A DNA stretch of 64,000 nucleotides from an uncultured Clostridia bacterium (GCA_934121905.1 CAKOVI010000009.1:3986-67985); one strand, 5' to 3'; shown: positions 1 to 64,000, counted from the first letter of the stretch. Notes: generated by a model not told the origin, from the sequence alone. A program made the numbers and translations.

Positions 1-1202
1 AAATACTTCTTATCTTCCTCAGTCAAATCAGACTCACCAAGCACAGTTGCTAAAGCCCTTACATCTTGAACCTTAGAATAAGTCGCAAAAATTTTATCTG
101 CAAGTTTAGAATGGTCTTCTCTTGTGTATCCTTTTCCAATTCCATCTTTCATAAGCCTTGAAAGTGATTGCAAAATGTCAATTGGCGGATTAATTCCCTT
201 TTGATACAAATCTCTTCCCAAAACAATTTGTCCTTCTGTTATATATCCTGTTAAATCTGGTATAGGGTGTGATATATCATCATTTGGCATTGTAAGTATT
301 GGAATTTGAGTTATTGACCCTTCTCTTCCTTCTATCATTCCTGCTCTTTCATAAATTGATGCTAAATCACTATATAAATATCCAGGATATCCTTTTCTAC
401 TTGGAATTTCTCCCTTTAGTGTTGATACTTCTCTTAAGGCTTCTGCATATGCTGTCATATCTGTTAATACTACTAATACTTGATATCCTAAATCAAAGGC
501 TAAATATTCAGCACATGTAAGTGCAACTTTTGGGGTAAGTATTCTTTCTACAGATGCATCATTAGATAAATTTTGAAACATTACAACTTTTGAAAGTACA
601 CCATTTTCTTCAAAACTCTTTCTAAAAAATTCTGCTGTTTCAAACTCTGCACCCATAAGTCCAAATACTATTGCAAATTTTCCTCCATCAGTTATGTTTG
701 ATTGTCTTATTATTCTCTCAGCAAGCTCATTGTGATTTAAACCACTTCCAGAGAAAATCGGAATTTTTTGTCCTCTTATTAATGTAATCAATCCATCTAT
801 TGTTGATATTCCCGTATGGATATAATTACGTGGATATTTTCTTGCAATAGGATTTATTGGATTTGAATTTATATCTCTCGAGATATTTGTTTCAATGTCT
901 CCTAAACCGTCAATTGGTTTTCCTGCTCCATCAAATATTCTTCCAAGCATTAATGGAGATAGTTTTATTTTTAATGGTTCTCCCATAAATTCAGTTTGTA
1001 CATCTTTTATGTTGATTTCATTTGTTCCTTTGTATACTTGTATTGTTGTTATATCTTCATCCAAACGAAGTACATTTCCTATTCTTTTTTCACCATTTTT
1101 TAGTGTTATTTCTACTTGCTCTTCAAACGATACATCTTTTGGCGTTTTTATAAATACAAGTGGTCCATTTATTTCTTGTAGACCTAAATATTTTATTTTC
1201 AA
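1..1202 (-). CDS. atpB: V-type ATP synthase subunit B (C-terminal part cut by window start; TTG or GTG start near 1202-1211)
   Basis: Minus-strand translation from 1202 reads [18 protein letters not shown], and at the window start ...[23 protein letters not shown], which is the typical V1 B subunit. A GAGGTG SD lies upstream. It follows the A subunit, as in V-ATPase operons. Confidence 0.85.
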
Positions 1203-1216
1203 GTTTTTCACCTCTC

Positions 1217-1314
1217 TTGGACAAATAGGACCGGGTCTTTTTTGTCCCGTTTACTCATTTAGGACCGGGTCCTTTTTGGGTTGGGACAAAAAAGACCCGG
1301 TCCCATTTGTCCCA
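1217..1314. repeat. Palindromic MITE-like intergenic repeat, copy 1 (GGACCGGGTCTTTTTTGTCCC ... GGGACAAAAAAGACCCGGTCCC)
   Basis: Inverted-repeat arms read directly in the sequence. It sits between atpA and atpB. It belongs to a family with about 17 copies in the window. Confidence 0.85.
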
Positions 1315-1325
1315 TCTCGCCAGAA

Positions 1326-3104
1326 TTAAATATGTTCCTTATATTCATCTTCCAACTTTTTCAATCTATTTTTAATTCTAACATTAAACTCATCAATTTT
1401 TCCAATTTCATCATTTTTGACATTATACTTAAGTTCCTTATACTCGTCTAAAATGCCTGTCTTTTTAATTTCAGAAATAGGAATTCCTTTATTAATAAGC
1501 TTAAGTGCTCTTTCATAGAACAAAATAATAGTTTCCATCATTTTAAACTGTTTCTCAATAGGAACAGAAGTATCAATATCATTAAAGGAATTTTGTTGTA
1601 AGAAACCTATCCTTATGCTACTTGCAACTTCCAATAGAAGTTTTTTATCATCAGATAAAACATCTTGTCCAACAACTCTAGCAATTTCAAGAAGTTCATT
1701 TTCTTTTTCTAATATCTTAACTATTTTTGTTCTAAATTCCAAAAATTCGCTGTCAACATTATCATCATACCAATCTGATAAATTATCTACATACTCACTA
1801 TAACTTATATTCCAATCTATTGCAGGGTAATGTCTTGAATATGCCAAAGTCCTATTTAATCCCCAAAATACATGGACAAACCTTTTGGTATTTTGTGTAA
1901 CAGGCTCTGAAAAGTCTGAACCTTGCGGAGATACTGCACCTATAATTGTTACAGAACCTGTATTTCCATTTAAAGTTTCAACTTGACCTGCCCTTCCATA
2001 AAATTCTGATAATCTTGATGGTAAGTATGATGGAAATCCTTCTTCTGCTGGCATTTCTTCTAGTCTTCCTGATATTTCACGAAGTGCTTCTGCCCATCTT
2101 GATGTTGAATCTGCCATTATTGCTACATCATAGCCCATATCTCTATAGTATTCTGCAATTGTTATTCCTGTATAAATTGATGTTTCTCTTGCTGCAACTG
2201 GCATATTTGATGTATTTGCAATTAATACCGTTCTATCCATTAAAGGTCTTCCAGATTTTGGGTCTATTAACTTTGGAAAATCTTCCAAGACCTCTGTCAT
2301 TTCATTTCCACGCTCTCCACATCCTATATATACAATTATATCAGCATTTGACCATTTAGCTAATTGATGTTGTGTTACTGTCTTTCCTGTTCCAAAACCT
2401 CCAGGTATCATTGCAGTTCCACCCTTTGCAATTGGAAACAATGTGTCTATAACTCTCTGTCCTGTAATTAACGGAGTAGATATTGCGAGCCTATTTTTAT
2501 ATGGTCTTGGTTTTCTAACAGGCCATTTTTGAACCATATTTAGTTCTAAAACTTGACTATCTTCTCCTTCGGTTTCTATTTTAGCAATAGTATCAAGTAC
2601 TGTATAATCCCCTTCTGGAGCTATCTCAATAACCTTTGCTTTGCAATCAAATTTATTCATTATTTTGTTTGTAATAAGTTCTGTTTCCTTTACTTCTCCT
2701 ATTATAGAATTAAAGGTTACAACATTTCCTAATTGAACTTTTGGTACAAAATGCCACTTTTTTTCTGTATCAACTCCAATGTTTGATGCGCCTCTTTTTA
2801 TGAAATCTCCATATTCATCTTTTAAGGATTTAAGTGGTCTTTCTATTCCATCAAATATATTACTTATTATTCCAGGTCCCAAAACTAAAGTTAATGGTTC
2901 TTCTGCTCCAATTACCTCTTGTCCAATTTTTAATCCTGTTGTTCCTTCATAAACTTGAATTGTAGCAATATTTTCTGTTAACTTAATTACCTCACCCAAA
3001 ATTTTCTCTTTTGAAATATAGACAATATCGTGCATAGCAAAATCGCCTTCACCCTTAGCCTGTATAACTGGTCCATTAATAGAAATTATATACTTTTTTT
3101 GCAT
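1326..3104 (-). CDS. atpA: V-type ATP synthase catalytic subunit A
   Basis: 592 aa. P-loop GGFGTGKTV is present, and the ...[17 protein letters not shown] region is V-type A subunit specific. Confidence 0.95.
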
Positions 3105-3108
3105 TTTT

Positions 3109-3676
3109 TTATCCTTTCAATCTCTCATCTATCATATTCAACAATGTATTATCAATAATAATTCCTTGATTTTTATTTTCTAAAATACATCCACCTATAT
3201 ATTTTGAATTTATCTCTCTTATACTTATATTACTGTATTTTTGAGAAATAATATATTGATATTTTTGGGTATCTTCCTTTGTTATCCCAATACATGTTGC
3301 CTGAGAAGTTTCTATTTTTGCAATTCCGTTCTTCAATTGAATTTATTAAAAAATCTTTATATTCTTCTTTTTCAGTAAATTCTTTTAATCTATTTATAGC
3401 TTCCAACTTCAAACTTTCTTTTATTCTTTTTCCTTCATCAATTATTTCTTTTTTACAATTAATTTCATAATTAAAAACTTTTTTGTTAAAATCTTTTTCT
3501 ATTCTTTGAACTGTTTTTTCATAATTGATTCTTTTCTTTTCTTCATATTCTTGTACTTCTTCTTCAATTCCTGCTTTTATTTCATCATCCACTTCTTTTT
3601 CAATTTGCTTATATTCCTTATTTGATGTATCTTGCAAACTCTGACTAAATTGCTGTAATTTTTCATTTATATCCAT
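3109..3676 (-). CDS. atpE: V-type ATP synthase subunit E, interrupted by an apparent single-base frameshift near 3336-3353
   Basis: ORF 3676..3230 is the N-terminal part (KE-rich coiled coil). ORF 3336..3109 is the C-terminal part (LKNGIAKIETSQ...IIIDNTLLNMIDERL). Together they are about 200 aa, the normal E subunit length. The overlap contains an A6/T3 run. Confidence 0.7.
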
Positions 3677-3693
3677 AATGATTCCTCCAATTG

Positions 3694-3927
3694 TTATATA
3701 ATTGTTATAAGTGGTGTTTTTTTGTTTAACCTTATATAATCAATTTTTTCTGAATATTCTTCATAAATTGGTTTACTTACTACAAGTATTCCAATTTCTT
3801 TATTTTGAATAATTTCATCTATTTTTTCTTCTATATCGTCGTTTTCTTTTACTGTAATTCCATCACAACCTGCAAGTTTTAATCCTATATACAGGTCATT
3901 ATTTTCTGTTATGCAATATATTTTCAT
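3694..3927 (-). CDS. atpF: V-type ATP synthase subunit F (short, 77 aa)
   Basis: MKIYCITENNDLYIGLKLAGCDGITVKE...KTPLITII matches the subunit F pattern. Confidence 0.75.
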   Translation of the reverse strand: MKIYCITENNDLYIGLKLAGCDGITVKENDDIEEKIDEIIQNKEIGILVVSKPIYEEYSEKIDYIRLNKKTPLITII

Positions 3928-3943
3928 AGTAAATACTCTCCTT

Positions 3944-4080
3944 TTGTTCCGTTGGGACCGGGTCTTTTTGGTACATTTTCAAGTTATTCCATTGATACCA
4001 AATCTTTGTAGTACAATGTACCAAAAAGACCCGGTCCCAATGGAACAATGCCCTAAAAAGAACCGATTCCAAAAGAACAA
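3944..4080. repeat. MITE-like palindromic repeat, copy 2 (composite: one full palindrome plus an extra half arm)
   Basis: TTGTTCCGTTGGGACCGGGTCTTTTTGGTACATT ... AATGTACCAAAAAGACCCGGTCCCAATGGAACAA, then CTAAAAAGAACCGATTCC. Confidence 0.85.
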
Positions 4081-4081
4081 T

Positions 4082-4555
4082 CTAAACCTTACTTATAATC
4101 ATAATAGCAATAATTAAACCATAAATAGCTATACCTTCTGCAAGACCTGCAAAAATAACAGTTTTACCAAGTAAGCTTGGATTTTCGCTAATAGCCCCAA
4201 CTGCACTTGAGGCAACAACTGCAACTGCAATACCTGAACCAATTGCTGATAGTCCAATAGCCAAAGCTGCTGCAATTAATCCAAGTCCTGATGATTTTTC
4301 TTCTTTTTCATCTGCAGCATTTTTTTCGGCTGTTGTTCCTTCTTGAACATTTTCTTCACTTGCTGGCATAGAAGTTACAACCACATCATTTTGAACATTA
4401 GTATTTGACGTATTTTCTTCTACTGAATTTTTTGTAGTAGCAGCATTAGAGTTTACCTTATTACTGCTTTTTGTAGTAGCTGCATAAACTCCTGTTGTGA
4501 TACTTGTTACTCCTATAAATAAAATTATTAATAATACACATATTTTTTTTGACAT
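4082..4555 (-). CDS. atpK: V-type ATPase proteolipid subunit K/c. A single C-terminal helical hairpin follows an N-terminal signal-peptide-like helix and an S/T/N/E-rich hydrophilic insert.
   Basis: The C-terminal 70 aa GLGLIAAALAIGLSAIGSGIAV...FAGLAEGIAIYGLIIAIMII carries the conserved carboxylate hairpin. There is a strong AGGAGG SD before the ATG at 4555. Residues 1-25 are hydrophobic and residues 26-85 are low complexity. Confidence 0.8.
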   Translation of the reverse strand: MSKKICVLLIILFIGVTSITTGVYAATTKSSNKVNSNAATTKNSVEENTSNTNVQNDVVVTSMPASEENVQEGTTAEKNAADEKEEKSSGLGLIAAALAIGLSAIGSGIAVAVVASSAVGAISENPSLLGKTVIFAGLAEGIAIYGLIIAIMIISKV

Positions 4556-4587
4556 TTTAAAATTCCTCCTATTATTATTTTTTTCTC

Positions 4588-4620
4588 ATTGGGACCAGAA
4601 AGAACCGACCCCAATGGTCC
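4588..4620. repeat. Short MITE-like palindrome, copy 3 (ATTGGGACCAGAAAGAACCGACCCCAATGG)
   Basis: Palindrome carrying the family core, located between atpI and atpK. Confidence 0.7.
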
Positions 4621-4629
4621 ACAAAAAAA

Positions 4630-6513
4630 TTATTCTTCTAATTGTTTTTTAATTGACCTATATTCTTTTCCACTTCCATCATAAAATCTACTAAATAACT
4701 CATAATACTCAAGTCTTAAAGTTTGAATTCCTACAATTAATCCTTCTAACACTAAAACTACTATATTTCCAAGAACAGCTATTAAGATATTTCCTGCACC
4801 TGTAGTCATATTTGCCAATAAATACACTGCCATACAAAGTCCAGCATGGTTTATTGCAAATGCTGCCAGTCTTAAAAATGAAATTGTATTACTCAAAAAT
4901 GAAAGTAACATTTCTATTATCTCAAATATTTTTTCAACAATTGGCGTACTCGCTTTTTCTTTCTTTTTTTCTAAAAAGTTTGTAATTTGGTCATTAAACA
5001 TAATAATTAAAACCAATATAATCGCAATTATAATTATTATATTAGTTGATACAAGCATTTTTCCGACTAAAAAGTAATAAGCTACACATATTAATACAAA
5101 TGCATATAATAAAATTCCCGCAACACCATTCTTATCTAAAAATATCTTTTTTAAATCTTTGTTTTTTATTCCATTTACAATATTTAAAAACATTGCCATA
5201 AGTATAAATACTGTTCCAACAGCAATTCCGTATACGAGCATTGTATTTATATTATTCATTGGACTTATTAAAACTGGCTTTATTATGTCTTCTTTACCAA
5301 ATACACTTCCATACAATACTCCAAATATTACAGATGATAATCCTCCTGCAAATAAAATTGCCCCATAAGTTTGTTTTTTCTTTATTAGTAAAATGATTCC
5401 TAATATTAAAAACACTAATCCATGTCCTACATCTCCAAACATGAATCCGAACATTATAAATGTAGAAATTGCAACAAACCATGTTGGGTCAAGCTCGTCC
5501 ATTTTAGGCATTCCATACATTTTTACTAGTTCTTCAAATGGTTTTATTATTTTGTTATTTTTAAGCTTGGTTGGTGGATTTTCCCCATCTCTGACAACAT
5601 AATCTATATCTGGCAATCCATCAAGTCTTTTTTTCATTGATTTTAAATTAATCTCTGGAACCCATGCAACAACATAAAAACTTCCATTTTGGTCATGAAC
5701 TATATATTTTTTTATTGTATTAATTTTATCATATGTTTGAAGCTCTCTATAAAGTCTTAGTATTGTCGTCATTGCTTCTTTTTTTAGTTCTTCTTGTTTT
5801 TGTTTAGCAAGTTTTGTATCATTTTCTCTTTGTTTTATTTGTTCTTTTAAGTCTCTTAAATATTCTTTTGGTGTTTTTATTAAATCATCTGGTAATAGCT
5901 CTCTTTCAAATTTTTGAATATTGAATATTCCATCAACTTCACTTACAAATTCTGTTGTCGTAAAATATAATATCCAAGACAAATCACCTTCATCTTTTAC
6001 TTCAAATAAAATAATATTTAAATTGTTTAGTTCTTTTTTTATTTCTTCTAAATTTCTTTTCGGAATACATCCATATCTAAATTTTATATATTGTAAATTA
6101 TAAAGTTTTTGCATATCTATATCAATGTTTTCAATTCTTGATGCATCCTGTATTTTAATTAAAGCATCATCATTTAATTTTTCATTTGTTTCAATTATTT
6201 TTTTACAAGATTCGTAATTCAAATCCATCTCTTCTATTTTTTCAGATATATCTGCAACTTTATTTTCTAGTCTTACCATATCTGTATCTTTTGTATATTG
6301 AATATTTAATTTGTTTAATAGGGTTTCACATCTTTTAAGAGTTTCTTTTATCTTATAATCATATTCAAAATATTCTAGTTTCCAACCTTTGTTATATATC
6401 TTTTTTGCATCTTCTATTTGTACATCACTATTAAATAAAACATTTGCCAAAAATCTATCTAAATCTCTGCTGTTTCCTTTAATTCCTAAAAGCTTCATTT
6501 TTTCTATTGACAT
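4630..6513 (-). CDS. atpI: V-type ATP synthase subunit I (V0 a-type, 627 aa)
   Basis: Large N-terminal hydrophilic domain, then multiple TM helices, and the conserved C-terminal LRLEYYELFSRFYDGSG. Confidence 0.9.
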   Translation of the reverse strand: MSIEKMKLLGIKGNSRDLDRFLANVLFNSDVQIEDAKKIYNKGWKLEYFEYDYKIKETLKRCETLLNKLNIQYTKDTDMVRLENKVADISEKIEEMDLNYESCKKIIETNEKLNDDALIKIQDASRIENIDIDMQKLYNLQYIKFRYGCIPKRNLEEIKKELNNLNIILFEVKDEGDLSWILYFTTTEFVSEVDGIFNIQKFERELLPDDLIKTPKEYLRDLKEQIKQRENDTKLAKQKQEELKKEAMTTILRLYRELQTYDKINTIKKYIVHDQNGSFYVVAWVPEINLKSMKKRLDGLPDIDYVVRDGENPPTKLKNNKIIKPFEELVKMYGMPKMDELDPTWFVAISTFIMFGFMFGDVGHGLVFLILGIILLIKKKQTYGAILFAGGLSSVIFGVLYGSVFGKEDIIKPVLISPMNNINTMLVYGIAVGTVFILMAMFLNIVNGIKNKDLKKIFLDKNGVAGILLYAFVLICVAYYFLVGKMLVSTNIIIIIAIILVLIIMFNDQITNFLEKKKEKASTPIVEKIFEIIEMLLSFLSNTISFLRLAAFAINHAGLCMAVYLLANMTTGAGNILIAVLGNIVVLVLEGLIVGIQTLRLEYYELFSRFYDGSGKEYRSIKKQLEE

Positions 6514-6525
6514 TTGTCTTCCTCC

Positions 6526-7530
6526 TTATTGAACTAATCTTCTTAGGATTTCTTTTTTCTCCATATTGTATCTTATACCTTCTATTGTATTTATTATATC
6601 ATTATTTTCATATTCTACCATGTTAATATAACCCCAAATATAAGCCATTGACATTGTATCATTTCTAAAAATCTTTTTGTTTATATTATAAAGGTATCTG
6701 TCTATATTTTCTTCTAAATCTTCCTCGTCTGTAAATACTGATTTATAAACAGTTTCTTGCATTACTTCTTTTAATTCTTCAAATGAATTTATGCATGTTA
6801 ATTTATTTAAAATTTTGGGATTTAATTTGTAATATCTTTTTATAAGTATGTTTTCTAATTTTTGAACTTCGAAATTATAATATTTTTTTATTCTAAAAAT
6901 CCATAAGACATTTAATAAATCTATTTCTGAACCAATTATTTTCTTTAAATTTGCTTCTTTTTTTATTGTATCATATAGTGTTTCAAAATATAATTTATCC
7001 ATTTCGTTTTCTACTTCAAAAACATTTATGTCCTCTTGTTTTTGATATTTCTTTAGAATTTTATTGTATTTCATCCTTTTTATAGCTTCGAAAAATTCAT
7101 AAAAGTTTTCCACTGTTTCAATTCCTTTTATGTCCTCAAATACATTTTGTGTCCAATTTTTTACATTTTGAACAATTATGTCATTTGTTTTATCATCTGA
7201 AAATAGTTTTCTAAACATACTTTTTACACATTTTATTTCGTATTTTGATAGAAACATTTTAAAAGTCTCTAAATCTTTGTGGTCTAACAATTTTTCTATT
7301 TTTAAAATATTGTTTATTTGGTCTTTTTCTAGCAAACTTTCAATTTCTAATCTATCTATATTTTCATCCGAATTTTTAAATATTTCGCTTTTAGTCTTTA
7401 ACAACAATACTGCATTTTTTAGACTATTTTGCTTTACTAAATCCTCTAAGTCTGTTTTCGTAATCCTTTTAGAATACATGCCTTTCAGCTTTGCATTAAT
7501 ATTAGGGTATTTTACTCCTAAAATTTCCAT
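6526..7530 (-). CDS. atpC: V-type ATP synthase subunit C (V0 d-type, 334 aa)
   Basis: Length and the conserved C-terminal region (SMAYIWGYINMVEYE...IRYN) are typical of bacterial V-type subunit C. Confidence 0.8.
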   Translation of the reverse strand: MEILGVKYPNINAKLKGMYSKRITKTDLEDLVKQNSLKNAVLLLKTKSEIFKNSDENIDRLEIESLLEKDQINNILKIEKLLDHKDLETFKMFLSKYEIKCVKSMFRKLFSDDKTNDIIVQNVKNWTQNVFEDIKGIETVENFYEFFEAIKRMKYNKILKKYQKQEDINVFEVENEMDKLYFETLYDTIKKEANLKKIIGSEIDLLNVLWIFRIKKYYNFEVQKLENILIKRYYKLNPKILNKLTCINSFEELKEVMQETVYKSVFTDEEDLEENIDRYLYNINKKIFRNDTMSMAYIWGYINMVEYENNDIINTIEGIRYNMEKKEILRRLVQ

Positions 7531-7540
7531 TGCCTCTCCT

Positions 7541-7846
7541 TTAAATAATTCCTTCTAATAATTCTTTTAAAATCTTTGGCTTTTCTTGTTCATATTTTTC
7601 ATGTAATTTATTTATTTCTTTTTCTTTTTCTTCGTCTAGCTGTTTTTTCTTTTGTTCAAACATTTCATTATATTTTTCTTGTATATTTTTTCTTTTGTAC
7701 AAATATCTGCTATCTATAAGCTCTTTTTTCTTTTCTATTTCTTCACTTATATAATTTTCGATATTTTCTTCTTTTTCTTTTATTGAAGTTATTTTACTTT
7801 TTGCTGCATTATCTAAATCAATTATTTTATTTATTATTAAGTCCAA
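7541..7846 (-). CDS. Small KE-rich coiled-coil protein, probable V-type ATPase subunit G/H (TTG start)
   Basis: 101 aa of charged coiled coil as the first gene of the V-ATPase operon. The start codon is TTG. Confidence 0.55.
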   Translation of the reverse strand: MDLIINKIIDLDNAAKSKITSIKEKEENIENYISEEIEKKKELIDSRYLYKRKNIQEKYNEMFEQKKKQLDEEKEKEINKLHEKYEQEKPKILKELLEGII

Positions 7847-7872
7847 TCTAAATCATCTCTTTTCTTTTTTAT

Positions 7873-7900
7873 ATTATATATTTTTCAAAAAAAATTTCAA
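7873..7900 (-). promoter_or_regulatory. Sigma-A-like promoter for the V-ATPase operon (TTGAAA-16nt-TATAAT, read on the minus strand)
   Basis: Both hexamers read directly in the sequence, about 25 nt upstream of the first operon gene. Confidence 0.5.
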
Positions 7901-7915
7901 TAGTTTTTTGTTAAT

Positions 7916-9049
7916 TTATTCATAATCTCTCTCACTTATTGTAGGATATTTGAATTTTTTTCCTCCATCTGAAAATTGATATGATAATACATGGTCTTTT
8001 TCAAAGCTTGCACTTCCCTTTAAAAAATATTTATATTTGTATACATTTACTTTATAGCCATTTCCTACTATAATTGGATCATCCCAAGTTGGATCCATTA
8101 AATACCAATTTCCATCTAATTTTATACAATTCCATGCATGTGTTTCTGTTTTACCTGCACTATTTGTAGCTGTTCCTTGCATTATTTCGCATTCTATATT
8201 TATACTATTTGCTAAATATTTCAAACTTTTTGCATATCCCTCACATACGCATGTCTTTCCTACAAACGCACCATATAAACTATATGTTCCTAAAGCTTCA
8301 TATGTGGAATCGTATTCTACATTATCTATTATATAATCATGTATTGTCATTATTTTTTTATAATCATTTCCACTTAAATTTCTTATTATATTATTTTTGG
8401 TTTCTTCGATTTGACCAATTGCTCTGTCTATTTGTTCTGTTGATGTAAAACCATCTGCAAAATATGTTTCTCCTTCTTTTGCTGATATATATACATTATA
8501 GGATTTTCTTAGTAATTTTGTAATTGTTTCTATATTTATATACATTTTATTTACATCTAAATAAAATAAATCTACATTATCATGTAAAAATGCTTCTATT
8601 GCTGTTTGGTAGTCTTGCCATAGTTGTTTGTCTCCATTTTCTTGAGATAGTGTATCATAAAATTCATTTCCAAATTCTATTTTATAGTTTCCTTGCTTTA
8701 AATAGTCTTTACTTTCAAGTAATTTGTCATATATTATTTCTTGATTTTTGGATAATTGTTTATAAAAAAATTTACCAATTTCATCATCATTATCAATAAC
8801 TTTATTTTCTACTTCGTTTGTGTTTTCTATTGATTCACTAATATTTAGGGTTGATGTTTCAACACTTTTGTTTTGTTTTTCGCTTGGCTCTTCTGTCCAG
8901 ATGTTTCCTATTTTATAGGTTATATCTTCTCTAGTATCACCTGTTACGTCTTTATACATAGCTATTCCAAGGATTACAATACCTGCAATTAGTGCCATAG
9001 ATATTAGTGTTAATATTATTGTCATTATTTTGTTTTTCATATGTTTCAC
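7916..9049 (-). CDS. Membrane-anchored transglutaminase-like cysteine protease superfamily protein
   Basis: N-terminal TM helix. The C-terminal core CVCEGYAKSLKYL...THAWNCIKLDGNWYLMDPTWDD carries the Cys-His-Asp transglutaminase-like motif. Confidence 0.8.
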   Translation of the reverse strand: MKHMKNKIMTIILTLISMALIAGIVILGIAMYKDVTGDTREDITYKIGNIWTEEPSEKQNKSVETSTLNISESIENTNEVENKVIDNDDEIGKFFYKQLSKNQEIIYDKLLESKDYLKQGNYKIEFGNEFYDTLSQENGDKQLWQDYQTAIEAFLHDNVDLFYLDVNKMYINIETITKLLRKSYNVYISAKEGETYFADGFTSTEQIDRAIGQIEETKNNIIRNLSGNDYKKIMTIHDYIIDNVEYDSTYEALGTYSLYGAFVGKTCVCEGYAKSLKYLANSINIECEIMQGTATNSAGKTETHAWNCIKLDGNWYLMDPTWDDPIIVGNGYKVNVYKYKYFLKGSASFEKDHVLSYQFSDGGKKFKYPTISERDYE

Positions 9050-9091
9050 GTCCTTTATTTTCTTTCTCTTTTATGATAACAAAAAAAAATA

Positions 9092-9136
9092 AAAATAGCA
9101 ATATAATTTTAATATTATTGCTATTTTTATTTTTTT
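9092..9136 (-). terminator. Rho-independent terminator (bidirectional hairpin AAAATAGCAATAT...ATATTGCTATTTT with a T-run)
   Basis: Stem-loop with flanking A and T runs, downstream of the 9144..9581 gene. Confidence 0.55.
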
Positions 9137-9143
9137 CTCTTAA

Positions 9144-9581
9144 TTATATTTTCTTATAATCATTAACTTTTTTGTATGAATATATTGCAGATACACCACA
9201 TACAACAACTACTAATGCAATTATACTTCCTGTATTTGATAAACCTGTTTTTGCTAATGTGTTTGTTGTGTTTTTATTTGAGTTTGTATTTGCACTTGTA
9301 TTTCTTATTGTATTGTTTGTGTTGCTATTATTTGAATTTGTGTTTGTATTTGACGATAATGAAGTATTTGTATTATTTGCCGTATTATTTGTACTTGTAT
9401 TACTATTTGTATTAGTGTTAGTATTTGTTGTCGAATTATCTGTTGTTGAGTTCGATGTATTATTTGTTGCGGTTACTGCTTTAAATAAATCATCATCATC
9501 TGCTGCAAATACTGAATTTGCAAAAACCATTATTAAACAAACACTTAATATTAATACTGCTACTTTTTTCATATTTTTCAT
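9144..9581 (-). CDS. Secreted N/T/S-rich low-complexity surface protein with a C-terminal sorting-signal-like region (LAKTG/LSNTG, hydrophobic helix, KK tail)
   Basis: Signal peptide MKNMKKVAVLILSVCLIMVFANSVFA, then a roughly 90-aa N/T/S-rich tract. The C-terminus reads LAKTGLSNTGSIIALVVVVCGVSAIYSYKKVNDYKKI. Strong SD GGAGAG. Confidence 0.7.
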   Translation of the reverse strand: MKNMKKVAVLILSVCLIMVFANSVFAADDDDLFKAVTATNNTSNSTTDNSTTNTNTNTNSNTSTNNTANNTNTSLSSNTNTNSNNSNTNNTIRNTSANTNSNKNTTNTLAKTGLSNTGSIIALVVVVCGVSAIYSYKKVNDYKKI

Positions 9582-9651
9582 TTTTTTAATCTCTCCTCAC
9601 TAATTTAAAAATTTTTAAATATTATGTATTATCATTAGTCAACTCTTTTCT

Positions 9652-9680
9652 ATTTTACACCATTTTTATGCTTATGTCAA
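9652..9680 (-). promoter_or_regulatory. Sigma-A-like promoter (TTGACA-17nt-TAAAAT) for the surface-protein gene
   Basis: Hexamers read on the minus strand, about 55 nt upstream of the ATG at 9581. Confidence 0.5.
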
Positions 9681-9719
9681 TTTTTTTCGACCATTTTTTT
9701 TATTTTTTTTGTTTTTTTA

Positions 9720-10811
9720 TTATACATTGAATTTGAACAATACTATGTCTCCTTCTTGCATAATATATTCTTTTCCTTCTTGCCTAACTAAACCTTTTTC
9801 TCTTGCTTGTACCATCGAACCTTCTTTTATTAAATCATTATATGATATTACTTCTGCTTTTATGAATCCTCTTTCTATATCTGAATGTATTTTTCCAGCT
9901 GCCTGTGGAGCTTTTGTTCCTTTTTTTATTGTCCATGCTCTTACTTCTGGCTCTCCTGCTGTTAAAAATGACATTAATCCTAATAAATCATAACTTTTTT
10001 TTATTAGTCTATCTAGTCCTGATTCTTCTAAACCTAATGCTTCTAGCATTTCTTTTTTGTCACTATCTTCAAGTGTTGATAATTCTTCTTCTATTTTTAC
10101 ACATAATGGAATTACTTCTGCTTTTTCTTTTTGTGCATATTCTTTTACTTTTTTTACGTTGTCATCTTTTTCGGCATCTGATAATTGTTCTTCAGATACA
10201 TTTGCTATATATATTATAGGTTTTGTTGTCAATAGAAACATTTCTTTTAATAATGCTTTTTCATCATCATTATATTCTAGTTGTCTTGCTGGATTTCCAT
10301 TTTCTAAACCTGTTTTTATTTTTTCTAGTAAGTCTATTTCTGCTTGATATTTTTTATCTGCTTTTAACATTTTTTTTGCTTTTTCTAGTCTTTTATCTAC
10401 TGTTTCTATATCTGCAAATATTAATTCTAAGTTTATTGTTTCTATGTCTCTTATTGGGTCCACACTTCCATCTACGTGTACTACATTTGAGTCTTCAAAA
10501 CATCTTACTACTTCACATATTGCATCTGTTTCTCTTATATGTGATAAGAATTTATTTCCAAGTCCTTCTCCTTTACTCGCTCCTTTTACTAGTCCTGCAA
10601 TGTCTACAAATTCTACTACTGCTGGTGTTATTTTTTTTGTGTTATACATTTGAGCTAGTTTTGGTAATCTTTCATCTGGTACTGCTACTATTCCAACATT
10701 TGGCTCTATTGTGCAAAATGGATAATTTGCGGATTCTGCACCTGCTTTTGTTATACTATTAAATAATGTACTTTTTCCTACATTTGGAAGTCCTACTATT
10801 CCTATTTTCAT
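9720..10811 (-). CDS. ychF: Redox-regulated ribosome-binding ATPase YchF
   Basis: MKIGIVGLPNVGKSTLFN G1 motif, 363 aa, and a TGS-like C-terminus. This is the YchF/OLA1 family. Confidence 0.93.
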   Translation of the reverse strand: MKIGIVGLPNVGKSTLFNSITKAGAESANYPFCTIEPNVGIVAVPDERLPKLAQMYNTKKITPAVVEFVDIAGLVKGASKGEGLGNKFLSHIRETDAICEVVRCFEDSNVVHVDGSVDPIRDIETINLELIFADIETVDKRLEKAKKMLKADKKYQAEIDLLEKIKTGLENGNPARQLEYNDDEKALLKEMFLLTTKPIIYIANVSEEQLSDAEKDDNVKKVKEYAQKEKAEVIPLCVKIEEELSTLEDSDKKEMLEALGLEESGLDRLIKKSYDLLGLMSFLTAGEPEVRAWTIKKGTKAPQAAGKIHSDIERGFIKAEVISYNDLIKEGSMVQAREKGLVRQEGKEYIMQEGDIVLFKFNV

Positions 10812-10837
10812 TGTTTGTCCCTTTCTTTTTTTATTTT

Positions 10838-10913
10838 TGGAGCTTCCAACGGGAATTGAACCCGTGACCTCAGCCTTACCAAGGCTGCACTCTACCTACT
10901 GAGCTATAGAAGC
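10838..10913 (-). tRNA. tRNA-Thr (anticodon GGU), with CCA encoded
   Basis: Minus-strand sequence GCTTCTATAGCTCAGTAGGTAGAGTGCAGCCTTGGTAAGGCTGAGGTCACGGGTTCAATTCCCGTTGGAAGCTCCA folds as a cloverleaf. The 7-bp acceptor stem has two G-U pairs. Anticodon loop is TTGGTAA, T-loop is TTCAATT. Confidence 0.9.
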
Positions 10914-11010
10914 AAATATACCTATTATTATATAGCACATATCCTAAAAAATCAAGAGGTAGTTTGACTTTTTACGTGAAAAAGAGATATATAAAATATC
11001 TCTTTTATTA

Positions 11011-11349
11011 CTATATCTCCTTCCAAAACCAATCTAAACTGTTGTCTATACTTTTTATATTATTCTTCTTTGCTTCCAAATCGTCAACCCATAAATATGA
11101 AAAGAATGTAACTAATATAAATAGGAAATCAATTGCTAGGCACTTATACAAAGTACTTGCCAAATAAGCATACTCTGTTGATAATGTAGATACTTGTACA
11201 ACATGAATTATTAATAATGCTAAAAAAGATATCAATGGTACCACAGCTACTGAACTTCTTTTTATTTCTTGTCCAAGAAATATTAATAATGATGTTGCCA
11301 AAACAACTAATAGCAATGTTAACGGATTAGTTAAATCAAATATAAACAT
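11011..11349 (-). CDS. Small integral membrane protein (3-4 TM), function unknown
   Basis: 112-aa hydrophobic ORF located in a real intergenic gap. Confidence 0.5.
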   Translation of the reverse strand: MFIFDLTNPLTLLLVVLATSLLIFLGQEIKRSSVAVVPLISFLALLIIHVVQVSTLSTEYAYLASTLYKCLAIDFLFILVTFFSYLWVDDLEAKKNNIKSIDNSLDWFWKEI

Positions 11350-11479
11350 GAATCTTCCCCCTATCTTTTGTTTATTAAATAGTAATCTTATTTAAGTTTA
11401 TAATATCATTATTATTAAATTTTTTCAACCTTTTTTTTATTACGTTTATATTACTTTTATGTTTCAAAATAATTACATT

Positions 11480-12421
11480 TTATAACTTAAGACCATCTAT
11501 AGTTTCTCTAATTATTTTACAACTATTATCAAATTTTGCTTGGTCTACTTCATTTAATGGTAACTCTAAAATTTCTCTAACTCCTTTTGATGTTATAATT
11601 GCTGGAACTCCCACATATATGTCTTTATGTCCATATTCGCCATCTAAATAAGTTGAAACTGTAAGTATTGATTGTTCATCATTTAATATTGCTTTTACAA
11701 GTCTTGTTAATGCCACACCTATTCCATAATATGTTGCTTTTTTCTTTTCAATTATTTCATATGCAGCATTTTTTACATCTTCTCTAATTTGTTCTAAGTT
11801 TTGTAACGATTGATGTCTTGCTTTTGCAATATCTGTTAATTTTTTACATCCAACATAACAATGTTCCCATGGTACAAATGAAGAATCTCCATGTTCTCCC
11901 ATTACATATGCATGTGTATTTTTGGGACTTACTTTTAATCTTTCTCCTAATAAATATCTTAATCTTGCAGTATCAAGCATAGTTCCAGAGCCTATTACTC
12001 TTCCTGCTGGAAGTCCAGATACTTTTTGTACCACATATGTCATTATATCAACAGGATTACTTGCCACTACAAATACTCCTTTAAATCCTGATGCCATAAC
12101 ATTTTCTACAACTGACTTCATTATTTTGCTATTTGTATCTACAAGTTCTAGTCTTGTTTGACCTCCTTGTTTTTGTGCTATTCCAGCTGTTATTACTACT
12201 ATGTTTGCATCTTTGCATTCATCATATTCACCATATTTTATTTCCATTTTTGATGGTGCATAAGCTATTCCATGTGCTAAATCTAATGCTTCTCCTTGTG
12301 CTTTTTCTTTTAGTACATCTATTAGTACTAATTCATTTGCTCCTCCTTGATTGAATAGTGAGTATGCAAAACTCATTCCTACAAATCCTGTTCCTACTAG
12401 AACTACTTTTCTTTTTTCCAT
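11480..12421 (-). CDS. ldh: L-lactate dehydrogenase
   Basis: N-terminus KVVLVGTGFVGMSFAYSL is a Rossmann fold. GEHGDS and the catalytic His region match the LDH family. Confidence 0.92.
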   Translation of the reverse strand: MEKRKVVLVGTGFVGMSFAYSLFNQGGANELVLIDVLKEKAQGEALDLAHGIAYAPSKMEIKYGEYDECKDANIVVITAGIAQKQGGQTRLELVDTNSKIMKSVVENVMASGFKGVFVVASNPVDIMTYVVQKVSGLPAGRVIGSGTMLDTARLRYLLGERLKVSPKNTHAYVMGEHGDSSFVPWEHCYVGCKKLTDIAKARHQSLQNLEQIREDVKNAAYEIIEKKKATYYGIGVALTRLVKAILNDEQSILTVSTYLDGEYGHKDIYVGVPAIITSKGVREILELPLNEVDQAKFDNSCKIIRETIDGLKL

Positions 12422-12441
12422 AATAAAACTTCCTTTCTTTT

Positions 12442-12532
12442 GCCCAAATAGGACCGGGTCTTTTTTGTCCCATTTTTAATATTAAAATAATTTTATTTCA
12501 ATGGGACAAAAAAGACCCGGTCCCATTTGGGC
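12442..12532. repeat. MITE-like palindromic repeat, copy 4
   Basis: GCCCAAATAGGACCGGGTCTTTTTTGTCCC ... GGGACAAAAAAGACCCGGTCCCATTTGGGC, located between ldh and argS. Confidence 0.85.
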
Positions 12533-12553
12533 GACATTGACACATTTGAGTAA

Positions 12554-14263
12554 TTACATCTTATCAGGCATTTCCATTCCCAATAATCCTGCTCCTTGTT
12601 TTAAAACAACTCCCACACAATATGTTAAATAAACTCTAGCATCTTGAAGAGACTTATTTTCATTAATAATTTTATTTTCATTATAAAATGAACTATAAGC
12701 TTTCGCCAAATCAATTAAATATCTTGCTAAAATTGAAGGTTCATTTTTATCTACTACCTGTTTTAAAGTATCTCCAAAATTATAAATTATATTTATCAAT
12801 CTTAAAGAATATTCGTCTTTCAAGTTTTCAAAATCTATATCTTTTAAATCAGGTACATTTCCTGCCTTTTCCAAAACACTTTTTGTTCTAACATAAGTAT
12901 ATTGAATATAAGGTCCTGTTTCTCCTTGGAAATTTAGTACTTCGTCCCAATCAAAAACTTGGTCTTTTATTCTGTTTGTTGCTAAATTGTTAAATACAAC
13001 TGCACCAATTCCAACTTTTTTTGCAACTACTTCTTTGTTTTCCAAGTTAGGGTCTTTTTCTTCTATTATTTTCTGAACCCTTGAAATTGCCTCATTTAGT
13101 AAATCTTCAAGCTTTACAACTGTTCCTTCTCTTGTTGACATTTTTCCTGATTTTAATCTTACCATTCCATATGATACATGCTCTAGACCTTTTAAATATT
13201 TTTCATCTAGTCCTAGATATTTAGCTGCTCCAAATATTTGTCTAAAATGTAAGTCTTGCTCATATGCAACTACATATAAACATTTATCAAAATCATATGT
13301 TCTTGCTCTATAAAGTACTGCTGCTAAGTCCCTTGTATCGTATGTTGTAGAACCATTTGATTTTACAACCATACATGGTGTATTTATTCCTTGGTCTTCC
13401 AAATCTACTATTTTAGCCCCATTTGATTCTATCAAATGTCCAGATTTTTGTAAAATATCAATTACTTCTGGCATTTTATCTGTATAAAAAGCTTCTCCAT
13501 TCCATGAATCAAATGTTGTCCCTAGCATATCATATATTCTTTGAAATTCCTTTAAACTTAAATCTTTAAACCTATTCCAAATATCTAAACAATATTCATC
13601 ATTATTTTCAAGTTTTCTAAAATTTTCCCTACATGCATTTAATACATTTTCATCTTCCTTGCAAAGATTATTTATTCTTACATATAGGTCTAACATATCA
13701 TCAATCGGATGTTCATCGAAACTATATTCATTTCCCCATAATTTATAGCCTTCTATCATTTTACCAAACTGTGTTCCATAATCTCCAAGATGGTTTATCC
13801 CTGTTACATTATATCCTAAATATTTATAGATATTGTAAAGTGCTTGACCAATTCCTGTTGTCCTTAAATGCCCTATATGAAAAGGTTTTGCAATGTTTGG
13901 AGAAGAATATTCTACTATTATATTTTTATCTTTTCCTATTTCAGATTTTCCGTATTCTTTATTTTGTGAAACCTCTTCTAAAACTGTTTTTATTTTTATT
14001 TCTTTATTTACAAAAAAGTTTAAGTATCCACCTGCTATTTCTACTTTTGTAATGATGTTTTCATCAAAATTCAACTTTTCTTTTATTTCATTTGCAATTA
14101 CAGGAGGTGCTTTTCTTAATGTTTTTGCAAGTCTGAAACACGGAAAAGCATAATCTCCGTTATTTATATCTTTTGGAATTTCTATATATGATGCTAATTC
14201 CTCTTTTGGTACAGACATTGCTTTTGAAATTTCTTCTGCAATTATTTGTTTAAAATCTATCAT
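12554..14263 (-). CDS. argS: Arginine--tRNA ligase
   Basis: 569 aa. Class I HIGH motif (PNIAKPFHIGHLR), a DALR anticodon-binding C-terminus, and an Arg_tRNA_synt_N N-terminus. Confidence 0.93.
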   Translation of the reverse strand: MIDFKQIIAEEISKAMSVPKEELASYIEIPKDINNGDYAFPCFRLAKTLRKAPPVIANEIKEKLNFDENIITKVEIAGGYLNFFVNKEIKIKTVLEEVSQNKEYGKSEIGKDKNIIVEYSSPNIAKPFHIGHLRTTGIGQALYNIYKYLGYNVTGINHLGDYGTQFGKMIEGYKLWGNEYSFDEHPIDDMLDLYVRINNLCKEDENVLNACRENFRKLENNDEYCLDIWNRFKDLSLKEFQRIYDMLGTTFDSWNGEAFYTDKMPEVIDILQKSGHLIESNGAKIVDLEDQGINTPCMVVKSNGSTTYDTRDLAAVLYRARTYDFDKCLYVVAYEQDLHFRQIFGAAKYLGLDEKYLKGLEHVSYGMVRLKSGKMSTREGTVVKLEDLLNEAISRVQKIIEEKDPNLENKEVVAKKVGIGAVVFNNLATNRIKDQVFDWDEVLNFQGETGPYIQYTYVRTKSVLEKAGNVPDLKDIDFENLKDEYSLRLINIIYNFGDTLKQVVDKNEPSILARYLIDLAKAYSSFYNENKIINENKSLQDARVYLTYCVGVVLKQGAGLLGMEMPDKM

Positions 14264-14274
14264 TTTTTCACGTC

Positions 14275-15282
14275 CTATTCTTCAAAATAATCTAACTTCA
14301 TTGCCTCTTTAACTCTTTTCATAGTTTTAGCAGCTTCTTTTCTTGCTTTTTCAGTTCCTTCTTTTAAAACCTTGTCTATTATTTCTGGATGTTGTTCCAA
14401 ATATTCTCTTTTTTCTCTCATAGGTCTTAAAAATTCAGCAGTATTTTTAGCTAATTGCTTTTTACATGCAACACATCCTCTTTTTCCCGCTCTACATTCC
14501 TCGCAAACCGCCTTGCATTCTTCCTCAGAACTAAATAATTTGTGATAATATGAAACCATACAAACATCTGGATTTCCTTTATCATCTTTTCTTATTCTAT
14601 TTGGGTCAGTTACAGCACTCATAACTTTTTTAGTTATTTCTTCTTCACTATCAGAAATATATATAGCATTTCCTAAAGATTTTCCCATTTTTTCATTTCC
14701 GTCTAAGCCTTTAATTCTTCTATTTTGCGATAAATATATCTCTGGCTCTTTTAATACATCTCCATATATAGAATTAAATTTTCTTACAATTTCTCTACAT
14801 TGTTCTATCAATGGTTCTTGGTCTTCTCCTGCTGGTACTATTTCTCCATTTAATACTGTAATATCTGCTGCTTGACTTACCGGGTATCCTAAAAATCCAT
14901 ATGTTACACTTTCTCCAAATAAATCCTTTTTTTGTGCTATTTCTGTTTTTACAGTTGGATTTCTTTGTAGTCTTGAAATTGTAACTAGGTTTGAATAGAA
15001 TACTGTAAGTTCTGCCGTTTCCGGAATCATTGATTGTATATATATTGTTGCCTTTTCAGGGTCTATTCCACATGATAAATAGTCTATTACAAGTTCTCTT
15101 ACATTTTTTCTTACTTTATCTGGATTGTTGAAATTGTCTGTTAATGCCTGTACATCTGCAACAAGTATGTATGTTTCATATTCGTCTTGTAATTTTACTC
15201 TATTTACTAATGAACCAAAGTAGTGTCCAATATGTAGTCTTCCTGTTGGTCTATCTCCTGTTACTATTCTTTTTTTCTCCAT
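14275..15282 (-). CDS. trpS: Tryptophan--tRNA ligase
   Basis: 335 aa. TGDRPTGRLHIGHY HIGH region and KMGKS (KMSKS-type) motif. Confidence 0.93.
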   Translation of the reverse strand: MEKKRIVTGDRPTGRLHIGHYFGSLVNRVKLQDEYETYILVADVQALTDNFNNPDKVRKNVRELVIDYLSCGIDPEKATIYIQSMIPETAELTVFYSNLVTISRLQRNPTVKTEIAQKKDLFGESVTYGFLGYPVSQAADITVLNGEIVPAGEDQEPLIEQCREIVRKFNSIYGDVLKEPEIYLSQNRRIKGLDGNEKMGKSLGNAIYISDSEEEITKKVMSAVTDPNRIRKDDKGNPDVCMVSYYHKLFSSEEECKAVCEECRAGKRGCVACKKQLAKNTAEFLRPMREKREYLEQHPEIIDKVLKEGTEKARKEAAKTMKRVKEAMKLDYFEE

Positions 15283-15295
15283 TTTTCCTCCTTTT

Positions 15296-15368
15296 TTTCG
15301 TATTGGGGACGGTTCTTTTCGCGAAATGAAACAATCTTTTCGCGAAAAGAAACGGTCCCAATACGAAA
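15296..15368. repeat. MITE-like palindromic repeat, copy 5 (TTTCGTATTGGGGACGGTTCTTTTCGCGAAA ... TTTCGCGAAAAGAAACGGTCCCAATACGAAA)
   Basis: Fills the cysS-trpS intergenic spacer almost exactly. Confidence 0.85.
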
Positions 15369-15371
15369 TTT

Positions 15372-16754
15372 CTAATGTTCCAATTTATAACCATCTTTAC
15401 TATCTTTTATACTATAACCTAAAGCCAAAATCTCATCTCTAAGCCTATCTGACTCTGCCCAATTCTTCTCTTGCCTTGCCTTCAATCTTTCCTCTGCAAG
15501 CCTAACAACCTCTTCTGGTATTTCATCTCGAACCTCATTTTTCTTATCCAAACTCAAAGCCAAAACAGTATCAAATTTGCTCAAAAGCTCAGCTAATCTC
15601 TTAGACTTCTTAGGATTTTTCACAACATCCCAAACTACACTCATAGCAAGTGGCATATTTAAGTCGTCATTTATAGCCTTATGAAAAGCTTCTTCATATT
15701 TTGCAATTTCTTCATCTGATATATCTTCATTTCCTTCAAGATGTTTTTGATATCCTGCTCTTAACTTATCTAAAGCCTTTTGACTTGCCTCAATTCCATC
15801 CCAAGTAAAGTTCAACTTTGTTCTATAACTGCTTGAAAATGTAAACAATCTGTAAGTTAGAGGGTCATATCCCCTTTCAATTATATCTTTTAATAAATAA
15901 ACATTATTTAAGCTTTTCGACATTTTTCCGCCATTTATTAATAAATATTCACCATGTATCCAGAATTTAGCAGGTATTTTTCCGCAAGCACCTTTGCTTT
16001 GTGCAATTTCGTTTTCGTGGTGTGTTGGGATTAGGTCAATTCCTCCTGTATGTATGTCAAATTGTTCACCTAAATATTTTTGCCCCATTGCAGAACATTC
16101 TATGTGCCAGCCTGGATATGATAATCCCCAAGGGCTTTCCCATTTCATTATGTGGTTTGGTTTTGCTTTTATCCATAATGCAAAATCATATGGGTTTCTT
16201 TTTTCTGTATCTACATCAACTCTTGCTCCTGCTTTTTGGTCTTCTAGTTTTATTCCAGATAATATTCCATATTCATCTAGTTTTGATACATCGAAATATA
16301 TTGCTGTTGAAGTTTCATACGCATAACCGTTTTCTAATAATTTTTGAACATATTTTATCATTTCTCCTATATGGTCTGTTGCCTTACATACTACTTCTGG
16401 TGTTTCTACATTTAGTTTTGCTAGGTCATCCATAAATAATTTTGTATAATAAGCAGCAATTTCATAAGGGGATTTTTGCATTTCTCTTGCTGATTTTAAC
16501 ATTTTGTCTTCTCCCTCATCTGCATCTGATACTAAATGTCCTACATCTGTTATGTTCATTGCGTGTTTTATTTTATACCCATTATATTTTAGTACTCTTC
16601 TTATTATGTCATTCATTATGTATGTTCTCATATTCCCAATTGAAGCATCTTTATAGACTGTTGGTCCACACGAGTACATTCTAACTTCTTCTTTATTTAT
16701 AGGTTCGAATTTGTCTTTTGATTTTGTTAAAGTGTTGTAAAAATATATGTCCAT
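15372..16754 (-). CDS. cysS: Cysteine--tRNA ligase
   Basis: 460 aa. CGPTVYKDASIGNMRTY HIGH-type region, KMSKSLNN motif, and zinc-binding Cys residues. Confidence 0.93.
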   Translation of the reverse strand: MDIYFYNTLTKSKDKFEPINKEEVRMYSCGPTVYKDASIGNMRTYIMNDIIRRVLKYNGYKIKHAMNITDVGHLVSDADEGEDKMLKSAREMQKSPYEIAAYYTKLFMDDLAKLNVETPEVVCKATDHIGEMIKYVQKLLENGYAYETSTAIYFDVSKLDEYGILSGIKLEDQKAGARVDVDTEKRNPYDFALWIKAKPNHIMKWESPWGLSYPGWHIECSAMGQKYLGEQFDIHTGGIDLIPTHHENEIAQSKGACGKIPAKFWIHGEYLLINGGKMSKSLNNVYLLKDIIERGYDPLTYRLFTFSSSYRTKLNFTWDGIEASQKALDKLRAGYQKHLEGNEDISDEEIAKYEEAFHKAINDDLNMPLAMSVVWDVVKNPKKSKRLAELLSKFDTVLALSLDKKNEVRDEIPEEVVRLAEERLKARQEKNWAESDRLRDEILALGYSIKDSKDGYKLEH

Positions 16755-16820
16755 TTTTTATCACTTCCTTTTTAGTTTATTAGGATACAGCAATCTTAAA
16801 GCTGTATCCTATTAAATATT

Positions 16821-19532
16821 TTACTCACTTACTGTTTCTGGAGTATCTGTCGAATTTGAAGGTGGCTCTGGTGTTGTATTTGATGGAGTTGTATTTGTTT
16901 GTGTATTGTCTTTTCCAGCATCTGTATTTGGTTTTTCAGCAGATGGTGTTTCTTTTGCATTTACAGTTATTGTTCTTGTTTTTGTAACTGTTTTTCCACT
17001 AGAATTTTTTACTGAATATGTTATTGTATATTTTCCTGCTTTTGATGTATTTACAGATCCTGATATAGCTATTTTGCTTGATATATCTCCATCTTTATCG
17101 TCTTTTGCTGTTGCTCCAAGTTCGGTGTATGTTTCTCCAACATTTATTGTAATATGTGCTTCTCCGTTTAATGTAATTACTGGCTCATTATTTGCATGAG
17201 ATGTACTTCCAGTATTTTGTGCATTATGAACATTACAGTATGTCGATGGTGGATTTGTTGATGATGCACCTGTGGTTTTCCATAATCCCATCTTTTCTTT
17301 GTCTACTGTATATGAATAGTATTTTGTTATTTTATTTGGACAGTATTCATTTGCTTTTAGTCCAGTTTCACTACATATCTGTGTAGCATTTGTATGCCCA
17401 TCACATTCGTCTGGAACTTTTCCTTCTACAAATACTTCTTGATATGTATCTGAACATTTACTTGTTGCTTTTTTTCCTGATGTTCTACATATAGTTTCTG
17501 TAACAACTCCTGATGGTTGTTCGAATTTAGATGATTCTTTTCCTTCATGTACTTTTGTCATAACAGCATCCCATATTTTTCCTGCTACATTTGTTGAACC
17601 TGTAACTTCTTCGTTTTGATCAAATCCATACCAAGTAGCTGCTGTGTAATAATTTGAGAATCCGCATAACCATTTATCGTAATTTTTGTTGGTTGTTCCT
17701 GTTTTTGCAGCTACATCTATTCCTGATATTTTACAGTATTTTGCTGTACCTCCACTGTCTTCTACAACTGATTTTAATAGATTTTTTATTACATATGCTG
17801 CTTGCTGTGAAATTACTTCTTCGCTTGTTTGTTTGCCTTCTAATACTGTATTTCCATCTGGGTCTGTGACTTTTGTATAAAACATTGGCCTTCTATATGT
17901 TCCATTATTGGCGATTGTTGCATATGCTCCTGTCATTTCAAGTGGTGTGATTCCGTTTGTGAATCCTCCTATAGATATAGCTGCCAAGCTTGCTTTATCT
18001 TGTTCTGTAAGGCTTGTTACTCCCATTTTTTCTAAATATTCTGCTGATTTTGCTGGTGTTAATTCATCTACTACTTTTATAAATGGTATGTTTTGAGATG
18101 TTGTTATAGCACTTCTAACTGTTATTAATCCTTTAAATGCATTATAATCTTTAGGTGTCCAGCCTTTTATTCCAAAGTCTGTTGAATTATCATCATAAAT
18201 TGTTGCTGGTGTAATAACCCCTTCATTTATTCCTGGTACAAGTGAGGTTAATGGTTTTATTGAAGAACCTGTTTGTCTTGGACTTTGTGTTGCTCTATTT
18301 AGTCCTCTTGATTCGTTTTTTTCTCCTAGTCCTCCTTCTACTCCTACTACATAGCCATTTGAATTATCTATTATAACCATTGCAGATTGTGATGTTTCAC
18401 CTTCTGTTTTTTTAGATTTTCTTATATAATCTTTGCTCTTATTTACCATAACTTCATCCATTTTTGATTGAAGTGCTGTATCTTGTGTTGAATATATTGT
18501 AAGACCACTACTATATACATATGTAGATGCTAAACTTTTTGAAATTCCTTTTTCTTTAGCTATATCTTCTATAACTTGAGATATTGTTGCATCTGTATGG
18601 TATGAGTAAACTGAACCTGTATTTGCTGCTTTTTGGAAATTTAGTCCTTCATCTACTTTTTTTACTGCTTCATCATATTCTGTTTTTTCTACCATTCCTA
18701 GTTCATTCATCTTTTTAAGTACTGTTTTTGTTCTATTTTTTATTTTCTCTGAATTATCTTTTTCTCCATATGGATTATATGAGTTTGGTGAATTGTTAAT
18801 TCCTGCTAAAAATGCACATTCTGCCAAGTCTAGGTCTGCTGCTGATTTATTGAAGTAGTATTCTGCACCTACTTCTACTCCTAAATTGTTGCTTCCTCCA
18901 ACAAATATTATGTTTAAATATAGTTCAAGGATTTGGTCTTTTGAAAGCATTCTTTCTATTTGATATGCTTTTGCCCATTCTTTTACTTTTCTTAGTACTC
19001 CTTCTGCTCCTGATCTTTCATCATCTTTTGTTATATTTTTTACTAATTGTTGTGTGATTGTACTTCCTCCGAATGATGATTTTCCTGCATGTAGGACATA
19101 TTGTACCACTGCTGCCCCTGTTCTTTTAAAGTCTACTCCGCTATGTTTATAAAATCTTTCATCTTCTATTGCTACATAGGCATTTTTTAAGTTTTTTGGC
19201 ATTTGGTCTAATTTTATTATTTTCCTGTTTTCGTCTCCACTTAGTTCTGCAAGTTTGTTGCCATCTTTGTCAAGTATTACTGAGTTTGAGGAACCTATAA
19301 CTAGCTCTTCTTTTGTTATTTCGAAGTCATCTCCCCATCCTCCATATATCATTCCAACTACTACTCCTGTTGCTATTACTGCTATTATAAGGATAAGTAG
19401 TAGTAAAATTCTAAGTGCTATTGTAATTTTGGGATGTTTTTGAGAAAATTTTATTTTTTCTGCTTTTATTAGTCCGTTTTTACTGCCTTTTTTATTTTTC
19501 TTGTTTGTTTTATTGCTTTTTTTATTGCTCAT
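16821..19532 (-). CDS. Penicillin-binding protein 1A family. Bifunctional transglycosylase/transpeptidase with a C-terminal Ig-like domain and an S/T/P-rich tail.
   Basis: 903 aa. N-terminal TM helix, a GT51 region (ED...RFYKHSGVD; GGSTITQQL), and a transpeptidase SxxK/SxN/KTG region (KTGTT). The C-terminus carries an Ig-like GDISSKIAISG...TITV domain and a low-complexity tail. Confidence 0.9.
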   Translation of the reverse strand: MSNKKSNKTNKKNKKGSKNGLIKAEKIKFSQKHPKITIALRILLLLILIIAVIATGVVVGMIYGGWGDDFEITKEELVIGSSNSVILDKDGNKLAELSGDENRKIIKLDQMPKNLKNAYVAIEDERFYKHSGVDFKRTGAAVVQYVLHAGKSSFGGSTITQQLVKNITKDDERSGAEGVLRKVKEWAKAYQIERMLSKDQILELYLNIIFVGGSNNLGVEVGAEYYFNKSAADLDLAECAFLAGINNSPNSYNPYGEKDNSEKIKNRTKTVLKKMNELGMVEKTEYDEAVKKVDEGLNFQKAANTGSVYSYHTDATISQVIEDIAKEKGISKSLASTYVYSSGLTIYSTQDTALQSKMDEVMVNKSKDYIRKSKKTEGETSQSAMVIIDNSNGYVVGVEGGLGEKNESRGLNRATQSPRQTGSSIKPLTSLVPGINEGVITPATIYDDNSTDFGIKGWTPKDYNAFKGLITVRSAITTSQNIPFIKVVDELTPAKSAEYLEKMGVTSLTEQDKASLAAISIGGFTNGITPLEMTGAYATIANNGTYRRPMFYTKVTDPDGNTVLEGKQTSEEVISQQAAYVIKNLLKSVVEDSGGTAKYCKISGIDVAAKTGTTNKNYDKWLCGFSNYYTAATWYGFDQNEEVTGSTNVAGKIWDAVMTKVHEGKESSKFEQPSGVVTETICRTSGKKATSKCSDTYQEVFVEGKVPDECDGHTNATQICSETGLKANEYCPNKITKYYSYTVDKEKMGLWKTTGASSTNPPSTYCNVHNAQNTGSTSHANNEPVITLNGEAHITINVGETYTELGATAKDDKDGDISSKIAISGSVNTSKAGKYTITYSVKNSSGKTVTKTRTITVNAKETPSAEKPNTDAGKDNTQTNTTPSNTTPEPPSNSTDTPETVSE

Positions 19533-19689
19533 ATTCTTGTTATATGTCAGTTTTCTCTGGCATATTCCTCCCTTCTTTTTGGTGAACCTAAAAATGCTCG
19601 AATTTTAGCATTTTCTAGGTTTTTGAGTGTCCTTTTTTAGACGTTTATATTATATTATAGTTTGGTGGAAATTGCAAGAGGGAAATGGA

Positions 19690-19730
19690 AAAAGATACAG
19701 TATTATGTTTACTGTATCTTTTATATTTTT
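19690..19730 (-). terminator. Rho-independent terminator at the end of the fab operon (AAAGATACAGTA...ACTGTATCTTT with a T-run)
   Basis: Hairpin and U-run immediately downstream of the fabI stop. Confidence 0.55.
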
Positions 19731-19788
19731 CTATGTGGATTCACTTTTTTGTTTGACATCGAATATTGTATGTAATCATTTTTTATTT

Positions 19789-20565
19789 TTAAATATTTCC
19801 CATAATATTATAACCATTATCTGAAAAAATAATTTGACCTGTAATAGAATCACTCATTTTACTTAATAGAAATGAAACCACATTACCAACTTGATAAGTA
19901 GTGACATTCTTATGTAGTGGTGCTTTTTCCTCAACTACCTTTAAAATACTTCCAAAATCCTTAATCCCTTTTGCAGATAAAGTCTTAATTGGACCAGCAG
20001 AAACTCCGTTTACCCTGATTCCATCTTTGCCTAAATTATTTGCCAAATATCTAATACTTGCCTCTAAAGCTGCTTTTGCGACCCCCATAACATTATATCC
20101 TTCTAGAACCTTAGTAGAACCATAATAAGTAAGTGCAACTAAGCTTGCATTTTCATTTATCATATCTAATTCTTTAGCAATCCTTGATGCTAAAACAAAC
20201 GAATAACTGCTTACTTCTACCGCATGAGTATATCCATCCTTACTTGTTTTAATGAAATCATTGTGTAAATCTTCTGTAAATGCATGTGCAATACAATGCA
20301 CAATTCCATCTATCTTTCCATTTTCTTCTTTTATTTTAGTAAATGTTTCCTTTACTAATTCATCACTAGATGCATCTTTCAAAACATATGCTTGGCTTCC
20401 CTCAAATTCAGATATAAGCGATTCTGTTTTTTCCTTATTTTCTTCATTTGTATATGTAAAAATAAGTTTTGCACCATTTTCATAAGCAGATTTTGCTATA
20501 CCATAGGCTATGCTCCATTTATTTCTTATACCCATTATTAATATTTTTTTATTTTCTAATAACAT
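19789..20565 (-). CDS. fabI: Enoyl-[acyl-carrier-protein] reductase (NADH) FabI. Real start is MLLENKKILIMG; the longer ORF call is an artefact of reading into the repeat.
   Basis: Rossmann N-terminus and YxxMxxxK-type active-site region (YNVMGVAKAALEA). AGGA SD before the ATG at 20565. Confidence 0.88.
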   Translation of the reverse strand: MLLENKKILIMGIRNKWSIAYGIAKSAYENGAKLIFTYTNEENKEKTESLISEFEGSQAYVLKDASSDELVKETFTKIKEENGKIDGIVHCIAHAFTEDLHNDFIKTSKDGYTHAVEVSSYSFVLASRIAKELDMINENASLVALTYYGSTKVLEGYNVMGVAKAALEASIRYLANNLGKDGIRVNGVSAGPIKTLSAKGIKDFGSILKVVEEKAPLHKNVTTYQVGNVVSFLLSKMSDSITGQIIFSDNGYNIMGNI

Positions 20566-20583
20566 ATTTCTCATCCTTTCGCC

Positions 20584-28359: not shown

Positions 28360-30079
28360 TTTCCTTTTCTTCCTCCAAAATTTTATCTAAATTTTGCTGT
28401 CTTTTTAATTTATTAGTTGTTGTTTTTATAAGAGGTTCCTTAGTTAAAGAAAATCCTCTTATTGCTTTATATTTTGGCATTAGACTATTTATTTCTCTTA
28501 TTTTCTTTGCAATTTCATCATGAATTTCTTTTTCACTTTGAACTTTATATGCATTGTTTACAACTTCTTCATCATAAACTATTTTTGCATATACTTTGAT
28601 ATTCTCTTTATCATTTGACATTTGTTTTCCGTATACAAATGATTCTTCTACACCTTCAATTTTATTTATAAGATTTTCCATTTCTTCTGGATAAATATTT
28701 TTGCCATTTTTTAGAACAATTACATTCTTTTTTCTTCCACAAATAAAAATATATCCATCTTCATCTATTCTAGCTAAATCTCCTGTGTAAAACCATCCAT
28801 CTATAATTGCCTTTTTAGTTGCATCTTCATTTTGGTAATATCCAAGCATTATATTTGGTCCTCTTACAATCAATTCTCCAATTCCTTCTTTGTTACAATC
28901 TATAACTTTTGCTTCGACAGATGGAACTGTTTTCCCAATTGAACCTACCTTATGATATTTTTTAGTTCCTATTCCTATAACAGGAGATGTTTCTGTAAGA
29001 CCATATCCTTGAACTAAGTTTAACCCTAAATTCCTATATTTTTGTTCTATTTCTTTATCTAAGCTTGCAGCTCCACTAATTAGAAGTTTTATGTTTCCTC
29101 CTAACATATCATGTATACTCTTAAATACTTCTTTCTTTTCTTCCATTGATGAATTTTGGTATTTTTTCTCATTTTCAAGGATTTCTTCTAAATTGTCCTT
29201 TTTTGCAATTTCTCTTCTAATCATTTTAAAAATTCTTTCATAAATTGCTGGAACAGAAGCCATTACACTAACTTTGTATTCATTTAAATTTTCGACAATA
29301 TACCTTATTCCATCACAAAATACTGTTTCAGCACCAACATACAATGAAAACAAAAATCCAACTGTACATTCAAAAACATGATGTAATGGTAAAAATGATA
29401 AAAATACATCATCTGAATTTATGTCTAGTACTGATGCTATATCCATTAAATTTGATACTAAATTTTTATGAGAAATAGCAACAATCTTTGAATCTGATGT
29501 TGTCCCTGATGTAAAAAGCATAACTGACATTTTTTCATTATCAATTTTAGCCTTTATAAATCTTTCGTCTCCACCTTCTACTAATATTTGTCCTTCATCT
29601 ATTAACTCTTTTTGCGAATATATTCCATCTAGGTGGTTCTTAAAATCCATTGATATTAATGTCTTTAGTTTTCCAATTCCTCTTGATACTATGTTTTTTA
29701 ACATATCGTTGTATTTTTCCGAATAAAATATTGCTTCAATTTCTGAACGTTCTATAAGTTTTTCAAGTTCATTTTGTGGTAATGACTTATCCAATGGTAC
29801 AACTATTCCTGTACCACATACTACTGAAAGATACGCTATTTCCCATTCATATCTATTTTCCCCAATTATTGCTATTCTCTTATTTTGTAGTCCTAAGTCT
29901 ATTAGCCTTGTTCCTAAATAGTTTATCATTTGTCTTATTTCTTTATGTGTATATGTTTTATATTTATCTTTTTCTATTTTTATTTTATATGCTATTTTTT
30001 CTCCGTATTTTTCACCAGATTTGTTTAACATATCTTTTAGATTGTTTATTTCTAAGTATTTATATATTTTTTCTGACAT
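28352..30079 (-). CDS. Long-chain fatty-acid--CoA ligase (AMP-binding enzyme)
   Basis: 575 aa. AMP-binding signature LFTSGTTSDSK and YGLTET...GEL region. It is the first gene of the fab operon. Confidence 0.88.
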   Translation of the reverse strand: MSEKIYKYLEINNLKDMLNKSGEKYGEKIAYKIKIEKDKYKTYTHKEIRQMINYLGTRLIDLGLQNKRIAIIGENRYEWEIAYLSVVCGTGIVVPLDKSLPQNELEKLIERSEIEAIFYSEKYNDMLKNIVSRGIGKLKTLISMDFKNHLDGIYSQKELIDEGQILVEGGDERFIKAKIDNEKMSVMLFTSGTTSDSKIVAISHKNLVSNLMDIASVLDINSDDVFLSFLPLHHVFECTVGFLFSLYVGAETVFCDGIRYIVENLNEYKVSVMASVPAIYERIFKMIRREIAKKDNLEEILENEKKYQNSSMEEKKEVFKSIHDMLGGNIKLLISGAASLDKEIEQKYRNLGLNLVQGYGLTETSPVIGIGTKKYHKVGSIGKTVPSVEAKVIDCNKEGIGELIVRGPNIMLGYYQNEDATKKAIIDGWFYTGDLARIDEDGYIFICGRKKNVIVLKNGKNIYPEEMENLINKIEGVEESFVYGKQMSNDKENIKVYAKIVYDEEVVNNAYKVQSEKEIHDEIAKKIREINSLMPKYKAIRGFSLTKEPLIKTTTNKLKRQQNLDKILEEEKENA

Positions 30080-30147
30080 TTGTCTTCCTCCTTTGCCCAG
30101 TATATTTATAACATATTTTCATTTTATTGGTAATTGGACTGAGAGGT

Positions 30148-30190
30148 CAGTACAAAAATAAACAGACCATGCCATAATTATAGCATAGTC
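30148..30190 (-). terminator. Rho-independent terminator (AAACAGACCATGC...GCATAGTCTGTTT with a T-run)
   Basis: Hairpin downstream of the ybjQ-like gene and upstream of the fab operon promoter region. Confidence 0.5.
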
Positions 30191-30259
30191 TGTTTTTTCT
30201 TCTAAATCACCGAGTTTTATTTCATTTTCTTTTATATTAAACTCATCTAAATTTTTTAT

Positions 30260-30742
30260 CTATATTATTTTTACTGCAGTTCCTGTAAGTGTTACTATAA
30301 TATGATTTGTTCCACCAGTAGATGTTAAATTGCTTTGTATTCCTATAACCGCATTAGCTCCAATAGCTTCGGCATTTTCTTTTAGTTTATTAGTAGCATT
30401 CATAAGTGCTGAAGCATATAATTGCTCTTGGCTTGCAAGCCCACCACCAAAAAAACCTCCAATTAAATATATATCAGTTCCAGCAACAATTCCTATATAT
30501 TCGGTAATATTATGTCCCGCAATTTCATTGGTAGTAGTTAAAATCATATTTTCAGTGTTCTGTATAGATTTATATACATTAGCCCTCATGTTCTTTTTTA
30601 CTTCTTTAAAGCCTTCTTTTATACCTTTTTCTTTTTTCTCCATACATTCAGCGCAATAACCGCCATTTGTTATATATTCTTCTGTTGATATTTTCTTATT
30701 GCATTGTGAACAATTTTCATCTAATATTTCGTTACTTGCCAT
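30260..30742 (-). CDS. YbjQ/UPF0145-family protein with an N-terminal C4 zinc-ribbon
   Basis: N-terminus CSQCNKK...YCAECMEKKE. C-terminal 100 aa MILTTTNEIAGHNITEYIGIVAG...NHIIVTLTGTAVKI matches YbjQ_1. Confidence 0.75.
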   Translation of the reverse strand: MASNEILDENCSQCNKKISTEEYITNGGYCAECMEKKEKGIKEGFKEVKKNMRANVYKSIQNTENMILTTTNEIAGHNITEYIGIVAGTDIYLIGGFFGGGLASQEQLYASALMNATNKLKENAEAIGANAVIGIQSNLTSTGGTNHIIVTLTGTAVKII

Positions 30743-31289
30743 TATTATTTCCCCCTTTTACTAAATTATAATAATTATAAAAATATGGAATAATTGCTAG
30801 ATAACCTATAGTAATAATTATTTGAAATAATAAAATGTTACCAATAAAACCATATAAACAATACAAAATTAATATTATAGCAAACATCTTATTATTTATA
30901 ACAGATTTTTTTCTTAACAATATTCCTCTAAAGTATAACAACAAAATTATGTTTAATATTATTGTTATTATATTAGGAATGACTTTAAAACTAACATAAG
31001 TATATTTATACCATACTTTTATAAGAATATTGTACAATATTGATACACTAAAAAAGAATATTAAATTAAAGTTAGCAACTTTAACATTACCCTTTTTAAA
31101 ATACATTCTCATTACAATGATTATAAAATATATCACTAAACCGAAATAAGGCAAAATTAAAACTATTCTATTTAGAATATTTAAAGGTCTTAATGATATA
31201 TAATTAATTATAAATAATAAAATACTACCAATCATACCTAATATAGCTGTTTTCTTTGTATTACTAAAAAATCCTTTTAATGTTTCCAT
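30732..31289 (-). CDS. Polytopic membrane protein (about 5 TM), unknown function. Translationally coupled to the ybjQ-like gene.
   Basis: 185-aa hydrophobic ORF overlapping the downstream gene start by 11 nt. Confidence 0.55.
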   Translation of the reverse strand: METLKGFFSNTKKTAILGMIGSILLFIINYISLRPLNILNRIVLILPYFGLVIYFIIIVMRMYFKKGNVKVANFNLIFFFSVSILYNILIKVWYKYTYVSFKVIPNIITIILNIILLLYFRGILLRKKSVINNKMFAIILILYCLYGFIGNILLFQIIITIGYLAIIPYFYNYYNLVKGGNNNGK

Positions 31290-31411
31290 TTTATTTTACA
31301 TCCCCCTTTTAAAATCTAATATTTGGCATTATTATATATTATTTATGCATAAAATTCAAGTATATACTATATAAGCCTACGCCTTCAAAGCGGTGGCATA
31401 GGCTTAATTAA

Positions 31412-32758
31412 TTAAAAATGTTTTCCTTTTCTTTTTGTTTTACTACGTTGTAATTCCTCCTCATCTTTTTCTTCATTTTCATCAGTTTCATCATTATTTT
31501 TTATTGCCTTTGGTAATTCTACATCTTCGTTGCTATCGCCTTCATCTTTATTCTCTAATCTCTTCTTTACAATTACAAAAGCAATAATGCAAACAACAAT
31601 AAATGCAACTATTCCAAATATTATATATCTAACTTTTTGCGCCTTTTTTGCGGCATCATTCATTGTTTTGTTTATGTCTGTCATATCTAAATTTGTTTTA
31701 TTAACAATAATTTGATATGTTGAATTTTGTTTTGTTTCTTCATTATAAACTAAAACCGTTATTGTATTCTCTCCTTCAGCCAAATTTTCATTACCAACAA
31801 TGTCAACACTTACACTATGACTTGAGCCTTCTGTTTCTATGTCTAGACTCGAAACATCTCCATTTACATCTACCTTATATTCATATACATTTGGTGAAAA
31901 TGCTGGGTTTAAAGTATAACCTTTTATTGATAAATTTTTCAAATCTGAATTAGTTTCGCTTTGTGCTTCTTGTGTTTTTTCTGATGATGTTTCATTCGTT
32001 GTTGTATTTGAAGTGTTTTCTTCTGCTTGATTTGCTTCTTCTCTTGTAACATTTATTGTGTATGTTTTTTGTGTTCCATCTTCTGCAGTAACAACTACAT
32101 TTAATGTATTTTTTCCAACTTTTAATTTTTGTGATTCATTTCCTTTTATTTTTGCTTTATTGTCTTGGGCTGTTGCATAAACTGTGACTTTTTCTACATC
32201 ATTTGGTACGGTTACATCGTATGATGTTTTTGATGCTTTGAAGCCTTTGAAGTCATTTGGTTTTATTCCGAGGTTACTTAGATTGGCGTTGTTGGATTTA
32301 GTTGTCTCTGTAGTGTTTGTTTTATTGTCTTTATTATTATTCGTTGTATTATTAGTAGTTGTGTTATTATTTGTTGCATTATTACCTTTTTCTTTTACTG
32401 TTATAGTTAAGTTATCTGAAACTTTTTTTGCTGATGTATCTTCACTTCCCGTTACATCTCCTTGTAGACTAACTTTATATGTTCCTACAGCACTTGCTTT
32501 GAATTTTTTCTTTTCTACTTTAGTTGTATTCTCAGCATCAGGTGTATTACCGGCATAATCTGCTGTAACCGCTCCAGATACATGTATATTCCATGCCGCA
32601 CCATTTATTGTTATTGTAACTGTAACTTCATCCCCAACATTTACTGTTGTAGAACTTGCAGATATACTTGCAGAAGCTGCATTTACTTTTCCACTAAATA
32701 TCATTATAAAAAATAGTATTAGCATACAAAATAGAGTTATTTTTTTATTTTTATTCAT
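31412..32758 (-). CDS. Membrane-anchored surface protein: signal peptide, a cohesin-like/Ig-like N-terminal domain, two cadherin-like beta-sandwich domains, and a C-terminal TM helix with a KE-rich cytoplasmic tail
   Basis: 448 aa. N-terminal region ASISASSTTVNVGDEVTVTITING.... Two repeats of the cadherin-like beta-sandwich pattern (LSNLGIKPNDF...YDVTV...TYTINV). TM IIFGIVAFIVVCIIAFVIV and a charged tail. Confidence 0.7.
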   Translation of the reverse strand: MNKNKKITLFCMLILFFIMIFSGKVNAASASISASSTTVNVGDEVTVTITINGAAWNIHVSGAVTADYAGNTPDAENTTKVEKKKFKASAVGTYKVSLQGDVTGSEDTSAKKVSDNLTITVKEKGNNATNNNTTTNNTTNNNKDNKTNTTETTKSNNANLSNLGIKPNDFKGFKASKTSYDVTVPNDVEKVTVYATAQDNKAKIKGNESQKLKVGKNTLNVVVTAEDGTQKTYTINVTREEANQAEENTSNTTTNETSSEKTQEAQSETNSDLKNLSIKGYTLNPAFSPNVYEYKVDVNGDVSSLDIETEGSSHSVSVDIVGNENLAEGENTITVLVYNEETKQNSTYQIIVNKTNLDMTDINKTMNDAAKKAQKVRYIIFGIVAFIVVCIIAFVIVKKRLENKDEGDSNEDVELPKAIKNNDETDENEEKDEEELQRSKTKRKGKHF

Positions 32759-32773
32759 ATGTTTCTCCTTTTA

Positions 32774-34324
32774 TTACAAATTTATTTTTCCTAATAGAAA
32801 TCTCTTAATGTTTAATAAATCTGCTGAGTCTATGGAGCCATCATTGTTTGTATCAGCATTATTTTTTTGTTGTTCTGTCAATGTGATTTTATTTAGTAAA
32901 TATTTTTGCAAATGTAATAAATCCGCTGAATCACGATTTCCATCTCCATTTACATCACCCTTTTTTACTTCTGTACCGTCATTTTGATTATTATTTCCAC
33001 TATCACCAGAACCACCACTATTTCCACTTCCACCAACAGAAATTAAATACTCCTTATAATTACTCTCATAATCATAAGTTGTTCTAGCAACATATCCAAC
33101 AGTACCATCATTTTTCAAAATCTTATCCCAATAAGTATTACCAACCTTTGAAGTAGCAGATTGTAATCTAGTAGCTATCTCACCAAAATATAAAGCACCT
33201 TTTGTAGAATTGCCCTTTGGTTCATTTCTCATTCTTATACTTGGATTAGCATTCACCTTAACTAAATCCACATCAACCTGCTTTGGAGCACTTGTTGTTG
33301 AAGGTCTTGAAGATGTATTTGTTGGCATATTTTCATAAACAGGAATTATAAAAGTATAACCAAAATCAATAGCACCTATATTATTCAAGGTTTTCCTTAA
33401 AGTTGTTCCTTCACTTTGAGCTGCTAAAATATTTTGCATATATTGATGCCAATACATTTTCCCATCTGAATTGTCTACATCAAATTTTTGTAAATACATT
33501 GTATTTTGACCAACTGAAATATATTTACTTGAAATTATCTGGATACCGCCATCCAAAGCCTTTTCCATGCTAGTCCAACCATAACTTTCAGCCTTTGCCA
33601 AACCATTTAGTATTACTTTTTCCTTATTGCCTCCAGATGCTCCTATGTTAAAAACATTATATATTCCAACATATTGACCATTATAACCTTGTCCGTTTGC
33701 TAAAACCGTTCCACTCTTTCCTTGTTCTTGTAAAATTCTTGCTGCTATATAATATGGATTTACATTATATTTCTTACTTGAATCCATTATTGCTGTTATA
33801 TATGTATCATTATCTAAAAAACTACCTTCTAGCATTTTCTTTAATGTATCTTTAGAATATCCATTTGAATCATATGATAATTCTAAAAATTGGAATATAT
33901 CTGATGAATTTAACGAAGCTCTTGGGTCCATCATGTACTTTAAAGCTGACGTTGATGCACATTTCCAACTTCCTGAATCATATACTGTATCTAAACAATA
34001 TCCACAAACCCATTCTCCTCCATATGATGTTGTATCTGGTACTAAATTCTTTGGAGATTGTCCATGCCCTGTGTATTCATAAGTTATTGCTTCATTCCAG
34101 TCAATTCCAGTATATAATATTTTAAAATTCCAATTTGGATGTTCTTTTTTTAAATTTTCTATTTTTTCTTTTATTTCTGGATATTTTGAAGTATTTATTG
34201 AATTAATATCACTGCTTGTTGTTTGATTTGTTGCATTTGTTTTATAACCAAATATGCCAAGTATAGTCATTAATATGATATTTATTATGATTAAAATTGC
34301 TATTATTTTTATATTTTTTTTCAT
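32774..34324 (-). CDS. Secreted peptidoglycan hydrolase: GH73 N-acetylglucosaminidase domain, SH3b domain and a C-terminal dockerin type I repeat pair
   Basis: 516 aa. GH73 core YYIAARILQEQGKSG...YNVFNIGASGG. SH3b region SIRMRNEPKG...GYVAR. Dockerin repeats DVNGDGNRDSADLLHLQKYLL and DTNNDGSIDSADLLNIKRFLL. Confidence 0.8.
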   Translation of the reverse strand: MKKNIKIIAILIIINIILMTILGIFGYKTNATNQTTSSDINSINTSKYPEIKEKIENLKKEHPNWNFKILYTGIDWNEAITYEYTGHGQSPKNLVPDTTSYGGEWVCGYCLDTVYDSGSWKCASTSALKYMMDPRASLNSSDIFQFLELSYDSNGYSKDTLKKMLEGSFLDNDTYITAIMDSSKKYNVNPYYIAARILQEQGKSGTVLANGQGYNGQYVGIYNVFNIGASGGNKEKVILNGLAKAESYGWTSMEKALDGGIQIISSKYISVGQNTMYLQKFDVDNSDGKMYWHQYMQNILAAQSEGTTLRKTLNNIGAIDFGYTFIIPVYENMPTNTSSRPSTTSAPKQVDVDLVKVNANPSIRMRNEPKGNSTKGALYFGEIATRLQSATSKVGNTYWDKILKNDGTVGYVARTTYDYESNYKEYLISVGGSGNSGGSGDSGNNNQNDGTEVKKGDVNGDGNRDSADLLHLQKYLLNKITLTEQQKNNADTNNDGSIDSADLLNIKRFLLGKINL

Positions 34325-34395
34325 TTTTCGTACCTTCCTTTTAGCTTTTCGCTAATTTTTTTCTTTTATGTTATTTTTTTACATTTTTCGCTTAT

Positions 34396-34425
34396 AGTAT
34401 ATCATTTTTGGGTTTTATAAGTCAA
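34396..34425 (-). promoter_or_regulatory. Sigma-A-like promoter (TTGACT-18nt-TATACT) for the hydrolase/surface-protein bicistron
   Basis: Hexamers read on the minus strand, about 70 nt upstream of the 34324 start. Confidence 0.45.
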
Positions 34426-34450
34426 TAAATTTTGGTATTTTTTGCTACTT

Positions 34451-34501
34451 TTCTGATTGGGGACGGTTCTTTTTGCGAAAAGAACCGTCCCCAATCAGAA
34501 A
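34451..34501. repeat. MITE-like palindromic repeat, copy 12 (perfect palindrome TTCTGATTGGGGACGGTTCTTTTTGCGAAAAGAACCGTCCCCAATCAGAAA)
   Basis: Seen directly in the sequence. It has the same termini as copy 13. Confidence 0.9.
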
Positions 34502-34535
34502 AATAAACAATTCCAACAAGAAAAAGCCCGTTTTT

Positions 34536-34805
34536 TTACCAAACGAGCTTCACCAAAATATTTTCCAAATCAAATTTCACTTTATTATCCTCTTTTTCAT
34601 ATCCGCAAACCATTGCAGTATTAATCCTAAAATTACAATTAGTTCCATTTATTTCTATAAATCCAATGTCCTTTTTATAATTCACATTAGCATCATTCAA
34701 TTCAATCTTTCCCTCTATGGCCCTTTCAAATTCAAGTTTGATTTTAGTATTATTTTCATATTCTTTTAAAACTTTAGTTAATTCATTTTCATTAAATTTT
34801 GTCAT
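34536..34805 (-). CDS. Small hypothetical protein (89 aa) bracketed by repeat copies 12 and 13
   Basis: ORF with a long upstream leader. No recognisable motif. Confidence 0.45.
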   Translation of the reverse strand: MTKFNENELTKVLKEYENNTKIKLEFERAIEGKIELNDANVNYKKDIGFIEINGTNCNFRINTAMVCGYEKEDNKVKFDLENILVKLVW

Positions 34806-35015
34806 AGTAATTCCTCTCTTTCTATTCCTATTATTTACTATTTGAAAATTTTATATTCATGATAACTTAATAAGCTCCTAACTTCTTATCTTGAATAAGT
34901 GTTAATCCATCACCTCGAATCGCGAATTTTTGAGTTTAGATTTTGAAAAAATTTTTTGAATTAATTTATAACATATTACCATATTTTGATTATAAAATCT
35001 AGCGAACAAAAAAAA

Positions 35016-35107
35016 TTCTGATTGGGGACAATTCTTTTCAGAAAATGTTCCAAAAAGACCCGGTTCCAATGGAACATTTTGCCAAAAGAACCGTCCCCAA
35101 TCAGAAA
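35016..35107. repeat. MITE-like palindromic repeat, copy 13 (TTCTGATTGGGGAC...GTCCCCAATCAGAAA termini; internal CCAAAAAGACCCGGTTCCAATGG)
   Basis: Abuts the stop codon of the ABC permease gene. Confidence 0.85.
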
Positions 35108-35110
35108 AAA

Positions 35111-36520
35111 TTACACATTTTTAATATTTCTCTTATTAAATACAACAAAAGTTGGAATAATCATTATAACAAAATACACTAAGCAAATAATAATTGACAC
35201 AGGTATACTCATTCCTTTTATCAATGGTAAATTTCCATAGAAAAATTGTGTAAAATCCCAATTTGGTGTAACAAAAAACTTAAGCCATTCCATATCATAA
35301 TAATATGCAAATTGATTAACAATACTAGAGGCCATATACCCTAATAAAGTTATTGTAATCGCAACAGCTGTGTTATTAAATAATGTACTTAATGCAAATG
35401 CTAATGTTCCTAGTAATACATAAATTGGAAGTTTTCCTAATCCTGTACAGATTATACTTTTTAATATTCCTACTTCCATAATTTTGCCAGTCTTAAAGTT
35501 ATATACAACATTAGGAATACTTAATGAGTCAAATCCTAATAAAATTCCCCCTATTATAAATTGCAATATTACTGTAACTACCATTATAAATAAAACTGTA
35601 ATTAATACTGTTATAAATTTAGCAAATAAAATTTTCGTTCTACTATATGGTCTTACAAGTAGCGATTTTATTGTTCCTTTATTAAATTCATCACTTACTA
35701 TTGCTCCTGCAATTAGTACAATTGTTATTATTATAAATAGTTCATATTTTGAAAATACATTTAACAAAAATTCTCTAGCATCTGTTGTATTGTAAATATC
35801 TTTGCTTTGTTCTATTGCATATCTACTTTTTTCCGCATCTTCTTTGGCTAATTGATATGCTTTTTCTTCTTCATATGATTTGTTGTTTTTATTTGATAAT
35901 TCATTTACTTCTAATTGACTTTGTTGATATCTTGACAATGCTGCATTTTTATAGTCATCTCCATATTCAATTTCGTTTTTTAACCTCATTTCTAATACCT
36001 CTATTTGTATTAAGGTCGATTGGTCTTTTTCGTTTTCACTTAATCCTTCTTGAGATTTTTTTAGTTCATCTAATTCGTCTTGTACAAAACCTTTCCAGTC
36101 ATTTGCTTTTAATCTTTCTGTAAATTTATTATATGTTTCTTTAGCTTCATTTAATGCTTCTTCATCTTTTATTTTATATGTATATGTATTTATTTCTGAT
36201 AAATAGCTTGATGCTTTTTCTAGTATTAGCTTATATTGCCATGTTCCTTTATCATATTGCTTTAATAGTTCATATGTGTCAAGTTCTGTTTTATCATTAA
36301 CATACATATCTAAATCTTGTTGATTGTCTAAATTTAGACTACTTATTCTATCTTTTAAATTTTCAACATAGCTTTCATCGTAATATTCATAATCACTTGT
36401 ATATACATATTTATACATAACATTTGCAAGTACTATATATGCTAATACAACAATAAGTATTATGTAGAAACTTTTCTTTCTTACTATTTTGATTATTTCG
36501 TTTTTCACTAAATTATTCAA
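35111..36520 (-). CDS. ABC-2 family transporter permease (about 6 TM, with a large extracytoplasmic/coiled-coil loop)
   Basis: 469 aa, overlapping and downstream of the ABC ATPase gene. The hydrophobic C-terminal half is typical of ABC-2 permeases. Confidence 0.75.
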   Translation of the reverse strand: MNNLVKNEIIKIVRKKSFYIILIVVLAYIVLANVMYKYVYTSDYEYYDESYVENLKDRISSLNLDNQQDLDMYVNDKTELDTYELLKQYDKGTWQYKLILEKASSYLSEINTYTYKIKDEEALNEAKETYNKFTERLKANDWKGFVQDELDELKKSQEGLSENEKDQSTLIQIEVLEMRLKNEIEYGDDYKNAALSRYQQSQLEVNELSNKNNKSYEEEKAYQLAKEDAEKSRYAIEQSKDIYNTTDAREFLLNVFSKYELFIIITIVLIAGAIVSDEFNKGTIKSLLVRPYSRTKILFAKFITVLITVLFIMVVTVILQFIIGGILLGFDSLSIPNVVYNFKTGKIMEVGILKSIICTGLGKLPIYVLLGTLAFALSTLFNNTAVAITITLLGYMASSIVNQFAYYYDMEWLKFFVTPNWDFTQFFYGNLPLIKGMSIPVSIIICLVYFVIMIIPTFVVFNKRNIKNV

Positions 36521-37418
36521 TTACATTACCTCCTGTCTTTTTTAAGAATGCATCTTCTAGACTTAAAATTTCTTCATTTACCATATAAACCTTTTTATTT
36601 GCTTCTACTAATTTTTTTACAATTGGAGGTATTTCTTCTTTGCTTACATTTATTTTGAATTGTGTTTCACTTAGTTGTTTTATTGGTTTCTCCAGTATTT
36701 TTTCGATGTTATTTATATTGTCGAGTTCTATTATATATGATTGTTCAACTTTTTTTACTTCGCTTATTGTATTTGTTTCTACAATTGTTCCGTTTTTTAT
36801 GATTGTTACTTTATTGCAAAAACTTTCTAACTCTGATAAATTATGACTTGATATTACTATTGCCATTTTTTCTTTTTCTGCTAAATGTTTTATTAAATCT
36901 CTTAATTCTTTTATACCTTCTGGGTCTAATCCATTTGTTGGTTCGTCTAAAATTAATATGTTTGGCTTATGTAATAAAGCTTGTGCTATTCCTAATCTTT
37001 GTCTCATTCCTAATGAATATTTTGATACTTTATCATTAATTCTTTGCTCTAATTTTACGAGTTTTACTACTTCGTCTATTCTGCTATTGTCTACATTTTT
37101 ATATAAGTTTTTTATTAATTTTAAATTTTGATATCCTGTTAAATACATATATAAATCTGGATTTTCTACTATTGTTCCTACTTTTGCTATTGCTTGCTCG
37201 AAGTTTTTTTCTATGTCATATCCATTGATTTCAACTTTTCCACTGTCTATACTTTGTAAGCCTAATATTAGTTTTATTGTTGTTGTTTTTCCTGCTCCAT
37301 TTGGTCCTATAAAGCCTAGTATGTCCCCTTGTTCTACTTCTAGTGAGACATTGTTTAGTATTTGCTTTTTACCAAAATGTTTGCATATTTTTTCACATTT
37401 TAAAATTGTTTCACTCAT
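36513..37418 (-). CDS. ABC transporter ATP-binding protein
   Basis: Walker A GPNGAGKTT, signature LSLGMRQRLGIA, Walker B ILILDEPT. Confidence 0.92.
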   Translation of the reverse strand: MSETILKCEKICKHFGKKQILNNVSLEVEQGDILGFIGPNGAGKTTTIKLILGLQSIDSGKVEINGYDIEKNFEQAIAKVGTIVENPDLYMYLTGYQNLKLIKNLYKNVDNSRIDEVVKLVKLEQRINDKVSKYSLGMRQRLGIAQALLHKPNILILDEPTNGLDPEGIKELRDLIKHLAEKEKMAIVISSHNLSELESFCNKVTIIKNGTIVETNTISEVKKVEQSYIIELDNINNIEKILEKPIKQLSETQFKINVSKEEIPPIVKKLVEANKKVYMVNEEILSLEDAFLKKTGGNVIE

Positions 37419-37444
37419 TTTTTTCCCCTTTCTTTTATGGTTTT

Positions 37445-37472
37445 AGTATACTATTTTTTGAGGAATTGTCAA
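37445..37472 (-). promoter_or_regulatory. Sigma-A-like promoter (TTGACA-16nt-TATACT) for the ABC transporter operon
   Basis: Hexamers read on the minus strand, about 25 nt upstream of the ATG at 37418. Confidence 0.5.
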
Positions 37473-37521
37473 TGAAATTAATAAATTCTTTATTTTTAAA
37501 TCATTCATAATTCTTACTAAA

Positions 37522-37560
37522 AAAAGAAAAAATAGTAATATATATTACTATTTCTTCTTT
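37522..37560 (-). terminator. Rho-independent terminator ending the glycolytic operon (AAATAGTAATAT...ATATTACTATTT with a T-run)
   Basis: Hairpin and U-run directly downstream of the eno stop. Confidence 0.6.
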
Positions 37561-37577
37561 TTTATTATACTATAAAA

Positions 37578-39695
<2,118 letters not shown>

Positions 39696-39708
39696 CCCTT
39701 TTTCTCTC

Positions 39709-41241
39709 CTATTTTTCTATCAAACTTTCTCCTGTCATTTCTTCTGGTTTTTCTATTCCCATTAAATCTAATATTGTTGGTGCTAAATCTGCTAGTTTTC
39801 CTTCTTTTAATTTTATATTCTCTTTTTCAGATATTAAAATTAATGGTACTAAATTTGTAGTATGAGCAGTATGTGGTTCTCCTGTTTTGTAATCTATCAT
39901 TTGTTCAGCATTTCCATGGTCTGCTGTTATTAATAGATTTGCTTTTTGTGCGTTTATGGCATCAACTACTTTTCCTACACATTCATCTATTGTTTCTATA
40001 GCTTTTATTGCTGCTGGTAAACTTCCAGTATGACCTACCATGTCTGGATTTGCATAGTTTAATATTATGCAATTATATTTTTTAGAGTTTATTGCATCTA
40101 CTACCTTTTCTGTTACTTCATATGCGCTCATTTCTGGTTTCATATCATATGTTTCAACTTTTGGTGATGGTACTAATATCCTGTCTTCTCCTTCATATTG
40201 TTTTTCTTCTCCACCATTAAAGAAGAAGGTAACATGTGCGTATTTTTCTGTTTCTGCTATTCTTAATTGTTTTCCACCATTTTTACTTATAACTTCTCCA
40301 AGTGTATTCTTTACTGGCTCTTTTTTGAATGCTATATGAACATTTGGCATTGTTTCATCATAACTTGTGAAACATACAAAATATAGGTTCATTTTCTTTG
40401 TTTCGAATTCATTAAATTCTGGGTCTACTATTGCTCTTGTTATTTGTCTTGCTCTATCTGGTCTAAAGTTAAAGAATATTACTGAGTCTCCATCTTCTAT
40501 TGTTGCAACTGGTTTATCTCCATTCATTATTACTGTTGGTTCTACAAATTCGTCAAATACTTCTTTTTGATATGAGCTTTCTATTGCATTTATTGCAGTT
40601 CCTGCTGTTTCTCCTTTTCCGAACACAAGAGCATCATATGCTTTTTGCTCTCTATTCCAACGTTTATCTCTATCCATTGCATAAAATCTTCCAGATAAAC
40701 TTGCAATTTTTCCTACACCTTTTTCTTTCATTTTTTCTTCTAGTTCTTGTATATAGTTTTCAGCTGATGCTGGTGGTGTGTCTCTTCCATCTAAGAAACA
40801 ATGTACATATACGTTTTCAAAGTCTCTTCTTTTTGCCATTTCTAATAGTCCATATAGGTGTCTATTATGGCTATGAACTCCACCATCTGATACTAGTCCT
40901 AATATGTGTAGTTTTGAATTGTTTTTCTTGCAATTTTCTATTGCATTTATAAATTCTTCGTTACTGAAGAAATCTCCATCTTCTATTGATTTTGTTATTC
41001 TTGTTAGTTCTTGGTATACTACTCTTCCTGCTCCTATATTTGTGTGACCCACTTCAGAGTTTCCCATTTGTCCTTCTGGTAATCCTACTGCTAGCCCACT
41101 TGCTGCAATTTTTGTTGTTGGGTATTTTTTCATAAGTTTGTCAATGTTTGGTTTGTTTGCTAATTTTACTGCATTTCCTTCTTTATTATTATTTTCCCCA
41201 AATCCATCTAATATCATAAGCATTGTTAATTTACTATCCAT
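39709..41241 (-). CDS. gpmI: 2,3-bisphosphoglycerate-independent phosphoglycerate mutase
   Basis: 510 aa. Motifs LMILDGFG and [13 protein letters not shown]. Confidence 0.95.
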
Positions 41242-41312
41242 AAAATTCTTTCCCTCTTTCTTATTTTTTTAAGTCTTACTTATGGAGATTTTGCCATTAT
41301 TTAAAATGTCTT

Positions 41313-42065
41313 TTATTTATTGTAGTTTACTATTTTTTCAAAGGTTTCTGCTTTTAAACTTGCTCCACCTATTAAGCCTCCATCTATATCTGACATTTCT
41401 AATAATTCTTTGGCATTTTCTGGTTTCATACTTCCACCGTATTGTATTATAACTCTTTCAGCCACGTTTTGTCCATAGATTTTGGAAATTTCGTCTCTTA
41501 TTTTTTTGCATGCATCATTTGCATCTTCTTTTGTTGCTGTTTTTCCTGTTCCTATTGCCCAGATTGGTTCATATGCTATTATTGTGTTTGCTACTTGTTC
41601 TTCTGTTAATCCTTCCAAAGCTTTTTTAGTCTGCTCTGTTATTATGTCATATTGAATGCCTGCTTCTCTTTGCTCTAATGTTTCGCCAACACATACTATT
41701 GGTTTTAGGTTATTTAAAAATGCTGCTTTTATTTTTTTGTTTACTGTTTCATCTGTTTCTGCAAAATATTGCCTTCTTTCAGAGTGACCTATTATTACAT
41801 ATTGTACTCCTATTGATTTTAACATTTTTCCAGAAACTTCTCCCGTATATGCTCCTTTTTCTTCAAAGTGCATATTTTGAGCACCTATTTTTATATTTGT
41901 ATCTTGTGCTGCAAGTAAACTGTAAAATAAATCTGTGTATGGTACACATAGTATTACTTCATTTTCCGTTTTCTTTACAAGTGGTGCTAATGCTGCTATC
42001 ATTTCCATTGCTTCATTTGGAAGCATATTCATTTTCCAGTTTCCTGCAATTACTTTTTTTCTCAT
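41313..42065 (-). CDS. tpiA: Triosephosphate isomerase (start MRKKVIAGNWKMN at 42065)
   Basis: AGNWKMN and IIGHSERR motifs. AAAGGAAGG SD. Confidence 0.93.
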   Translation of the reverse strand: MRKKVIAGNWKMNMLPNEAMEMIAALAPLVKKTENEVILCVPYTDLFYSLLAAQDTNIKIGAQNMHFEEKGAYTGEVSGKMLKSIGVQYVIIGHSERRQYFAETDETVNKKIKAAFLNNLKPIVCVGETLEQREAGIQYDIITEQTKKALEGLTEEQVANTIIAYEPIWAIGTGKTATKEDANDACKKIRDEISKIYGQNVAERVIIQYGGSMKPENAKELLEMSDIDGGLIGGASLKAETFEKIVNYNK

Positions 42066-42105
42066 ATTTACAAGCCTTCCTTTCGCTTTCAATTATTTTC
42101 TATAA

Positions 42106-42690
42106 TCAGATTATATCTGCAGTTTCTCTTAAAATTCTTCTTAAAGTTTCTTTTTTTATAATTTCTATTAATTTATTTTTAGAATCCTCAGTATAATCAT
42201 TTATAAATTCATAATCAAATTGTTTTCTTAAATCATCATTTTGTGAATATTCTTTAATATGTTCGTCTATTTCTTGTAGTCTCGCCTCTTCCGCATCTTT
42301 AGGTAAGTTCCTATTTTTTAATTCTTTTTTAGCTCTTTTAACATCATAAGGAATAATATATATTGAAAAAATATTTCGAGCATGTCTTTTTATATCATAT
42401 ATTCTATTATAATGGACTTCTGTTACTAGATTTTCATTAGATTCAAGTAATTCTTTTCTGTATCCATATTTTGCCCCAAGAAATTCAAAATTTGCTGTAA
42501 TTTCATTTGTCTTCACTTTTTTCTCAAATTCTTCATCACTTACAAATTCTTTATCAATTCCTGCAATTTCTCCTGTTCTCTTTTTTCTAGTAGTTACTAT
42601 CACTAAATTTTTAAATCCAAGTTCTTTAGCTATTGCATCCTTAAAAAACGACTTTCCTGTACCTGTTATTCCTGATAACGTTACTATCAT
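42106..42690 (-). CDS. Guanylate-kinase-like P-loop NMP kinase paralog (specificity unknown)
   Basis: P-loop LSGITGTGKSF. The Gmk-like TTRKKRTGEIAGIDKEFVSDEEF and GAKYGYRK (G.YGT-like) are present, but the GMP-binding Tyr in DYxF is replaced. Confidence 0.65.
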   Translation of the reverse strand: MIVTLSGITGTGKSFFKDAIAKELGFKNLVIVTTRKKRTGEIAGIDKEFVSDEEFEKKVKTNEITANFEFLGAKYGYRKELLESNENLVTEVHYNRIYDIKRHARNIFSIYIIPYDVKRAKKELKNRNLPKDAEEARLQEIDEHIKEYSQNDDLRKQFDYEFINDYTEDSKNKLIEIIKKETLRRILRETADII

Positions 42691-43286
42691 TTTTGTTCTC
42701 CTCTTTTTTGAATATCTTTTTCTCCATAATAAATTTGTTTAATTTTCTCAAAAATTTTGCTATAATCATAGTTTTTTGGAAATTTGGTTCTTCCACTTTT
42801 TATAAGCTCAAAAGCTTCTTCTAAAGGTAGCCATACAATTTTATCAATTTCTTCTTTTTGAATTTCTACTTTTGAAGACTGTCTTTTTAAACAGTAAAAT
42901 GTTATAAAGAATTTTTTTATTTTTCCTTTGCTTTCAAATCCCAAAGGTACACCTTGTGGTGTAACTTTTATAACATTCATTGCTTCTTCTAGTTCTATTC
43001 CTAATTCTTCCCTTAGTTCTCTTATCATTGCTTGAGTTTCTGTTTCTCTATCATCTAAATGACCTGAGCACAAATCCTTTTTTCCAGGGGTAAGGCCTTT
43101 ATTTGCTCTTACCTCTATTAAAGCTTCTCCTTTTTCGTTTATGACAAAACAAGTTACTCCTTTTAGCCATTCATTTTCTGTTAATGTTTTTTCTTCTGCT
43201 TTTTCTATTATTCTTTTTAATTCACCATTTTCATCATATACTCTATATGTTTCTTTTGATACTCCAGATATTCTTTGATTTTTCAT
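42687..43286 (-). CDS. NUDIX hydrolase
   Basis: Nudix box GHLDDRETETQAMIRELREELGIE. Overlaps the downstream kinase-like gene by 4 nt. Confidence 0.85.
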   Translation of the reverse strand: MKNQRISGVSKETYRVYDENGELKRIIEKAEEKTLTENEWLKGVTCFVINEKGEALIEVRANKGLTPGKKDLCSGHLDDRETETQAMIRELREELGIELEEAMNVIKVTPQGVPLGFESKGKIKKFFITFYCLKRQSSKVEIQKEEIDKIVWLPLEEAFELIKSGRTKFPKNYDYSKIFEKIKQIYYGEKDIQKRGEQK

Positions 43287-43308
43287 ATAATTTCTACTGC
43301 CTTTCTTT

Positions 43309-43404
43309 TTGCCCCAAATGAACCGGTTCTTTTTGTGCCATTTTCCCCATTAGGACCGGTTCTTTTTGTGTCCGTGCCCAAAAAGAACCGGTCCATTTGT
43401 GCCT
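43309..43404. repeat. MITE-like repeat, copy 14 (ACCGGTTCTTTTTGTG subtype; two direct half-arms plus one inverted arm)
   Basis: CCAAATGAACCGGTTCTTTTTGTG / CCATTAGGACCGGTTCTTTTTGTG / CCCAAAAAGAACCGGTCCATTTGTG. Located between pgk and the NUDIX gene. Confidence 0.8.
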
Positions 43405-43415
43405 ATTTGCATTTT

Positions 43416-44600
43416 TTATTTATCCATCAATGCTTCTATTCCTGGTAACCTCTTTCCCTCTAAGAATTCAAGCGAAGCTCCACCACCAGTAGAGATGTGA
43501 GTCATTTTGTCAGCTAAACCTGCTTTTTCAACAGCTGCTGCTGAATCTCCTCCACCAATTATTTTTATCGCATCAATATCTCCTAATGCTTTTGCAATTT
43601 CATTTGTTCCAACTGCAAATTGGTCAAATTCAAATACACCAAGAGGTCCATTCCATACTATTGTTTTTGCGTTTTGTAGTTCTTCTTTATATAATTTGAT
43701 TGTTTCTTCTCCAATGTCTAAACCTTCCCAGCCATCAGGTATTTCTGTTGATTTTACAGTTTTAGATTCTGTATCTGGTTTAAACTCTTTTCCTATTTTG
43801 TTATCTATTGGAAGTAAGAATTTAACTTTCTTTTCTTTTGCTTTTTCCATTATTTCTAGTGCTAGGTCGCATTTATCTTCTTCACATAAAGAATCTCCAA
43901 CACTGTATCCTTGTGCTTTAAAGAATGTATATGCCATTCCTCCACCTATGATTAAAGTGTCTACTTTTTCTAGTAAGTTTTCTATTACTCCTATTTTATC
44001 AGATACTTTTGAACCACCTAAAATTGCAACAAATGGTCTTTCTGGATTTTCTAGAGCTTCTCCTAAGAATTTTAATTCTTTTTCTATTAAAAATCCTGAT
44101 ACTGCTGGTAAATATTTTGTAACTCCTTCTGTTGATGCGTGTGCTCTATGAGCTGTTCCAAATGCATCATTGACAAATATTTCTCCAAATGATGCTAATT
44201 TTTTAGCAAATTCTGGGTCATTATCTGTTTCTTCTCTATGGAATCTTACATTTTCTAGTAATAATACTTCCCCGTTTTTTAGGTTTTCTGCTTTGTTTTT
44301 CGCATCCTCACCAATTACATCTTCTGCCATTATTACTTCTTGTCCAAGTAATTTTGATAGTTCTTTTGCAACTGGTTTTAGAGAATATTCTGGTTTAAAT
44401 TCTCCTTTTGGTCTTCCTAAATGTGAGCATAATATTACCTTACAATTTTGCTCTAATAAGTATTTTATAGTAGGTAAAGCTGCCACTATTCTTCTATTGT
44501 CTGTAATATTTTTATTTTCGTCCATTGGTACATTGAAGTCACATCTTACCAATACCTTTTTGTCTTTTAAATCTATATCTTTAATTGTTTTTTTATTCAT
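43416..44600 (-). CDS. pgk: Phosphoglycerate kinase
   Basis: 394 aa, with conserved N- and C-domain motifs (RCDFNVP; GGGDSAAAV). Confidence 0.95.
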
Positions 44601-44651
44601 AATAAATTCTCATTCCTTTCAAGCTTTAAATTAAACTTTTTATTTAATTAA

Positions 44652-44700
44652 AAGCTAGGTGGCAGGCATTTTTTGTTTGCCACCCTCTAGCTTTTCTTTT
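44652..44700 (-). terminator. Strong intercistronic stem-loop between gap and pgk (GCTAGGTGGCA...TGCCACCCTCTAGC). Probably an mRNA-stability or partial-terminator element.
   Basis: 14-bp GC-rich stem, flanked by T-runs on both strands. Confidence 0.5.
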
Positions 44701-44702
44701 TT

Positions 44703-44762
44703 GTCCATTTGGGACCGGTTCTTTTGTGAACATGTTCATAAAAGAACCGGTCCCAAAAAGTA
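44703..44762. repeat. MITE-like palindromic repeat, copy 15 (CCATTTGGGACCGGTTCTTTTGTGAACATGTTCATAAAAGAACCGGTCCCAAAAAG)
   Basis: Immediately after the gap stop codon. Confidence 0.85.
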
Positions 44763-44764
44763 CA

Positions 44765-45784
44765 TTATTTTTCAAGTTCTGCAAAATATTTGATTGTTCT
44801 AACCATTTGGCTAGTATATGAATTTTCGTTATCATACCAAGAAACAACTTGAACTTGATATGTGTCATCATCTAATTTTTGTACCATTGTTTGAGTTGCA
44901 TCAAATAATGAACCATATCTCATTCCTATAACGTCTGAAGATACTAATTCTTCTTCTGTGTATCCAAATGATTCATTTGAAGCTGCTTTCATAGCTGCAT
45001 TTATTGATTCAACTGTTATATCATGTCCTTTTACAACTGCTACTAATATTGTTGTAGATCCTGTTGGAACTGGAACACGTTGAGCCGAACCTATTAATTT
45101 TCCATTTAGTTCTGGAATAACTAATCCAATTGCTTTAGCTGCTCCTGTTGAGTTAGGAACGATGTTTACAGCTGCTGCTCTTGCTCTTCTTAGATTTCCT
45201 TTTCTGTGTGGACCATCTAGTAACATTTGGTCTCCTGTATAAGCATGTATTGTTGACATTATACCAGACTCTATAGGTGCATAATCATTTAGTGCTTTAG
45301 CCATTGGTGCTAAGCAGTTTGTTGTGCATGATGCTGCAGATATTATTTTGTCTTCTGGTGTTAAGATATCTTGATTTACATTGTAAACTACTGTTGGTAA
45401 ATCTTTTCCAGCTGGTGCTGATATTACAACTCTTTTTGCTCCTGCATTGATATGTGCCATAGCTTTGTCTTTTGATGTGTAGAATCCTGTGCATTCTAAT
45501 ACTACATCTACTCCGATTTCTCCCCATGGTAATTCATTTGCATCTGCTTTTGCATATATTTTTATAGTTTTTCCATCAACTGTTATTGAATCTTCTCCTG
45601 CTACTACTGTGTCTGCTTTTTCGTATCTTCCTTGTGCAGAATCATATTTTAATAGATGTGCTAGCATTGATGGGCTTGTTAGGTCGTTTATTGCAACGAT
45701 TTCATACCCTTCTGCTCCAAACATTTGTCTAAATGCTAGACGTCCTATACGTCCAAATCCATTAATGGCTACTTTTACTGACAT
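44765..45784 (-). CDS. gap: Glyceraldehyde-3-phosphate dehydrogenase (type I)
   Basis: 339 aa. Motifs INGFGRIGR and [10 protein letters not shown]. Confidence 0.95.
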
Positions 45785-46027
45785 ATTAAATTCCTCCTTT
45801 AAACATACTTTTGTCTATGTATGTTTTTTACATTTTTGTTTATTGTTGCCTTTTTCAGGCAAATTTATTCTATAACAAGTTAAAAAATATTTCAAGGGGT
45901 TTGAGAGATTTTTTAAGGCTATTTTTTTACTTTTTTCGATACTTGTGATAGATTTCGACAAATTTTATATTTATTTTGTTATATAATTTTAGCTAAGGTC
46001 TTTTGATCTTAGATTGGAGGTGTTTTA

Positions 46028-46159
46028 ATGCCAAAAAATCGAAAGAAAAGGAAAACTTTTAGTATTGATAAATTTTTACATATTATGTTTAAACGCTTAA
46101 AAAATATTTATTGCATTTTAAAAGTTATTAAAGATATTTTTTGGCTTTTCCAAAAATAA
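46028..46159 (+). CDS. Candidate small basic protein (43 aa) MPKNRKKRKTFSIDKFLHIMFKRLKNIYCILKVIKDIFWLFQK
   Basis: ATG 7 nt after a GGAGGTG SD. The ORF ends 1 nt before a strong intrinsic terminator. It lies in the otherwise non-coding gap promoter region and is too short for the ORF track. Confidence 0.35.
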   Translation: MPKNRKKRKTFSIDKFLHIMFKRLKNIYCILKVIKDIFWLFQK

Positions 46160-46191
46160 AAAAACAGGCATTCCCAGTGCCTGTTTTTTTG
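46160..46191. terminator. Bidirectional rho-independent terminator (ACAGGCA-TTCCCAG-TGCCTGT, with A-run and T-run flanks)
   Basis: Terminates glyQS on the minus strand and the sORF on the plus strand. Confidence 0.65.
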
Positions 46192-46344
46192 ATAATTTTC
46201 ATTATCCGGTCTTTTAATCTCCTTTGGAGATTTATGTGTTTTAATGCCAATTTCATATTTATAATACTATATTTTCTTTAAATTTGCAACAAAAAATAAT
46301 AAATTCTTCAAAAAATCGTTCAACATTTTTCGACATTTGTTTTC

Positions 46345-47727
46345 TTAAAAATTGATTCTCTCTTTTATCCAATTTTCAACTTCATCAATTGAAATTCTGA
46401 CTTGCTCCATTGTATCTCTATCTCTAATAGTAACTTGATTATCCTCTAATGTATCAAAATCAACAGTTACACAATATGGAGTTCCGATTTCATCTTCTCT
46501 TCTATAACGTTTTCCAATTGAACCTGTTTCATCATAATCACACATAAATGTTTTAGATAATTTCTCATGTAATTCCATAGCTTTTCCAGACAATTTTTTA
46601 GATAAAGGCAAAACTGCTAATTTGTATGGAGCTAAAGCTGGATGTAAATGTAAAACTGTTCTTGTATCTCCTTCGGCAATTTCTTGTTCATCATATGCGT
46701 TACATAGGAACATTAATATTAATCTATCTACACCTACTGATGGTTCTATTACAAATGGAACATATTTTTCACCTGTGTCTGGGTCTTGATATGTAAGGTC
46801 TTGTTTTGTTGCTTCCATATGTCTTGATAGGTCATAGTTTGTTCTATCTGCAATTCCCCAAACTTCTCCCCAGCCAAATGGGAATCTATATTCTATATCT
46901 GCTGTTGCTTTGCTATAGAATGATAGTTCTTCTTTTGTATGGTTTCTAAATCTTACATCTTCTTCTTTTGCACCAAGTGATATTAGGAAGTTATGGCAAT
47001 ATTCTTTCCAGTATTCATGCCATTCTAAGTCTGTATCTGGTTTGCAGAAAAATTCTATTTCCATTTGTTCAAATTCACGTGTTCTGAATATGAAGTTTCC
47101 TGGTGTTATTTCGTTTCTGAATGCTTTTCCTTGTTGACATATTCCCATTGGTAATTTTCTTCTTGTTGTTCTAAGTACATTTTTGAAGTTTACAAATATT
47201 CCTTGTGCTGTTTCTGGACGTAGATATATTTCAGATTTTGCATCTTCTGTAACTCCTTGGAATGTTTTGAACATTAGGTTGAATTTTCTGATTGATGTAT
47301 AATTTAGTTTTCCACAGTTTGGACATACTATATTGTTATCATTTATATATTTTACTGTTTCTTCATCTGACCATCCATCTGCTATTACATCTTTTCCATT
47401 TTTTGCAGCCCATTCTTCTATTAATTTGTCTGCTCTATGTCTTGTCTTGCATTCTTTACAATCTATTAAAGGGTCTGAAAAGCTTGCTACATGTCCTGTT
47501 GTTACCCATACTTGAGGATTCATTAATATGCTACTATCTAATCCTACATTGTATTTGTTTTCTTGTACCATCTTTTTCATCCATGCTTTTTTTATGTTAT
47601 TTTTTAATTCCACTCCTAGTGGTCCGTAATCCCATGTATTTGAAAGTCCACCATATATATCTGAACCTGGATAAACATATCCTCTTGCTTTGCATAGGTT
47701 AACTATTTTTTCCATTGAATCTAGCAT
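46345..47727 (-). CDS. glyQS: Glycine--tRNA ligase (dimeric class II, GlyQS type)
   Basis: 460 aa. Class II motifs, an anticodon-binding C-terminus, and a zinc-binding insertion (CPNCGK). Confidence 0.93.
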
Positions 47728-47812
47728 TTTCTTTTCCCTCTTTCTTCTCTTTTTTTGATGTTTTTAAGTTTATCATATTTTTCATTTCTTATCAAGCATT
47801 ATCTATAATTTT

Positions 47813-49102
47813 CTAAAAATTTTTGCAGGCTTTTACTTTGATTATTTGCCTATCTTTTACTTTTTCTATTTTGTAGGTTACCTTTTCTGTTTCTACTATT
47901 GGTTTTTCTCCATCTTTTGGAATTCTATCTAGTTTTTTTATTAAATATCCTCCTAATGTATCTACATCTTCTTCATCTATTTCAATATCTAAAAATTTTT
48001 CTACATCATATAAAGCAATACTTGCATCAAATAAAAATGTATTATTATCTATTTTTTTGAACTTGTCTGTTTCTTTATCATATTCGTCATAAATTTCTCC
48101 AACAATTTCCTCTAGAATATCCTCCATTGTTACCATTCCAGCAGTTCCACCATATTCATCTAATATAATTGCAATTTGTTTTTTATCTTTTCTTAATTCT
48201 TTGAATAGTTCATTTACCCTTTTTGTTTCTGATACAAAATATGCTTCTTTTACTAATGATTTTATTTTTGAGTTTTTATTTTTGTTTGAAATCAAAAGGT
48301 CTTTTATATATATTATTCCTTTTATATTGTCCATATTTTCATCATATACTGGAATTCTACTGTATCTCATGTCCTCAGAAAGTTTTTCTATAACCTCAGC
48401 TATTGTCATATCAATATCTAAAGCGAATATTTTATTTCTTGGAACCATTATCTCTGATACAAATTTATCATTAAATTCAAATACATTATTTATCATTTCT
48501 TTTTCTTCTTCTTTAATAGTTCCTTTTTCTTCTCCAACATCAACCATCATTCTTATTTCTTCTTCTGTAACATTGTCCTCTTCTTCACCTGTTACTCCAA
48601 ATAGTTTAGATACTAAATTGGTTGAAAATGTTAAAAATTTAACAAATGGTGCTGTTATAACTGAAATTGTTTTTATTATTCCTATACTTGCAAATGACAC
48701 TTTTTCATAATATTTCATTGCAATTCTCTTTGGCACTAATTCTCCAAATACAAGTGTAAAATATGATAATATTATTGTAATTATTATTATTGATATGCTT
48801 TTCCAAGTTGAAATTGATACACTTGGAAGCCATGTATTTAATACTGGTGCTAGTTTATCTGCAAATGTATCTGATGCAAACGCACTTGATAAAAATCCTG
48901 CAAGTGTTACTCCTATTTGTATTGTTGCTAAAAATTTGCTTGGATTTTTTAGCATATTTTGAATTTTTTTGGCTTTTTTATTTCCTTCTTTTGCTTGTAA
49001 TTCTATTTTTGCATCATTTAATGAAATAAACGCAATTTCCGCTGCGGCAAAAAATGCATTTATTAATATTAAAATTACTAAAATTATTATACTTCCTATC
49101 AT
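47813..49102 (-). CDS. Hemolysin-family membrane protein with DUF21, a CBS pair and a CorC_HlyC domain (TlyC/CNNM-like)
   Basis: 429 aa. N-terminal 4 TM, CBS pair, and a C-terminal transporter-associated domain. Confidence 0.85.
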   Translation of the reverse strand: MIGSIIILVILILINAFFAAAEIAFISLNDAKIELQAKEGNKKAKKIQNMLKNPSKFLATIQIGVTLAGFLSSAFASDTFADKLAPVLNTWLPSVSISTWKSISIIIITIILSYFTLVFGELVPKRIAMKYYEKVSFASIGIIKTISVITAPFVKFLTFSTNLVSKLFGVTGEEEDNVTEEEIRMMVDVGEEKGTIKEEEKEMINNVFEFNDKFVSEIMVPRNKIFALDIDMTIAEVIEKLSEDMRYSRIPVYDENMDNIKGIIYIKDLLISNKNKNSKIKSLVKEAYFVSETKRVNELFKELRKDKKQIAIILDEYGGTAGMVTMEDILEEIVGEIYDEYDKETDKFKKIDNNTFLFDASIALYDVEKFLDIEIDEEDVDTLGGYLIKKLDRIPKDGEKPIVETEKVTYKIEKVKDRQIIKVKACKNF

Positions 49103-49115
49103 AAAAGTCTCCTAA

Positions 49116-50024
49116 CTAATATTTTACTTCTAACATAATTCTTTTAATAAATTGTTTAAAGTTTCTTATTTTTATATTTTTAGCTATTTTTCTTGACTTT
49201 AATTCTTTTTCAAACCAAATTTTATTTTCTTCGTCTAAATCTGGTATAACTGCAAGTAAAGAATTAGTTGCGAATATTGCTAAATTTTCCTTTGTCACTT
49301 TTTTCAGTGGCATTTTTTTTGAAAATTTTAAGATATTATCAAAGTGAACTAGTTTATCTTGTAATTTCTTTCTTTCCATTTCTTCATTTTGGTTTCTCAT
49401 TATGCTATTTTGGCTTTGTACATAATAATATTCATATTTATTAATAGATACCATTGTATTTGCTTTTAATATCATTAATGGCATTGTTGCAAAATCTTCA
49501 TGATACATTCCCTTTGGAAATTCAAGTACTAATTCTTTTTTTATAGCATAATTCCATAAGCAATCTAGTAAGTTATCTTTTCCGAATAATAGGTTAAATC
49601 CTTTTTCACCTGAAACTTTATTAAAAGTATTGCTTTCTTCTTTTTTTAAGATATTTCCATTTTCCTCTACAAATATTGGTTTCCATTTTATTAAATCAAT
49701 ATTTTGATTTATGTATGGTTCAATATCTTTTAGTAGTGTTTTTGATATGTAGTCATCACTATCCACAAAAATTATGTACTCTCCAATTGCTTGGTTTACT
49801 CCATAATTTCTTGTGTCTGATACCCCAGTATTGTCTTTATAAAAATATTTTATTCGTTTATCATTTTTAAATTCTTCTACTCTTTCTTTCAGGTCATCAT
49901 CAGAACCATCATCTACTACTATTATTTCATAATTCTCAGTTGTTCCTTCTTGATTAATTATTGAATTAATTGTTCTTCCTATTGTTTTTCCTGCATTATA
50001 GGCTGGTATAATAAAACTTATCAT
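49116..50024 (-). CDS. Glycosyltransferase family 2
   Basis: N-terminal IIPAYNAGKTIGRTINSIINQ...YEIIVVDDGSDD (GT-A fold with DxD). Confidence 0.85.
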   Translation of the reverse strand: MISFIIPAYNAGKTIGRTINSIINQEGTTENYEIIVVDDGSDDDLKERVEEFKNDKRIKYFYKDNTGVSDTRNYGVNQAIGEYIIFVDSDDYISKTLLKDIEPYINQNIDLIKWKPIFVEENGNILKKEESNTFNKVSGEKGFNLLFGKDNLLDCLWNYAIKKELVLEFPKGMYHEDFATMPLMILKANTMVSINKYEYYYVQSQNSIMRNQNEEMERKKLQDKLVHFDNILKFSKKMPLKKVTKENLAIFATNSLLAVIPDLDEENKIWFEKELKSRKIAKNIKIRNFKQFIKRIMLEVKY

Positions 50025-50094
50025 TTTTTTAATTATCGTCTCCTTTATTTTTATTTGCTATATAATATAACTTTTTTTCATATTTGCCAATAGT

Positions 50095-51168
50095 TTAGTC
50101 TATAATTTGTTCTAATTTTTCGATTATTTTTTCATTGAATTCTTTAGGATTAAATTTTTCCATGTTAAAGCCTTTTTCAATGTATTGTTTCATTCCTTCA
50201 TATACTCCGTTTTCTGTTTTTTCTACAACAATTCCGTATTTTCCTTTTATGTCTTTTTTACTATCTGACACATTTGTGGTTATTATTGGTTTTCCTAAAA
50301 TCAAGCTTTCTATAAATACAACTGGATATCCTTCAAAATCCGATGACATTAGTAAACAATCACTTTTTTCTAAGTATGGATACGGATTGGATTTCTTTCC
50401 TAAAAAGATTATATTTGAAACATCTTTTGCTTCTTTTTTATAAAGTTCATTATCTGGACCATCACCTACAAAAATAACTCTAAATATATATCCTTCTTGA
50501 TTCAGCTTTTTAGCTGCATTTATTATTCTTGTTAGCCTTTTTTGTTTTTCATCGTGTCTTCCTAGATTTATAAATGTTATAATATTATTTTCTTTTTCCA
50601 AGTCTGTAATTTTTTCTTGTGATTTTTTTAGAACTTTTTCGTAATCTATCAAATTGTTGCATTTTACACATTTACTTTTTAATTCTTCAAAGTTTTGTTC
50701 AAATATTAATTTATCATATTCTGATACAAAAACTATTTTTTCAAATTCTTTTGCTTTTAAATTTTCGAAGAATTTTTTGTATTCATTTACATTGTTATTG
50801 TAAAAACTCATATAGTCATTGTGTACCCATAATGCACTTTTTTTACCTGCTGTTCTTGAAACAAATGATGCCGAGTAACTGTATGTTGCATAACATGCTG
50901 CAAAATCAAATTTATTTTTGTATTTGATTTTAAAAATTTGTTGTTTTAGAAAGTTTATTCCTTTTCTTATTAATTTTATTTTGTTGTTATTTGGCTTATA
51001 TGTAATAATTTTTATATCTTTGGGGATATCTTGTAAAAATATCCCCTCTTTTTTTTCTAAACATATTGTTATTTCATACTTCGAGTGTATATTTTTAAGT
51101 AATGTTATTAATGCTGTTTCTATTCCTCCAACATCTAAAGAATAGGCAGAAAATAGTATTTTTTTCAT
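50095..51168 (-). CDS. Glycosyltransferase family 4 (GT-B, group 1)
   Basis: 357 aa. C-terminal EGYPVVFIESLILGKPIITT is typical of the GT4 EX7E region. Confidence 0.8.
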   Translation of the reverse strand: MKKILFSAYSLDVGGIETALITLLKNIHSKYEITICLEKKEGIFLQDIPKDIKIITYKPNNNKIKLIRKGINFLKQQIFKIKYKNKFDFAACYATYSYSASFVSRTAGKKSALWVHNDYMSFYNNNVNEYKKFFENLKAKEFEKIVFVSEYDKLIFEQNFEELKSKCVKCNNLIDYEKVLKKSQEKITDLEKENNIITFINLGRHDEKQKRLTRIINAAKKLNQEGYIFRVIFVGDGPDNELYKKEAKDVSNIIFLGKKSNPYPYLEKSDCLLMSSDFEGYPVVFIESLILGKPIITTNVSDSKKDIKGKYGIVVEKTENGVYEGMKQYIEKGFNMEKFNPKEFNEKIIEKLEQIID

Positions 51169-51626
51169 TATTCTCCCTTCTCAATTTGGTCAAATGCCTT
51201 GTTTATGTTTTCTTTTTTATATCCTTTTTTTAATAAAAATGTTATTATTTCTTGTTTTTCCAAATCTCTTTGTTTTTTTATAATTATTTTTGATGCAGAA
51301 TTTATTTCATAATCTGTCAATTCTTCTTTATTTTCATACATATAGTCCTCTATTAAATCTTTACTTAATCCTTTTGCTAGCAGCTTGTACCTTAGTTCTA
51401 ACTGTGACATGTTTTTTAAAATTTTAAAATTATTAATAAGTCTATCAATATAATCTTTATCATCAATATATTTTGCTTGTTTTAAGTATTCTATTATATC
51501 TTCAAGCATTTGTTCATCAATGACATTTTGAAATTTTGTTCTTACCTCATTTTCTGTTCTTCTTTTGTATAATATATATTTTAATACCTTTGTTTTTCCT
51601 TTATCAAATTCTTCTACTGAATACAT
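51168..51626 (-). CDS. recX: Recombination regulator RecX
   Basis: 152-aa three-helix-repeat pattern (YSVEEFDKGKTKVLKYILYKRRTENEVRTKF...). No recA is adjacent. Confidence 0.75.
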   Translation of the reverse strand: MYSVEEFDKGKTKVLKYILYKRRTENEVRTKFQNVIDEQMLEDIIEYLKQAKYIDDKDYIDRLINNFKILKNMSQLELRYKLLAKGLSKDLIEDYMYENKEELTDYEINSASKIIIKKQRDLEKQEIITFLLKKGYKKENINKAFDQIEKGE

Positions 51627-51781
51627 TAATTAGCCTCCTAATTTTGCCTATATTTTATCAAAAAAAAATTTTTTTTACAATATATTTTACAATTTTAAAG
51701 AAAAATATAGACAAAAAGTCTTAAAATGTGTTAAGATATTGTTATTGTAAATCAAAGGAAAAATCATAAGGAGGAATAATT

Positions 51782-52210
51782 ATGTCAAAATTAACAAAAA
51801 TAATATTATTATGTTTATTAGCAATAATATTTTCATATAGTTATTGCTATGGTATTGATTTAAATTTAGCAGAAAATAAAACCTCAGAAAATTCAACTGC
51901 TGGAAACACATCTGCTACTGCTGAAAATTCCACAGCTGGTTCTCAAAGTAGCAATGGAAATTCGGCTAATCCCACTTCATCTAGCTCTGCTTCTTCAAAT
52001 TCCACAAAAAATACTGCTGGAAGCTCAAAGTCGTCAAATACTGCAAATACCGCATCAAATACTTCTCAAGTATCTGTAAGTAGTGTTGCAGATGTTCAAA
52101 AATCCGGAAATTCTACTATAACAAATATAATAAACATTGCTTTAATCGTAATTGGTATTTTGTTAATCTTTTTTGCAATAGCAATTTTAATAAGATTAAG
52201 CAGTAATTAA
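51782..52210 (+). CDS. Small S/T/N-rich secreted protein with a C-terminal TM anchor
   Basis: Signal peptide, then a roughly 90-aa S/T/N/A low-complexity tract, then TM IALIVIGILLIFFAIAILI. AGGAGG SD. Confidence 0.65.
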   Translation: MSKLTKIILLCLLAIIFSYSYCYGIDLNLAENKTSENSTAGNTSATAENSTAGSQSSNGNSANPTSSSSASSNSTKNTAGSSKSSNTANTASNTSQVSVSSVADVQKSGNSTITNIINIALIVIGILLIFFAIAILIRLSSN

Positions 52211-52214
52211 ATTT

Positions 52215-52247
52215 TTCAAGCAATTTTTTAGTTGCTTGAATTTTTTT
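52215..52247 (+). terminator. Rho-independent terminator (TTCAAGCAA...TTGCTTGAA with T7)
   Basis: Hairpin and T-run after the 51782..52210 gene. Confidence 0.6.
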
Positions 52248-52324
52248 CATAGTATATTTTATCCTAAAAAAATAATAATATTATTAGGTTTATTTTTAAA
52301 CTAATTTTTTAGGAGGATAAAAAA

Positions 52325-52771
52325 ATGCAAAAAAAATGTTTATTTAGTTTATTACTATTAACTTTTGCTATAATATTTACATTTAGTTATACATTTGCAA
52401 CAGATGATAATAAAAATCCTATTGAAGAAGCCGCAAATTCTGTAAGAAATGTTGTTGGTGATGCAGAAAATGTTGTTGAAAATGCTGCTAAAGATGTTTC
52501 AAATACATCTAAAGATATGACAAAAGACATGGAAAACGGTGCTTCTAGAACTACAAATAACATGAATACAGCATTTACAAATAACAATAATACCGGAAAT
52601 TATACAGCCACAAGAACTGCAACTACCACAGATAACACTTTATTGGGAATGAATTCAACAACTTGGATTTGGCTTATTTTAGCCATTGTTGCTGTCGCTA
52701 TTGTTGCTTTAGTTTATTATTATACTGTAGGTGTTTCAAATAGAAATAATTATAATGATAGTAATGATTAA
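52325..52771 (+). CDS. Small secreted protein with a T/N-rich tract and a C-terminal TM anchor. Paralogous in architecture to 51782..52210.
   Basis: Signal peptide. The C-terminus WIWLILAIVAVAIVALVYYYTV is a TM helix. AGGAGG SD. Confidence 0.65.
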   Translation: MQKKCLFSLLLLTFAIIFTFSYTFATDDNKNPIEEAANSVRNVVGDAENVVENAAKDVSNTSKDMTKDMENGASRTTNNMNTAFTNNNNTGNYTATRTATTTDNTLLGMNSTTWIWLILAIVAVAIVALVYYYTVGVSNRNNYNDSND

Positions 52772-52853
52772 TTTTATTAAAAACTTTTACCTATTAAAGA
52801 GCTTAAGGTTAAAATCTAGGCTCTTTAATGGGAATTTATTTTAAGGAGCTTTT

Positions 52854-53708
52854 ATGGTTTTAAAATATAATGTAAATACTGATAATTTAACTATTAATTA
52901 CATATTAAAAAATGAATTAAAAATATCTTCTAGACTTTTTAGTAAATTAGTTAAAAATAATCTTGTAACATTAAATGGAAATCCTTGTGACACAAGGTGT
53001 TTAACTCATATTGGTGATACTATTTTTATCAATCTTGATTATGATGAGGATAATTCAAATATCGTTTCAACAAAAATGGATTTGGATATAATATATGAAG
53101 ATGATTCGTTTATAATTTTAAATAAGCCAAAGAATATTGCTGTACATCCATCTTATCAGCATTTCGCCAATTCTCTTTCAAATGGATTAAAATATTATTT
53201 TGATTCGATAAATCTACATAAAAAAATAAGACCTGTAAATCGTCTTGACTTAAATACTTCTGGTCTAATTTTGTTTGCTAAAAATGAATATGTTCAAGAA
53301 TGTTTAATAAGGCAAATGGCTGAAAATACTTTTAAAAAAGAGTATTTAGCAGTTGTAACAGGAAAACTTGATGTTACTTCTGGTACCATTAATAAACCAA
53401 TTGCCAGAAAACCTGGCAGTATTATTGAAAGATGTATTTCAGAAAATGGTAAACCTTCTGTTACTCACTTTGAGGTTTTAAAAGAATTTGATACTTGCAG
53501 TTTGGTTAAATGTTCCCTAGAAACTGGCAGGACTCACCAAATCCGTGTTCATTTTGCATCTATCGGTCACCCTTTGGTTGGTGATGATTTATATGGTATA
53601 GCTTCTGATTTAGTTGATGGTCAGGCTTTGATTTGTTATAGTCTTAGTTTTAAGCACCCTGTTAGTGGTGAAGATTTTTCAAAGACCATTAGGGTCGAAT
53701 CTTTTTGA
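52854..53708 (+). CDS. RluA-family pseudouridine synthase with an S4-like N-terminus
   Basis: Catalytic region PVNRLDLNTSGLILFAK and conserved HQIRVH. Confidence 0.85.
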   Translation: MVLKYNVNTDNLTINYILKNELKISSRLFSKLVKNNLVTLNGNPCDTRCLTHIGDTIFINLDYDEDNSNIVSTKMDLDIIYEDDSFIILNKPKNIAVHPSYQHFANSLSNGLKYYFDSINLHKKIRPVNRLDLNTSGLILFAKNEYVQECLIRQMAENTFKKEYLAVVTGKLDVTSGTINKPIARKPGSIIERCISENGKPSVTHFEVLKEFDTCSLVKCSLETGRTHQIRVHFASIGHPLVGDDLYGIASDLVDGQALICYSLSFKHPVSGEDFSKTIRVESF

Positions 53709-53710
53709 TT

Positions 53711-53768
53711 CCATTTTTGTCAAAAGAACCGTTTCCTTTTGTGAAAAGAAACGGTCCTTTTACGAAAT
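53711..53768. repeat. MITE-like palindromic repeat, copy 16 (CAAAAGAACCGTTTCCTTTTGTGAAAAGAAACGGTCCTTTTACGAAA)
   Basis: Lies between the convergent rluA-family gene and der. It probably also serves as their terminator hairpin. Confidence 0.8.
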
Positions 53769-53772
53769 TTTT

Positions 53773-55104
53773 TTACATTACATCTTTATCCAATTTTTCT
53801 CTAACAATAATTCTAATAGGAGTTCCTTGTAAACCAAACTCTTTTCTTATTTGATTCACCAAATATCTCTCATAAGAAAAATGGAATAAATCCTTCGAAT
53901 TTACAAATATAACAAATGTTGGTGGCTTTGTTGAAGCTTGTGTACCATAAAAAATTTTAAGTTTTTTACCTTTATCTGATGGTGGTTGAACAATTGCAAT
54001 TGCCTCATTTATAACTTGATTCAACTGACTTGTCGTAACTCTCTTAGCATTTTGCTTAGCTACATCATTTATCATTCCAAATAGTTTATCAACTCTTTGA
54101 CCAGTTTTAGCAGAAATAAACATTACAGGTGCATATGATAAGTATGATAATTTTTCATATATTGCTTTTCTATATTTTTCTAATGTTCCTGTATCTTTTT
54201 CATATTCATCCCATTTATTTACAACAATTATTATACCTTTTCCAGCCTCATGTGCCTCTCCTGCAATCTTGGCATCTTGTTCTGTTACACCTTCATTTGC
54301 ATCTATTAACATTAAACATACATCTGCTCTTTCTATTGCAAATAAAGACCTAAGCACACTATATTTTTCAATTTTTTCTGTGACTTTACTTTTTCTTCTA
54401 ATTCCTGCTGTATCAATAAAAGTATATTTTCCGTGTTCATTTTCAAAATATGAATCTATTGCATCACGAGTCGTACCTGCGATATTGCTTACTATATTTC
54501 TGTTTTCACCTAAAATTTTATTTATTAATGATGATTTTCCAACATTTGGCTTCCCAATAACTGCTACTTTTATTCTTTCACTGTCTTCATCGTTGTCTGC
54601 TTCTTTTGGAAGATTATCATAAACTTTATCTAACACATCACCAATTCCTTGAGCATTACTTGCAGATACTGGCATTGGGTCTCCTATTCCTAAATTGTAA
54701 AATTCATATATATCTGATTGGAATTTTTGGAAACTATCGGCTTTATTGCAAACTAATATTATTGGCTTTTTAGATTTTTTAAGCATTAATGCAATTTCTT
54801 CATCTGCACTTGTTACCCCTTGACGTACATCTGTTACAAATATTATTACATCTGCTATATCTATTGCAATATTTGCTTGAAGTCTCATTTGAGTTAATAT
54901 TACATCATTTTTTTCAGGTTCAATTCCTCCTGTATCTATTAATGTAAAGTTTTTTCCTCTCCAATTACTTTCTCCATATATTCTGTCTCTTGTAACTCCT
55001 GGGGTATCTTCTACTATTGATATTCTGCTTCCTACTATATAATTAAAAAATGTTGACTTTCCAACATTTGGTCTTCCAATTATTGCAACTACTGGTTTTG
55101 ACAT
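53773..55104 (-). CDS. der: Ribosome biogenesis GTPase Der (EngA), tandem GTPase domains plus a KH-like domain
   Basis: Two G-domains: GRPNVGKST...DTGG and GKPNVGKSS...DTAG. Confidence 0.93.
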   Translation of the reverse strand: MSKPVVAIIGRPNVGKSTFFNYIVGSRISIVEDTPGVTRDRIYGESNWRGKNFTLIDTGGIEPEKNDVILTQMRLQANIAIDIADVIIFVTDVRQGVTSADEEIALMLKKSKKPIILVCNKADSFQKFQSDIYEFYNLGIGDPMPVSASNAQGIGDVLDKVYDNLPKEADNDEDSERIKVAVIGKPNVGKSSLINKILGENRNIVSNIAGTTRDAIDSYFENEHGKYTFIDTAGIRRKSKVTEKIEKYSVLRSLFAIERADVCLMLIDANEGVTEQDAKIAGEAHEAGKGIIIVVNKWDEYEKDTGTLEKYRKAIYEKLSYLSYAPVMFISAKTGQRVDKLFGMINDVAKQNAKRVTTSQLNQVINEAIAIVQPPSDKGKKLKIFYGTQASTKPPTFVIFVNSKDLFHFSYERYLVNQIRKEFGLQGTPIRIIVREKLDKDVM

Positions 55105-55327
55105 TTATTTCACCTCTTCTTTTTACATTTTTATATTTTACTACATTTTTACTATTTTGGCAAGATTTACATAACATTTATTACAGAAAAGCGTTTTCTT
55201 TTTCATCTGCTTCTAACTTCAATATATTTTTGCACAAAAAAGTCGACATACAATAGTGATTTTTATCAGCAATATTATTAATTCAAACATATTTTTCTAA
55301 TTTCATTTATTCTTCCATTAATTTCCT

Positions 55328-55510
55328 CTATATCAATTTTCCCATTTCTTCATATGATTTGAAATTTTTTCTGTAAAGAATAATTCCGCCTATTTTATAT
55401 TTTAATATTAATTTTCTTGTTCTTTCTGTAATTTTGCTTCCATCTATTCCAACAATTATCATTTGACCAATTTTTTCTTCTAAACTTAAATCTTCTATTT
55501 TTAATTCCAT
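55328..55510 (-). pseudogene. Remnant of a GH3 beta-N-acetylhexosaminidase gene (nagZ-like). Only the first 60 codons remain.
   Basis: LSLEEKIGQMIIVGIDGSKITERTRKLILKYKIGGIILYRKNF matches the GH3 N-terminus. It is followed by a stop and only 220 bp of non-coding DNA before der. Confidence 0.6.
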
Positions 55511-56610
55511 ATTTTTTCCTTATCTCCAACATATTGTGTTGCAATTCTATTTTCAGGTTTTATATCAAACATATACAAAATAGCTAAAAATACCCATTCT
55601 AATGGTTTCATAATAATATATGTAATATCTGCTTTAGTAGCAGTATTTATGTGCTTAGAAATAGGATATCCATATTTATCATAAATATATCTCACAAAGT
55701 GATGAAATCTAGGTGTTTTTTCTTGAATTAAATCCTCAAATGCATTTGCAACACATAGTTGTCTATTTACAACAATTTTTTCACCATGTCTAATACCCAT
55801 TCTTATTGGTCTTACCAATTTTTTATGACCTCTTAATGAAACCGTACATAAATAATGTGCATCATATGTAACAGATGGTGGTGATACTTTAGCAGACAAA
55901 GTCCAATCACTAGTTTCCAAGAATGCTTTTATTGCTTCATCTGGTCTTTGCCCAAATAGCACTAATATGCAAATTAATATAGCCATAAGTGGTATTGATA
56001 ATATAATAGCTAAAATTGGCCAATTATCTGTATCATAAAGAATTTTACTACATTTATTTAAAATTTTATTATTATATTCTTTTTGCTCTAAATTTTGTTC
56101 TTTATATACTTTCATAATTTCTATTTGAGCTCTTAAACTACATAGTATATAATTTATTGGAAAAATAGCAAAAAATGGTACTTCTATTATATCAAAATTT
56201 TTGCTTATCTGAATTATGAACATTACCATATATATTGAGCAAATTACAGTCCCAGACATTGCACATACAATAGCCAATGGCGGTAAGTTTAATTTTCTTT
56301 TTCTTATCAATATATAAGATATAAGTCCTACCGCAAATATTCCAAGAACAGTTGGCATGCTCCAAGAAGCTATTGGGCTGTGTACTTCTATTTCAAGTCC
56401 TCCTAGTCTTAGACTCTCTGTGTAATCCTTAAATTCCAGAACTATATACCAGAATGCAGTCAAAAATATTCCTAAAATAAAGGTTGTGTAATCAATAAAG
56501 TTTTCCTTTATTTTTTTCTTTTTAAATAAATTTATTATATTAAATATTGTTAAAAGTGCAGGTGTAATTACACATATAAATAATACTATTATACATATTA
56601 ATGTTGCCAT
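55501..56610 (-). CDS. Polytopic membrane protein (about 7 TM) with a conserved C-terminal soluble domain, unknown function
   Basis: 369 aa. The C-terminal region has an RGHK...HGE...HHF pattern. No confident family assignment is possible from sequence alone. Confidence 0.55.
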   Translation of the reverse strand: MATLICIIVLFICVITPALLTIFNIINLFKKKKIKENFIDYTTFILGIFLTAFWYIVLEFKDYTESLRLGGLEIEVHSPIASWSMPTVLGIFAVGLISYILIRKRKLNLPPLAIVCAMSGTVICSIYMVMFIIQISKNFDIIEVPFFAIFPINYILCSLRAQIEIMKVYKEQNLEQKEYNNKILNKCSKILYDTDNWPILAIILSIPLMAILICILVLFGQRPDEAIKAFLETSDWTLSAKVSPPSVTYDAHYLCTVSLRGHKKLVRPIRMGIRHGEKIVVNRQLCVANAFEDLIQEKTPRFHHFVRYIYDKYGYPISKHINTATKADITYIIMKPLEWVFLAILYMFDIKPENRIATQYVGDKEKIWN

Positions 56611-56619
56611 TTTTCCTCC

Positions 56620-58182
56620 TTAATCTGCAATATATTCTATTGTTTTTACAAATCCATTTATATTATCTACATCGGTTATTTTTGTGTCTAAAGTTATATC
56701 ACACATTTCGTGTAATACATAACCATAGTTTGATTGTAAATGATATCCCATTCCTAAAAATGTTTCTGTTTGATTATTTACATTTAATTTTATTGGATAT
56801 GTAAAATTGTCATAACTATAAAGAACTATTATATACCCTTTTCCGTCACTATCTATATTTGTATATTCAATCGACATTCCATCAATTCTATATGTGTCTT
56901 TAAGATATCTTTGTATTTCTTCTTTTGCAGTATCTTTTGAACTTCTTTTTATACTAACTGCCTGTATATTTTGAATATTGTCATTTGGGTCTGTGGTTTC
57001 TCCTTCTACATATACCAAATCGCCAACGTTTAAATCTGAAAACTGAATTTTGCTATTATTTTCGTATTCTTTTATTGATGTTTCACTATTTATATTTACA
57101 TTTGCTGTTATTATTTGACTATCATAACCTATTTGTATTTGATTGTCTTTTATGCTCGTTATAATTCCACTAGATGTAACATTAATTTGTGTATTATCAC
57201 TAATACTTGTATTTTGTTCATTTGAAGCATTTTCTAGATATATGCAATTTGTATTTACAACCTTACTTACTATAAGAACATTTACTTGATAATCACTTCT
57301 TGTATTTCCAAGCTTATATTTTATATTTCCAATATTTTGCTTTATTTCGTTTATGTCATATTTCGAAATTGTTATTATTACATTTTCTTTTTCAAAATCT
57401 ACATCTTTTAATTGGTTATTTGATTTGAAATTTAATTGTTTTAATAAATTTTCATATCTATTCTCATCATATTCTATAACTGTTTGATAAACATTATTTT
57501 GATATATCCCACTCTGTTTTAACTCTATATCTACATTTGTAGGTAATTCTTTTAGAGCATTTTCTGAAGTATAACTATTGTTTTTATCAAAATTATATTT
57601 TGTCATTTCTTTTGTTTGACTATCTAATTTTGCCGTTAATCCTTTTACATCATCAAGCGATGTTTTTATAACTTGCCCACTGTCTGTAAATCTCCTTATT
57701 ATGCCTATTTCGCTTTCTTCTAGCATAAATACAATGTTTTTGCTCTTTGTATTATAATCAAATTCTACAAAACTCCCTTTATTTTCAAATTCTGCTATTT
57801 CATTTTCTGAATATACTTTACCTTCAATTGGGTTATATGTTCTGTTATATAATTCTGAATAGATTTTAGAATATGCTTTTGTTCCCTCTTGAATTATATA
57901 ATAGTCACCATTAGTTTTCTTGTATATTATTCTATCTGGTTGTTGTAATGTTAAGTTCTGACCTACTTGTCCTAATTCTCCTTGTTTTTCCTGATTTTTT
58001 TCTACTTTATATATCGCAAATAAAATTAGCCCTATACTTAATAGTAATATTAGACATTTTCCAGTTATTAACATTCTTTTATTTTTTTGTATTTTTCCAA
58101 TAGCGGTTACAAGTATGCTTGTTATAAAACAAATTATTATAATAAAATATATTGGCATAATTTTTTCCTCCTTAAAAAACAT
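56620..58182 (-). CDS. Membrane-anchored (2 N-terminal TM) extracytoplasmic protein of unknown function, N-rich
   Basis: 520-aa ORF with coding-like composition and no recognisable motif. Confidence 0.55.
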   Translation of the reverse strand: MFFKEEKIMPIYFIIIICFITSILVTAIGKIQKNKRMLITGKCLILLLSIGLILFAIYKVEKNQEKQGELGQVGQNLTLQQPDRIIYKKTNGDYYIIQEGTKAYSKIYSELYNRTYNPIEGKVYSENEIAEFENKGSFVEFDYNTKSKNIVFMLEESEIGIIRRFTDSGQVIKTSLDDVKGLTAKLDSQTKEMTKYNFDKNNSYTSENALKELPTNVDIELKQSGIYQNNVYQTVIEYDENRYENLLKQLNFKSNNQLKDVDFEKENVIITISKYDINEIKQNIGNIKYKLGNTRSDYQVNVLIVSKVVNTNCIYLENASNEQNTSISDNTQINVTSSGIITSIKDNQIQIGYDSQIITANVNINSETSIKEYENNSKIQFSDLNVGDLVYVEGETTDPNDNIQNIQAVSIKRSSKDTAKEEIQRYLKDTYRIDGMSIEYTNIDSDGKGYIIVLYSYDNFTYPIKLNVNNQTETFLGMGYHLQSNYGYVLHEMCDITLDTKITDVDNINGFVKTIEYIAD

Positions 58183-58933
58183 TCTTCAATTGTTTTAATT
58201 CTTTTATCACGTAAACTCCTTCTAATTCATCTTTATATTCTTCTGCTTTATTTTTTATATCTCTCCATACAACATTTTTTATCCCTGCATCTATTGCTCC
58301 CTTTATATCCATTTTAAGGCTATCTCCAACTATAGCAATTTCATCCATTTGAAATTTTCCCGCCGCTTGCTCAAAGCTTTCTTTATATGGTTTTGCATAT
58401 TTTTCTGCTCCATAAAATTCAGTAAAAAATTTACATATTCCTATATTTTCAAGTCTTTTTATTTGAGATTCAATAAACCAATTTGTAAGTACTACTAATT
58501 CATATTTTTGAGATAGATATTCTAGTGTTTCAAAATCTTCCTTTGGATATTCTTTAGGTACTGCTATCTTTCCTATATTTTCTAGCCATATATCCATAAA
58601 TTCATATGGCAAATGTAGATTTAGTTTTTCATTTAAGTAATCGATTACTTCTTTTTGGTCGAACTTTGTTTTTCCTTCCTCATATTCTGATTCCACTTCA
58701 TTTATTTTTTTGTATAAATCGTTTGTTTTGGGATAATTTATTGTGTTTAAAGCTATATCTGCTGCTTTTTCGTATTCGTCTTTCCACATTATTAGTGTGT
58801 TATCTAAGTCAAATATTATTCTTTTTATCATTTTTTCTTTACTCCTTGTTTTATTAATTGTTAAAATCATATCATATTTTTCTTTGTTTGTCTTAAATTT
58901 TTCCAAAAAAGTATGTGAAATTAAAAATCTCAC
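58172..58933 (-). CDS. HAD-superfamily hydrolase (subfamily IA-like)
   Basis: Motif I IIFDLDNTL. Motifs II and III are visible (VVLTNW; VGDSLKMDIKGAIDAG). Confidence 0.8.
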   Translation of the reverse strand: MRFLISHTFLEKFKTNKEKYDMILTINKTRSKEKMIKRIIFDLDNTLIMWKDEYEKAADIALNTINYPKTNDLYKKINEVESEYEEGKTKFDQKEVIDYLNEKLNLHLPYEFMDIWLENIGKIAVPKEYPKEDFETLEYLSQKYELVVLTNWFIESQIKRLENIGICKFFTEFYGAEKYAKPYKESFEQAAGKFQMDEIAIVGDSLKMDIKGAIDAGIKNVVWRDIKNKAEEYKDELEGVYVIKELKQLKNVF

Positions 58934-58947
58934 ATACTTAAAAAATC

Positions 58948-64000: not shown

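Follow-up and report, generated by a model that had tools for sequence, protein, structure and literature searches.

Two adjacent genes on the minus strand of the window, by which we mean the whole 64,000-nucleotide stretch of DNA from an uncultured Clostridia bacterium that was analysed, encode a hydrolase of 516 amino acids (32774–34324) and a membrane-anchored protein of 448 amino acids, here called the anchor (31412–32758). Both open reading frames were read from the sequence and followed up by domain searches; they lie where the original prediction had placed them, and the peptides it quoted are found in the translations. From its N-terminus the hydrolase consists of a hydrophobic signal or anchor segment, a conserved Cys-containing region, a GH73 domain, an SH3b-like domain, a G/S/N linker and a type I dockerin, and the anchor consists of a signal peptide, an Ig-like tip module, a linker, a first cadherin-like domain, another linker, a second cadherin-like domain, a transmembrane (TM) helix and a charged tail. 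The two genes share a reading frame and are separated by a spacer of 15 nt (32759–32773, minus strand) that holds an AAGGAG ribosome-binding site, and a sequence scan found no terminator-like site between them. A promoter-like site, TTGACT-18-TATACT with a TG extension (34396–34425, minus strand), lies about 70 nt ahead of the start of the hydrolase gene; it comes from a consensus scan only and carries little weight because promoter-like matches in the region are no more numerous than in shuffles. It is preceded by a terminator-like hairpin (34523–34551) that closes an upstream 89-aa ORF. The short gap, the ribosome-binding site, the uninterrupted junction and these two upstream elements make the co-transcription proposed earlier plausible, and judging from sequence the best explanation is a bicistronic unit that would make a dedicated enzyme–anchor pair. 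The neighbouring genes (enolase, iPGM, an ABC transporter, an acyl-CoA ligase, BirA and fab genes) form a housekeeping neighborhood.

Residues 1–31 of the hydrolase (34232–34324, minus strand) read as a basic N-terminus, a hydrophobic stretch and TNA|T, and may be either a signal peptide or an uncleaved signal anchor; across 37 orthologues A31 is nearly invariant and Q34 invariant. The GH73 catalytic domain, of the N-acetylglucosaminidase type, spans residues 117–330 (33335–33976, minus strand), and phmmer searches against the PDB align it with SagB (6u0o, E=2.4e-15, and 6fxp), Atl (6fxo), Acp (5wqw) and AtlE (4pi7), the E values for solved GH73 enzymes ranging from 2e-15 to 7e-9. The putative catalytic residue is E200, which aligns with the Glu of the SagB motif LLETG and is invariant in the 37 orthologues, as are Q201 and H293-Q294-Y295. 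Although the Pfam Glucosaminidase profile (PF01832) matches 10 of the 37 orthologues and is silent on the window hydrolase itself, the homology to SagB, Atl, AtlE and Acp together with the conserved E200 upholds the GH73 assignment made in the original prediction. The protein is homologous to SagB but falls below the level of the SagB equivalog (NCBIfam NF052642; 72 bits against a cut-off of 425). A phage endolysin or tail lysin was also considered, as the GH73 domain matches phrog_759 (E=5e-20), yet the neighbors are housekeeping genes and the locus is conserved across species. Residues ~352–425 (33050–33271, minus strand; boundaries approximate) form an SH3b-like domain that is probably a peptidoglycan-binding module. 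No Pfam SH3 profile matches the window hydrolase at E≤1, so the SH3b domain predicted for this protein finds its support indirectly, from matches to SH3_3 (PF08239) in 17 of the 37 aligned orthologues (best E=1.6e-7), along with the pattern VKVN..SIRMRNEP...GYVAR, which fits SH3b.

The hydrolase ends in a type I dockerin (residues 455–511; 32792–32962, minus strand) made up of two 22-residue repeats, DVNGDGNRDSADLLHLQKYLLN and DTNNDGSIDSADLLNIKRFLLG. Its match to Pfam Dockerin_1 (PF00404) covers positions 1–57 of the 57 in the profile at 52.6 bits against a cut-off of 22.9 (E=5.3e-14), and a PDB search matches the C-terminus to solved type I dockerins (2ccl_B, 1ohz_B and others), in agreement with the canonical duplicated repeat described earlier; the same Pfam profile matches all 37 orthologues. 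Within each repeat (DVNGDGNRDSAD... and DTNNDGSIDSAD...) an EF-hand-like Ca loop, with residues D1, N/D3, D5 and D12, is followed by a helix. Across 74 species the Ca ligand D12 does not vary in either repeat, and D5 is nearly invariant, fully so in repeat 1.

The anchor carries its proposed dockerin receptor, the tip module, at residues 28–124 (32387–32677, minus strand). The stalk beneath it contains two cadherin-like domains that serve as spacers, the first at residues ~159–241 (32036–32284, minus strand; best stretch of the Pfam match at residues 160–240) and the second at approximately residues 271–355 (31694–31948, minus strand), with boundaries taken from the repeat SDLKNLSIKGYTLNPAFSP.... 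The Pfam Cadherin-like profile (PF12733) matches in these two stretches at 71.9 bits against a cut-off of 24.2, as expected from the two repeats of the original prediction. The TM helix and cytoplasmic tail were read from the sequence (31415–31633, minus strand): the helix covers residues 376–397 (31568–31633) and the tail, residues 398–448, is rich in K, E and D and ends in RKGKHF, a C-terminal basic motif that distant homologues retain. All three of the signal peptide, TM helix and KE-rich tail predicted for the anchor are visible in its sequence. Across species the signal peptide, tip, spacer and TM helix are the invariant parts, and the number of cadherin-like domains varies from 0 to 3, or they are replaced; at least one orthologous anchor, L061, has no cadherin-like body.

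Relatives of the hydrolase occur in 519 species genomes, and in 78 of 80 species-level loci a protein with signal peptide, tip module and TM helix lies directly downstream of the dockerin-GH73 gene; the remaining 2 loci end at a contig end. The similarity between dockerins follows the similarity between tip modules with r=0.78 (74 species pairs; 0 of 5000 Mantel permutations reach this value, the maximum being 0.10), and the partial correlation controlling for the catalytic domain is r=0.76. The catalytic domain and the anchor body also vary together (r=0.73), and correlations across these two sets are low, at r=0.24 for dockerin and catalytic domain, r=0.17 for tip and anchor body, and r=0.15 for dockerin and cadherin-like body. 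The last of these values, with the absence of a cadherin-like body from L061, argues against a pairing of the dockerin with the cadherin-like repeats, which had been offered as an alternative to a cohesin partner. About 18 tip types can be distinguished, each with its own dockerin signature, and discordant pairs are absent among the 74 species: dissimilar dockerins occur in 0 of the 113 pairs whose tips are similar, and unrelated tips in 0 of the 92 pairs whose dockerins are similar. The tip type of the window comprises 583 representative clusters, with ~14 related types besides, and in all of the best 150 of the 583 library matches each protein has a single copy of the module, placed immediately behind its signal peptide. 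In most species, as in the window, the tip module is no recognisable cohesin.

Comparison with the conspecific contigs L084 and L085 defines an allelic specificity cassette of ~640 bp that spans the gene boundary (32300–32945, minus strand; boundaries ±15 nt). The cassette starts within the first Ca loop of the dockerin, immediately after GDVNGDG, continues through the remainder of that domain and the stop codon, and takes in the intergenic ribosome-binding site and, in the anchor gene, the signal peptide, the tip module and most of an N/T-rich linker. On both flanks the DNA of L084 and L085 is 98–100% identical to that of the window, and inside the cassette identity drops to ~50–60%, near the level of unrelated A+T-rich sequence. 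Their proteins follow suit, with hydrolase residues 1–430 97–98% identical to the window and dockerins 34–44% identical, anchor bodies 94–95% identical and tips 25–46% identical. The window species has three cassette alleles, of 11, 8 and 4 clusters at 90% identity, and the same swap is found in a second species, in which P0078 and P0099 have bodies that are 99% identical and tips that are 25% identical. The conspecific alleles carry another Ig-like module or a genuine cohesin at the tip position, each with its own dockerin subtype. The tips of the cohesin allele match Pfam Cohesin over the whole profile (29 bits for P0099 and 32 bits for L003; cut-off 24.1), and the AF2 model of this allele's tip, used as a control (pLDDT 90.4), has cohesins as its top Foldseek matches (TMq 0.57–0.72). 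The solved cohesins that match this control are 135–156 residues long, and the structural matches of the cohesin allele include the Clostridium perfringens cohesins 2jh2, 2vo8 and 2w1n. As the tip of one allele is a true cohesin, a known dockerin receptor occupies the same position as the Ig-like module.

We consider it probable, from these sequence comparisons, that the pair is a dedicated, allele-specific dockerin–receptor tether for an autolysin, with the tip module acting as the receptor. The tethering idea of the original prediction accordingly stands with strong comparative support from adjacency, one-to-one co-variation and joint allelic replacement, but the cohesin-like character it ascribed to the N-terminal module does not. 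The AF2 model of the window's tip module (pLDDT 95.6) is an 8-stranded Ig-like beta sandwich of ~100 residues whose best Foldseek matches are CARDB, SoxZ, PKD and LAIR-1 Ig domains (TMq 0.55–0.68), and the first cohesin (1g1k) follows at rank 28 with a TMq of 0.44. The module has no Pfam match, the window anchor and the isolated tip module both lack a match to Cohesin (PF00963) at E≤1, and a 26-sequence tip-module profile finds no match, cohesin or other, among PDB sequences. Could the tip nevertheless be a divergent cohesin, and the locus hence an ordinary non-cellulosomal type I cohesin–dockerin pair? The module is a beta sandwich and takes the place that a cohesin occupies in other alleles, 1g1k is among its weaker matches, and tips of cluster 5 give a sub-threshold Cohesin match (E=0.007). 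We nonetheless judge this very unlikely in view of the negative profile searches, an hhalign probability of 0.2% against the cohesin allele cluster, the small size of the module relative to the solved cohesins that match the control, and a structural ranking that puts CARDB, SoxZ, PKD and Ig folds ahead of cohesins when the control allele yields cohesins on top.

A different difficulty for the tether arises from the arrangement of the cassette itself. Dockerin and tip adjoin in the DNA between conserved flanks, so that homologous recombination would swap them together even if they were not functionally coupled. The exposed tip might then diversify in response to phage, antibody or a neighbor's toxin and drag along a dockerin whose partner is a different one, for instance a cohesin encoded elsewhere or a component of the wall, or which has no partner. 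The contiguity of the modules suits such hitch-hiking, as do the conserved catalytic/SH3b region and cadherin-like body, which are obvious crossover sites, the replacement of the signal peptide and spacer that lie between the modules, and the fact that the window's tip is not a cohesin. The dockerin, however, differs between types in a way that points elsewhere. Type-specific residues lie at repeat positions 9–11, 13, 14, 17, 18, 20 and 21, a set that includes positions 10, 11, 17 and 18, which are the recognition positions in use for dockerins (PMC4081043). Repeats 1 and 2 have identical residues at the type-specific positions in 154 of 162 cluster comparisons (94% per sequence), against 84 of 162 (47% per sequence) at other dockerin positions. 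Differences concentrated on the canonical recognition face, and found symmetrically in the two repeats, indicate selection acting on a binding surface that varies from allele to allele, and this pattern is not predicted by linkage alone; the symmetry of the repeats also fits a dual binding mode. Moreover, the adjoining tip is a genuine cohesin in some alleles, the upstream breakpoint falls inside the dockerin just before the recognition helix and away from a domain boundary, mismatched combinations of dockerin and tip are absent among the 74 species, and the 64-kb window holds one dockerin, one tip module and no other candidate receptor. Hitch-hiking therefore appears rather unlikely to us as the explanation of the cassette. 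A further possibility grants the tether and concerns biological role only, being compatible with the docking mechanism: the enzyme displayed on the surface, in the manner of a 'lyticome', would lyse neighboring bacteria instead of remodeling the producer's own wall. A competitive role has been proposed for dockerin-bearing lysozymes and other wall hydrolases of rumen bacteria (PMC6487960; PMC6403190), the phrog_759 match noted above is a resemblance to phage tail-associated wall hydrolases, and allelic diversification is typical of conflict systems. Against such offensive display, the pair sits in a housekeeping neighborhood at the same locus in hundreds of species, with no immunity-like gene evident beside it. 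GH73 enzymes with wall-targeting modules are, moreover, typically cell-separation autolysins (AcmA, AtlA, LytB, SagB), and an offensive role seems unlikely on balance.

Returning to the autolysin tether, the proposed mechanism begins with a secreted GH73 peptidoglycan glycosidase that would contact the wall through its SH3b-like domain and present a C-terminal type I dockerin. The anchor would be a type I membrane protein in the form of a stalk, with TM helix and cytoplasmic tail at its base, two cadherin-like spacers and low-complexity linkers along its length, and the Ig-like module at its outer tip. Binding of the dockerin to the tip, presumably Ca2+-dependent and possible in either of two symmetric orientations, would hold the autolysin on the producer's own surface, the stalk would set its distance from the membrane, and the tethered enzyme could trim or separate the wall. 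The whole interface, dockerin helices and tip module, would be encoded by the one contiguous ~640-bp segment across the gene boundary. This segment comes in several alleles that bear no relation to one another and that pass as a whole between strains of a species and from one species to another. The comparisons show the domain identities, the adjacency, the co-variation, the replacement of alleles and where the variable residues lie; that the modules bind, and do so with Ca2+, that the enzyme acts as an autolysin, and why the alleles diversified are inferred. The diversification likely reflects either private docking among co-resident relatives or an exposed tip that escapes phage or antibody and is followed by the dockerin.

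We know of no established non-cohesin dockerin receptor of such an Ig-like kind. Whether the Ig-like tips make up a new, large family of dockerin receptors interchangeable with cohesins, and the locus a balanced, trans-species 'lock-and-key' polymorphism that keeps autolysin docking private, is a question on which we find the arguments evenly poised. Dockerins are widespread outside cellulosomes, and many genomes encode dockerins but few or no recognisable cohesins; Ruminococcus albus, for example, has 58–90 dockerin proteins and 0–1 cohesin (PMC4081043). If Ig-like tips are dockerin receptors, they offer a concrete candidate answer to such dockerin-rich, cohesin-poor genomes. The locus amounts to a natural experiment: conspecific strains carry, at one chromosomal position, either a genuine cohesin or one of two unrelated Ig-like modules, each paired with a dockerin subtype of its own. 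This alternation opens to direct test the proposition that Ig-like modules other than cohesins can act as receptors for dockerins. This may be how a very common group of uncultured gut Clostridia, with 519 species-level genomes that encode the hydrolase, positions a wall-cutting enzyme, and the tip types with their dockerins would provide small plug-socket pairs, apparently orthogonal, with possible use in protein assembly.

Comparison with known systems places the locus between several of them. It resembles the cellulosomal type I pairs of Clostridium thermocellum (1ohz) and Clostridium cellulolyticum (2vn5/2vn6) in that the window's dockerin is a clear type I member with symmetric Ca-loop/helix repeats, the residues that vary with specificity occupy the classical recognition positions, and the partner is a true cohesin in some alleles. 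It differs in having one enzyme and one receptor in place of a multi-cohesin scaffoldin, a peptidoglycan hydrolase as cargo rather than plant-cell-wall enzymes, a receptor anchored through a C-terminal TM helix and not through SLH domains or sortase, and, in the window and in most species, a receptor module that is no recognisable cohesin. A cellulosome or scaffoldin was set aside on the single dockerin and single receptor module of the 64-kb window, the occurrence of the tip once per protein in the best 150 of the 583 matches, and the GH73 cargo. The closest published precedent, likened here from a one-sentence description, is a lone dockerin/cohesin pair linked to GH73 in a non-cellulolytic gut Firmicute, and the cohesin in that description is a recognised one, unlike the tip of the window. 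Allelic cassettes, receptors other than cohesins and an occurrence in hundreds of species form no part of that description. The glycoside hydrolase/toxin pairs of C. perfringens, to which the three cohesins matched by the control belong, likewise use cohesin–dockerin-type modules outside cellulosomes, to assemble secreted glycosidases; they join soluble enzymes to one another, and are not known to tether an autolysin to a membrane stalk or to form an adjacent two-gene polymorphic cassette. With the GH73 autolysins (Staphylococcus aureus SagB/Atl, AtlE and C. perfringens Acp) the hydrolase shares a homologous catalytic domain and the conserved Glu; a putative SH3b-like accessory domain accompanies the catalytic one, and its role is likely wall trimming or cell separation. 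Known GH73 autolysins, AcmA, AtlA and LytB among them, rely for retention and targeting on repeats of the LysM, choline-binding or GW kind, or on SpdC together with an N-terminal TM anchor; the enzyme described here, by contrast, is proposed to be retained and targeted by a dockerin tether to a dedicated membrane stalk. The biology of the staphylococcal agr specificity groups, with a quorum-sensing peptide, a processing enzyme and a receptor, is wholly different, and the likeness is one of genetic architecture only: there, too, a contiguous hypervariable segment across gene boundaries encodes interacting parts of two or more proteins and forms discrete within-species alleles between conserved flanks.

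The original prediction placed an adjacent gene pair at 31412-34324; both ORFs were found there with exact coordinates, on the minus strand, and the peptides it quoted are present. The hydrolase gene (32774..34324, minus strand, 516 aa) and the anchor gene (31412..32758, minus strand, 448 aa), which encodes a membrane-anchored stalk, share a frame and are separated by a 15-nt gap that carries an AAGGAG ribosome-binding site. Their proposed co-transcription is plausible given this short gap and a motif scan that found no terminator-like site between them. The best promoter-like site (34425-34396, minus strand), ~70 nt 5′ of the hydrolase start, counts for little, since shuffled sequences yield just as many matches. 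An upstream 89-aa ORF (34536-34805, minus strand), which lies directly 5′ of the hydrolase and has no Pfam match, is closed by a terminator-like hairpin (34551-34523, minus strand), the one convincing structure of this kind in the region. This small ORF is kept in the same position in conspecific contigs L081, L082, L084 and L085. An indel of ~41 bp relative to L084 and L085 falls at ~34987-35086, in the spacer that separates the 89-aa ORF from an ABC-transporter permease gene, within DNA that is otherwise 98-100% identical. The neighboring genes are housekeeping (iPGM, enolase, ABC transporter, acyl-CoA ligase, BirA and fab genes), and a prophage or endolysin origin of the hydrolase was rejected on this genomic context.

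The type I dockerin assigned to the hydrolase is beyond doubt: Dockerin_1 matches residues 455-511 at 52.6 bits (cut-off 22.9, E=5e-14), and there are additional matches to solved type I dockerins. The description of the enzyme as a GH73/SH3b hydrolase held unevenly. Homology to solved GH73 enzymes (SagB 6u0o/6fxp, Atl 6fxo, Acp 5wqw and AtlE 4pi7) spans residues 117-330, and E200, invariant in 37 orthologues, aligns with the Glu of the SagB LLETG motif. Neither the Pfam Glucosaminidase nor the SH3_3 model matches the window hydrolase; among the 37 aligned orthologues the former matches 10 and the latter 17. The GH73 assignment is accordingly secure, and an SH3b domain is likely, with indirect support through the orthologues. 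The hydrolase also has a hydrophobic segment at its N-terminus, a candidate signal peptide or uncleaved anchor. Residues 39-116 (window 33977-34210) form a conserved region before the GH73 domain that matches no family, and invariant H87, C107, C110 and C122 in or near it ('…GGEWVCGYCLDTVYDSGSWKCAS') could constitute a metal site or disulfides. In the anchor, the predicted signal peptide, TM segment (residues 376-397) and KE-rich tail are all visible in the sequence, and the two cadherin-like repeats correspond to two Cadherin-like (PF12733) stretches (71.9 bits). The highly charged cytoplasmic tail (window 31415-31567) is rich in K, E and D and ends in the basic motif KGKHF. This basic terminus is conserved in the distant homologues P0032, P0076, P0086 and P0120 (forms seen in these and the window anchor are …RKGKHF, …KRGKHF, …YKGRRFK and …HKGKRFK), which suggests a conserved contact in the cytoplasm or at the membrane surface, with the business end of the anchor being extracellular.

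Homologues number >1,000 for each of the hydrolase and anchor, nearly all of them unnamed and from metagenomes and metagenome-assembled genomes. With each species represented by a single genome, a scan found relatives of the hydrolase in 519 genomes. Of the records, 80 were retained, nearly all of them uncultured Clostridia MAGs from the guts of humans, rabbits, goats, mice and chickens (Clostridium sp. CAG:575, CAG:389 and 28_12 among them). An anchor homologue lies directly 3′ of the hydrolase on the same strand in 77 of the 80. At locus L061 the product of the gene directly 3′ of the hydrolase (5816-6643) consists of nothing more than signal peptide, Ig-like module, linker and TM helix, and the remaining two loci stop at a contig edge. 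The persistent parts of the anchor are thus the signal peptide, the N-terminal tip module, a spacer and the TM helix, with the number of cadherin-like domains ranging from 0 to 3 or an SH3b-like domain present instead. In some species the SH3b-like segment ('…NETVYA…VNVRES…') replaces the first cadherin-like domain; such variation of the modular body occurs in L035, L037, L052, L062, L068, L074 and L061, and P0086 has three cadherin-like domains.

Very similar anchor bodies bear many mutually unalignable tip types, as expected of a cassette, and each tip type pairs with its own dockerin signature, giving ~18 such pairs. The window tip type (…INGAAWNI…) is accompanied by the dockerin signature D-S-A-D-L-L…Q/K-K-x-L-L, the 'SFSSS…GNG' type by T-A/S-S-D-Y-V-L-I-K-N-x-I-M, the 'PNVNTS' type by D-S-M-D-M-Y…I-Q-x-I-L, the Pfam-cohesin type by T-T-R-D-A-Q-Y-I-Q-E, and the '…LELVSASGG' type by D-A-R-D-S-L-R-I-L-K-Y-A-V. 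When fixed-window local-alignment similarities were scored for four segments of the two proteins across 74 species pairs, the dockerin correlated with the tip module (r 0.78, and 0.76 when the catalytic domain was controlled for) and the catalytic domain with the anchor body (r 0.73), compared with r 0.24 for dockerin and catalytic domain, 0.15 for dockerin and body, and 0.17 for tip and body. No Mantel permutation among 5000 reached the observed dockerin-tip value (permuted maximum 0.10), and discordant pairs were absent in both directions, with a dissimilar dockerin in 0 of 113 similar-tip pairs and an unrelated tip in 0 of 92 similar-dockerin pairs. Docking of the dockerin to the cadherin-like repeats, which the original prediction had offered as an option, is rejected, because co-variation with the dockerin does not extend to the body and L061 is devoid of cadherin-like domains.

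The same association is seen between strains of one species. Anchors with bodies 90-99% identical to that of the window carry three tip types (11, 8 and 4 clusters when grouped at 90% identity). Contigs L084 and L085, from the window's own species, are 98-100% identical to it in DNA from ~36590 to ~32945 and again from ~32300 to ~31480, whereas identity between ~32945 and ~32300 is ~50-60%. The replaced segment begins within the first Ca-loop of the dockerin ('…KKGDVNGDG|') and stops just 5′ of the first cadherin-like domain ('…SNNANLSNLGIKPNDF'). At the protein level, hydrolase residues 1-430 are 97-98% and the anchor body 94-95% identical to the window's, versus 34-44% for the dockerin and 25-46% for the tip module. 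The window allele combines a DSADLL dockerin with an Ig-like type A tip, L084 a TASDYV dockerin with an Ig-like type B tip, and L085 a TTRDAQ dockerin with a Pfam cohesin tip. A second species shows a like swap, anchors P0078 and P0099 sharing 99% identity in the body and 25% in the tip. Across species, same-type cassettes are 70-85% identical compared with 60-68% for bodies, and cassettes therefore either pass between species or persist as an old polymorphism.

The original prediction took the tip module (residues 28-124) to be cohesin-like, and for the window allele this literal reading fails. No Cohesin match was obtained at E<=1, in context or with the module isolated, and a 26-sequence profile of the module matched nothing among PDB sequences. 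The very confident AF2 model built from the 26-sequence alignment (pLDDT 95.6, eight strands in 100 residues) has no cohesin-type fold, which the original prediction had listed among its refuting outcomes; Foldseek ranks CARDB (3idu, 2kl6), SoxZ, PKD and LAIR-1 Ig domains highest in the PDB (TMq 0.55-0.68), and the first cohesin, 1g1k, appears at rank 28 (TMq 0.44). As a fold control we used the module at the equivalent position in the conspecific allele P0026 (AF2 pLDDT 90.4), for which cohesins make up 8 of the 10 best matches and most later ones (TMq 0.57-0.72; 4ums, 2vn6_A, 6kgf_C, 5nrm_A, 3ul4_A, 1aoh and C. perfringens cohesins). Since the procedure picks out cohesins in this control, the window tip module, as modeled, is not a cohesin. 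Profile-profile comparison places most tip types, including the window's, in one Ig-like superfamily, with within-superfamily probabilities perhaps somewhat inflated because a few flanking residues were included. A second group (clusters 4, 5 and 15) is cohesin-like in look, with a Pfam Cohesin match at E=0.007 in L027, and a third (cluster 12) is the Pfam-cohesin type, to which the window type has a 0.2% probability of relationship. An exhaustive profile search recovered the window-type module in 583 representative clusters; in all of the best 150 matches it occupies residues ~26-125, immediately behind the signal peptide, and none of these 150 carries it in tandem array. The 64-kb window itself holds one dockerin and one tip module only.

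The best-supported explanation is a dedicated tether, in which the dockerin of the GH73 autolysin would plug into the tip module of the membrane-anchored stalk encoded by the next gene, and one exchangeable cassette would encode the docking interface. Its chief rival is hitch-hiking, whereby the dockerin is merely carried along with a variable surface epitope; the two modules adjoin in DNA, and simple linkage could account for their joint inheritance. Simple linkage leaves unexplained, however, where the dockerins have diverged. In an alignment of 74 dockerins, Ca ligand position 12 is invariant in both repeats, position 5 shows no variation in repeat 1 and almost none in repeat 2, and residues fixed within a type and different between types occupy positions 9-11, 13, 14, 17, 18, 20 and 21 of each 22-residue repeat. 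These positions form one helix face and include the classical recognition positions 10, 11, 17 and 18 (PMC4081043). The two repeats have the same residue at 94% of type-specific positions per sequence (154 of 162 cluster comparisons), versus 47% per sequence (84 of 162) elsewhere, so that the differences cluster on a symmetric binding face. The genuine cohesin tip in some alleles weakens the hitch-hiking account further, and argues that the Ig-like tips in the same position are functional equivalents of cohesin. In such a tether, binding, Ca2+ dependence, enzymatic activity and cellular role are presumed. Diversification may keep the autolysins of co-resident relatives from cross-docking, or the exposed tip may be evading phage or antibody while the dockerin changes to compensate; both are speculation.

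Dockerin-bearing wall hydrolases as such are already known; dockerin-lysozymes occur in rumen metagenomes (PMC6487960) and a 'lyticome' has been proposed in a review (PMC6403190). An offensive role of this kind (PMC6403190, PMC6487960) would alter the biology of the pair and leave the docking mechanism unaffected. In full-text searches of literature mostly outside subscription journals, we found no account of a dockerin-GH73/TM-stalk pair as a conserved unit in hundreds of gut Clostridia, of non-cohesin Ig-like presumptive dockerin receptors, or of discrete intraspecific alleles that swap dockerin and receptor jointly.

Several further variants were observed. An apparent natural fusion of hydrolase and anchor body in L006 was discarded, since a run of N, translated as X residues, had produced it. 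The protein P0077 (363 aa, 54 member sequences) joins a hydrolase-like signal-sequence N-terminus directly to a linker and cadherin-like body, has no catalytic domain, dockerin or tip module, and looks like a deletion hybrid. Several species have a second, shorter hydrolase paralogue ~1.6 kb 3′ of the anchor gene (L050 7174-8268; L057 7418-8491; L066 5933-7018; similar positions in L075, L076, L077 and L080), 42-46% identical over 300-344 aa and, at ~360 aa, too short to accommodate every domain found in the 516-aa enzyme. Directly 3′ of the anchor gene (window ~31480 downward) the gene order no longer matches that of conspecific strains: the window has genes for a 185-aa multi-TM protein and a YbjQ-like protein, L084 (5451-7221) an Abi_2 gene, and L085 (5452-9386) HTH, PrgI, TraC-like and VirB4/TraG-like conjugation genes; given these differences, the 3′ flank looks like an insertion hotspot. 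An Rfam scan of the window returned one tRNA only and nothing bearing on the pair. Nearly all genes lie on one strand, long ORFs across 1-64000 being almost all on the minus strand. GC skew stays negative along the whole window save for a short interval near 52-54 kb, in which three plus-strand ORFs lie; this fits one replichore of a Firmicute chromosome of low G+C (~29%).
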